Source: Eledone cirrhosa
Taxonomy: Eukaryota
Direction: 5' to 3'
DNA length: 64,000 nucleotides
Assembly: GCA_964016885.1 (NCBI GenBank)
Contig: OZ024743.1
Coordinates: 351,602,001-351,666,000 of the forward strand
Shown here piece after piece: positions 1 through 64,000 of this stretch. A program made the translations under genes and the position numbers. The notes beneath the pieces are model-generated. The model made no database searches. It was not told the DNA's origin and saw nothing but the letters and a program-made list of their open reading frames with translations. Each line of letters begins with the position of its first letter. The stretch's first letter is position 1.

Positions 1-47
1 GGAAGGAGTGTTTGATGATTCTTCCCCTCTCAGGAATAAGTGAACGA

Positions 48-50
<3 letters not shown>

Positions 51-131
<81 letters not shown>
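51..131. repeat. (TAG)n microsatellite
   Basis: Perfect trinucleotide run. Confidence 0.95.
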
Positions 132-334
132 CTATTGAATTAAAACCGGTATATGACTGGTACATTTTTTTTTTTATATATTATCCACCTATCCCATTTT
201 TTTTACACAATTGAAGGTTCCTAACTTTCTGTCCCCACCTATTTCATTTTAGTAAATTAGTAAATTTTCTTAAGTTTATTCACAGTTGTATAAAAAAGTA
301 ATATAACAATACAATGCTTACAGACCGAAAGCAC

Positions 335-745
335 ATCTGTCGGCCAACTACATTTTCCAGCCTGTGGCATTCGAGACGTTTGGGGGAGTCGGGCTATTGA
401 CTGCGTGATTCTTATCTTCACTGGAAACTCGCCTAACAGAGGTCACTGGTGATGCTCGTGAAGGCGCTTGGCTATTCCAGCGCATCAGCCTCGCCATCAT
501 CCGAGGTAACGCCGCGAGCGTACTGGCTTGCCTCAAAAATCCTTAGAGAGGTTTCTCAGTGCTCCTCGTGATACTATTATCTTTTGCTCTGGTAGCGGCT
601 CGGTTGTCCACCCCTTTCGCCTGCCTTTTGCTGTATGTAGTCCCAGATGTGTGCTACCTGCTTATGTTTTTCTTTTCTTTTCTCTTTTTTTTGTTTTTCC
701 TTTCCCTTTCCTTTATATTCTATTTGTTTGTGCTTTCGTTCTGTA
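335..745 (+). mobile_element. 3' fragment of CRE-like non-LTR retrotransposon (end of restriction-like endonuclease plus 3' UTR)
   Basis: + strand translates FQPVAFETFGG...REGAWLFQRISLAIIRGNAASVLACL, a typical CRE RLE C-terminus. Near-identical to the copy at ~7230-7610. Confidence 0.75.
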
Positions 746-1821
746 AGGGGTGAAAGGGGGTGAGCTTTGGGCCGAGGGCAAGAGTGCAGAAGTGCTGCGA
801 CTCGCTGACAAGACCGCAAAAGCATTCCCGTGGACGATGACCAGTGACACCTGCTGCAACAGCCACCCAACCTCGCGGGGTTCCCTCTTCAGACGGTCCG
901 CCTACGTTACGATCTTGCGGAGGAGCTCGGCTGTACGGGGTCTAAGTACGCCTGAGGTCTCGACGGCGACCGGTGCGAAGAGGAAGCGACCGGACAAACC
1001 CCGGTATTTATTTTACGTTCTTCAGTGAGGCGGGCCGCGATGCCGGGGTTTGTGGCCGAAGTTGCATGAATTCGAACGAAGAAACTCTAGTAAACTAGTA
1101 TTCCTGAATTTGTTTAGCCTTTTTCTTTATTTGCTTTTTACACAGCTTTTAATATTGAGTACATTGTAACCAACTTATTTAACTTCATATTCTGTCATTT
1201 TAATTCCGGTTGTGATTCTGAGAAAAATATTAATAATTCCTCTTATCATACTTCAATTTCTGTTACTCAAAGACCAACAATTACCAAAGAGAATCAATAA
1301 TTTCCCTTACCTTATCTAATAGCCTATCATTTTGCCCCCAGCTGTGAGAAAGTACTGGATGGATAATTTTGTTTATTTTACCTCATTTTCTGTTATTTGA
1401 GTTCAGTGTGCTAAAATTGATAATTTCTCGTAATTTTATTATATTCTCTGTTATTTAAACTTTGGCCCTTAATGTGTTCAGGTGAAATTTGAAAATTGTT
1501 TTTATTTGACCTCAATTACAAGTTATTTTAAAGGTATAATAATAGAAATTATTTAAATGTTTTCAAACACTTAAATAATTTCTATTGTTATGCCTTTAAA
1601 AAATTAAACTACTCAAACAAAAAACAGATATCGTTTGGCCATTGCGCCGTCGCGAAAAAAGAATTCAGCATCTAAACACAAAACATTCTAATATTCAATG
1701 TAATTGCTAATGTAAAAGGACGATGGTCATGGGTGGAACGTGTTTGAAAACTCGGTCAAGATTGGTCTGATGCTAACTAACAACAACACCTCATACGCAT
1801 AACTCACACACACCAAACTCT

Positions 1822-2025
1822 TTGCCATATTCCACACAAGGAAAGTATGCATTGCTTTGGAAAGCAACCTTTATTGGTTTGGAAAGTAGGCCGCTAACAG
1901 CGAAGTTCTTGTCTACACTGGCGGCTCATCTTACTGGGTGTCAGGTGATGTCCATTAGGGTACCTGGTTATTTCAGCGCCTTAACCTCGCCCGTGGTAAT
2001 GCTGCGAGCCTGTTGGCTTCCCTGA
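1822..2025 (+). mobile_element. Degenerate CRE-like 3' fragment
   Basis: Ends tggttatttcagcgccttaacctcgcccgtggtaatgctgcgagcctgttggcttccctg (WLFQRL..RGNAASLLASL). Confidence 0.55.
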
Positions 2026-2578
2026 AAGTGTGTAGCTTTAGGCGGAGTGGTCAGACATCCCGTCTAATTGAATATAATATACTGGCACATGGTCAAACAA
2101 GGAAGAAGGAAAATACCTCAATATTATGTTATGTGAATATTTTAATTAGAGCAATTAAATAATATAGTTAAATACATCAGTGCTCCTAGGTTGGGTAATT
2201 GTCAATAATTGTATTATGCCGCGACCGCATGGTGTGATATCGCTGTTTGGGTCACTGCGTGGAAACACGTCTATTCACAAGAGGCGATTGTTTCAGCTAC
2301 TGACGTCAGAACGTGACGTCAGAACTAAGGGCAGTTAATCGACTGCCTCCCACCAGATTTTTAGAAAAGTAAATAAAAATCGGTTCATCAAATCATGTAT
2401 GTAGAAAAACCAATTAACAACCAGCAAAAATCCCAAACCAAGGAGCAATCAGCCCAACCGAGCATGAAGGGCACAACAAATTTCAAAAATACGTCATATT
2501 AAACAAACATGCAAGAACGTGAAAAAAAAACAAATGTAATAAAATGTAAATACAATTTCCTAAAAGTTCCAATAGTCA

Positions 2579-5500
2579 CTACAGGATTAAAGCACCGCAC
2601 AATAGCAGTTTAAAAATATACCGCGCTACACAGTTTTTTGGGCCAATGAACCCTCCGACCGGAACGGGTCGTAATCTTATATCTTGGTGATGGGGGGGGG
2701 GGGGGGGGCACGAAGAAGCAGGTGTGTGTGCGAAAGAAAAAGACGGGGGCGTTTGTGGCTCAGGTGCGATAGCATCTGTGTCCAAATGTGCTCGTTTGAG
2801 TCTATCAATCGAAACCGTCTCTCCGGAACCCTTAATGTCTACAGTGAAATGTTTCTCTGAACGAGCTAATACACGGTAGGGTCCAGAGTATGGTTGTGTG
2901 AGAGGTGGTTTCACAGCATCGTTTCTCACAAACATATGGGTCCACGAGGCAATATCCCTCGGGACTGCAGATTTTACAGTTTGCTTCCTCGTATCCATCG
3001 GCGGCAGGTCCTGAAAATAAGAACGCAGACGGGATACGTAGGAAAGCGGATCCTGTTCAGCAAGATCGACAGGGACAAGCATTTGCCCAGGTAACGCTAG
3101 AGGAGCACCATATAACAATTCGGCCGGGAAGAACACAAGGTCCTCTTTTATTGTTGACCGAATCCCCAACAACACAATAGGGAGGTACTCGCTCCAGCGC
3201 GTAGAGTCAGAAGTCCGTAGAGCCGCTTTCAGTTGTCGGTGGAAGCGCTCCACCATTCCATTAGAGGCAGGATGATATGCGGTAGTTCGGATGCGTTTAG
3301 CGCCGATGATCTTCGTCAATTCATGGAAGAGGTTCGATTCAAACTGCCTTCCACGGTCCGTGGGTAATTGACGTTGGCACTCTATATCGAGCGATCCATC
3401 GAGACACAAGGGCACGCGCCGTGGTCTCAGCAGTGATATCCCTCAATGGGGTGGCTTCAGGCCATCGCGAAAAACGATCGATTACCGTCAATAAGTAATT
3501 GTAACCACCGCTGGTGGGCCAAGGTCCCACGATGTCCACATGAATGTGGCGAAACCGGGCGTCCGGGTTACTAAAAGTACCTAGAGGAGTCTTAACATGT
3601 CTATGAACTTTCGATTTCTGGCAAGCAACACAGGAACGGCACCAGACAGTAATTTCACGTCTCATATTTGGCCAGAAGAATCTAACCGTTATGAGTTTTA
3701 CTGTGGCAGAAGATCCAGGATGTGAAATGCCGTGCAAAGCAAGAAACACAGTTCGACGATGGTTCAACGGAACAAAAGGGCGGGGCGCATCCAAAGATAC
3801 GTCGCAGAGGATCCGTCTGTCTGCGGTCGGTAAAGGTAGGTATTTCATCCTGCAATTCACAAATTCAGACGATGTAACATCCAACGATTCGAGAGTAGGC
3901 TGATCGGCTGCCAATCGATTCAAATCTATGTCATCGGACGACGAGATCGAAGTAATCGGCGAACGAGACAGGGCGTCGGCCGCTGTATTCATATGACCCG
4001 GAATATGTTGAATATCACTTGTAAACTGAGAGATGTCTAGTTTCTCTAGGCGAGTATTTGTCTGCCTTTGCTTGCAAGGCGAATGTCAACGGCTTGTGGT
4101 CCGTGAAGATGGTAAACATTCTTCCCTCAAGCATGTGCGAAAAATGCTTCACTGATAAATACATTGCTAGCAACTCCCGTCCAAAGGTGCTGTAGCGGGT
4201 TTCAGCAGGTTTATGCTTCCTGGAGAAAAATTCCAACGGTTTCTGTTGATCGTTCCTACTTTGCTGCAAAACTGCGCCCACGGCAGTATCCGACGCATCA
4301 ACACAAAGCGAAAGCTTAGCATTGGACACTGGGTGAGCCAGCAAAGATGCATTGATAAGAGCAATTTTCGCATTCTCAAAATCCTCGAGCTGAGTTTCAT
4401 TCAAAGAAATGTCTTTATTTTTCTTTCGGCAATTTTTCAAAATTTCCGTCAAAGAGAAGAGTAGCTTAGCACAATTAGGCACAAACCACCTGTAAAAATT
4501 AATCAGCCCCAAGAATTGGCGCAACTGACGGAGTGAGGTTGGTGGAGGCAAATCCTCTATAGCTTTAACTCTATCAGGAATAGGTCGAATACCGTCAGCG
4601 TCAATGACGTGACCCAAAAAATTCAAAGATTCGGAACCAAAAACACATTTTGATGGATTAATCCGAACATTGTAATTCTTCAAACGACAAAATAGAAGTT
4701 CCAGATGGCGCAAATGTTGCTCTGGAGAAGAGCTCTCAACAAGAAGATCATCAATGTATGTGTATACAAAGTCGAGTCCGCGAGTGACCTCATCCATAAA
4801 TCGCTGGAAGGTGCTAGCAGCATTTCTTAACCCGAAAGGCATGGTGAAAAATTCAAAAGATCCAAATGGCGTAGTTATAGCCGTTTTCGGGATGTCGTCT
4901 CTGTTGACAGGAATCTGGTTGTACGCTCGTATCAAATCGAGTTTCGAAAAAATGTTACAACCTTGCAACGAGGATGCAAATCCTGCAGATGAGGGATAGG
5001 ATACCGATTCCGGTACGGTCATCGACTTCAATCTTCTATAATCTCCAGTGGGTCTCCAATCGCCAGAAGATTTTGGCACCATATGTAATGGATATGCCCA
5101 CGGGCTCGTCGAAGGACGAATAAAACCGAGCTGTAGCATATGATCGAACTCAGACCCTGCTGCTTTCAGTTTGTCCGCTGGCAATCGACGGGGACGCGAA
5201 AAAACCGGAGCGCCAGTTGTAGTAATAAAATGCTCCGTGGCGTGGCCTGGATCAGTGACTCTAAAATGTCCATGAGTCAGTTGCGGGAACGATGTCAACA
5301 ATACATGACATGGGTTTCCGGAGTTAGCAATGAAAAATGTCGGACTAACTGTAGAAACTTCTGCTGTCCTGCCACAAAGAGAAAAACCAGTAATATCGTC
5401 GACTAGGCGTTGGTGACGGACGTCCACCGTCAAAGAAAAATGGTGCAGGAAGTCCGCGCCCAAAATCGGGTATGGCAGGTCGACAACAGTGAAAACCCAT

Positions 5501-5700
5501 TTGAAATCTCGACGAAGATTTCGGAACTGAAGAGGAAGCGAGATCTGTCCAAAAGTTCTGATTGGTGACTGGTTGACAGCTTGCAATTCAATCGACGACT
5601 CGGGAGGAGTTACTATCATACAATTAACAGGCCAAATACTGTACGAAGCTCCTGTATCTACTAGGAAGGCTCTTCCAGACAGGAGGTCCTCTATGAAGAA
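2579..5700 (-). pseudogene. Gypsy-1 pol (protease, RT, RNase H, integrase), frameshifted
   Basis: FLVDTGAS protease near 5650. RT MPFGLRNA and YIDD, RNase H DAS...ELLA in 4015-5619. Integrase SHPG..Cxx[20 protein letters not shown] and GPY split over 3339-3992 and 2579-3415. Confidence 0.92.
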
Positions 5701-5988
5701 ATGGCGGTTCCGTTTTGTCTCGCAGAGTTCACTTGCCGCCTTTAGTGACTCTGTTCAACATTTCCTGAGGTCGAATAATTACACGAAGGTGGCATGATAC
5801 CAGCAAAATAATGGGTTGCTGGCGGGCGAAGTAGTACGCCAACGTGGAGTCGCGAAAGAACGCGTACGACTCCTAGGCCGCCGGGAATACGGCCTATTCT
5901 CCCTGCATAATCGAGCGACTTACTGCGTCAAAGCGTCAATAGCCTTCAACATGGCATCCTCGCGTGTCGAGACGGGCTGGTTCACACG

Positions 5989-6501
5989 TTAGGAAGCAAT
6001 ACGCGGGTCCGAGGCGGTAGCCTTTTTAGAAAACTCCACGATTCGATCCGTGGAGGCAGCAATTTGCTCCAAAGAGCTGGTGTCCACTATATTTGCCAAA
6101 ATAATTTGGACGTTGTTTGGCAGGCAAGAGAAAAATAATTTTTTTATAAAAGAATTATCCTGGTCGGGCGATTCACTGAGGTCCCTAATGTAGAGCAAAA
6201 ATTCGGACGGCGATCCGTCGCCTAAACAGTCATCCTCCAACAATGAACGAAATCTGCTTTCAGCAGAACGACTGTTCCTTCGAAGAATTTCTACCCGCAA
6301 CGAATCATAGGAAATACCGGCCGACGGGTTCGTGATCAAATCTTTCACTGTTATAGCGAGTGAAGAAGGAATACCACTTATTAAAAAGTTGAGCTTCTGC
6401 TCGGTTTTCACTTCGTTCGCAGCGAAATAAGCGTCGAACTGCGCAAACCAGAGCTTAGTATCACCTGAGAACGCAGGAAAACCAGGACCACTCATCGTCA
6501 A
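5989..6501 (-). pseudogene. Gypsy-1 gag N-terminal part
   Basis: FPAFSGDTKLWFAQFDAYF...LGDGSPSEFL is a typical Gypsy gag N-terminus. Stops follow downstream. Confidence 0.8.
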
Positions 6502-7229
6502 TCTATTTCCACATGGACGAATAAAAGTAAGTAATGTTCAGAACTACGAGAAAACAGCACAATATTCCTTCAACATCCATAAAGTTGCCGCAAGCAAAAG
6601 AAATTCAGTCACAGTACAAGAAATAGCAGCGAAAGTCCGAAGGGTGGTATCTGTGATTCGAGATAGTCATTATGAAACAAGATGGCGTCGCATTTCTTTT
6701 CCAAAACAACGATATGGTCGCGTGTCGAGGCTAAGCCAATCAGATGGCTGCATTTGAAGAAGAAAGACAATTTGCGGGAATGTTGGTTGGCCAGTCAGCC
6801 ATTGTGAAATTTTTTTTTTTTTGTATTAGACGAACAATTTTCAATTTAAAACGAATGGCGAAATTAAGTAGGCTCCATTTTCATACTTAATCGTCGAAGG
6901 TCACCACTTTAGGAGGAGTGGTCAGACATCCCGTCTAATTGGATATAATATACTGGCACATGGTCAAAGAAGGAAGAAGGAACATACCTCAATATTATGT
7001 TATGTGAATATTTTAATTAGAGCAATTAAATAATATAGTTAAATACATCAGTGCTCCTAGGTGCGATATCACACCGCATGGTGTGATATCGTTGTTTGGG
7101 TCACTGCGTGGAAACACGTCTATTCACTCCGAGGTATCACCGTTAAAGAGGCTATTGTTTCAGCTACTGACGTCAGAACGTGACGTCAGAACTAAGGGAA
7201 GTTAATCGACTGCCTCCAAAGTCGATCTT

Positions 7230-7610
7230 CTACATAGCTAACCGCTAAGGTGTGAGGTGCGGCCGATTATGACACTCGATGGTGAATCCTAAAATACTGT
7301 GATCTGTCGGCCAACTATATTTTCCAGCCTGAGACGTTCGGGGGAGTCGGGCTGCTGACTGCGAGATTCCTATTTCACTGGCGGCCCGCCTAACAGAGGT
7401 AACTGGTGAATCTCGCGAGGGCGCTTGGTTGTTCCAACGCATCTCCCTGGCCATCACCCGAGGTAACACTGTGACCGTGCTGGCTTGCCTCAAGAATCCT
7501 TAGAGAGGTTTCCCAGTGCTCCTCGCAATACTACTATCTTTTGCTCTGGTAGTGGCTCGGTTGTCCACCCCTTCCTTTATATTATATTCGTTTGTGCTCT
7601 CATTCTGTAA
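7230..7610 (+). mobile_element. CRE-like 3' fragment
   Basis: ILKYCDLSANYIFQP..ETFGG..REGAWLFQRISLAITRGN. Same family as 335-745. Confidence 0.72.
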
Positions 7611-8093
7611 GCATTATATTGGATTGGCAGTATCGGTAGAGGTTCGGACGCCATGCTTTGTAGCATAGAGTTACGGCTCTTTATGGTCTGAGTTCAAATC
7701 CCACCGAGGTTCACTTTGGCTTTCATCCTTACGGGGTCTGTAACGGAATATTTGTGTGGTTGTAACGATAATTGGATGGATGGATGTAACTGTTGGTATG
7801 GTGGTTTCGATGTAAAGAAAAATACCAGGATTGTGTTGTTACAAAGTTTATTTTATTATAATAATATTCAATTTGAATATTGAATGATAAAATCAATAAC
7901 ACAAAATATTCATACAATAATTTGGTGGCTCTTCGAGCCACGTAAATACAAATATCACAGAATACGATTATAATACAATTTGTACTGTATCCGAAAGATA
8001 CAATATGTATAAACAGAAATGGTGCGTGTGAAAATACAAACAGTGTGAACTTACTATGAATGCGTGTGTGCGTATCAGTATATTTGCTTGTTT

Positions 8094-8146
<53 letters not shown>

Positions 8147-8422
8147 ACGATCAGCCAGGCAGGAGAGGAAATTAGTGACAGACTGGTTTTTCGTGACGAG
8201 AGCTTGTAAATGCCACTTGTCTTGTCTGTATATCACTTCTTTTCTGTCGGGGCGTAAACAACCCCTGTATTTATAAGGGTTGAAGTTAGAAGGATAGATA
8301 TATCCTCTGAACTTCGGTTAGAGTCTACCAAGGGATTAGTTTGCCAAGCGTAAACAAGTTAGAAACATGGATATGTAGCAAGAGTTGCCTCCCTTGTTGT
8401 GACGATCACATCACCATTAGAT

Positions 8423-9053
8423 TGTAGCAGGAGTTGCCTCCCTTGTTGTGACACTCACATCCCCAATAGATTAACGCTCTCTAGACAGGAAGTAGAACCT
8501 TTTCTGTAACTTCCGGTCAGAGCCCTATAAAACTAACAACGTTAAGCTCCCCCTCTCTCATTTGCCCTTCCGGCGCCTGGCCTTCACCAGGCGTCTTCTG
8601 CTAGCCGCGGTCTCCTGGCAATCAAACGGTAACTAATAACTTTGCTTCATTCTTTCATCTATTCATTGACATGTCAACTATACTGTTCTATATATCCACA
8701 AATTGTTCATTAAATATTATACACACAAACCAATCGTCTTTGTTATATTCATACACACTAGTATTTTGCTATAATTGGTGACCCCCGACGTGATACGAAC
8801 ACGTAGCCGTTCACTGTTATAAGTGGTGACCCCGAAAAAAGAAAAAAATAGCAGAATCTGGTGTTGTGTGAGTAACATTACGAATACACAGCAAAATTTT
8901 ATTGACAAACTATGAAAATACGCAGTCAAAGAAACGAACACGCACATGTGAAATTTTCGATTCAGACAGACTATTTTTCTCTCACGCATCAACTAACTGT
9001 CGCATTTCACGATATATATATATATATATGTTTCTCGTTTCTTACAACGAACA

Positions 9054-9084
<31 letters not shown>

Positions 9085-10528
9085 GAAATTTGATTTTTTT
9101 TTTTTTTTTAAACATTACAACAGGAACATTTATTTTCGATGAATCTCAACCATTGCCTTTTTTCCGTTTTCTTCATCGTTCATGTTTTTTTTCAAAGTTC
9201 ACACCAAAAATAAAAAAAAAACAAATTGAACTCGCCATATTTGTTATGCTAAGTGAAGCCTTTCTTTCTTTTTCATCATTGTCACTTTCACACACACATT
9301 TTTTCAAAATGGCTGCCAACGACCTGTTGCACTATCATTTTCGCGCCATTTTCTCGCGCATTAGAAATATTATGTTTTCAACTTAACCTTGTTTTGACAC
9401 GTGTAGGCAGCAGGATTTCTCGACTCACAGAGATAGCCGTACGCCAGAGATAACGTTTCTCGCCAAGGATTCTCCAGCCTTAAGCTATATTCTTCTATTT
9501 GCCGGTTCATAAATTTACCACGTAAATTTGCCGTTGAAAACTGCGCATTTATTCAGAATGCTTATTTCTTTGGTCGCTGGCCTCTTGACCCTTCCAGGTC
9601 AATGCATTCTCAACATCGACCATCAACTTCGGCTGTTATTTCTAGCACTTGCGCAACTCATTTTTTCTGAAAAAAATATTTTTACGGTGAATTTAAACAT
9701 CGAATACGCTCACTCAGCGAGACAACAACATCAACAGCAACACAGCTTCATCAACAACCAAAACCAGCAGAACAAGCCAGAGAATTTATTTTTGCAGCAC
9801 TCTTCCTGTGAGAAAATCCATTCGGAGGTTGGAAATTTCACGATATACCACAGAACAGAAACCACCTGCATTCATTCTCTGGAACACACTTTCTTTCCTG
9901 GTGTCATGTGATTGCACACCTGTGAACTATATTTTGTACGTTTGAACTTTGAGCTCTTCTCTTAATTTATTACATTGTATCTTTGGGTGATGGATAGATA
10001 GATGTCCAGTCGTTCTCTGGCCAAGAGCGGTTGGCTACCTTGATATCTATCATTGATTTTTGCAAACATTATTTTTTTTCTCTTTTCGTAATTTTCATGC
10101 CTGTTACAACATTCTCGCCAACTTGCTACATACATATTTCATTCGATTTTTATATTTTAAAAATCTGGCGTGAAGTAATGTATCAGGAGTTGCCTCCCTT
10201 GTTGTGACACTCACATCCCCAATAGATTAACGCTCTCTAGACAGGAAGTAGACCCTTTCTGTAACTTCCGGTCAGAACCCTATAAAACTAACAACGTTAA
10301 GCTCCCCCTCTCTCATCTGCCCTTCCGGCGCCTGGCCTTCGCCAGGCGTCTTCTGCCAGCCGCGGTCTCCTGGCAATCAAACGGTAACTAATAACTTTGC
10401 TTCATTCTTTCATCTATTCATTGACATGTCAACTATACTGTTCTATATATCCACAAATTGTTCATTAAATATTATACACACAAACCAATCGTCTTTGTTA
10501 TATCCATACACACTAGTATTTTGCTATA
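8423..10528 (+). mobile_element. Complete non-autonomous LTR retroelement (TRIM/LARD-like, family N)
   Basis: Near-identical ~350-bp LTRs (8423-8773, 10179-10528), tRNA-Trp PBS at 8776, ~1.4 kb internal region without recognisable pol, TSD AGAT at 8419-8422 and 10529-10532. Confidence 0.9.
8776..8802 (+). promoter_or_regulatory. Primer-binding site complementary to the tRNA-Trp 3' end
   Basis: TGGTGACCCCCGACGTGATACGAACACG versus the expected tRNA-Trp complement TGGTGACCCCGACGTGATTTGAACACG. A second TGGTGACCCCG follows at ~8824. Confidence 0.85.
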
Positions 10529-11199
10529 AGATTAACGCTCTCTAGACAGGAAGTAGCTGGAGTTACTTCCCGTTGGAGTGGCAACCCTTTTTGTCACTTA
10601 CGGCTTGAGACCCTATAAAAGGGATACTCAGAGAGATCTCTCTCATTTGTCCTTTCGGCTGCTGGCTTCGGCCAGGCGCGTTCGCCGAGTCTCTACTCTC
10701 TGGCAACCCTAACATGGTCTCTTGCGAGCTAACTTCAAAACGGTAACAAATAACTTTACTTCATATTTCATCTACTCTTGACATGTCAACAATTCTATAC
10801 TACATAACTTCAACTTGTTAATTAAACATTATATACACAACTGAGTCTCCTGTTATATTCATACACACCAGTATTTTGTTATAGATATATCCTCTGACCT
10901 ATTTTCTGTCAGGCGTAAACACCTCTGACCTGTGTTTAGCCCCTCCCAAGGGGTTAGTCTCTTGAGCGTAAACAACTTATCACGGCTTGTCCCAGAGGCG
11001 GGAAAGCTCAGATTCGGTTTCGAATCTTCGCCACCGTTATAGGTCGATAAATAAAATACCAGTAATGCACTGGGGTAATTGCTGGCTTTGTGCCAAAAGT
11101 AGAAACAATTATTATATTTCTGTTTCTTTTTATTCATAGTGTTACTATTTTTCTTTTTTTTTATGATATAGACTTTATTGTGTTGTATCAGATGAAAGA

Positions 11200-14100
11200 A
11201 TTGTATTTAACTAATGTATTGGTACGCGATGGGGCCCACCCACAGCCCCGGAGGACAGAATGGAGAAGGCGTTTCCCCAGAGGACGGCAAGGGAGACGCA
11301 CTGGAAAAGCGACTCCAACTCGCGGGGCTCACACCTACGGCTGGCCAGCTCAGCGCCTATGGTGGTGAGTAAGGAGGTAGCCCTGGGGCCGAGGACACCA
11401 GAAATTTCCACTGCCAGGGGAACGACCGCAAACCTGTCGGGAGCGACCGGTATTTGAGGAGTTTGGCCCCTTCATCCCGACGTGCAGCAGAACCTGGGTC
11501 AGTCGCAGACTGCACAAGTTGCGGCTGCAGAAAGTGTCGGTGCAAGTGGCATCCCAGACGAGGGGTTTTCCACCGCGGAACGGGAAGATGGTCATGCCAT
11601 CTGGCTTTTTGCCGTCCCCTCGATCCATCCCCACCGGCTCGAGCTGGGAAGGGAAGCCTGCAGCGTTCAAGCCATGCTTAATGACCTCGTTGAGGGTAGT
11701 ATGGTGCGGAACTGGGGCGACAGGAAAGCGGGTGGAGGCCGAAAGAGTCCACGGTGGAACCGCAGCGATATTGGTGTGGCTGGCAGATCCGGAGGCCGAG
11801 CCTCAGGGAAACGCCAATTCGCAGCCTATGGTTGTCTAGCTGCGTGCCAGTGGAGAAGGAGGGCAGAGCATGGAGCCAGGCACCACTGTGGGGTTTGGAG
11901 GCCGCACGAAAACAAGCAAGGCGGTGCTGGTCGAGCTGGCGCGTCAGCCTGTCTGAGGCCAGGCTGCACTGGATGGCATCCCAAGTGCGTTGGGGGGGAT
12001 TTGACGTCAACAGGGGGAGAAGGAGGAGGGAAGTCTACTGGGCTAAGTCCCAGCCGGTCCCACGTCTCACAGGCGGCCTCACGTTCTCTGAACACAGAGG
12101 GTTCTGTTGTGTTTTGAAGAACCCTGCTGACGAGGACGCGGCACGAGGTTACCGACGATACGCCGGCAAAGCTAGTGAGATCGGGGTCCGGAAGCCTAGG
12201 CCGCCATACCTAACCGGTAAAGTGGCCTGTTGCCACCCTATGTCGTCAAACTTGACGTTGCATATCCCCTCGGCTGCTGCTCGGATACAAGTATCGAGGT
12301 CAGCGAGGAGAGATATCTGGATGTAGCATGGAGCGCTGCGGAGTGTATAGAGGAGCTTCGGCATGGCGAAGCAGTTCCTCAGCAGAAAGAGAGCTGGGTG
12401 GCCGTCAATCAAGCCCAGTCGGCTCGTGAGAGTCTGGAGCTGTTGAAACCTGATGGACAGGGCAGGAATCACCGATTGAAGGTCTTGGCAGACCGTCCGT
12501 ACGGGCCCGCCCAACGTAGCATCATCCAGATACCAAACGTTGAGAGGGGCCGTGATACTCCGGGCGATGTGGTCAATACCAAGGGCGAACAGGAGGGGTC
12601 CCAAAGGGTCGCCCTGTTGAACCCCAGTAGCCGAGGGTATGACCGTATCAGCAGCTAGGAGCATGCTCGGGGCTCCATATGACAGGTAGGCCAGCGGGTA
12701 GGCAGAGGGGGCTCGGCTGAGGCAGGCCTCGAGCAGATGATCCCGGCGTAAAGAGTTAAAGGCATTCCTCATGTCAAGCTTGACAATGAGGTGCCTGGAT
12801 GTCGGTACCGATGGCCAGCTGCTGAAGAACTGCCTGATTGCATGAGAGGCTCCCTCACAGCCATCGGACACGCCGACACCCAGCTGCACCGGACTAAAGT
12901 CCTCACCCAGTTCGTATGTGACGGACTTGCAGATCACCTTGGCAGCCAGCCTCCGAAAGACATTGCCCACAGCAATGGGGCGTATTCCACCCTCTTTCTT
13001 CCTGAGAGCGGTGCGGCTGGCCGAAAAAAAGAGGCCTCGGGCGTAAGGGTCGAGGGCACCATGAATGAGCCTATTGGTGAGCGCCACAATTGCACTCAGA
13101 AGGCGGCGCCCGGTCTCAGCGGAGAGGGGGGATGTCAACTCCTTGAGGTGTCCTGGTCGGAGACCATCAACACCTCCGCAGCTGCTAGCTGGGAAGGACC
13201 TGATGGCGGACATGATATCTGCATCAGTAGCCACAAGGAGCAGGTGGGGTATGGGTCTGAGATCAGTGGGTGGCTCAGGGTGTTTGAGCCGCAAAGCAGC
13301 CAGGATCTCCTCGGTGCGTTGGAGGACAGTGTCCTCTGAGGCAACAACTCTGACTGCGGCCGAGACATCACCCATGATAAGCTTTGCGTTTACCTGGTCA
13401 CGCAAACGCTTGGCGCTGGCCTCGGGGTGGAGGATAGGGGGTACCTGAGGGTGGGGTGTGTGGCGTCTCTGGGCACGCTTGGAATGTGCGCTCGCCCAAA
13501 TGACGAGACATTGGCCTTGACGAAGGTTGCTGTTGACCAGCCTCCCGGTCAGCGCCAGAGCTGGGGAGGCCGAGGGCGAGTGGGGCAAAATAGAACAGGC
13601 GCTCCCAGTCACTGGCTCGATTGGAGTCCAGGGCGCTCTCAGTCGAGGAAGCGAGGGCATCGGCTACCGGCACTCGTGCCGCTCTCGGGATCCTGAGTGG
13701 TATCTTCCGGAGCCGCCTGAGCCGAGCGATGTTAACCAGCGAATCTCTGGCGTCAGGTAAGCTCGCTGTCCCATCTGGTGGTGTGCCAGACGGCCGTGGC
13801 TGGGAAGACGTGGGGAAGAGGCAGCTCCTGCACCTCCACGCTGCGAGGGCATTGGAAGCTCGACGAATCAAGCCAACGCAGGTGAGGTGGTGGAAACAGC
13901 CGCACCCCAAACAGTTCCGGCCCCTCTTCCATTTGTTAGTGGTGCCGCAAGTGTTGCAGGTGTCGATTTGGAGGGGTGGGGGATGGGGCGTGGTGCACCG
14001 AGCGGCATCAGGGGTGGGTGGCTGGTGTGTGTGGTTGGAAGGGAAAGTGCTGGTAAGAGGGCAACATAGCTCACCTATATATATGGAGGTGCCAGAAAAC

Positions 14101-14290
14101 GAGAGCGAAAAGGGGATGCATGGAGGGGGAGCCACAGGAAGGTAGAATGGCAGGAAATGAATGAGTGAATGGATGGATGTACACAAAAAGAAGAAGAAAA
14201 ATTGGAGAGGGGGGGGGACAATCGGTTGTTCCCAGCGGAAAGATCCAGAGTTCAGCACGCACACATGCGAGCAACTGAGCAGTTTGTCAA
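11200..14290 (-). mobile_element. CRE-clade non-LTR retrotransposon, near full length, frameshifted
   Basis: RT with GIRPIAVG, DMRNAFN, QQGDPLGP and YLDD (12149-13660). SGAWLHALP and a zinc-knuckle remnant (11678-12010). RLE KPDG...WDATC (11350-11670). N-terminal Cys-rich finger. Confidence 0.88.
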
Positions 14291-15612
14291 AGACGATATT
14301 CTCAATGGACGCGCTTACAATATTTTAATATAACTGAACCGTCGTGTCATTTAATTTGAAAATTGAAGCAAAGTAAAAGGAAAATAGTGAATTTAGAATA
14401 AATACATTACAAAATTTAAAAACGTTATTCTACTGTAAATGTATACAATTGTAATAAATAAAATACCTAGTGAAATAAGCAACGAACTCAGACTCGGTTG
14501 TCCGACACGCCGAAAATCTCAAACTGATTAAATACTGGTCGTTCTCCGTTGGGTTAGAGATGGCCCTTCGCAAAAACGTGTCCCACGAGGTGGACGGTTT
14601 CTTTAGACGCGTCTTCGCCGTCCTCCGAAAGAATGCATTCGCTATTCTGTCTGTCGTAACCATGAAGCAATAATTAACTTGAATGGGATTTTTACGAATG
14701 TTTTTAAATTGAAGTTAATAAAACATAAGAATTTGCTGTGAATATTTCGAAAAACGAATTAACGTTGAATGTGAAGTGAAGAAGGGTGCTTGTGTAAGTG
14801 TGTGTGGTTATATATTGTGTGTACATGTAAGTCTCTATGCTTGTGTGTGCACGCGAGCATGTGTATTTGCGTGTGTGTGGATGGGTGTGTGTGTGGGTGT
14901 GTGGGTGTGTGTGTTTATGCATGCAAGCACGTGTATTTGTGTGCGTATGTTTGGACGATAACTGTTTTAGTTAATTTCATTGAAAGGAATATGAATTTGA
15001 ATAGATTGAAACTTACCGAAGTTTAGAACTGATTTCCCAGTCTGAACGAAAGATATATTTGATATTACACAGAGTACTAACTTTCCATTTAGACTGGCGA
15101 GGAATATTTTTTTTCTCTTTGTAAATAAACACTGCTATTTAGTTACGTTCTCAGCTGATCACTGCACATTTGCATATGCTCCATTTCCATATATCTGATA
15201 TACTATACTGTGTCTTGCTTACTGGGGTGGGAGGGGGAAGGAATAGATATCTTTAATTATTCTGTTTGGTTAAGATTGACCTGGAACTAAACAAAAAAGA
15301 CTCTTAACTTGTGATGGAGTCATAGAGGCACTGTCCTAACACACGGCAGGTATTGGGTATTTTAAACCCAGGGACCCTATCACTCTAGATTTGAACACAG
15401 CTGATTCTTTCCAAAGATAGAGGGAGTAGATTCGACGCTAGTACACAAATGATGTTTTATTAATCGACCTCGAAAGAATGAAAGATAAAGTTAACTTTGG
15501 TAGAATTTGAACTCGGTGTGCAGAAAGCCGAAACAAATACCTAGGCATTTGTAATCTGACGCCCTTACTTCTCTGCAGACCTGCCAACCTCTAAAAACCC
15601 AAACGGTGGATA

Positions 15613-18600
15613 TGTAACGGAATAGTATGTGTGGTTGTAACGATAAGTGGATGGATGGATGTAACTGTTGGTATGGTGGTTTCGATGTAAAGAAAAATAC
15701 CAGGATTGTGTTGTTACAAAGTTTATTTTATTACAACAATATTCAATTTGAATATTGAATGATAAAATAATTGACACAAAATATTCATACAATAATTTGG
15801 TGGCTCTTCGAGCCACGTAAATTCAAGTATCACAGAATACGATTATAATATAATTTGTACTGTATCAGAAAGGTACAATATGTGTAAACAGAAATGGTGC
15901 GTGTATAAATACTGAACTCACTATGAATGCGTGTGTGCGTATCAGTATATTTACTTATTTGTATTGCAGGAGTCAGCGATCAGCCAGGAAGGTGAGAATA
16001 AGTGGCAGACTGGTTTTTCGTGACCAGAGCTTGTAAATGTGATTTGTCTTGTCTCTCGAGGCGTAAACAATCCCTGTATTTATAAGAGTTGGAGTTAGAA
16101 GGATAGATATATCCTCTGAACTTTGGTTAGTCTCCCAAGGGATTAGTTTGCCAAGCGTAAACAAGTCAGAAAGATTGATATATCCTCTCACCTATTTTCT
16201 GTCAGGCGTAAACACCTCTGACCTGTGTTTAGCCTCTCCCAAGGGGTTAGTCTCTTGAACGTAAACAAGTTACCACGGCTTGTCCCAGATGCGGGAAAGC
16301 TCAGATTCGGTTTCGAATCTTCGCCGCCGTTATAGTACCCCGCTTCCAGTGAGAAAGCTAAGATTGAACGATCTAGGTGCATGTGAAATGAAGATAGGTA
16401 TGACTAGGTGTGTTGTTGAAGAAAATCAGTAAAAATAAAAAACACATGAAAGTCATTTACAAACAGGAGAAATGAAAGAAAACATGCAAAGCAAAAGAAA
16501 TTTACACGCAGGAAAATGTACTGTAATGTTACATAAAATTGAAAATGTTCGTACGAAAAGTTTGTTGATTAAAAGTTCGTTCATTTCATAGGAACGGAAA
16601 AAATGTTCTTTTGTCTGTTCTTTTGTCTGTTCTTTTGTCTGTTCTTTTGATGTGAGTGATGCACAGAGTTAATTGATTTGTGTGTAGCAAATAGTTCATG
16701 ACCACAGAAATTGGCCGATTCGTTGAAATGTACAAATTAGCCGAAATGTCGATCAGATGCATAATTTGTACTTACCCGATAAACTTGTACGTATCGCATG
16801 GGCCATCGGACTGTTCTTCCAGATTTGGTGTGTCGGGGTTGTGCAGAATTTGTCGTGTTTGTGTCGGGCAAAGTTGTTGGTGAGTCTGCTGGAGAAACGG
16901 TGGGTACTGGTGGCAATTCCTGTTCTATGAACGCTTTTTTTAAACGATCAATGGAGTCGGTATTTCGTTTCCCGTTCAAGTCGAGGACGAAATACTTAGG
17001 GCGTTTCTGTATCACCTTATAGGGCCCGAAATACGGCGGACGAAGTTGCGATGGAATGCCGTCATTTCTAACGAAAACATGCGTCCATGTATCGATGTCT
17101 TTTGGTATGTGTGAAGTAACGTGCTGTTGTTTAGGGGCTGAAGGAGACAGATGCGACATCGATGACCATAAACGGTGCACATATTTTGTTGGGTTTGGAA
17201 GTTCTTGTGGCGAAACAGGAGCGATCATTTGTCCGGGTAGAGTGAGTACGGTGCCATACAACATTTCAGCTGGAGAATGTCCGACTCCTCCTTAACAGTG
17301 GAACGAATACCAAGAAGAATGAGTGGGAGGTATTCGAACCAGTTAGTGGTGTCTTCGTAAGCCTTGATAGATGATTTTAGCTGGCTGTGTAAGCGTTCTA
17401 CCATGCCGTTAGCGGCAGGGTGATACGCTGTTGTACGGATGTGTTTGCACCTGAGGAGACGAGTCAGCTCGGTAAATAGGTGCGAATCGAACTGACGTCC
17501 TCTATCCGTAGTGATGGTCGCGGGTGTGCCGAAACGCGAAACCCAGTGAAACACTAGCGTTTGGCGACAGTTTACGCAGTAAATCCGTCAGGGGAAAAGC
17601 TTCTGGCCAGCGAGAAAATCGGTCGACACAGGTGAGAAGATGAGTGTAGTTGTGAGAAGGAGGCAAAGGTCCAACGATGTCTATATGCACATATTGGAAC
17701 CGTGCATCAGGTGTTGCGAAAGAACCGATCGGGGCTTTGATGTGCCGGTGAATTTTCGCCTTCTGGCACGCGATACAGTTCCTAGCTCATTCGCGGGTGT
17801 CCTTGTTAATGTTGGGCCACACAAAGCGGGCAACCATCAGTTTCTGCGTGGCGCGGACGCCAGGATGTGCCAGAGAATGCAGTGCCGAGAAAACGTCGCG
17901 TCGATGTTTCCGTGGCACGTATGGGCGCTCGTGGCCTGTGGAGATGTCGCACCAAATATAACCCGAAGAAGAGGGCAGCGGGCATTCCTGCAATTTCAAG
18001 GATGATTTCCGGAGCTGCAGCAATTCCTCGTCATTCTGTTGATCCGCTGCAATCTTCTGGAGGTCGATAGTGGCAGTGATGTGGATTGCGTTAAGCTCCA
18101 TGCGCGATAGGGCATCAGCTGCTGAGTTGGTGGCACCCTTAATGTACCGAATATCAGTAGTGTATTGAGAAATGAAGTCCAGATGTCGGACCTCCCTGGG
18201 TGAGTGTCGGTCAGGCTTGGCGTTGAACGCGTACACTAGTGGTTTGTGGTCGGTGTATATAGAGAACACACGACCTTCTAGCATGTGTCGAAAATGCTTG
18301 ACAGCAAGGTATGTTGCCAATAATTCACGACTGAATGTGCTGTACTTAGTTTCGGCGGGTTTTAATCGCTTAGAGAAAAAAGATACAGGTCGCCAAATAT
18401 CGCCAGAGAGTTGTTGAAGCACACCTCCAACTCCGAAATCGGATGCATCAGTCAATAAACACATTGGGGCGTGAGGTTTGTGGTAACTCAGCATTGTAGC
18501 CTCGGACAACATTTTCTTCAACTCAGCGAAAGCGGTACATTCTTTTTCGCTGAGCTTGATATTTGCGTTTTTGGTTGTACGCTGCCGCAGCAAATCTGTG

Positions 18601-19870
18601 AGTGGTTGGACTGTCTCTGCACAGTGGGTATAAATCTTCTGTAGAAGTTTACCAGGCCAAGAAATTCTCGCAGTTTGCGGAGAGATGTAGGTTGTGGAAA
18701 ATCAATGATGGATTTGACTTTCTCCTTAAGTGGACGAATACCATCTTTGTCAATGATGTGTCCCTGAACTCACATTTGCTGGGGTTGATAACAATTCCGT
18801 ATTCACGCAAACGTGTGAATAGGAGATCCAGGTGTTTCTCATGTTCTTCATCGGAGCTGCTGGCCACCAGTAAGTCGCCAATGTATGCGTATACAAAAGG
18901 TAGACCTCTGGTGACTGTATCGATGAATCGATGGAATGTCTGCGCTGCATTTCGCAAACCGAAAAGCATACGCAGAAATTCGAACATTCCAAAGGGTGTT
19001 GTGACTGCGGTCTTTGGAATATCTGCGGGCTTAACGGGTATCTGATTGTAAGCTCGCACAAGATCGATCTTCGAAAATATGCGAGCCCCGTGCAGCAAGC
19101 TAGAGAAGTCCTGTAGATGAGGCACTGGATAAGAATCAGGAACGGTGCAGTTGTTCAGTGCACGGTAGTCGCCACAGATTCGCCAGTCGTTCGACGACTT
19201 CTTGGGTACACAGTGTATGGGTGAGGACCAGTTGCTGCTGGACGGACGTATGATGCCGAGATCCAGCATGTGCTGAAATTCTTGTTTGACGGACTTCAGC
19301 CGGTCTGGTGGTAGCCTTCTAGGTCGTGCAGCGACAGGTGGGCCGTTTGTTTTCATGTGGTGTGTGACGTCATGTTTTACAGGGCAAGCGTTGAATAGTG
19401 GTCGAGCTACGTCTGGGTATTTGTTGATGATGTGGTTGTGCCGGGTTGTTGTCGATCATGAAATGACTGGACTGACTGAGACTGTCCTAGCGGCTATGCC
19501 GCGCACAGCGAGACCAGTGGCGTTGTCAACGAGGCGTTGGTTTTTCAGGTCCACTATCAGCGAGAAGTGCTGAAGAAAATCAGCTCCTAAAATAGGGGTC
19601 GGCAGTTTAGCCACAACGAATACCCACTGGAAAGTGCGGCGTAGTCCCAAATTTAGTGTCAGGGACTGTTCTCCGTAGGTCGAAATATGTGAGTGATTCA
19701 CCGCCTGGAGCCAGGCTGGTGTCTCTCTCCTTTTTCCAGGAACGCAGAACACCGGGATGATGCTGACTTCAGCACCGGTGTCGACCAGGAAACGCGTGCC
19801 TGTGACGCGATCCTGAATGAAAAATAGGCGACTTTGGTTATGAGGGCCAGAAATGTCCGTCGCATTCAGT
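15613..19870 (-). mobile_element. Ty3/Gypsy retrotransposon 3' half (Gypsy-2): pol plus 3' LTR, gag and 5' LTR missing
   Basis: 3' LTR 15613-16334 preceded by purine tract GGAAGCGGGG on the minus strand. FLVDTGAEVS protease ~19780. RT with YIGD (mutated YIDD), RNase H TDASD, integrase HPG, HIDIVGP, GMVER and GPY in broken ORFs 16737-19752. Confidence 0.92.
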
Positions 19871-19879
19871 TTCTGGCTT

Positions 19880-21597
19880 TATACATCAACCGAGCATCTT
19901 TGTTATATTAATACACACCAGTACTTTGCTATAAGTGGTGACCCAGAAAAAAATAACGGAATCTGGTGTTGTGTGAGTAACATTTCGAATACGCAGCAAA
20001 TTTTATTAACAAACTAGGAAAATACGCAGACACAGAAACGAACACACGCACATGTGAAATTCTCGTTCAGACAGACTCTTTTTCTCTCACGCACGTGTCG
20101 TACATCAACTAAGTGACGCATTTCACTGGATGTATATATATGTTTTTCGTTTCTTCTTACAACGAACACTTTTAAAAAAAGAAAGAAATTTGATTTTTTT
20201 TTTTACACTTTTCAACATGAACTTTATTTTCGCTGAATCTCAACTATTGCTTATTCTTTCCGCCAAGCATTTTTCATCGTTCACAAAAAGTTGAACTCGC
20301 CATATTTGTTATACCAAGTGAAGCCTTTCTTTCTTTTTCATCATATTATCATGTTCACACACAAATTTTTCAAAATGGCTGCCAACGACCTGTTGCACTA
20401 TCATTTTCGCGCCCTTTTCTCGCGCAATAGAAATTTTTTTTTTTTTCTTTCAACTTAACCTTGTTTCGGCACGTGTAGGCAGCACACATCTTGACTTACT
20501 GAGATACCACACGCCATGGATAATGTTTCTCGCCAAGGATTCTCCAGCCTTAAGCTATATTCTCCTATTTGCCGGTTTAAAAATTTACCACGTAAATTTG
20601 CTGTTGAAAACTGCGCATTTATTCAGAATCCTTATTTCTTTGGTCGCTGGCCTCTTGACCCTTCCAGGTCAACGCATTCTCAACATCGACCATCAACTTC
20701 GGCTGTTATTTCTAGCACTTTTTTCTGGGAAAATTTTTACTGTGAATTTAAACATCGAATACGCTCACTCCGCGAGACAACAACATCAACAACACAGCTT
20801 CATCAACAACCAAAACCAGCAGAACAAGCCAGAGAATTTATTTTTGCAGCACTCTTCCTGTGAGTGGAAATTTCACGTTATACCACAGACCACAAACCAC
20901 CTACATTCATTCTTTGGAACACACTTTCTTTCCTGCTGTCATGTGATTGCACACATGTGAACTGTATTTTGAACATTTGAACTTTGACCTCTTCTTTTAC
21001 TTTGATTACATTGTATCTTTGAGTGACGGATATATAGATGTCCAGTCGTTTTCTGGCCAAGAGCGGTTGGCTACCTTGATATCTATCATTGATTTTTGCA
21101 TGCATATATTTTGCTGTTTTCCTTTTATTGCAAACATTATTTTTTTCGTAATTTTCATGCCTGTTACATGCTCGCCATCTTACTCCATATATGTTTCATT
21201 CGATTTTTATGTTTTAAAAATCTGGCGGGAGATAATGTAGCAAGAGTTGCCTCCCTTGTTGTGACGATCATATCAATAGATTAACGCTCTCTAGACAGGA
21301 AGTACCTGGAGTTACTTTCCGTTGGGGTGGCAGAACCCTTTTTGTCACTTCCATCTTGAGAACCTATAAAGGGAATAACTTTCAGCTCTCACTCTCCCTT
21401 TCGGCCAGGCCTGGCAACCCTAACATGGTCTCTTGCGAGCTAACTTCAAAACGGTAACTGATAACTTTGATTCATTCTTTCATCTATTCATTGACATGTC
21501 AACTATACTATTTTACATAACTGCAAATTGTTTATAAAAAATGTATACATCAACCTAACATCTTTGTTATATTAATACACACCAGTACTTTGTTATA
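19880..21597 (+). mobile_element. Second copy of non-autonomous LTR family N, 5' LTR truncated
   Basis: Last ~55 bp of the 5' LTR, PBS TGGTGACCC at ~19936, internal region homologous to 8830-10178, purine tract GGCGGGAGATAA, full 3' LTR 21236-21597. Confidence 0.88.
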
Positions 21598-22790
21598 GAT
21601 ACCATGAAAAAAATTGTCCCAAAACGGGGAGAAATGGGGCAAAATGGGGAGATTTTACATAATGAAAGCTATACCCATTTTCACAAGAGAAGACATCTCT
21701 CGCTCACTCCAAATTGGGTGGGAGATCTCCCCGGTGACGGAGAGAGTTGACAGGTATGACTGTCAATTCGTCACCATAAACAACAACAAACATGATTATA
21801 AAATTCCAGAGGATTTAATACATTATAGGCTTGTTTGTTTAATAGAAAAAAAGAAAGTTTGTTCACATTTGTGATTTGGATCACTTTTGCCACCAATAAT
21901 CTTCAAAACACAAACACACTAAAACATGACACAAAATGAAGCAAAACAAAAACAATTTCTAAACACAAACATACTGATATAACCTAGAAACAAGCCCCAA
22001 AGCACATTATTACTTGCCCAGCTCTACAATCAAGGAAACAAAAGGCAATCAGCTCTGTCCGGAGACAATTTTATCACGAAATAAAAAAAATGAGCTGTCC
22101 TATTAGAAAACGGTCGCAGGTGACAGATAGCGACATGGTCACAAGATATGATGGTTAATTGCGATATAAGAGGGCAGCTGCCATACGAATAAGCAACTCC
22201 GGATCAACAGCGGTAAACTACTAAGGGAGATGGAGCAATTGGTGACACCTTTATCTCAAAAGAAAACTTTTACAACCCAATGACGTAGCTATGGCAAAGC
22301 GAGTAAAGACCGTCTTTAAAAAAGTCTAGTCTTTGCAGGTCTGAGGAAAGTACCAGATTGGTAACTGTCGCGAATAAATCTGCCAAAACTGCAATATGGT
22401 GAGAAGTAACAAAAGAAATCATACCGCGTCGTCCTTCATGCGGGTTAACAAGGGACGTGTTTATGCCTTAGGTAGAGGGGCCTGTTCGAAAAATATTGTA
22501 GTGGAACTACGTCGCACCTCACAATAGCAACATTGTCATATGCAATCAGGTCAAACTGACCAATGGAAAGTTGCGTATGAATACATGGTCAATCTCACTC
22601 TCGCTCTCTGGTGAAAAACCTCAGACAGCACTCGAGAGACCAGACAGACCGAGCTGACCAGATGATACGGACACGTGAAGATTTATTGTAAAATGACTCC
22701 TACATTCCTTTCGACAAATAAAATTATATTTATAGAAGATTGAGCATTAAAGAGCTATTTATTTATATCCTGGAAGTCAGAAGCATTTAC

Positions 22791-22836
22791 TACCTTAATC
22801 GAAGAGTTGGTAACTACCAACTCTTCGATTAAGGTA
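22791..22836. repeat. Perfect 22-bp inverted repeat with 2-nt spacer
   Basis: TACCTTAATCGAAGAGTTGGTA-AC-TACCAACTCTTCGATTAAGGTA. Confidence 0.9.
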
Positions 22837-23579
22837 TTTTAATTATATCGCTTATAAATAAGATCCTTCGAAGACTGATAACATGCAATTGTAAAAGGAT
22901 ATAGATAAAATTTAACCCATCTTATCTATAATATATTGCAGCCTCAATTTCATGCTGTAAAAACTGGCGATAGGTCTGCGACCTGTCCAGGGAGGCATGG
23001 GATGGATGCACAATGATTGTGTATCGCGAGACTGCAAAGGGGGTTTGGAAGGGAAACGAAAAGGGGATTCCTCCGAAAGGTCCTTTGAGTAAGACTACTC
23101 GATAGAGTGCATAGCCCGGAGATCAGGGAGTCGTTCCAGGTAGAGCCGCTACTTCTCCAAATTGAGAGATCACAGTTCTGATATTACAGGCATGTGGTTA
23201 AAATGTCTAGACAGATTTTACGGGCAAAGCCAGCCGGCAGGAGATCCATGTGTAGACCCTGAGCAAAATGGTCAGATTACATCCATAAGCTCGGTTGGTC
23301 TCACTTGGGGATCCAGTCAGGTCAGTTAGAGACGAGACGGTTGCTGCTGACAAGACCTGCTGGAAGGAGTGTTTGAGGACTCTTCCCCCCTGACCCTCTC
23401 AAGAAGAAAAAAGGAAATCAGTAAAAAAACGAACAATATTTTAAGTTCCATACGAGATCTTTCCAAGTCAGGGTTGTTGAAGAAGTTTTATCAAGATTCA
23501 TTGAGCCCTAACATGTTAGAGTCGAATGAAATTGATATATATATATATGTGTGTGTGCTCTAGAAACCCTAATTACTGA

Positions 23580-23725
23580 CCTAACTTTCGAAGTTCTTGT
23601 CATCGTTGGCGGCTCGCCATACCAAGGTATGAGGCCCGTGAGGGAGCGTGATTGTTCCAGCACCTTAACCTCGCTGTCACCTGCGGTAATGCTGCCAGTG
23701 TGTTGGCTTGCTTAAAAAGGTATTA
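23580..23725 (+). mobile_element. Degenerate CRE-like 3' fragment
   Basis: gagggagcgtgattgttccagcaccttaacctcgctgtcacctgcggtaatgctgccagtgtgttggcttgctta, same motif as the other CRE ends. Confidence 0.55.
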
Positions 23726-23984
23726 GAGGGACACTCCGGCACACCTTGTGGTGTGTGATCGATTGACAGTGTTGACTTAATATTCTCTTTCGTTTTGATT
23801 CTATATTTCCATGTAAAATATTTATGTAATTAAGTAACAGAGAGAGAGATGTGTGTGTGTGATGATGATGATGATGATGATTGTTTGACAACTATGACAT
23901 TTCTGTTTGAAATTACAATCTATATAGTCAACATTTTTGTTTGGGGAAAAAATGTGAACTTTGCTATTATATATGACAAGAGTC

Positions 23985-24290
23985 GTAGGAGCGCCGTATT
24001 GACATACAGCGTTTCTTGGGCATTTTAAACCTGGTGGAGTCCATCCCTCTCCAGGCCAGAATACAGAAGATTTCTTCCAGAGAAAGATAGAAAGGGAGAG
24101 AGACGAAATGAGAGAGATATAGAGGGAGAATCAACCCCAGTACTAGACTGGTACTTTTTTTATCGACCTCGAAAGAATGAAAGACAAAGTTGACCTCGGC
24201 GGGATTTGAACTCAGAGAGCAGAGAGTCGGAACGAATACCATAAAGCATTCTATCCGACGTTCTAACGACTCTGCCAATTGGCCACCTTT
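23985..24290 (-). mobile_element. tRNA-derived SINE, left member of an inverted pair
   Basis: Reverse complement of gagttcaaatcccgccgaggtcaactttgtctttcattctttcgaggtcgataaaaaagtaccag plus a CT-rich tail. Confidence 0.75.
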
Positions 24291-24699
24291 TGCTATCATG
24301 TAATTTCATGTAAATCGTTTATTTCAATATAATAAAACCATTGATCATTTAAGGAATAAAATCAAAGTTTAACCATTCATTGTGTAACTAGAATTACATT
24401 CCCCAATATCTTCTTCATTTTGTGTTAAGTTAGTAGGTTCAGATTTGGCTACTATTTCTCACAGCTCTCTTATTGACTTGTGTCTGATTTTTTATTTGGT
24501 ATTGATATCAGGTTTCTTTCAGCAATCTATCAGTTGTGATATCTGTTGTTGTTCCCTATTGTTATTTTCTCTTACATTTGTGTGTTTTGAACTTTGCCTT
24601 ATATTTTGCTTTTACTATAAGTAAAGAATGCTCAAAACCAAACCTCCTGAAACTACTCTGGATTATATACGAAACTGCTCATTTTAAAATGTTTATACT

Positions 24700-24945
24700 T
24701 ACATTATGGTATTCATTCCGACTCACTGCTCTCTGAGTTCAAATCCCACCGAGGTCAACTTTGCCTTTAATCCTTTCGAGGTCGATAAAAAAGTACCAGT
24801 CTAGAACTGGGGTCGATTCTTCCTCTATATCTCTTTCTCATTTCCTCTCTCTCACGTTCTATCTTTCTCTGGAGGAAATCTGCTGGGGAGGGGTGGACTC
24901 TGCCAGGCTTAAAATGCCCAAGAAACTATGCCCCTACGACTATCA
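24700..24945 (+). mobile_element. tRNA-derived SINE, right member of an inverted pair
   Basis: Same core and tail as 23985-24290 in the opposite orientation. Confidence 0.75.
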
Positions 24946-25811
24946 GAAGTTACAAGACCATACATACATATTTATATTAAAATCTTCAATCATAAGTTTT
25001 ATTTAAGAAATATTCGTTAAGTAAAATTTTAAATAGCTTATTAATGTAAGAATTGGTTATTTTATTAAATTCCCCTCAATATTTGGTTAATTTCAAAATA
25101 TAACTGAAACACCTGGGTAGTGTATTTCATTAGAAATACACTAACGAAAAGGTTAATAAGAAAAATACAGGCAAGATGGCGCGACAGATGAAATTCCATG
25201 TAGTATCTATTCCAGCTCTTTGCATTCTAAGTTGAAATCCTGCTATGGCCTAATTAGTTGGTAGACTTAATCCATCACCTGGTTTAACACCACCACCTGT
25301 TAAAACATTTTGAATTAGGTCTCCAGTTTGAGGATATCTTTCTGATTCCCTCCCAACTATCTCAAAGTCTTGAAAAGGGTCACAGAGACTGCCCTTCCCT
25401 TTCTGACTAAAACAGTAAAAGAAAAAAATAATAATAATAAATACAAATATTTCATTGTTATTAGGTCAGATAGTTTAACAAGGAATTATTAAAATAATTA
25501 TTGCTTTATTTATCGTCTTTGACTTGGTTGAACATCTCATGGAAACAGTGAGATAATCTGTAAAATAAACAAGAGAAATAACACAGTTGTCATTTGAAAA
25601 GATCTTCTGCAGCCTGAGGAGCTTTCTTAGCTGGTTAGGAAGTGAGATGACTGTAGTGTGACAACTTCATTCATTTTTATCTCTTTATGGTGGTGTCTCA
25701 GTATGAAAACAGCCAGTCTTTTTCATGGTGTTACCTCAGCATAGTCACAGCCTGTTCCTTTCTGGTGGTGCCTCAGAATGGTCACATCTAACTGGCTGAA
25801 GCTAGTAAAAG

Positions 25812-25994
25812 CTAAATTACAGAGGTAGTAGCCCAGTGTTTTACTTCAGTTGGACATGATGGGAATTTCTGTAAGACTTCTTTCAATTGCATGGGATGTA
25901 CAAGAAGTGTCATCAGTCGATACTCTTTCTGTACACGTGAACAACTACCATCCACTGGTTTAATCAACTCTACAACTTGTAAATGTTCAAATGC
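25812..25994 (-). CDS. ORC4: Origin recognition complex subunit 4, terminal coding exon
   Basis: AFEHLQVVELIKPVDGSCSRVQKEYRLMTLLVHPMQLKEVLQKFPSCPTEVKHWATTSVI* resembles the ORC4 C-terminus (AFEHLQQLELIKP...CPTDVRQWA). CAG acceptor at 25995-25997. Confidence 0.93.
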   Translation of the reverse strand, partial: AFEHLQVVELIKPVDGSCSRVQKEYRLMTLLVHPMQLKEVLQKFPSCPTEVKHWATTSVI

Positions 25995-26579
25995 CTGGCA
26001 ATAAGAAAACAGAAGTATGTCAGAAAGGAGTTTTTCAAATGTAAATAAGATATCTAAAACAACAACAACAAGCAATTTAATGACGTTTTCCCATCTAAAG
26101 CAGAAATTAGCTTTGAGGGCCCCCATGATAGGCTTCATAATGAACATGGGGTCTTTTTTGAGGCAATGTTTTATGACTGGCAGCCCTTCCTGATGCCAAC
26201 CCTTTTAGTTGCCTATTACAACAGTGTACCTATTCTAAACTGAATACACACTTTTTTTATGAAAATATGCTCTTCTGTGAAATATAATGTACGAATCCTA
26301 TTTTCTCGTCTCTCCATGCTCCCTTGTCCATTCATCTATCTGTATCATATCGTCCAGAATACAACCTTTTCTTTTTCAATGTTATTCGATAATTCTGTTT
26401 GATCATTCAAAATAATCTTCTTGTATTTTAAAATCCCATAATTCTTCCCTTATTACAGTTAAATGCTCGCTCGATGATGGCCAAAATTTTGTGGATTTTA
26501 TTTTATAACCTTCTTGCTATCTACCCCAGATCCCCACTGCCCCCACTCACCACCATTATTATTTGGACCAATCATAAGT

Positions 26580-29500
26580 CAGCAGCCTATGTTATCACTT
26601 AAGTTTAGACCTGGTTGCCTTTCGATATGATGGATGGACTACGGAATTCTGGAGAGTCTGAAAAAATCTGGACACTCAGTGACAATGCCAAAGATAAAGA
26701 CAAATTCACCTTATGCTGCCGGACGAGAATGCAAGAACTCCTCCTCTTTATTTAGGCCGTGGACGGCTAACATAGCCCCATCTCCCTCACCCCTCCCTGC
26801 GCCCTGTCCTTCCCACCCACCAAACGCAATCCAAAACTTCAGAGTTAGTACCATGAATGTAGGTACCTTAAAAGGTCGCTCTAATGAGGTTGTAGAGATG
26901 CTTGAACGTAAGGAGGTTGATGTTTTCTGTATTCAAGAGACCAGGTGGAGGGGTGGGTCTGCTAGATTCATTGTGGGTAAAAAACGATGCTATAAGCTTT
27001 TCTGGGTGGGAAATGACAATGGGCTGGGTGGAGTAGGAATCATGCTAGCAGAAAAATGGGTAGATAAAATAATAGATGTAAATAGAGTGAACGACAGAAT
27101 AATTAAAATAAGACTTGTCCTCAATAGAACTACTGTGACAATAATATCTGCGTATGCACCCCAACCCGGACTGCCTGGCATTATAAAAGACAGATTCTAT
27201 GAGTCGTTAATGCTCATTACCTCCCAAATAACCGACAGTGACTATATAATTATTGCTGGCAACCTAAATGGTCATGTTGGACAACACTGTGACGGCTATG
27301 ACGGAATCCATAGAAACTATGGCTTTGGTACTAGAAATGAGGAAGGCTCCAGAATCCTGGAATTCTGTGACGCAAATAATCTAACTATCTGTAACACAAA
27401 CTTCAAAAAACAAGATAATCACTTGATCACCTATAGATCAGGGGAACACGCCAATCAGATAGATTATATCCTTACCAGAAGACAAGACAGTGTCTGTTGT
27501 AAACACTAAATCCCTCCCCCATGAAGAATACACCTCCCAACATAGCCTCATAGTTAGCGACCTCATAGTCATGACGAGAAGTATTCGACAACAGAGGAGG
27601 ACTATCCTTAGGAGAAAAATATGGAAGTTAAAGGACCCCACAGCCAGTAATAAATTTAAATGCATATTACTTGATGCTTTTGACAGTAAGGAAGAGCAAT
27701 TAGAGTCGTACAGTGGGAATTCCTGAAAGCTAACCTGCTGAAGGCGACAGATGAAATCTGTGGCTGGAGCAGACCTGTAGGCAGGAGGAGAGTAACTTGG
27801 TGGTGGAACAGTAAGGTGGAGGAGTCGATCAAGGCTAAAAAGCAGGTTTGGAAAGTATGGCGGGATGGGGGATGTAGAGAAGACTATCAAGTGGCCAGGA
27901 GGGAAGCTAGGCGACAAGTGTACTTCGCAAGAAGGGAAGCAGAGGAAAGAAAGTTCAAGCCTGTTCTACAATGCGAGGACCAAAAACGTGAGGTGTTCAG
28001 GATTGCTAGACAATGTGTCAAGGAGAACCATGATATTGTCGGGGAGAAGGATGTCCGTAATGATGATGGTGTACTTGCCATGACTGACGCTGATAAGAAG
28101 GTAGCTTGGAAGTGTCACTACGAAAGGCTACTAAATGAGGAGAATAAATGGGAGAAAGACAGTCTCCCCCACATCGATCCAATAGAAGGACCAGCAGTGC
28201 AAGTTTCAGGTAGTATAATAAGTAAAGCAATCAAAGATATGAAGACGGGCAAGGCGGCTGGGCCTTCGGAAATAGTTGCTGAAATGCTGAAAGCATCTGG
28301 AATGGTGGGACACACTATGGTCATCCGGATAGTAAACCAAGTTATACAGAATGGGGTCGTACCAAAGGACTGGCATAGCAGCATCATCATTAACTGCTAC
28401 AAGGGTAAAGGAGATGCCCTAGATAGAGGAAACTATAGAGGCATTAAATTAATTGACCAGGTCAAGAAGGTCAAAGAAAAAGTAATAGCGCAACTAATCA
28501 GAGAGCGAATTGATCTCGATGAAATGCAGTTCGGGTTTGTGTCAGGTAAAAGTACGACAGACACACTTTTCATTGTACGACAGCTACAGGAGAAGTACCT
28601 AGCTAAAAGTAAACCCCTCTACTTAGCTTTTGTAGACCTGGAGAAAGCCTTTGACAGAGTCCCTCGCTCCATTATCTGGTGGGCTCTTAGAAAACTAGGT
28701 GTAGATGAATGGCTTGTGAGAGCTATACAAGCCATGTATAAAGAAACAGTCGGCAAGGTTAGAATTAACAACGAATATAGTGAAGAGTTTAGCGTAAAAG
28801 TTGGTGTTCATCAGGGCTCAGTCCTTAGCCTCCTCCTATTTATTATCACCCTCCAAGCTATAACAAAGGAGTTCAAGACCGGCTGCCCATGGGAACTTCT
28901 ATACGCAGATGATCTAACGCTCATAGCCGAATCAATGGCTGAACTAGAGAAGAAATTCCAAACATGGAAGCATGGCCTAGAATCAAAAGGCCTTAAAATT
29001 AACTTGTCTAAGACTGAAGTCCTAATATGGAGGAATGAGAATAGGGCACTGGCCATGCTCAGTGTGTAGGAAAGGGGTAGGCAGAAACTCCATTTTATGT
29101 CCCAAATGCAAAATATGGGTGCATAAAAGATGTAGTGGGATCACAGGTAAGCTAACTAAGAATATAGATTTTACATGTGGCCGATCCTCTGGTGCAATAA
29201 GTAGCAGCAAATGCCCACAGAATACTAGCTCATTCCATTGCCCAGATGGTTCTATAGAAATAGTGGACACTTTCCGTTACCTGGGTGACAAAATCAGCAG
29301 GGGTGGAGGGTGCTCCGAAAGTACTGTAGCTAGAGTCCGAGGGGATGGAAAAAGTTCAGAGAGCTTAAACCACTATTGGCTGCTAAAGGTTTCTCTCTAA
29401 AAATAAAAGGCAGGCTGTATGATGCCTGCATACGAACAGCAATGTTACATGGCAGTGAGACATGGGCCTTGTGTGCAGAGGATATACGCAGACTAGAGAG

Positions 29501-30137
29501 GAACGAAGCTTGCATGCTCCATTGGATGTGTAATAGTAATATACACGAACGGCAAAGCATAAATGAACTAAGTGAGAAATTAGGAATAAGAGGGATCAGA
29601 TGCTGTTTACTCGAGAGAAGACTACGTTGGTATGGACACGTGATGCGCATGAAAGACGACAGCTGTATAAAAAAGTGCAGGGCGATCAAAATAGATAGTA
29701 GCTACGGAGTAGGCAGACCCAGAAAAACCTGGGACGACTTGATAAAATCCGACCTCACACACTTACGCCTCTCCAAGACAATGTCACTGGACCGAAATCA
29801 TTGGCGTTACACAGTAATAGAGAAGACCCGCCTTACCTGAGTACAAAGCGAAACCTACAGTCAGTAGGCACCTCTTAACCAAAGTACACCCCCGTCCCAC
29901 TACCCCTACCCCACCGCCATCTACACCACCCCTTTCGATGTAAAGCTATGTTGGTACCACAACATCCAGTCCTAAATAAATGAGGTCTTGTAGGTGTCAC
30001 GACAAAAAAACACACAGTCCACGCTGTAATATGGCCGTGTAGGTAACACAGTAAAAACCTCCCAGTCCACACTGTAAACGTGGTTGGTGTTAGGAAGGGC
30101 ATCCAGCCGTAGAAAACGACTGGATGATGATGATGAT
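26580..30137 (+). mobile_element. RTE-clade LINE, near full length, frameshifted, in the last ORC4 intron (antisense)
   Basis: APE endonuclease (TMNVGTL, IQETRW, SAYAPQ, QIDYIL). RT (FVDLEKAFD, GVHQGS, LYADD). Cys-rich insert. C-terminal RLRWYGHV..GRPRKTW. (GAT)n tail. Confidence 0.93.
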
Positions 30138-30149
30138 ATAGGGCCACCA

Positions 30150-30335
30150 ATTGGCAGTATCAATAGAGCATCAGACACCATGCTTTGCAGCAAAGAGTTA
30201 TGGTCCTTTATGTTCTGAGTTCAAATCCTGCCAAGGTTAACTTTGCCTTTCATCCTTAAGGGGTTGATAAAATAAAGTACCAGTAATGCACTGGAGTAAT
30301 TGCTGGCCTTGTGCCAAAAGAAGAAACAATTATTA
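30150..30335 (+). mobile_element. tRNA-derived SINE (further copies at ~31780-31940 -, ~33000-33185 -, ~38730-38920 -, ~63320-63530 +)
   Basis: A/B-box-like head, core ctttgcctttcatccttaaggggttgataaaataaagtaccag, (ATT)n tail. Confidence 0.8.
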
Positions 30336-30414
30336 TTATGAATTTGATATCTGTCATTGATGTTATTTAACCAGAAAAATTGCCCAAATGAATATTAAGT
30401 CATTACCCACAGCC

Positions 30415-31620
30415 TCAGATATTCATGACGTTTCGGAGGGGTCCTTGCTGTTCCCAGTAGTCTTGCCTTTTGAAGTGTTCCAAAAAGGTGACTAGGTTAA
30501 TCATCTTTAGCCAACCATGGAAACTCTTTGAGACAGTATCTAGTGTTCCTATGATGATGGGGACGACCTTGATCTCATGACAATCCCAAATCCTTTTCAG
30601 TTCCCACTTTAGATCCTGGTACTGGTTAATTTTCTCCCTCTCATTTTCTTGCAGTCTTGTGTCAAAGGGGCAAGCTACATCTATAATCAAGCAAGATCTT
30701 TTTTCCTAGTCAAAAACCACCAAGTCAGGCCTATTACGTTCTAATTCTTTATGTTTGTATCCTGAAATCCCACAACACCTTCACCTGATCATTTTCTACC
30801 ATTGACTCTGGTTTATACTCATACCACTTCCCAAAGTCAGGTAAATCATTCAATTCGCACAATTTACACAGTGGATCACTTTTCCTATAATATCATGTCT
30901 CCATCTTTTACAATGAGTCTGGACTAAGTGTTTACAGTCAGATACAATGTGAGCCGCAGTTTCCTACAGAGCAGGTTAGCTTCCTCCTTGTTAATATGAT
31001 GTTTCATCCACTTCATTCTAAGGGCTTGTCCTTGTACAACCAGTAGCATTCACTCTGTAGCTTTCTTAAGATCCCCTTTCTTTAACCAGTTGCATGTTTC
31101 TGAATTCTGTTTTCTTCAAGAGCTTTTTCATTCAGGTTGTTCTTCCTCTTTGCTGTTACTTCTTTCTTGGACATCTCCTGGTCCATTATCTCCTCGTTAC
31201 TCTCAGACACATAGTTATGTAAACAGCTCTTCTCCATCTGAACACAATCCTCCACACTGATAAGACATTTCTCACCTTCAGCTCTCTCTAAATACAGCCT
31301 ATCAACCCTTCTTATAAAACATACTGTAGGTAGTCATTAGTTTTCTTGTCTTTCTATCCAGTTCTTTTTGCTCATTTACATTCCATTGAAGAATTCCCGT
31401 GCTGTACCTAATAATTGACACAGCTCAGGAATTTATTGCACTTATAACCTTCCTACAGTTCACATGTGATTTCAGTATTTTTCTTACTCTCCTTATGAAT
31501 TCAGATCTTATCATCTCCATTTTATTGTCCTCCAAAACACCCAAATACCTATATCCCTCTTCAGTGTATCTCCTTTATCATCTTAACCGTTGGTACCTTT
31601 GCTTCTCATCAATTTGCAGT
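30415..31620 (-). mobile_element. Degenerate R4/Dong-like RLE non-LTR retrotransposon 3' part
   Basis: RPDLVV..IIDVACPFD..EKINQYQDLKWELKRIW..VVPIIIG RLE motif. YRYLGV RT remnant near 31550. Confidence 0.7.
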
Positions 31621-32079
31621 TCCTGAGTTATTTTACTAAATCTTTCCAAATTCTTTATTTCAAAAATAATCTGAAACATATAAAACGGTGAAGAATCTTA
31701 ACTCTTCATGGAGTTATCAGGTTGCAGTCTTGACGCATGGCATCTTGAGCAAAGCCCATCTCTCCCTAGGTTGGAACAACCAATTTCTTTCAGAGAGAGT
31801 GAAACAGTACTTGACCTGCCCTTGAGTTAGGGTGAAAAGCAAAGTTGACCTTGGTGGGATTTGAGCTCGGAGTGCAGTGAGCTGGAACAAATACTCAGGC
31901 ATTTTTAATCAGACACTCCTAATGACACTGTCAATTCACCAATTTAAAACATACAGACAATATATTTTGTTAGAAACATGGTCACAAAAGGGTTAAAATT
32001 AGTGAGACTTCATAGAATTTTCTTTAAAAGCAGACTATAAATATATTACAAGAAATGTCAACCATGATGAGAGCACTCA

Positions 32080-32660
32080 CATCAGAGTAGCCCAACGCCT
32101 CAGCCTCTGCATGTGTGAGCCACATAAATGCCATTGCAGAGCGGTCATTGACAAGTTCGGCCTGCACCCACAGTCATGTTGTTAGAGTGAAGGCCACTTC
32201 CCCCAACATGCCGCTCTTAACGACATTTTGAGAAGGAGCCTAGACACAGCTGGCTTTCCATCTCAACTAGAGCCAGCAGGCCTTGACCGTGGAGATGGCA
32301 AGCATCCCGATGGAATAACCCCTTTCCTATTCGAAAGAAGTAGATCCCTCATCTAGAACGCTATATGTTGTGACAAATTCTCCATCTCCAACTTAGTCGC
32401 TTTGACTACAAACTCTGGTTCCATGCAGAGGAAAAGAAGATAAACAATTATAGGGGATTGTCTGACCACTTCCTCTTCGCACCAGTCGCCGTCAAGTTGG
32501 ACCCTGTACTGTTGAGCTCCTTCACAAGATCGGAACATCGGCGGCCCATCTCGGCAAGGAACCCCGTGAGATGGGGTGGTTGTTGCAGCGGGTATCACTG
32601 GCCTTTGTCTACGGGAATACTTTTGCAGTCTTGTCCGTGGAGTGAAGCCGCATCACCGCT
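32080..32660 (+). mobile_element. Degenerate CRE-like 3' fragment
   Basis: Homologous to 11250-11830: [42 protein letters not shown]. Confidence 0.75.
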
Positions 32661-32896
32661 GCCCCCTAAACCCAGAACCCAATTGCCCCCCCCCCCCCCC
32701 CCCCATTCTTGTGATACTAGAGTCCTTGCCATTCCCTCCCTCTTCCGTTTTTTTTTCTTTATATTTTCTTATTTTACATTCCATTCTTTCTTCTCAATCT
32801 TTTTTTATTTTTCTATTAAACTTTATTTACGTGATATATTCCATAAATAAATACATAAATAAAATGAAATAAAATATATCAATACAACACACTTAC

Positions 32897-32961
32897 TTTC
32901 AAGACAACAGATTTTTCAAAGACCTGCAGAGAAGATTTCTGTTGAGAAAATCTCAAATATT
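32897..32961 (-). CDS. ORC4: ORC4 internal exon (65 nt)
   Basis: (E)YLRFSQQKSSLQVFEKSVVLK. TAG acceptor, GTAAGT donor, phases fit neighbours. Not in the ORF track. Confidence 0.9.
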
Positions 32962-33466
32962 CTACAAGAAAAACAATGATAAGGAATGTATATATAAATA
33001 ATTGTTTCTACTTTAGGCACAAGGCCAGCAAATACCCAGTGCATTACTGGTACTTTATTTTATCAACCCCGTAAGGATGAAAGGCAAAGTCAACCTCGGC
33101 GGGATTTGAACTCAGATCGTAAAGGGACGTAACTATGCTGGAAAGCATGGCATCCGACCCTCTACCGATACTGCCAATCCACCGCCCCTGTATATATAAA
33201 TAATGAAAAATATATCATCATTTTATATCTGTTTACTATACTCACATGGATTGGACAGGTTGTCATGTTCCAAGATCAGACATAATACATAAATTTACTG
33301 TATATACCCTCATATGCACCTCGATTATGAATCATAGACTCTATATTAGTACTACTGCTAATTTATCATGGCTATTCAAGCATGCACTATATACAAATGA
33401 ACTTTTCCACCAGACGTTTTATATGCAAAAAGTATAACTTTATCATATCTCAGTACTGAATGAGTA

Positions 33467-33516
33467 AATGTCACTGATGATGGCTAAAGAATCCTGAAAC
33501 ACTAGTGTTTGGCATT
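33467..33516 (+). ncRNA. Isolated minimal type I hammerhead motif
   Basis: AATGTCA-CTGATGA-(weak stem II)-GAAA-CACTAGTG-TT-TGGCATT: 7-bp stem I and palindromic stem III. Confidence 0.6.
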
Positions 33517-33769
33517 CTCACATGGCTACTGAAATAGTTATGACATGATCACCGCTTGAAACACTCATATACATGTGTGTATAAATATGCTGAGTGATTT
33601 TGGTCGCTTTTTTTTTTGGTGTCACACTTTCTTAACTTTGTGTTTACTCTGGACAATAATGTATTAACTTCTTACTCAATTGAGTGTTTTGTGACCCCCT
33701 CAAACAATTTGATAAGTAACTGCTATATTATGGCTAAAACTTCGATTCATACCCAATATTATGTATATT

Positions 33770-33794
33770 ATATATATAGACACACACACTTATT

Positions 33795-33833
<39 letters not shown>

Positions 33834-33904
33834 TGATACATACACATACATATATTTCATCATCATTTTACATCCGCTTTTCCCTGCTTGCAAGGGTGGG
33901 ACCA

Positions 33905-33970
<66 letters not shown>

Positions 33971-34005
33971 CACACATACATACACACACATATATATATA
34001 TATAT
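33770..34005. repeat. (TA)n/(CA)n microsatellite cluster
   Basis: Direct observation. Confidence 0.9.
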
Positions 34006-34011
34006 AGGAAC

Positions 34012-34215
34012 GAGTAGGACCCCGACAGCTGAGCTCAAGCCGTTTCGACAGCTAATTCTGGACTAAATGAAAATTTTTATCCTGTTAAATGAATAGCTGA
34101 ACTTCTCAGGGGGTAATTCCATATATGGTAAAAGTGATTGTCACAAGGATTGGTCAAAAGTTTGTTGTTGAGACACATGATTCTATCATGGCATTTTGTG
34201 GAAGGTAGGGCCATA
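34012..34215 (-). mobile_element. Solo pLTR fragment of PLE family A with degenerate hammerhead
   Basis: Homologous to 53010-53220, abuts (TA)n, core reads CTGAGAA...GAAA...GTC. Confidence 0.7.
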
Positions 34216-35736
34216 TATCTTATGAGATCACAGTATTTTGTATATATAGTTTTCAACTAGCAATAACCACGCTTCTGATAACCCTCATTGGCTATGGTCC
34301 CGCCTATATCAAGGAAGAATAAGTACTCTAGATGAAAAAAGTTCTTATCCCTTATAGCACTATTTCATTTATGAAACATGCAGTTTGTTTACAACAACAT
34401 GAGAAAAGACAACGATTGACTGCACTAAATGGAAAAGAGCATTATAGAAAGGAGTAAGAGTTGCAGAATCTAACTGGTCAAAACAACAAAAACCAAAGAG
34501 TAAGATCTGCCATATTAGCACTACCAACTGTATTCTGTAATAATTGCAGGAGTGATTGTGCCAGAGTGCTTTTGGTCCATTGTCTCATGAAAGAGCAAAG
34601 TAATATTGACGGAGTTTCTTCATTGTTTAACTACAAAAATTTGATAAAGAAAATTAAATATCAAGCCATACTCGATTGTGAGTATATCATCATCCCCATT
34701 TAGCGTCCACTTTTCCATGCTTGCATGGGCTAGACGGGTCACCCATGCCAAAAGGCAAGTCTGGCCAGAGTTGGCCATGCTGCACTTTGCTCCGGCTGTA
34801 AATTTGGCCAAGTATTTTACAGCTGGATGCCTTTCCTAACATCAAGCAGATTTACAGTATAGAATTGGATGGCTCTGTTATGAGGGACAGGCCAGTTAGC
34901 TGTGCCGAACCTGTCTCACAGCAGAACCATAGTTTTGGAGCCCAACCCATCTTGCAGTGGAACCATAGTTATGGAGCCCGGTACTGGATGACACTTGCCC
35001 AAGGTGCCACACTGTTGGACTGAACCCAAAACTGTATGGTTCTGATGCAAATTTCTTAACCACATGGGCAGATTCAGCATGACAAAGTACATGACAAGGC
35101 AGGCTATTTGAATGCCCAGTCTATTTGATAAGCTTCTAAATAGTTTCCTTCTACACAATTTCACTCACAGACTTGGGTTGACCCGAGGCTATGGTAAAAC
35201 ACACGTGCACAAGATACTATACAATGGAATCAACTCCACAACTGCATGAATGTGAAAAGAATTTCTTAACCATTTGGTCATACCTACATCAGCCAGTGAG
35301 AAATAAAAAGGTTCATACAAACAGGGCCAAAAAACTAAGAAGGCTCTACAGCAACCATGCAACACCCATTTTCAGAAAAATCTTTGCTTGCTTCGTGCCC
35401 CAAAGGGGTCTTGTACCACCTTGCAAAATTTCTCTTGGAGGCCCTGCATACAAACAATTGTGAAGGCACGCTACCAAGTGATTAGGTTGTTGGGCTCATG
35501 ATCATAATATTATGAGTTCAATTCCTGGATCGAGTAGCACATTATTTTCATGAACAATTACTAGCAAGACACTTCATTTCAAGTTGTTTTTAATGATAGG
35601 ACTGGATCATCTATTATTAAAACAATCAAGCAGCATCCTATAAGATACAATCTCAGAGAAGGCCAGCTAAACCTGCATAGGTGAGGGCTATAAATTTCAT
35701 TTTTTTTTTTTAATACAAACATTATTAGAGACTTAC

Positions 35737-35832
35737 CATTATAAACAATTTCAAAGTTAAAAGGTTCACCGTCATATACTTCTGTCAGGTGTTTCATAGC
35801 AATCACAAGAGATAGTTCCAGTATAGACAAAC
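35737..35832 (-). CDS. ORC4: ORC4 internal exon (96 nt)
   Basis: (G)LSILELSLVIAMKHLTEVYDGEPFNFEIVYN matches the ORC4 winged-helix start. TAG/GTAAGT boundaries. Confidence 0.93.
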
Positions 35833-36354
35833 CTACATTGGAAAAAATACAATGTTCTAACATTAAATTATCAAACACTTGAAAAATTAAATACTGACTG
35901 CAATATACTGGATATATAGTTTGTAAGTTTGGATAAGTTTGCATACTGATGATTTGGGAGCTGTTCCTTTAGGTGAGAGAAACAAAGAATATTTTCAGCT
36001 GGCCAATGAATGCATATGTTGTTGGGTTTGTTCATATTGAAAAATGAGAGCTAAGACTATATTAAATACATGACACCTGAAAAAAAGGTGATGGTTATAG
36101 CTGGAACACTTTTGATCATGGATCTCCTCAATCAGGGCCAAAGTAGAAGTAAGCCTTTAGCCTTGTTTTCAGCCTTGGTAGGCAGCAGAATTACATTTAC
36201 TCATGATCGTCATCCCTCTGAACAGACCCACAGACCCAGAAAAAGATTATGGGCATTTGTTAAAATGGTAAAAAATAAAAATATGGACAGTTTCTATGAC
36301 AACCACAAACAGTACACAGTACAAAGAGAAATAGAGAGAGAAGGTATATCCTAC

Positions 36355-36463
36355 CATGTAGTATGGATGATTTACTGTCAGTGCTCATTCTTTTGAAGGA
36401 GTCTATGAAATCGGAGACTTGCAGGAATGGCTGAGCGCTACTGAGATTACAGATTGGTCCAAT
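36355..36463 (-). CDS. ORC4: ORC4 internal exon (109 nt)
   Basis: IGPICNLSSAQPFLQVSDFIDSFKRMSTDSKSSILH(G) aligns to ORC4 ...HPF...DSKANIVHG. TTTCAG acceptor, GTAG donor, phase 0 to 1. Confidence 0.88.
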
Positions 36464-37711
36464 CTGAAATATGACACTGAATTATAATCACAGCTAACAT
36501 TATTATTAATACTAACTCGTTCAATGCCATAGTTCTAATAATAGACCCTGGCTATGATTTTCAAATCATTTTGAAAATAACGAGGAATTTGGAGGAATTT
36601 AGTAATATATTTTTCTCGTTATTAAGCTGGTATTTGGAACATAACTTAACAAAGGTTCTTACAAAATTATGATGGAAGCTTTTTTGATAAATATAAACAC
36701 ATGAAAATAAACAACTTAGTATCATAGAACCAGAGGCAGTTTCATGCTGTTTGGTATCAAAAGGGTTAATAGAAGAGCCAAGAAAATCAATCTCTGGTAC
36801 TCATTTTTCAGCTAAGGGGACTGGAACAGCATGAAATGAAATATCTTGCTCAAAAGCAAAATGCACCACTCAGGTTAGGAATCGACCCATGGCATTAAGA
36901 TCAAGAGTCAGGAAAAGGCCCATAAATTTCTGATGAGCTCCACTAAAAAAACATCATTCAATCTTGATTTTCCACAAGATAATCAGCTACATACTAAAGT
37001 GTCATGATACACAGTTCGGTAACTTCTGAGTGTATAAATATGTAAGTCAAAATGTATATATGCATGCCTGCACTAGTAATATCACCGTTTTACGTCCATT
37101 CTTCCACACTAGCATGGGTTAGACGGGTTGTTCTATAGTGGGCAATGCCAGGTCAGGTGACCATGCCTTGCTCATACAGAACTGATTTTGGCTTGATTTC
37201 TACAGTTGGATGCCCTTCCTAACACCAACCTCATTTACAGTGAGCACTGTGTGCTTTTTACCATGGCACCTACACAACCACTTTACAGTGTGGACTGGGT
37301 GCTTTTTTATTGTGACACCTACATGACCGCTTTACAGTAGGAGGGGAGGGCATACTGTCTATATGCTTCGGCTTCGGCTTGTACCCGTGGGAAGTCAGGT
37401 CTTCTGCATTACTGCGTAACACCAGAGGTCTTGGTCCTGTGTCATCGCCTTTGAGAGGTGCAATTGGGCAAGATCAGCTTTTATCACCTCATCCCATATC
37501 TTCTTGGGTCTCCCCACTGTCATCGTTCATATGCATCAGATGTCCATACCAACGTAATCTCCTCTCCTGCACACAGCATTTGATTCCTCTTATGCTTAGT
37601 CAGTATTTAGTGTGTATTTGCATTTAAGTATTAGTGCCTGTTAAGTGAAGTATGCACTCATGTTTAATTCAATATTAACAGAAATATAGATGCTATTATA
37701 ACAAAACTTAC

Positions 37712-37798
37712 CATAAAGGTCTGAAGTCTTCGAATGTCTTTATCAATGCTGTATTGGCGTTTCAGGACATCTTGAATGGTACCATCCTGACACAATTT
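37712..37798 (-). CDS. ORC4: ORC4 internal exon (87 nt)
   Basis: KLCQDGTIQDVLKRQYSIDKDIRRLQTFM. CAG/GTAAGT boundaries, phase 0. Confidence 0.88.
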
Positions 37799-38498
37799 CT
37801 GGTAGAAAAAATATATACATTCAATGTAGACGTATACTTTCGAACAGCGAAGGATGTCCTTACCCACCACAGGCATTTGTTTGACATTCTCTTTACTGTT
37901 TAATCAGGGAAGAAAGGACAGTCAAGACTGGAAGGTATCTTGTCAATCTGCCTGTCTGTCTGACTGTCTATCTATAGCTACCTATTTATGCATATTTACC
38001 AACATATCTATCTTCAGACAAGAATATCAATATCAATAAATAAGTACGAATCTGAATAGATACATAAATAGAACAAAGTCAATGTAATTCAGAGGATTAT
38101 ATGTTTGATAATGATGAAAGAAAATAGGGAAGAAAATTATTGTAATTAATTTAAGTGAATATAAAATGAAATACTGACAAGATGGAGACAGTCAAGGAAA
38201 ACTCAAGGATTCAAGCAAGCTTTATACAGTTCTAATCAAGGAATTATTAAGTATATATACACATGACAAACTTCCATACAGTTTCTGTCAATTAATTTTG
38301 TCAGTCAGCCCAAATCCATAGTAGAAGATATTTACCCAATGAACCAAGCAGAACCACATGGTTGCAAAGTGAACTCTTTAACTATACACCCATGTGTCCA
38401 CCTTTAACTAAAAAGTAAAACAAAAAAAATAAAAGTTCATAATAGTATTTCGGAAAAATTTTTTTTCTTTAAATCAACATTTTTACCAAAAGACTTAC

Positions 38499-38672
38499 CT
38501 CAATGGAATCATTCCACTTACAAAGAAACTTGACATCAGGAAACGTTTTTGGTAATTTGAGGTATGTCTTAAATACTTCTGTATATTCTTTGAGGGTCAG
38601 TTTGTTGAATAAAAGGATTTGGCGGTGAGAAAAGCGAGATTTAACACGTTTCTCTAATAATTCTATTACATC
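38499..38672 (-). CDS. ORC4: ORC4 internal exon (174 nt), most upstream exon found in the window
   Basis: DVIELLEKRVKSRFSHRQILLFN...KWNDSIE carries the ORC4 signature LLEKRVKSRFSHR. TTTCAG/GTAAGT boundaries. Confidence 0.95.
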
Positions 38673-39774
38673 CTGAAACAAGCAAAATATTATAAAACTA
38701 AATCATAGTGGAGTGATATTGATCTCTAATTTATACACAAGGTCAACAAATTTTGGAGAAGAGAAAGTAGATTAAATCAACCCAGTACTTGTCTGGTACT
38801 TTATTTTATCAACCCCAGAAGGATGAATGGCAAAGTTGACCTCAGTGGGATTTGAACTGCATAGAGCCAGAATAAATATGATAATGAATTTAATCTACTT
38901 TCATGAGTCTACCAATTTGGTGACTTGAATTTCTATGGCAATATCAGAAGAAATTACCCAAGAAAGATTGCAACATATCATTTACCTTTAAATGTTAGTA
39001 CCATGGAATCAAACATATATTAGACAAGGTGTCATACTGAAGGTAGGAGAGTCAAATGTAAGTAAAAGAACTTAAGTTGGGGTTAATATTTTGATCACGG
39101 ATTTAGAGACAAAGCCAGAAAATTTGGGAAAAGGGCAAAGTCAATTAAATCGACCCCCACTTGGACAATGAGGCAGTCAGCCCTAGTGTCATGCACACTA
39201 GAGTGCACACACACCCCCAGCCTAGGCCTATATCATTAGGGTAGCAATGTTTGAGCATACTTTTGGAACTGAAGGCAACAAGACAATGCAGAATAACTTT
39301 TAACAATCGCAATATATATATATCTTGGTTTTACATTTCAACTTCTTAAATTACCCACTGTAATTGACCTTTTTCATTTAACTATGTTAGTTCCATCTGT
39401 TCGTAATAAAGCATTGTGTAATGAGAGATCTCCATCCAGCACAGGTAAGTCTTATCACAAACCAGCTACCAGTCTAGGCCGATGTCTGCCAAGTACTGAA
39501 CCAGATTACAACTTTTTTATACACAAAATTGCATTGCACTAAGGGTGGCTAATTAGGAAGATAGATGATTTTGTTCATTAATCCCTTCTATTTTATTTTA
39601 TTTTATTTTCATGTGCAACTTTGATGAAAGCTTCTTCACTGCAACAAGCACTGCAACACCGATGGAAGAAGTGTGTGGACTCCAAGAGGGAATATGTTGA
39701 AAAATAAACTTCATTTGGTTACATTCCATGAGAGTATCTTGGTCAGTCTATGAACTTTTCAGCTGATCCTTGTG

Positions 39775-39805
<31 letters not shown>

Positions 39806-39924
39806 CATCATCATCATCATCATCATCTTCGTTTAACGTCCATCTTCCATGCTAGCATGGGTTAGACGGCTATATATATATGTATATATATATATATATA
39901 TATAAACGTTTGTATATGTATAAT

Positions 39925-41396
39925 AAAGCCAAGGTTAGAATTAACAATGAATATAGTGAAGAGTTTAGCGTAAAAGCTGGTGTTCATCAGGGCTCTGTTC
40001 TTAGCCCCCTACTATTTATTATTGCCCTTCAGGCTATAACGGTGGAGTTCAAGACCGGCTGCCCATGGGAACTCCTATACACAGATGATCTAACGCTCAT
40101 AGCTGAATCAATGGCCGAGCTAGAGAAGAAATTCCAAACATGGAAGCACGGCCTAGAATCAAAAGGCCTTAAAATTAACCTGGCTAAGACTAAAGTTCTA
40201 GTTTGTAGGAAAGAAAATAAGGCGCCGGTCCCTTCCGGGAAATGGCCATGCTCAGTATGTAGGAAAGGCGTAGGTAGAAACTCCATTTTATGTCCCAAAT
40301 GCAAAGTGTGGGTGCATAAAAGATGTAGTGGGATCACAGGTAAGCTAACTAAGAACATAGATTTTACATGTGGCCGGTGCTCTGGTGCAATAAGTAGCAG
40401 CAAGTGCCCACAGAATACTAGCTCTTTCAATTGCGCAGAGGGTTCTATAGAAATAGTGGACAGCTTCCGTTACCTGGGTGACAAAATCAGCAGTGTGGGG
40501 AGGGTGCTCTGAAAGTACAGTAGCTAGAGTCAGAACTGGATGGAAAAAGTTCAGAGAGCTTATACCACTATTAGCCGCTAAAGGGTTCTCCCTAAAAATG
40601 AAAGGCAGGTTGTATGATGCCTGCATACGAACAGCAATGTTGCATGGCAGTGAGACCTGGGCATTGTGTGCAGAGGATATACGCAGACTAGAGAGGAACG
40701 AAGCTTGCATGCTCCGCTGGATGTGTAATAGTAATATACGTGAACGACAAAGCATAAACGAACTAAGGGAAAAATGAGAAATAAGAGGGATCAGATGTTG
40801 TTTACTCGAGAGAAGGCTACGTTGGTATGGTCACGTGATGCGCATGAAAGACGACAGCTGTATAAAAAAGTGCAGGGCAATAAAGATAGACGGTAGCCAC
40901 GGAGTAGGCAGACCCAGAAAAACCTGGGACGACCTGATAAATTCCGACCTCACACACTTACACCTCTCCAAGACAATGTCACTTGACCGAGATCTTTGGC
41001 GGTACTCAGTAATAGAGAAGACCCGGCTTGCCTAAATACAAAGTAAACCTACTACAGTCAGTAGGCATCTCTAACAAAATACGCCCCCACCCCATCCACA
41101 CCGCCCCTTTCAATGTAAAGTTACGTTGGTGCCACAACATCCAGGCCGAAATAAATGAGATTGTGTAGGTGTCACGACAAAAAAACACACAGTCCACGCT
41201 GTAATGTGGCTGTGTAGGCAACACGGTAAAAACCTCCCAGTCCCACACTGTAAATGTGGTTGGTGTTAGGAAGGGCATCCAGCTGTAGAAAACCCACCAG
41301 ACAGTCCTATGCGAGCAAGACAAAGACAACCACTCTTGCTTCAAGTGGGAAAACTCCCGTCCAAACCCATGCAAGCATGGAAGATGGACGTTAAAC

Positions 41397-41430
<34 letters not shown>
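39925..41430 (+). mobile_element. 5'-truncated RTE LINE (same family as 26580-30137)
   Basis: GVHQGSVLSP, LYTDD, Cys-rich insert, RWYGHV, long (GAT)n tail. Confidence 0.92.
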
Positions 41431-41431
<1 letters not shown>

Positions 41432-41432
<1 letters not shown>

Positions 41433-42177
41433 AGCCAAAACAATGCAGGTATGGACATAGAATAAAGAATGCAAATGCAAAAGATATTGTTGACAATTAG
41501 TCTTTTACCTTAGATTTATTTAAATGTCCTTAATTTTCGAGATAATATCTCTTCTTCAGAGCGAAGTAAAGTTGTCAACCAGTGTTCTAAATTGCTTGCC
41601 AAGTCATGCTGACAGGAAATGGTATAGTGTATCTGTTCTATCTCTAATATCAAAGAGTTAAGATTAGGTGGATAAAGAGTAGTCTCCCTTTAAAAGGGGT
41701 TTGTTTTTTTTTGTTTTTTTTATATACATGCCTGTTTAAGTGTGTGGGAGAATGCATGAAGGTGTAAGTATGTGAGTGTGTGTGTGTGAGTGTGAGAAGA
41801 TATGTCTATTCGTAAATGTGGGGGATAGGTGTTATTTCGTGTTAGAACTGGTTTTGTGTGTGTATGTGTGAGAGAGAATAAGTGGAGGTGTAAGCGTGTG
41901 TGTGTGTGCGTGCGTGTGGTGTGTGGGGTGTGTGTAAATATGGGGCTAGAAGGTCTATCAAGTTATAAATTGGGTGTTGAGTTCTAGTCTATTATTGATT
42001 GGTGGTTGTGTTTTGTCTATAATTAGTGCTTCCTTAATTCTAAGATTGCCGAGGTTTCTTTCCATGGTTTCTATACTAACTGTTATGTTTTGTCTGTGTT
42101 TTTGCATTTAACTAGGTGTTTCTTAAATGAGGAAGCGTTAGTATTGAGGTGTTCTTTTATTCTTATGTGGAGTGGTC
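41432..42177 (-). mobile_element. 3' fragment of PLE family B
   Basis: Reverse complement of ~56890-57610 (RPLHIRIKEHLNT...NLRIKEALII plus pLTR). Confidence 0.8.
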
Positions 42178-42277
42178 TCACTGATGAGGGACTCATTTTA
42201 TAACATGTTATCCATGTGCAACCATGCAGTATTCTTCTCCCCATATTTTTAACATATATTTACCTAAACTGCGATTC

Positions 42278-42308
<31 letters not shown>

Positions 42309-42778
42309 TACTGCTCCCTCGTTCTCTGTTTCTCTTACTTTCTTTCATCCCCTCTGTCATGTCAGTTAACACTTTCTCTCTACTGACCTCTTCCTCGCAC
42401 TTCCACTCACTCACTCACTGTTTCTCCCCTTCTCAATTCCCCCCATTCGCTACGAAAACGATTTCCTTCTTTCTTACATCGGATTCATCGCGAAAGGTCT
42501 ATTTCTTACTCGCTCATATATTCACCCAGCTTATACATGTAGCTTGTGTTTCTTCCTATCTTCGGTTAGCTTTCCCCTGTTTGTTTACTTGTCTCACTTG
42601 CTTTACGCGTTTTAATTGTCCTAATAACTTATTTTAGTTATTATTGCACCAACGTGAGGTATATGATTTTTAATGCAATGAAATACCAATGACCGTTGGC
42701 AAATCACTGATGAGGGACTCATTTTATAACATGTTATCCATGTGCAACCATGCAGTATTCTTCTCCCCATATTTTTAA
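42178..42778 (+). repeat. 526-bp non-coding unit bounded by a 75-bp direct repeat starting at a CTGATGA box
   Basis: 42178-42252 equals 42704-42778. Followed by (TA)n. Confidence 0.75.
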
Positions 42779-42804
42779 TATATATATATATATATATATG
42801 TATT

Positions 42805-42840
<36 letters not shown>

Positions 42841-43414
42841 GTATATATAATGTATTTTGCAATACACTTTATGCTTAATTAAAAGCATTTTGAAGACCGT
42901 AAGCTATTGTTTTAAAGTACTGACAAATTCACTTACTTTGATCTCAACAAACAGGGGAGATAAGCCGACAAGTCTTGTTTCGCTTTGGTTGAAGCTTATC
43001 AAGGCCAACTACCCCTCCTGTCTACCGAGATCATTGATGTTATATTCTTATAGAAATCTAGTAAATAATCAGGAGCTGATTATGCAGAGCGGTTGTTGGT
43101 CAGGCAGAAATTAAAAATTAGAATTGGAGCTCTGAAATAGCAATATATATATGGATGTATATATAATGTATTTTGCAATACACTTTATGCTTAATTAAAA
43201 GCATTTTGAAGACCGTAAGCTATTGTTTTAAAGTAGTGACAAATTCACTTACTTTGATCTCAGCAAACAGGGGAGATAAGCCGACAAGTCTTGTTTCGCT
43301 TTGGTTGAAGCTTATCAATGCCAACTACCCCTCCTGTCTACCGAGATCATTGATGTTATATTCTTACATATAGATGTTATATTCTAACAATAGCTTACGG
43401 TCTTCAAAATGCTT
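42841..43414 (-). repeat. 316-bp tandem repeat (~1.7 units) plus a 29-bp inverted piece, each unit with a hammerhead (retrozyme-like)
   Basis: Period 316 (42841/43157). 43386-43414 is the reverse complement of aagcattttgaagaccgtaagctattgtt. Confidence 0.88.
42964..43005 (-). ncRNA. Type I hammerhead ribozyme, U3-A8 core variant (second copy ~43280-43321)
   Basis: Minus strand: GCC-TTGATAA-GCTT caacca AAGC-GAAA-CAAG a CTTG-TC-GGC. Confidence 0.8.
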
Positions 43415-45571
43415 GTGTATGACGAAAAAGAAGACGATTTAGAGACGTATGACATAAATAACTGGAATTTCTTACATGATAACTTACTGCAGGCTACTGA
43501 TGAAACTTGTGGCTGGAGCAGAGCTCGAACCAGACAGAGAGTGACCTGGTGGTGGAACAGAACAGTAGATAGGGCCATTAGAGACAAAAGACTAGCATGG
43601 AAGGCTTGAGAAAAGGGGGGGGGGGGAGTAGTGAAGGATATACAGCTGCTAAGAGAGAAGCTGAGAGTAGGAGGTTTGCCAATGTTCTGCGACGGGAAGA
43701 TCAGAGACGTGCAGTGTTCCACATTGCAAGGCAGTGTGTCAATGCAAATCAGGATGTTGGAGATGTGTCCGGGATGATGCCGGTGTACTTAGTGTCACAA
43801 ATGATCAAAAAAAGGAGGCCTGGAAATGTCATTATGAGAGACTGATGAATGTGGAGAACGAATGGGACAGAGAGGAATTACCCCCAGTAGACCCGACAGG
43901 GACCAGCTATTGAGATTGACGAATATAGGGTACAAGAGGCAATTAAGGGAATGAAGAATGGTAAGGCTGCTGGACCGTCGGGGATAGTTGCTGAGATGCT
44001 GAAGGCATCATAAGTTGCACGCATCATTAATCAAGCTATATATGGTGGTGTCATACCCAAAGACTGGTGCAGCAGTATTCTCATAAATTGCTACAAAGGT
44101 AAAGGGGATGCTCTAGAGAGGAGCAATTATAGGGGCATAAAGCTGATGGATCAGGTTATGAAAGAGGCAGAGAGAATATTAGCGCAACTGATTAGAGAAA
44201 GGATCAAATTAGATGAGATGCAGTTTGGTTTTGTGCCTCGGAAAAGTACAACAGATGCCCTCTTCTCAGTGAGGCAACTACAAGAGAGGTTCTTAGAGAA
44301 GAATAAGCCACTAAACTTAGCTTTTGTTGACCTAGAGAAGGCCTTTGATAGGGTACCCTGATCTGTCATCTGGTGGTCCCTAAGGAAACTAGGTGTAGAG
44401 GAATGGCTTGTGAGGACAGTGCAAGCTATGTACAGGGGTGCTGTCAGTAAAGTGAGAATAGGAATGGAGTTTAGTGAGGAATTCCAGATACAAGTAGGTG
44501 TACATCAGGGTTCGGTCCTCAGCCCGCTCTTGTTCATTATAGTCCTCCAAGCCATAACAGACGAGTTTAAGACTGAATGCCCATGGGAACTTCTCTATGC
44601 TGATGATCTGGTTCTTATAGCAGAATCAGTAGAGGAGCTAGAGAATAAATTCTGGCTATGGAAACAGCAGTTGGAATAAAGAGGCCTGAGAGTGTTGATA
44701 AGTAGAAGAGAGGACAATACTGATTCCATCAAGGAAATGGCCATGTTCAATATGTAGGAAAGGAACTGGCATAAATTCCATAAAATGTACGCAATGCAGA
44801 TCTTGAGTACACAAGAGATGTAGTGGGATAGCAGGCAAACTAACAGGTAGGGAGAAATACGTATGCAGTAGATGTACAGGGAAATTAGACAGTAGAAGTC
44901 GCATTGATAGACACATTTTTCAAATGCAGATGGGTGCTATAGAAGTGGTTGATAGCTTCCGGTACCTAGGTGATCAGATTAGCATGGGAGGGGGGTGTTC
45001 CGAGGCCATAGTATCTAGAATAAGGACGGGTTGGAAGAAGTTTAAAGAGTTACTTCCTCTGCTGACAAAGAAGGGTTTCTCCCTGCGTACGAAAGGCCAG
45101 TTATATAATGCCTGTGTGAGGAGCGCGATGCTGCATGGTAGTGAGACATGAGCAGCAACTGCAGAGGATATGCGACGGCTGGAGAGGAATGAGGCAAACA
45201 TGCTCCGTTGGATGTGCAATGTCAATGTGCGCGAACGACCAAGCATAGACGAGTTGAGAAAGAAACTGGGTATAAGAGGGATAAGTTGTGGTGTGCAGGA
45301 GAGAAGGCTGAGATGGTATGGACATGTGATGCGCATGGAGGATGACCGCTGGGTAAAGAAGTGCCAAGAAATCCCAGTAACAGGAAGACGCGGTAGATGT
45401 AGACCACGAAAAACATGAGCGGAGGTGGTAAGAGCAGACCTCAGATCGCTGAAACTCACCGAGGAGATGATGAAGGACCGTGACAAGTGGAGAGATGCTG
45501 TGCTGAATAGGACCCATCCCACCCTTGCAAGCAGGGAAAAGCGGACGTAAAATGATGATGATGATGATGAT
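43415..45571 (+). mobile_element. 5'-truncated RTE LINE, second subfamily, degenerate
   Basis: TWWWN, FVDLEKAFDRVP, GVHQGS, LYADD, RLRWYGHV, (GAT)n tail. Many stops. Confidence 0.9.
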
Positions 45572-46289
45572 ATTCAGATAAGTCCCAAATATTTCGTAAC
45601 ACACCAAAAGTATATACAAGTATTACTGAATTAATTATTCTTTAACAATGGTTATAGTAAATGTGTGTGTGACTATGCATAAATGATGATGATATATATG
45701 ATGGGCTTCGTACAGCTTATGCCTACCAATTTTTCTCACAAAGCATTGGTCAGCCATGACTATAGTAGAAGACACTTTCCCAAGGTGTCATGCAGTGTCT
45801 ATATTAGAAATTAACAATAGTGGCTGAAATTAGTATCATGATTATCTGGGAAATATAATTAGATTTATCTTCAGTGATTTATCAGTTAGAATAATTATAA
45901 TCACGCCCTATGAGTATATCTAATTGGAAAAGAGATGACAAAACATGCCTGCACAGATCACTGGTATATCCTACTTTCTCACCTCACCAACCAGTCTGAT
46001 GCTTACAACTAAACCACAATTAGTCTATCAGTCCTTCATCCACCACCACATATTTTCATAATGTAGACACAGCCAACATTAGGTCATTATCTCCCCGCCC
46101 TACCACATCTCCTGACAGACAGCCTATCAAGTCAAAAGGGGAGATTCTACATAGTCACTTGACCTGCTAGAAATAACAGCAAAATCTCCCTCAAAACACA
46201 CCCTAAAGGACACATTGCATAATGTGGTCCTGTGTTCCTTGCAAATAGATTTTAAAAAAACAGGATGATCACAACTAGAAAGCTTTTAA

Positions 46290-47600
46290 TTATAGCATCA
46301 GCCTGGAGCTACACAACAATGTAGACCCAGAAAACACCATACATTCTCTTTACCTTCCCAGACTACTACTGTAAGACCCACATACCTATCATAAAGGAGA
46401 GAACTTTATGTCCATTCACCTTTAGACCACTAGCAAGGTAAAAAGGCAATTAAGGATATGAAGGCAAGAAAAGTAGCAGGTCCATTAGGGATAGTCACTA
46501 CAAAGCTGAAAGTATCCAGTCAATCAAATCATGCAGGAAAATGTTATCCACAATGACTGGTGTAACAGCAACATAATAAAATGCTAGAAGAACAAAGGAG
46601 ATACTTTAAAAAGAATTTGCTACAAAGGCATTAAACCTGTCAAACCATCTAAAACTGCCTCTGATTTTCATTTTAGAGTGTTTATACTTAAATCAAAACC
46701 TTCCATCATAATTTTATTTTATAAAAACTTTTATCAAATTATGTTATATATACCACTTTAACAAGGAAGAGGTTATTTATTTTACTAAGCCCTTGATGAT
46801 TTTCAGAGTCAATAAAAACATATAGAGTGTATTTCATTAGAAATATAGTCATGAACAGGTTAAACTGATGAACAGGTTCAACTAAAGAATCAAGTCATAA
46901 ACAAATTAAACTGACAGACCTAGTTATGAACAGGTTAAACTGAGGGAGCAAGTCATGAAAGTAACAAAGAATCAAAAATGGAACTAGCTTAGATGAGATG
47001 CAATTTGAGTTTTTTATGCTAAGACATGGAATCTTAACCAGGAACAGACAATAATAACATCTACCATTTGTTGAATTGAAGGTCTTTGACAGAGTACCAC
47101 ACTCTGTTGTCTGGTGACTGAGAAAACAGGAGGTAGAGGTTGTCCACGATATGTGAAAGTTAGCAACAACCTCAATGAGGAATTTATCATGCATGTACAT
47201 GTCAACCAGGTCTCAATTCTCCATCCCCTCCTATCTATTATAGTTCTCCATACCATAACAGATAAGTTCAAGATTTGTAATCCATGGGAAATTATGTATA
47301 TCAATGATCTAGTTCTCATAGCCATCGCCAAAGAATTGGAAGAAAAGTTCTAAATATGGAAACAGGGTCTAGAATTGAGAGAACAAAAGATTAACTTAGC
47401 AAAGCCAAATTTTGAGTTAGCAGAAAAGAAAACAGAACACTACAACCAACATACCGTTATGAAAAAAATGGAGTTGGTAGAAACTCTATACTGTATACCC
47501 AATGCAAACAATCAGTACCAAAAGGTGCAGTGAGAGCTCAGGCAGGCTGGCAGAGAAGAAAAACTTACTTCATAAGTAATAGATGCAAAAGAGAAGTTAG
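46290..47600 (+). mobile_element. Highly degraded RTE fragments
   Basis: Remnants LDEMQF, LKVFDRVP, PWEIMYINDLVLIA. Confidence 0.65.
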
Positions 47601-49260
47601 CAATAAGATGACTTAATAATAGTGAAGGTGCTGACAGCTGCAGCAGTAGTAGTAGTAAACAAGTAATTAAGTACTATATATAGTTGTATGTAAGAAATAT
47701 GTGACAAAAGACTAATGGTAAAATGGCTTATATTCGAGGTCAATATTTTGTTGATTTTCACCAACTTCAAAATTCTACGTAAATGAGGTGGGTGCTAATG
47801 GAGGTGAATATTACACTGGTTTCACTTTCATTATGAAATTTGTATTTACTGTGGTCTTTTTATACATTCTGAATGAATATGATCTTCAAAATAGTCAAAA
47901 ATTTGTAAAAATATCATTATATCATCATCATCATCGTTTAACGTCCATCTTCCACGCTAGCATGGGTTGGACGGTTTTGTTCTACTTGAGGCGGGATTGG
48001 TTAGGAGACCGTGTCTCGCTCGTACAGAACTGTCCCTGGCAGGTTTTCTATGGCTGGATGCCCTTCCTAACACCAACCACATTTACAGTGTGGACTGGGA
48101 TCCTTTTTACTGTATCACCAACACGACCATTTTACAGTTGATGGAAATGGGAGGATGGAGTAAGGTGTGTTGGGTGGGGTGTATATTGGGTTAAGAGGTG
48201 CCTACTAACTGTAGGTTTAAGTTTGTATGCAAGGGAAGGCGGGTCTTCTGTACAACTACATAGCGCCAAAGATCTCAATCCAGTGTCATTGTCTTAGAGA
48301 GGTGTAAGTGAGCAAGGTCAGTTTTTATCACCACGTCCCAGGTTTTTCTTGGTCTACCCATGTAATGTAGTTGTGAAACAAAAACTATACTCTAAACCAA
48401 AGGTTCTCAACCCATTTCAGCCATTTTGCCCCTCGAAATCACGAAACGACCCCTACCCTATTTTTCCATTTTTCAATATACTACTGATTTTGATATCAGT
48501 AGATTACAGGGCCAAATCAAGTTATGTAAAAATCTTTAAAAAATATTAGTACAAATTAAATACAAAAAAGTTTCAAAAAGCAAGCTATTTCAAATTATAT
48601 TTTTTTTTTTAAATAGACGTGAATGTTCTCAAAGATTTGATCTCAGTCGAAAAAGCTTTTTTTTTAAATTCTATATTTCACTGTTAGCTGTTGTAATATT
48701 TTGAGTGGATAGACAATTCTACAATTCAAACTGTAAAGTCAAAATACAAAAGATGCAAAATATGAAGAATTTCTTACCTTTCTTTTGAATCTCAAACACA
48801 AGGGAAAAATAGTAACTTGCAAAATAAAGTGCCTCAATCACAAACTTAGTTGCAACGAATGAATTGAGATGTGACAGTGAGCAAACAATATCTGTATCCC
48901 TTATATTTATATATATATATATTTTTTTTTTTTACGTCCACTTTTCCCTGCTTGCAAGGGTGGGAGGGGAACTGATTCTGGCTTGATTTCTACAGCTGGA
49001 TGCCCTTCCTAACACCAACCTCATTTACAGTGAGTGCTGGGTGCTTTTTTGCCGTGGCACCTCCACGACCACTTTGCAGTGGAATGATAGGGACCCCAGT
49101 CCCTATCATCTCATTTCTACAGCTGAGTAAACTGGAGCAATGTGAAATAAAGTGTCTTGCTCAAGGAAACAACACATCACCCGGTCTGAGAATTGAACTC
49201 ACAACCTTTTGATTGCAAGGCCAATGCTCTAACCACTAAGCCATGTATATATATATATAT

Positions 49261-52200
49261 ATTGGAATAAATGCTCTGAAATAGCGATATATATGTGAAT
49301 ATAGACATAGAATATTCGAAAATATTCTGTATGTTTATAATAAACATTTTGAAGACCTAATCGCTATAGAATAGAATACGTCACGTATTACAATTAGATT
49401 CTCGATAAAAGCAAGGGAAGTAATCTACGCGTTTCATTCTCGTTAGAAATCATCAGGACTACATATCCAGTGCTTTTATCGAGAATGACACAGCTAGAGA
49501 CTTATAGAATACTTAGCTGTGTACAGGAACTGGTTTGAAAGAGCGGTTGCCGGTCCGGCAGAAATTAGAAATTGGAATAAATGCTCTGAAATAGCGATAT
49601 ATATGTGAATATAGACATAGAATATTCGAAAATATTCTGTATGTTTATAATAAACATTTTGAAGACCTAATCGCTATAGAATAGAATACGTCACGTATTA
49701 CAATTAGATTCTCGATAAAAGCAAGGGAAGTAATCTACGCGTTTCATTCTCGTTAGAAATCATCAGGACTACATATCCAGTGCTTTTATCGAGAATGACA
49801 CAGCTAGAGACTTATAGAATACTTAGCTGTGTACAGGAACTGGTTTGAAAGAGCGGTTGCCGGTCCGGCAGAAATTAGAAATTGGAATAAATGCTCTGAA
49901 ATAGCGATATATATGTGAATATAGACATAGAATATTCGAAAATATTCTGTATGTTTATAATAAACATTTTGAAGACCTAATCGCTATAGAATAGAATACG
50001 TCACGTATTACAATTAGATTCTCGATAAAAGCAAGGGAAGTAATCTACGCGTTTCATTCTCGTTAGAAATCATCAGGACTACATATCCAGTGCTTTTATC
50101 GAGAATGACACAGCTAGAGACTTATAGAATACTTAGCTGTGTACAGGAACTGGTTTGAAAGAGCGGTTGCCGGTCCGGCAGAAATTAGAAATTGGAATAA
50201 ATGCTCTGAAATAGCGATATATATGTGAATATAGACATAGAATATTCGAAAATATTCTGTATGTTTATAATAAACATTTTGAAGACCTAATCGCTATAGA
50301 ATAGAATACGTCACGTATTACAATTAGATTCTCGATAAAAGCAAGGGAAGTAATCTACGCGTTTCATTCTCGTTAGAAATCATCAGGACTACATATCCAG
50401 TGCTTTTATCGAGAATGACACAGCTAGAGACTTATAGAATACTTAGCTGTGTACAGGAACTGGTTTGAAAGAGCGGTTGCCGGACCGGCAACCGCTCTTT
50501 CAAACCAGTTCCTGTACACAGCTAAGTATTCTATAAGTCTCTAGCTGTGTCATTCTCGATAAAAGCACTGGATATGTAGTCCTGATGATTTCTAACGAGA
50601 ATGAAACGCGTAGATTACTTCCCTTGCTTTTATCGAGAATCTAATTGTAATACGTGACGTATTCTATTCTATAGCGATTAGGTCTTCAAAATGTTTATTA
50701 TAAACATACAGAATATTTTCGAATATTCTGTCTATATTCACATATATATCGCTATTTCAGAGCATTTATTCCAATTTCTAATTTCTGCCGGACCGGCAAC
50801 CGCTCTTTCAAACCAGTTCCTGTACACAGCTAAGTATTCTATAAGTCTCTAGCTGTGTCATTCTCGATAAAAGCACTGGATATGTAGTCCTGATGATTTC
50901 TAACGAGAATGAAACGCGTAGATTACTTCCCTTGCTTTTATCGAGAATCTAATTGTAATACGTGACGTATTCTATTCTATAGCGATTAGGTCTTCAAAAT
51001 GTTTATTATAAACATACAGAATATTTTCGAATATTCTATGTCTATATTCACATATATATCGCTATTTCAGAGCATTTATTCCAATTTCTAATTTCTGCCG
51101 GACCGGCAACCGCTCTTTCAAACCAGTTCCTGTACACAGCTAAGTATTCTATAAGTCTCTAGCTGTGTCATTCTCGATAAAAGCACTGGATATGTAGTCC
51201 TGATGATTTCTAACGAGAATGAAACGCGTAGATTACTTCCCTTGCTTTTATCGAGAATCTAATTGTAATACGTGACGTATTCTATTCTATAGCGATTAGG
51301 TCTTCAAAATGTTTATTATAAACATACAGAATATTTTCGAATATTCTATGTCTATATTCACATATATATCGCTATTTCAGAGCATTTATTCCAATTTCTA
51401 ATTTCTGCCGGACCGGCAACCGCTCTTTCAAACCAGTTCCTGTACACAGCTAAGTATTCTATAAGTCTCTAGCTGTGTCATTCTCGATAAAAGCACTGGA
51501 TATGTAGTCCTGATGATTTCTAACGAGAATGAAACGCGTAGATTACTTCCCTTGCTTTTATCGAGAATCTAATTGTAATACGTGACGTATTCTATTCTAT
51601 AGCGATTAGGTCTTCAAAATGTTTATTATAAACATACAGAATATTTTCGAATATTCTATGTCTATATTCACATATATATCGCTATTTCAGAGCATTTATT
51701 CCAATTTCTAATTTCTGCCGGACCGGCAACCGCTCTTTCAAACCAGTTCCTGTACACAGCTAAGTATTCTATAAGTCTCTAGCTGTGTCATTCTCGATAA
51801 AAGCACTGGATATGTAGTCCTGATGATTTCTAACGAGAATGAAACGCGTAGATTACTTCCCTTGCTTTTATCGAGAATCTAATTGTAATACGTGACGTAT
51901 TCTATTCTATAGCGATTAGGTCTTCAAAATGTTTATTATAAACATACAGAATATTTTCGAATATTCTATGTCTATATTCACATATATATCGCTATTTCAG
52001 AGCATTTATTCCAATTTCTAATTTCTGCCGGACCGGCAACCGCTCTTTCAAACCAGTTCCTGTACACAGCTAAGTATTCTATAAGTCTCTAGCTGTGTCA
52101 TTCTCGATAAAAGCACTGGATATGTAGTCCTGATGATTTCTAACGAGAATGAAACGCGTAGATTACTTCCCTTGCTTTTATCGAGAATCTAATTGTAATA

Positions 52201-52910
52201 CGTGACGTATTCTATTCTATAGCGATTAGGTCTTCAAAATGTTTATTATAAACATACAGAATATTTTCGAATATTCTATGTCTATATTCACATATATATC
52301 GCTATTTCAGAGCATTTATTCCAATTTCTAATTTCTGCCGGACCGGCAACCGCTCTTTCAAACCAGTTCCTGTACACAGCTAAGTATTCTATAAGTCTCT
52401 AGCTGTGTCATTCTCGATAAAAGCACTGGATATGTAGTCCTGATGATTTCTAACGAGAATGAAACGCGTAGATTACTTCCCTTGCTTTTATCGAGAATCT
52501 AATTGTAATACGTGACGTATTCTATTCTATAGCGATTAGGTCTTCAAAATGTTTATTATAAACATACAGAATATTTTCGAATATTCTATGTCTATATTCA
52601 CATATATATCGCTATTTCAGAGCATTTATTCCAATTTCTAATTTCTGCCGGACCGGCAACCGCTCTTTCAAACCAGTTCCTGTACACAGCTAAGTATTCT
52701 ATAAGTCTCTAGCTGTGTCATTCTCGATAAAAGCACTGGATATGTAGTCCTGATGATTTCTAACGAGAATGAAACGCGTAGATTACTTCCCTTGCTTTTA
52801 TCGAGAATCTAATTGTAATACGTGACGTATTCTATTCTATAGCGATTAGGTCTTCAAAATGTTTATTATAAACATACAGAATATTTTCGAATATTCTATG
52901 TCTATATTCA
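49261..52910. repeat. 310-bp tandem array, ~3.9 units in one orientation plus ~7.8 units inverted, centre at 50484
   Basis: Unit starts at 49261, 49571, 49881 and 50191. The inverted arm recurs at 50792, 51102 ... 52652. The only variant seen is a 2-bp deletion near 50729. Flanked by (TA)n on both sides. Confidence 0.97.
50576..50618 (+). ncRNA. Minimal type I hammerhead ribozyme (1 of 12 identical copies: 8 on +, 4 on -)
   Basis: GTAGTC-CTGATGA-T TTCT aacg AGAA T-GAAA-CGCG-TA-GATTAC: intact core, 6-bp stem I, palindromic stem III ACGCGT. Predicted cleavage after GUA (50612). Confidence 0.88.
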
Positions 52911-53009
52911 TATATATATATGTATATGTATATATAAGAAATTGTGGTAAGGAACCAGATGGACCATAACGCACCAAAGTACTCAATACTTAGGGTAGTA
53001 GAGTGGGAA

Positions 53010-54689
53010 ATAGGAAAAAGTATGACCCCGACGGCAGAGCTCTAGCCGTTTTGACGGCTATTTCTGGACTAAATAAGAATTTTTAGCCTGGTGAATAAAT
53101 AGCCGAACTTGTCAAGGGGGTACTTCCTTATATGGGAAGATTGTAGTTGTCAAAAGGATTGGTTGAAATTTGTTGTAAACACAAATAAGTCTATCATGGC
53201 ATTTGGTGGGAGGTAGGGGTGGCTGAACTTGCCTGTAGGGGAGTGAGTGGAGCGGTCAAGCGTTGAAAGTGAATTGTACCGGGATGATGGGCTCCTCACC
53301 CTCAAAGGGTACAACCCCAGTAGTACAGACCGGGTCTGTAAACAACTAATCAACTTCTTCCGGGACTGGGGATTTAAAATCACCCTACAAACGTCCCTAA
53401 CCCGACTCAATTTCCTGGACGTTACCCTTAACCTCGAAAATGATCTGTACTACCCATACAGGAAACCAAACGACAACCTTCGCTACATCCACCGCCGCCC
53501 TAACCATCCTAGAAACATCACCAATAACCTGGTTAAAAACATCTCCCTCCGCATATCTCATTTGTCCGCTAATGAGCAGATATTTGACGAACACGCGCCT
53601 CATTACAACCAGGCCCTCAAACAGAGTGGCTTCCAGGAAGAAATATCCTTTTATCCAGCTTCACTTAGCGGAACCAGCAGGCGACACCGCCACTCACGCA
53701 ACATATCGTGGTTCAATCCCCCCATAATGCCGAGGTGGCAACACCTATCGGGAAAATCTTCTTTAGACTCCTCGAAAAACACTTCCCACTACAACACCGC
53801 TACCACAACATAATCAACAAAAACACCATCAAACTCTCCTACAGCACCACACCTAACTTCGCACAAAACATCGTCTCCTCAAACAACAAAAAACTCAACC
53901 CCTATGGAAGAAATAACCTAGACATCAGTGGAGAGCCGACCAGGAGGTGTAACTGCCCTGATAGATCTACGTGCCCCCTCAACAACAAATGCCAAAAACG
54001 TAACATGATCTACCAGTGCAACATGAGGACGGACACCTCCAACAAAGCTTATATAGGATTAACCGCGTGTGACTTCAAGACCCGGCTCTACCAACACAGA
54101 CATACTTTCCGAAACCTGGTCCGGCGACATGCCACTACACTTTCGGGCCACATCTGGGATCTCCAAGATAATAATATAACCTACAATCTCACTTGGAGCT
54201 TACTGTCCAGAGCTAATTCTTACACGGGAGGACGCCGTCCGTGTAACTTATGCTCGGAGGAAACATTACAAATGCTGTTTTCAAAGGACCAACTCCTAAA
54301 CAAGACGAACTGGTAACCGCATGCAAACACAGATTGCGTAGGACTTACCTCTCCCTCAAACCCCATAACGAGCCGGGTGGGTAGACAAGGGCTATCCTTA
54401 GAATCTGCTGTATACATTTCACTTTCAACGCTTAACCACTCCACTCACTCCCCTATTGTTCTACAGGCAAGTTCAGCCACCCCTACCTCCCACAAAATGC
54501 TATGATAGACTTATTTCTGTTTACAACAAATTTCAACCAATCCTCTTGACAACTACAATCTTCCCATATAAGGAAGTACCCCCTTGACAAGTTCGGCTAT
54601 TTATTCACAAGGCTAAAAATTCTAATTTAGTCCAGAAATAGCTGTCGAAACGGCTAGAGCTCTGCCATCGGGGTCATACTTTTTCCTAT
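53010..54689 (+). mobile_element. Penelope-like element family A, 5'-truncated, with inverted pLTRs
   Basis: RT LYRDD, FLDVTL, YRKP (53247-53813). GIY-YIG IYQC...YIGLT..FKTRLYQH (53708-54316). ~265-bp inverted repeats at 53010-53273 and 54418-54689. Confidence 0.92.
54576..54679 (+). ncRNA. pLTR hammerhead, U3-A8 variant with extended stem II (mirror copy ~53020-53123 on -)
   Basis: CCCC-TTGACAA-G tt CGGCTATTT..AAATAGCTG t C-GAAA-CGGC..GCCA-TC-GGGG. The mirror copy has perfect CGGC/GCCG and GTC but AAAA in place of GAAA. Confidence 0.65.
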
Positions 54690-54899
54690 ATATATATATA
54701 CACATAGATAGATACACACACACACACACGTGTGTGCACACTAACACACACACACACACACACACACAAACAAACGTGTGTGTGTGCCTTGTTTTTGGTA
54801 CAGAAAGAATTTTGTCTCCAGTTTTTATTGCTGGGTCAAAGGCCACTGCTCTTTTCAACAACGTCAAATAACAACACATATATATATGCATTGTTATAC

Positions 54900-57610
54900 C
54901 TAACTACGCAATGCTTTAAGTAAACTACAATTTCCTCCTTTCCTTACGCCTGAGCCAGGCCCAGTTTACAACTGTAAAGAAACTCTTCCAGCTATCTAAA
55001 AGGAACACCAAAGCCGGCTGCCAAATAAACTTCCTCAAATGGTGCCTGAATAACATCATCATCCCAAAAACTATCAAAAACCTGTACCTACCAACATGCT
55101 GCAAATCACCAGGCCTCAAACGATCACTTAGCTACATACAAAAATTCTGCCTAAGAAAACTTATACAACACCTACACCTCATGCTACAACAACACATACG
55201 GACAATTTCCAGCCTAGTACCACAACTCACTGAAACCCCAGAACCTCTGCTCAGAGTAATTTCCGCCGCTATAGACAGGTCCTACCACCATCGCCGAGAT
55301 TACGAGAAAATATGCCTAAAGTAAAAATTTCTCAAACTCAGCACGGCTGACCGTCCTAACAATAACCCAACTCTAAGTACCAACAGAGGCAAACAAGACG
55401 GTACCAACATCGAACCTAGCGGCACCCCGACCAACAACACACCTGATGCAAAACACTTCGTCACAGACTTGACAGGATCCCTCTCCCGAGATGAACTAGA
55501 CCTCCTCAGCCTGGGTCCCAAGTTCATATCGAAACAGAGACTGGACGACAAATTATGGCTCGACATAGAAACGAATTTCTGTCGGGCCGCCTACCAACTA
55601 AAATGGATATCGACCCTCGGCAACAACACCACGGAATCTAACACAACCAGATTCCCAATATACCAACTGGACCACCCACTCTGTCCACCGCCTGCAAACC
55701 GCGAGCTGGAAGAAAAACTCTTGAAGCTAAAACATTCCGTATTTAACATCTTACGGAAACAGAAGAAGATAGCCCCAAACCTCTCCAGGATGCAACAACT
55801 CACCCTGAAGAACCTGTGGAATAGGGAACTCATATACTTACCATCCGACAAAGGTAAAGAGTTTTGTGTCATCTCTCAAGCCACATACAACAACCTAGCC
55901 TTTGAACACTTAAGCGACAACGAACTGTATACAGAGGTCCCGGACATAACTGCAGCCCAGATCGAAAAACAGGCCAACTCCATCTGGTCCGACATCTGCA
56001 GTAGAAGACAACTCCCAAATAAATTTAAGTTCATTTACACCACTAGAAATAGCAGACTGCCTACTTTCTATCACCTCATGAAGACTCACAAGAATAGTAC
56101 TAAGACACAAGTAAGACCCATCGTCTAGCATAGAAGGGCCCCTATACAAAATCTCCTGGCTCCTCTCCCAGGTCCTCAAGCCTCTACTCTCCACCTTTCC
56201 CGGGCATGTCAGTAGCTCCGACGAGGTCATACATAGACTACACCAACTCCAGCCAGAACAACTTAAATTAAATAGATACGCCTTTCGCCTTGACGTTGTC
56301 TCCCTCTACACTACAGTCCCCGCTCATCCAGCTGTCGATTTATTGACGGAATGCGTGGTCGCAGAAGACGTCCACTGCTACGGCCTCCATCCAACGGACA
56401 TACACCAGCTTTTGCCCTTCAGAGTGGACAACACGTACTTCACCTTCCACCACCACACATACAGACAGACAATGGGATCCAGCCAATCGGGCCTGCTGGC
56501 CATCACTTATATGAACCAGCTGGAATGCCGAGCCTTCAACACCTGCCATTCCTATATCTTCTTCACCCAATATGTAGATGATATACTCATCCTTACATCA
56601 TCCCGTGAAGAAGCAGATAAAATATACATGACATTCTCCAGCATGGACGCCAATATTAAGTTCAGCATGGAACACCCCGATGACCGCGGATCCCTATCCC
56701 TATTGGACTTCCAACTCAGAGTAACAGAGGAAGGCGACATCCACACCTGCTTCTATAAAAAAAGCCGCCAGCAGGGACCTGTTCGTACATTTCAGATCAG
56801 CCTTCCCAGACCTATGCCACCAGGCTTTACGTCGTATACAGATTAGAATGCGACAAATGCAGCAATTTCTACATAGGTAGCACCACCAGACTACTTCACA
56901 TTAGAATAAAAGAACACCTCAACACTAACACGCTTCTTCATTTAAGAAACACCTAGTGAAATGCAAAAACACCGACAAAAACATAATAGTTAGGATAGAA
57001 GCTAAGAAAAGAAACCTCGGCAATCTTAGAATTAAAGAAGCACTTATTATAGACAAAACACAACCACCAATCAATAACAGACTAGAATTTAACACCCAAT
57101 TTTTATCAAGATAGAGCACCTAGCCCCACACTTACACCTCCACGTACCATCTCACACACACACACACGCACACTTACACCTTCACTTATTCTCACTCACA
57201 CACACACATACACACACATAGACCAGTTTTAACATGATAGAGCATCTAGCCCCCATATTTATATATAAACATGTCCTCTCATACTGACACACACACACAC
57301 ACCTTCACGTATTCTCCCACACACACTTAGACATACATGTCCAAACCCTTTTAAAGGGAGACAACCCTTTATCCACCTGACCTTCACTCTTTGACATAAG
57401 AAATAGAATGGAATTTCTATACTATTTCCTGTCAGCATGACTTGGCTAATTAGAACAGTGGATTAACCCCTTTACTTCCCTCCGAAGAAGAGATATTATC
57501 TTGAAAATTAAGGATATTCAAATAAATTTAAGGTAAAAGACTAATTGTCAGCAATATCTTTTGCATTTGTATTTATATTCTATATCCATACCTGCATTGT
57601 TCTGGCCTTC
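54900..57610 (+). mobile_element. Penelope-like element family B, near full length, degenerate
   Basis: LLSLGPKF, PSDKG, FYHLMKTHK..VRPIV, LDVVSLYT, QYVDD, LSLLDF. GIY-YIG VVYRLECDKC..FYIGST..HIRIKEH at ~56830-56920. 3' pLTR. Confidence 0.88.
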
Positions 57611-57632
57611 TAGCTCCAAACGTTACGTTTTT

Positions 57633-57635
<3 letters not shown>

Positions 57636-57684
<49 letters not shown>
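57636..57684. repeat. (GA)n microsatellite
   Basis: Direct observation. Confidence 0.9.
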
Positions 57685-57693
<9 letters not shown>

Positions 57694-57869
57694 CGTGTTT
57701 GGTACATATCTATCTCTCTTTCTGTCTGACGCGTGAAACATCGCCGGTAAGATTTTTGTAAATTTATATACGAAAAACAGAACAAATTGTTTCAAAAAAC
57801 ATATTTTGTAGATTAACCCCCAAGCTGAATTGTCAGCTGGGTGGTAATCCAATTTAATTTAAAAATTGT

Positions 57870-60800
57870 TTTAAAATATCAAATTTTGCAAACTATAAAA
57901 CATGAATAACACGAAGGGAACGCTGGAGAATGTCAATAGAGAAAATAGAGAGAAAGAGGCAGATTTCAACGTTATATCTGCTTCTGCTACTATGGACGTC
58001 GTCATAGATACGACTGTCAACAAAGAGAAAAAAATGTTACCACTCGAAAATTGTACAATTTCTACCGTCGAAGCGGAGAAAAATAACACTAACTCACATG
58101 AAAACACAGAAATTAAACCTATTAACATACATACACATGAAAAAGACATCAACAACTCCACAGATACATCTACACATAATGTTTCACCTCGTCAAGGAAC
58201 TAAGGTTTCCAACACCGAGGCTAACAACAATAACAACAACACCACCATCACCACACAAAAAAAGAAAATGTCTTTCGCTGAAACAGTGAACAAAAAACAA
58301 AATTTTATAAATCTTGACATCTCCAATGCAAGAGACATGCTCCAGCAAGGGAGAAAATTTGTAACTTTCGAAGGGAAAGGTGGATTTAGAATTAACTCAC
58401 CCCTTGAAATAAAGGAAGACACAGTTCGAAGATCAGTCACCTTTAGGATTGTGTCCAATTCCACAAGAAAGCTGATATTTGTTAGTCAAGCAGATATAGA
58501 AGCTACTTTCAAGGAAATTCTAGCAAATATCCATTTTCTCCAATGAGGAAAACAGTACGGAAGTGTTTCCGTACTGTTTAAAAGCGAGGCACTCGGCCAA
58601 AAATATTCTGTGTCACCAATGGTGTCAAAAGCATTCACCTTTTTCCCTACATACATGGGAAAAAGGACACAAAAAATAAAAATAAAAAATATACTCCCAA
58701 ACGAAAGTCTATTCGACAATGGTGGGCGGGTACTGATTTGGAGATTCTGTTGCAAATGAGGCCGGAGAGAATCTCCAAAATACCCGAAAGAGTCGTCATC
58801 GATGATAACAACAAAATAAACATTTCAGTAGAAGGACGAAAATTTCATTGCTTTCGCTGTGGTAGCACAGCACACCTAAAAGTCTCTTGTCCTTCACAAA
58901 CACACAACAACAACATCATTAAAAAAAACACTATTACCAACACCAACACCAAAACAAACAGACACTCAACCAACAACAACAGAAAAAGCAGAGACAACAC
59001 CCCTGAAGAACACAGCCCCACCCCATCCCACTTCATCAAACACTACCACAAACACACACACCGAAACACCACCACCACACAACATACCCCTACCCCACAC
59101 ACCTGACGATGATTATTCATCGACGGATGAAGCTGCTTCTCCTTCTTTAAGTGAAGAGGGAGAGCCGCGGAAATCTAAAAAGCAAAAAAAGACACCACAA
59201 AACCCCCAAAACTCCAATCACCAACACCAACACACAACCACAGACAACACCACAGTCAAACATCCCCCTACCAGCAAAACCAACACAACCCCAAACACAA
59301 GCACCCACCATAAAAAGAAAACTTCCGGACAAACAACAAACTAAAACAACACAACAAAAACACAAATAACAATACGCATACATCAACACAAACAACAAGA
59401 ATTTGATGAAGGTCATCTCCCAAAACTCCAAGGTGGAGATGGGATGCAAAACTTTTGTCAAGGCAGAATCGTCTCCACACCTTAAACTTATAAGGGTTTC
59501 TATGGAAACCTATGACCTAAAAAATAAATTTTCACAGGACGTGGGCAACCTCTGCCAGAAACCCATCAACCGCGTCCTGTTAAAATGTTTCCCCACCCCA
59601 CCAACACCGCATCCAGCACCCAAATGGAGATTGAACAACCCGATCTCCAGGAAACGAAAAGGTAAGTGCGCCTTTCGCCCTTTTTTTCCAACTCTTCTTC
59701 ACCAACATGGCTAGTTTACGAGTTGGAACCGTGAATGTGCGTGGCCTAGGGATGCCCTGGAAACAGGGCCAACTTTTAAACGACCTTAGGTCACATGGTA
59801 TGGATGTGATAGCCATCACCGAGTCCAGGATCAACAACAGGCAGCAACTAACTCCCATCTTCAACGACTTTGAGATCTACGCATCCCTCTGTCAGCCAGG
59901 AGGTGGAGGTGGAGTGGCTGTCATGTTTCGAAAGAACCTGGACGTCGAAGTACAGCAAGTACACTTGGACCCGGAGGGTAGACTGGTAGTCCTAGACGTG
60001 AACAGTATTGGAGGTGGAGCCTTCAGACTGGTGGCCGTTTATGCCTCGACCAGCCAGACTTCTTTAAGCGTCTAGAGTCCTTTCTGGGAACATCTCGCTC
60101 CTTACTTTTAGTGGGGGACTGGAATGGTATCCTAGATGCACGATGGGACTATGTAGGAGCATGTCCCAGTAGAGCCGGGTGCAACAGCCTCAAAACTTTA
60201 ATCGGCCAATTCCAACTTGCCAATAGGTATCGACTGGATTTCCCGACTGCACCACAGTGGACGTGGGCAAACCGCAACGGGACATCTAGATCGTATTTAG
60301 ATAGGTTCTTCATTAGAGAAAGGGACAAGGAGATGTTAAGCTGTCCACGAATGCACATGTTGCCTATTCAGATCACAAATTAGTCGTCTGCTTAGTCAAC
60401 CATGATAGAACACATAAACAAGGACCCGGATACTGGAAGCTGAACGTGTTGTTGCCGGCACGTAAAGCTTATAGTGAACGGATAAGTAGACTAGTGAAGC
60501 AACAGTTAACAGGAGCCATTGTCAACAATAGATGGTGGTACTCTGTCAAGAAAGCAATTAGAATAGAATCAATAGAGTTTAGCAGAGAGTTAGCCTTAGA
60601 GAAAAACAAACTAGAAAGAGAGGTAGAGGTGGCACTTAGAAGTGGCAATGTGGCTAGAGTGTTAGCGTCGAGAACGGCACTGAACCAGTTCTTCGATGGG
60701 AACCACGAAGGCTGCATGGTCAGAAGCAAAACACGTGCTCCAGGAAATGAAGGAGCGAAAGCTGTCAGCTGGGCCCGAGTGGCGGAGGCAAAAAGTGACA

Positions 60801-63225
60801 AGTCCACGATTCGGTCTTTGAAAGATCAAAACGGACACATGCTACAGACCCCAAGCAAATGTGCGCGGCCTTTCAGCAGCACTTTGCGCGACTGTTTGAG
60901 CAGAACGACGGGGAGCCGTTTGGGGCAATGAACTTTAATTCATACCTCGATGGCCTTCCGCGTCTCTCGAACACGTGCGGCGAATTCTGCGATAGACCAA
61001 TCACGGACGCTGAGATACGGGACGCTCTGGGCCGCTGCGGGAAATGCAAGTCACCCGGTCTAGATGGTCTATCCTATGAGTTTTACGTAGGCATGCCGGA
61101 CTTGTTCTCTGGCGTCCTCGAAGCAGTCTACTGCAATTGGCAGCAGAACGGGAGAATTCCCAGTTCTGCAGGTAAGGGCGTAGTAACGCTGATCAGGAAA
61201 GACGAGAACAAGGGGGACGAAATTAACAACTTCAGGCCCATAATTCTGCTCAACACAGAGTTAAAGATTTTGGCCAAGGTGCTAGCGACGAGGTTGGCGC
61301 TTGTCATTGAGAACCTGGTAGGGAAAGCGCAAACGTGTGCAATCCCGACCAGATAGACCATCGATACTTGGAAGCGGTTCTCAAGGTGGCCGGTTTCGGT
61401 CCCGTGTTCAGAGGCTGGATCGAGGCGATGCACACCAGCATCTGCTCGAGGGTCAAGGTGAACGGCTACCTATCGGAGCCGTTCGCAATCACCCGTTCCA
61501 TTCGACAGGGGTGCCCTCTCTCCTCCATTCTGTATGTATTGACTCTAGAGCCACTACTGCGGAAATTGTAGCTGTTGCAGAGCATCCCTCTAGAACCAGG
61601 ACTGCGCAAAATGGCGTCGGCTTATGCCGACGACGTGACAGTAATGGTGTCGAGCACCTCGGAAATCGAGGTGATCGGCAACTTACTGAAAGAATACGAA
61701 ATGTTGACGGGAGCAAAACTAAACCCGGATAAGTCTGTCGGTTTGCAACTCGGTATGTGGAGAGGCAAACCGATGACGTCCGACAGCGTCGTTGGACGCT
61801 GGACGGACGGACCGGTGAAATTGCTCGGGGTCTGGTTTGGTCCAGACCTCCAGGTGGAGAAAAACTGGAATGAGGTCACAGCCAAGGTGTTTGCACTCAC
61901 CCACAAGTGGGCAGAGTGCAAACTGTCCTTGAAAGGTCGAGCGGAGGTGGCGAACACTTTCATAGCGTCCGTCATCTACTACCGCTTGAGTGTCGTGCCT
62001 TGTCCCCGTGAACACCTCGCCAAGATGGAACGCATGCTCTTCCAGTTTCTGTGGGAGAAGCAGGCTCCGCTGGTGAGGAGATATGTCTGCTGTCAGCACC
62101 CTTCCAACGGAGGACTGGGAATGGCGTGGCTGATGATGCGCAAACATGCAGTGAGGCTGGGGCATCTCCAGGTATTCCTCACCGACCCCCAACCGGTGTG
62201 GGCATCGTTTGTGAGACAGGCTTTCCCACAGCTCGTCTCGCTGACGGAGCTGCAGTCCTGGGTCAAGAAAAGACCGAAAACGATGGGCACCTGGCACATT
62301 GAATGCACTCAGGCACTCACAGTCCTCTTCGACATTCTATAAAGGGATTGTACGTTACAAGGGTGACGATGTGCTCGGAAAGACTCTGGGCGTCAAAGAC
62401 GATGAGCTCACCAGTCTGTTTGGTAGGACTTTCCGCCCGGGAACTATGGACAACTTCCAGAGGTCCCTGGCCTGGCAGTGCTACCGAGGAGCTCTACCGG
62501 TTTGTGACAAGATCTACAGGCACGGACGCCCTGGCAGGGATCCTTCCAAGAGGACGTGTCCAAGATGCGCGCAGGACATTGAAACAGTCCTGCACGCAAT
62601 TGTACACTGCCCGGGCGTAACCGACTTGTGGAACTATGCAGAACAACTGCTGTCGCCTATGGGACACATCCAGTTGACTGCCGAGTCCATAGTAAGGATC
62701 AAACCGCCAGCCTCTTTCAAAAACGAAAGAGAGGCGGTTTTCCTCTGTACGGTGGCTCTGGTGAAAGAAGTTACATGGTGGACGAGATTGAGAGGACTGA
62801 GGACAGATGCCTTTCTCTCCGAACAACAATTGATTCCCTTCTTTAAGTATCACCTGAGAAGGAGAATCAGAGTGGAAGAGAAGCACTGCACCCCAGTAAA
62901 TTTACTGAAAGGTGGGTGAATGAAGCGAAAATGGCCCGAGTGATTGGGCCTTCTCTGTTTATAAGCCTGTAGGTTGAGGAAGAGAGCAAAAGGAAGAAAG
63001 GAGCACTTGCACAACACGCTCCTGGAGTTGAGGGTTGTTCTATCGACGGGGTATTTAACAACCCATTTGTGGCGCTTCCCCCCCAATGGGGATTTCGATT
63101 GTTGAAATTGTTTGTTTTTATATTTTTTACACGACTGTATGTAAAATCCCCGGCATGTCTTTGTATTGTCCCCTTTTCTTGTGCGCCCTTGTGGAAAATA
63201 AAGAAATATATCTATGTATATCTCC
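57870..63225 (+). mobile_element. Tx1/L1-clade LINE, near full length, degenerate
   Basis: ORF1 remnants with CCHC knuckle CFRCGSTAHLKVSC. ORF2 APE (GTVNVRGL, GDWN, SYLDR), RT (KSPGLDG, RQGCPLS, AYADD), C-terminal CPRC..ETVLHAIVHC. Internal deletion near 61350. Confidence 0.9.
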
Positions 63226-63657
63226 AACAGGGAGCTCAAACATGCGGCCCGCAAACTACTTTTCTATGGCCCGTGGTAGAACCAATATTTCAGATTCCAT
63301 TATAACCAGTGAAAATAAGGTGGTGAGCTGGTGGAGCCGTTAGCACATCTGGCAAAATGCTTAGCGGCACTTCTTCCGTTTTTACGTTCCGAGTTCAAAT
63401 TCCGCCGATCTCAACGTTGCCTTTCATCCTTTTGGGGTCGATAAATTAAGTACCAGTTGTGAACTGGGATCAATGTAATCGACAGGACCCTAAACCCTAA
63501 ATTTCATGCCTTGTACCTATAGTAGAAATGATTATAACTGGTGAAAATCATCACCCACCACCACGTTTGGCTCCAGGATGTAATGGCCCTTTTATGTCCT
63601 TGAGTTTGAGACCCCTCTTCTACATACACACACACACACATATATATACACTTTACT

Positions 63658-64000
63658 AAGGCGGCGGTCCCATCGGGGAAATGGCCATGCTCAGTGTGTA
63701 GGAAAGGCGTAGGTAGAAACTCCATTTTATGTCCCAAATGCAAAGTATGGGTGCATAAAAGATGTAGTGGGATCACAGGTAAGCTAACTAAGAACATAGA
63801 TTTTACATGTGGCCGGTGCTCTGGTGCAATAAGTAGCAGCAAGTGCCCACAAAATACTAGCTCCTTCAACTGCGCAGAGGGTTCTATAGAAATAGTGGAT
63901 AGCTTCCGTTATCTGGGTGACAAAATCAGCAGTGGGGGAGGGTGCTCTGAAAGTACAGTAGCTAGAGTCAGAACTGGATGGAAAAAGTTCAGAGAGCTTA
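63658..64000 (+). mobile_element. 5'-truncated RTE LINE running off the window end
   Basis: Near-identical to 40220-40560. Confidence 0.9.

Follow-up and report, generated by a model that had tools for sequence, protein, structure and literature searches.

The closest described systems are the metazoan non-LTR retrozymes, the Penelope-like elements (PLEs) and the hammerhead ribozymes with a U3-A8 core. In the available parts of PMC7229834 and 10.64898/2026.07.22.740005, non-LTR retrozymes are AT-rich, non-coding tandem units of 150-450 bp with one type I hammerhead each. PLEs were called a strong candidate for mobilising animal retrozymes in 2020 (PMC7229834), and the preprint, in the part available, argues from co-occurrence and trees and leaves the mechanism to be elucidated (10.64898/2026.07.22.740005). 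According to the accessible text of PMC8557442, PLEs show partial tandems, an inverted 5′-truncated copy, a 30-40 bp tail that is often at one end only, and (TA)n targets, and non-autonomous head-to-tail forms are noted. A PLE protein cuts and extends both strands in vitro from two internal start sites, the spacing of which corresponds to the tail, and hammerhead cleavage is not needed for this insertion (PMC11167929, available part). Natural hammerhead cores with U3-A8 at positions 3 and 8 were reported in 2011 (PMC3088659). In 2014, U3-A8 cores were described in Schistosoma PLEs, and a U3-A8 descriptor was already used in searching (PMC4209133); in their available parts, both papers report U3-A8 hammerheads as natural and active in vitro. 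The U3-A8 variant itself is already known and is not new.

We analyzed a 64,000-nt stretch of DNA (the window), which contains two related hammerhead repeats. The parts of the locus under study and its sibling array are as follows.

42841..43156, minus strand: full 316-bp unit (family A), its 3′ end being the 'short' terminus
42778-42849: (TA)n tract, adjoined by the short 3′ terminus of this first unit
43112..43156, minus strand: tail region of the first unit, bearing both recurrent termini (unit positions ~4-14 and 40-45)
43157-43366, minus strand: second family A unit, 5′-truncated (unit positions 107-316)
43367-43385: junction scar, repeating part of the first arm
43386..43414, plus strand: inverted second arm of 29 bp (unit positions 246-274), cut short
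49256..52919: sibling family B array, 310-bp unit with a C3-G8 core, head-to-head

The first-pass annotation had described 42841..43414 as a tandem repeat with the architecture of the 310-bp unit. The repeat lies on the minus strand where it had been placed, and an end-to-end global alignment of the 316-bp and 310-bp units scores 158, far above 200 shuffles (-41 ± 13, maximum 2). The unit is repeated, but there is no long array, only 1.7 units plus an inverted scrap. The second copy shows 4 differences from the first in its first 212 positions. Non-LTR retrozymes are defined by at least two consecutive hammerhead units of 150-450 bp, and two hammerheads are present at this locus; another locus (L218) has at least 13 units. 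The surrounding sequence (window 42001-44000) has a GC content of 38%. Unlike PLEs, the family A element apparently has no ORF; it consists of 316-bp units only, end to end, with no reverse transcriptase and GIY-YIG frame, and a single unit is too short for a retroelement ORF. The family is multi-copy and spread over many contigs of the searched assembly (3.0 Gb, 1,796 contigs).

The hammerhead of the first unit was resolved into the parts below, together with the core of the second copy.

42939..43033, minus strand: whole ribozyme domain
42996..43002, minus strand: 5′ strand of the hammerhead core, TTGATAA, U3-A8 variant (U3 = 43002, A8 = 42997)
42982..42995, minus strand: helix II GCTT/AAGC, 4 bp, with a 6-nt loop bearing a terminal A
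42967..42981, minus strand: GAAA, self-complementary helix III and GUC triplet (C17 = 42967)
43006-43003 with 42966-42963, minus strand: proximal helix I, followed by an internal loop
43033-43017 with 42955-42939, minus strand: distal helix, 17 bp
43312..43318, minus strand: U3-A8 core of the second copy, the basal pair of helix I being mismatched at 43319

Three helices stand round the core and helix I is open-ended, as in the type I layout. The conserved core comprises a Watson-Crick 3-8 pair in the U3-A8 form, GAAA, and GUC as the NUH triplet, and cleavage is predicted 3′ of C17 (42967). The TTGATAA core, helix II and the GUC site that had been proposed from the letters were all located on the minus strand in copy 1. 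The proposed distal helix TGATCTC/GAGATCA is present in its position, although it is 17 bp and not 7 bp long. The reading of stem III as CAAG-A-CTTG fails, as a loop of one base is not possible; helix III is either 4 bp capped by a 3-base loop, in the monomer, or a self-complementary duplex, in the dimer.

Folding of the ribozyme region beat 200 of 200 shuffles (z -5.1). For this copy, the monomer is predicted to be most stable as a rod, by 6.5 kcal/mol over the hammerhead fold. Comparing 15 natural copies of five families, we found that the hammerhead was in no case the lowest-energy monomer fold (15/15, gap 1.2-9.7 kcal/mol), and that helix III was self-complementary in every copy. Metazoan dimer-type hammerheads have a self-complementary helix III (PMC4209133, available part), and the two features together would fit the dimer model of metazoan type I hammerheads. 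The monomer folds predict little monomer activity. Loop II carries its terminal A in 15/15 copies, with a U at 1.7 in 12 of them and at 1.8 in the other 3, a sequence pattern that would fit the activating tertiary contact between loop II and stem I described in the accessible text of PMC11875169. We also observed that the 5′ strand of helix III (families A, C, D and E) complements the beginning of the core, which gives the rod-like alternative fold, and that in most copies of family A this strand and position 3 changed together. The rod-like fold is possibly an off-state.

Searching Rfam, we obtained Hammerhead_HH9 (RF02275) as the best match of both copies, full length, with E 0.003-0.004; its scores of 23.3 and 22.8 bits did not reach the gathering score of 52. 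At gathering scores, Rfam found no hammerhead in the entire window, the canonical C3-G8 310-bp arrays included, so the miss is not due to U3-A8. Apart from the score (23 bits vs 52), the motif differs from Hammerhead_HH9 in its 4-bp proximal helix I and its U3-A8 pair.

The annotation had taken TTGATAA as the state of a family. An exact 26-mer carrying TTGATAA has 694 matches genome-wide, which is a lower bound on family A copies because the match is exact, while the C3-G8 form of the same 26-mer has 0 exact matches genome-wide. One-mismatch neighbours of the C3-G8 form gave 2 matches, one C3-A8 and one U3-G8, and a looser pattern for C3-G8 with the family A helix II gave 2 matches, both unrelated. 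Family A thus stands at 694 U3-A8, 0 C3-G8 and 2 mixed cores, and U3-A8 is fixed in it, as had been supposed. We then left positions 3 and 8 free in a wider pattern that excludes family A and most of family C. It had 1,718 matches, and the first 100 listed, counted by eye, contained 75 U3-A8, 24 C3-G8, 1 U3-G8 and 0 C3-A8 cores. Runs X1-X3 show the families, with no variant listed at core positions 3 or 8; they come from one sample, possibly the source of the assembly, and are not independent. Runs X4-X6, with a depth of ~2-6 over most of the stretch, were left out as evidence.

The family of the 316-bp unit is one of at least five related repeat families that make up a clan, the 310-bp family (B) included. 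For a box that the two units have in common we counted 18,060 matches, and 90 of the first 100 listed are of the 310-bp type. Tracing the odd loci among the matches, we found families C (C3-G8, helix II ACGC/GCGT), D (U3-A8, helix II GTAC/GTAC) and E (C3-G8, helix II ATAC/GTAT), with within-family identities of 0.93 for C, the sample of which is biased, 0.90 for D and 0.92 for E. Median identities to family A are 83% for D, 77% for C, 76% for E and 66% for B. The view of the 316-bp and 310-bp repeats as siblings in a diversified group is borne out by these five families and by the A-B identity.

We extracted 232 units and built a tree from 50 of them after removing the core and helices II-III. 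It splits C3-G8 units (B, C and E) from U3-A8 units (D and A) with a bootstrap of 99, and so the 3-8 switch happened once on this tree. The U3-A8 side also holds one unit first labelled E, and two mixed-core units nest within C and D. The direction is likely from C3-G8 to U3-A8, judging from family B as the most distant one, although the branch of B is long.

The same 15 copies, hand-picked from the five families and related to each other, were used to count covariation on a structure drawn from one of them. Pairing was kept in 98.2% of 387 cells against 38-44% in slid controls. Double changes occurred in 18/26 pairs, across all four helices and the 3-8 pair, and 0/500 shuffles were as high; further pair types showed no excess (29 vs 31.9 in shuffles). 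As the rows are related and the structure comes from one row, these counts lend support and are not a significance test. They agree with the earlier proposal that structure is kept while sequence turns over. The U3-A8 change had been called compensatory. Both partners did change together, but this was a single event on the tree and is alone one data point. Selection on the ribozyme had been deduced from structure being kept while sequence turned over; the 3-8 change was overstated as evidence for it, and it is the covarying helices that carry the argument for selection.

Variation within family A was also checked. Among the variants common to at least 3 of 46 loci, 15/17 lie inside the 96-nt ribozyme domain (233 positions examined), and none of the 17 falls on the 12 core positions in these 46 loci. 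Helix III shows one recurrent double change, present in 6 locus records. Outside the ribozyme, unit positions 62-122 and 224-294 hold 1/17 of the common variants, and their boxes are kept across the five families, which suggests that they may be recognized sequence-specifically.

In our view, more is to be learnt from the insertion footprint, and from how the families succeed one another, than from U3-A8. We collected the 51 sites behind the first 100 of the 694 exact matches (contig C1) and left out one that extended beyond its stretch, so that 50 loci remained; two of these, L036 and L038, are a local duplicate and not independent. In 34/50 loci, two arms lie head-to-head with their 3′ ends outward, 16/50 have one arm, and 0 are tail-to-tail. 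The two 3′ ends follow a strict rule. In 30/34 two-armed loci one end lies at unit position ~4-14 and the other at 40-51, which is ~30 nt longer; the remaining 4/34 have one atypical end each, and like-ended pairs number 0/34. Among the long ends (n = 38), 21 are at unit position 40 and 9 at 45. A (TA)n tract adjoins 66/79 typical 3′ ends, compared with 1/16 free 5′ ends. Family B behaves likewise, with one long and one short end in 13/13 two-armed loci (17 fetched), and the array of the window has its long end at 49256 and its short end at 52919, both within (TA)n. The insertions thus carry the marks of a non-autonomous PLE: (TA)n as the target, a second copy that is inverted and truncated at its 5′ end, and a tail of 30-40 bp on one side only. 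Target-site duplications, which in non-LTR retrozymes exceed 4 bp when present, are masked by (TA)n; a candidate of 11 bp is present at the family B locus L108 (1456-1466, 4271-4282), the array of which sits outside a pure (TA)n tract.

The arms also inform on the template. At the arm level (n = 84; here L053 is scored as two-armed and L199 as one-armed, unlike in the 50-locus count), 47 arms are longer than one unit and 19 are longer than two, and the 5′ ends are scattered. Just one arm in 84 has its 5′ end no more than 5 nt from the predicted cut, vs 2.9 expected by chance. Since the 5′ ends are not enriched at the cut site, a linear monomer released by cleavage is not what is usually copied. 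Copying is likely from a circle or from an uncut multimer, which the data cannot tell apart. The two arms of one locus differ at 3.4 positions on average, units within an arm at 4.0, and different loci at 8.1.

Several PLE-like sequences lie in the window, and the family of the first one below served as an internal control for the insertion footprint.

52937-54689: decayed Penelope-like element beside the 310-bp array, core 54584-54590 on the plus strand, inverted arm 53010-53238
33993-34150, minus strand: another copy of that Penelope-like family
41468-42252 and 54900-57573: two related decayed PLE-like elements, with reverse transcriptase and GIY-YIG-like pieces read by eye

The PLE-like family next to the 310-bp array is protein-coding. 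By eye, a YRDD motif and GIY-YIG-like spacing can be made out in the 710-aa frame of one copy. A protein atlas links a minority of the cluster members to reverse transcriptase and GIY-YIG families, as leads, and none of the PLE-like ORFs was named by sequence searches of Pfam and PDB. This family also has one long and one short end in 6/6 inverted pairs (20 loci, 4 read whole). Its tail is ~75 nt, at one end only, and not 30, so it is probably not the partner of the 316-bp unit. Its hammerhead-like motif has a U3-A8 core, a long helix II, a palindromic helix III loop and GUC, and a pattern for this motif with position 7 free has 5,155 matches. The first 100 listed comprise 89 U3-A8 and 11 apparently C3-A8 cores, with 0 having G8. 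As this family is largely U3-A8, the variant is common in this genome. A mismatched core thus seems able to spread in a PLE, which counts against the 3-8 pair as indispensable for mobility, and an intact pair may not be needed for every insertion. Looking for end sequence common with an autonomous PLE, we found no recurring non-unit continuation of the tail among 100 listed of 310 matches. No autonomous partner was present among the fetched loci, where matches to PLE proteins close to clan units seemed to belong to adjacent insertions. A minimal hammerhead-like motif was also seen at ~41530-41560 on the minus strand, in the decayed stretch 41468-42252.

We consider it probable that the 316-bp unit is a non-LTR retrozyme, likely copied in trans by PLE proteins, and that U3-A8 likely keeps its ribozyme working. 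The insertion footprint is read at the loci themselves; we infer an enzyme, a cleavage and a circle that would act as follows. The tandem array would be transcribed, and neighbouring hammerheads would pair through a swapped, self-complementary helix III and release monomers that may re-ligate to circles. A PLE reverse transcriptase/GIY-YIG protein would cut both strands of a (TA)n site, and each DNA end would prime at one of the two internal start sites ~30 nt apart. Synthesis would continue through several units, round the circle or along an uncut multimer, and the two cDNAs would be joined at their variable far ends. New subfamilies would come only from masters with an intact fold, and this, we propose, would explain the compensatory turnover. 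A stricter version is offered tentatively, at somewhat worse than even chances. It holds that every two-armed insertion uses both start sites, one per strand, on a re-ligated circle read several times, that the ribozyme is selected as the circle-maker, and that master families succeed each other, with an active core that changed from C3-G8 to U3-A8 a single time and then drove two later bursts.

The same footprint could be left by a non-autonomous derivative of a PLE that retains the hammerhead fold for its structure, to bind protein or stabilise the RNA, with cleavage weak or dispensable and uncut multimers as templates, without a circle. We regard this as unlikely, though it has several facts in its favour. 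The 5′ ends are not at the cut site, the monomer rod is more stable than the hammerhead, and C3-A8 cores recur in the PLE-like family (11 of the first 100 listed). Moreover, insertion proceeds in vitro without cleavage (PMC11167929, available part), and PLE hammerheads are weakly active in vitro according to the accessible text of PMC4209133. A purely structural role sits less well with the absence of a common variant at the 12 core positions of family A, with the joint change of both 3-8 partners that was then kept through two later families, and with the mixed cores of the clan being singletons.

Satellite DNA that is amplified locally by unequal crossover or by DNA-level rolling circles, with the hammerhead as a passenger, would account for the tandem units and for the closer likeness of units within a locus than between loci (4.0 vs 8.1), and such a route is discussed in the available part of 10.64898/2026.07.22.740005. 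It is nevertheless very improbable here, as the loci are short and dispersed over many contigs, the 3′ ends are fixed at two unit positions while 5′ ends are scattered, the arms are head-to-head in (TA)n, and variants are common to both arms of a locus (mean 3.4 differences). The Rfam score below the gathering threshold might suggest that TTGATAA is a decayed C3-G8 family or a chance look-alike, but we give this almost no credence: family D is also U3-A8, the helices covary, and decay from a CTGATGA consensus is refuted by the 694 vs 0 counts. The retrozyme copied in trans by PLE proteins is the reading that we prefer.

How does the clan compare with the described systems? Like the metazoan non-LTR retrozymes of PMC7229834 and 10.64898/2026.07.22.740005 (available parts), it has AT-rich, non-coding tandem units of this size with one type I hammerhead each, a weak or palindromic helix III and co-occurring PLEs, and the U-U at the helix II base in some subfamilies resembles axolotl HHR_Amex2. 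It departs from the published retrozymes, so far as those parts describe them, in the U3-A8 core of one clade, and circular RNA and cleavage have been shown for those. Neither the main text of PMC7229834 nor the available text of the preprint describes arms set head-to-head with a long end and a short end. In main texts on inverted or tailed hammerhead repeats we found no description of this footprint on retrozymes (supplements may list such arrangements), and main texts on octopus and cephalopod hammerheads, mostly outside subscription journals, did not describe this clan.

The core covariation is the same as in the U3-A8 hammerheads of PMC3088659 and of the Schistosoma Cercyon PLE (~1,300 matches, PMC4209133). 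In the available text of these papers, those are mostly single minimal motifs of heterogeneous sequence; family A differs in its 4-bp helix II, long helix I, tandem repetition and C3-G8 sister families in the same genome. With PLEs (PMC8557442, MRC1/Chlamys included, and PMC11167929, available parts) the clan has in common the partial tandems, the inverted 5′-truncated copy, the one-end tail of 30-40 bp, the AT-rich or (TA)n targets and a hammerhead upstream of two start sites.

The earlier argument for PLE mobilisation was co-occurrence and trees, while here the retrozyme insertions themselves bear the PLE footprint. The strict one-long/one-short rule is testable in the existing in vitro PLE system, and within the clan, natural sister ribozymes with C3-G8 and with U3-A8 can be assayed next to each other. 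A search that looks for CUGANGA only would overlook family A (at least 694 copies), family D and the PLE-like family with its 5,155 matches.

We also considered whether the unit is an intron. This idea was rejected, as no precisely spliced copy was found and the single match was a head-to-head junction. A donor-like GTRAGT just after the distal helix and an acceptor-like TTTCAG inside the tail were observed (window 42931-42936 and 43132-43137, minus strand). The donor-like box is present in families A, C, D and some E, family A varying only between GTAAGT and GTGAGT, and the donor/acceptor-like pair is weak in B.

Some other repeats were noticed on the way. Another hammerhead repeat (L142:293-1200) has a 467-bp period, a C3-G8 core, a 4-bp helix II with a TAACAA loop and a palindromic helix III, and is inserted in (TA)n; L165:2385-2690 holds a diverged relative. 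In the window, a 75-bp duplicate (42178-42252 and 42704-42778) has CTGATGA without GAAA, and its right copy is the immediate left neighbour of the (TA)n tract with the family A locus. A U4 snRNA-like copy at 34142-34316 on the minus strand (48.9 bits, just over the Rfam gathering score) overlaps the end of a PLE-like piece and is probably a retrocopy. A decayed LINE-like reverse transcriptase sequence (43415-44800, plus strand) starts where the inverted family A arm stops, and related copies are at 28326-29642 and 39930-40837.
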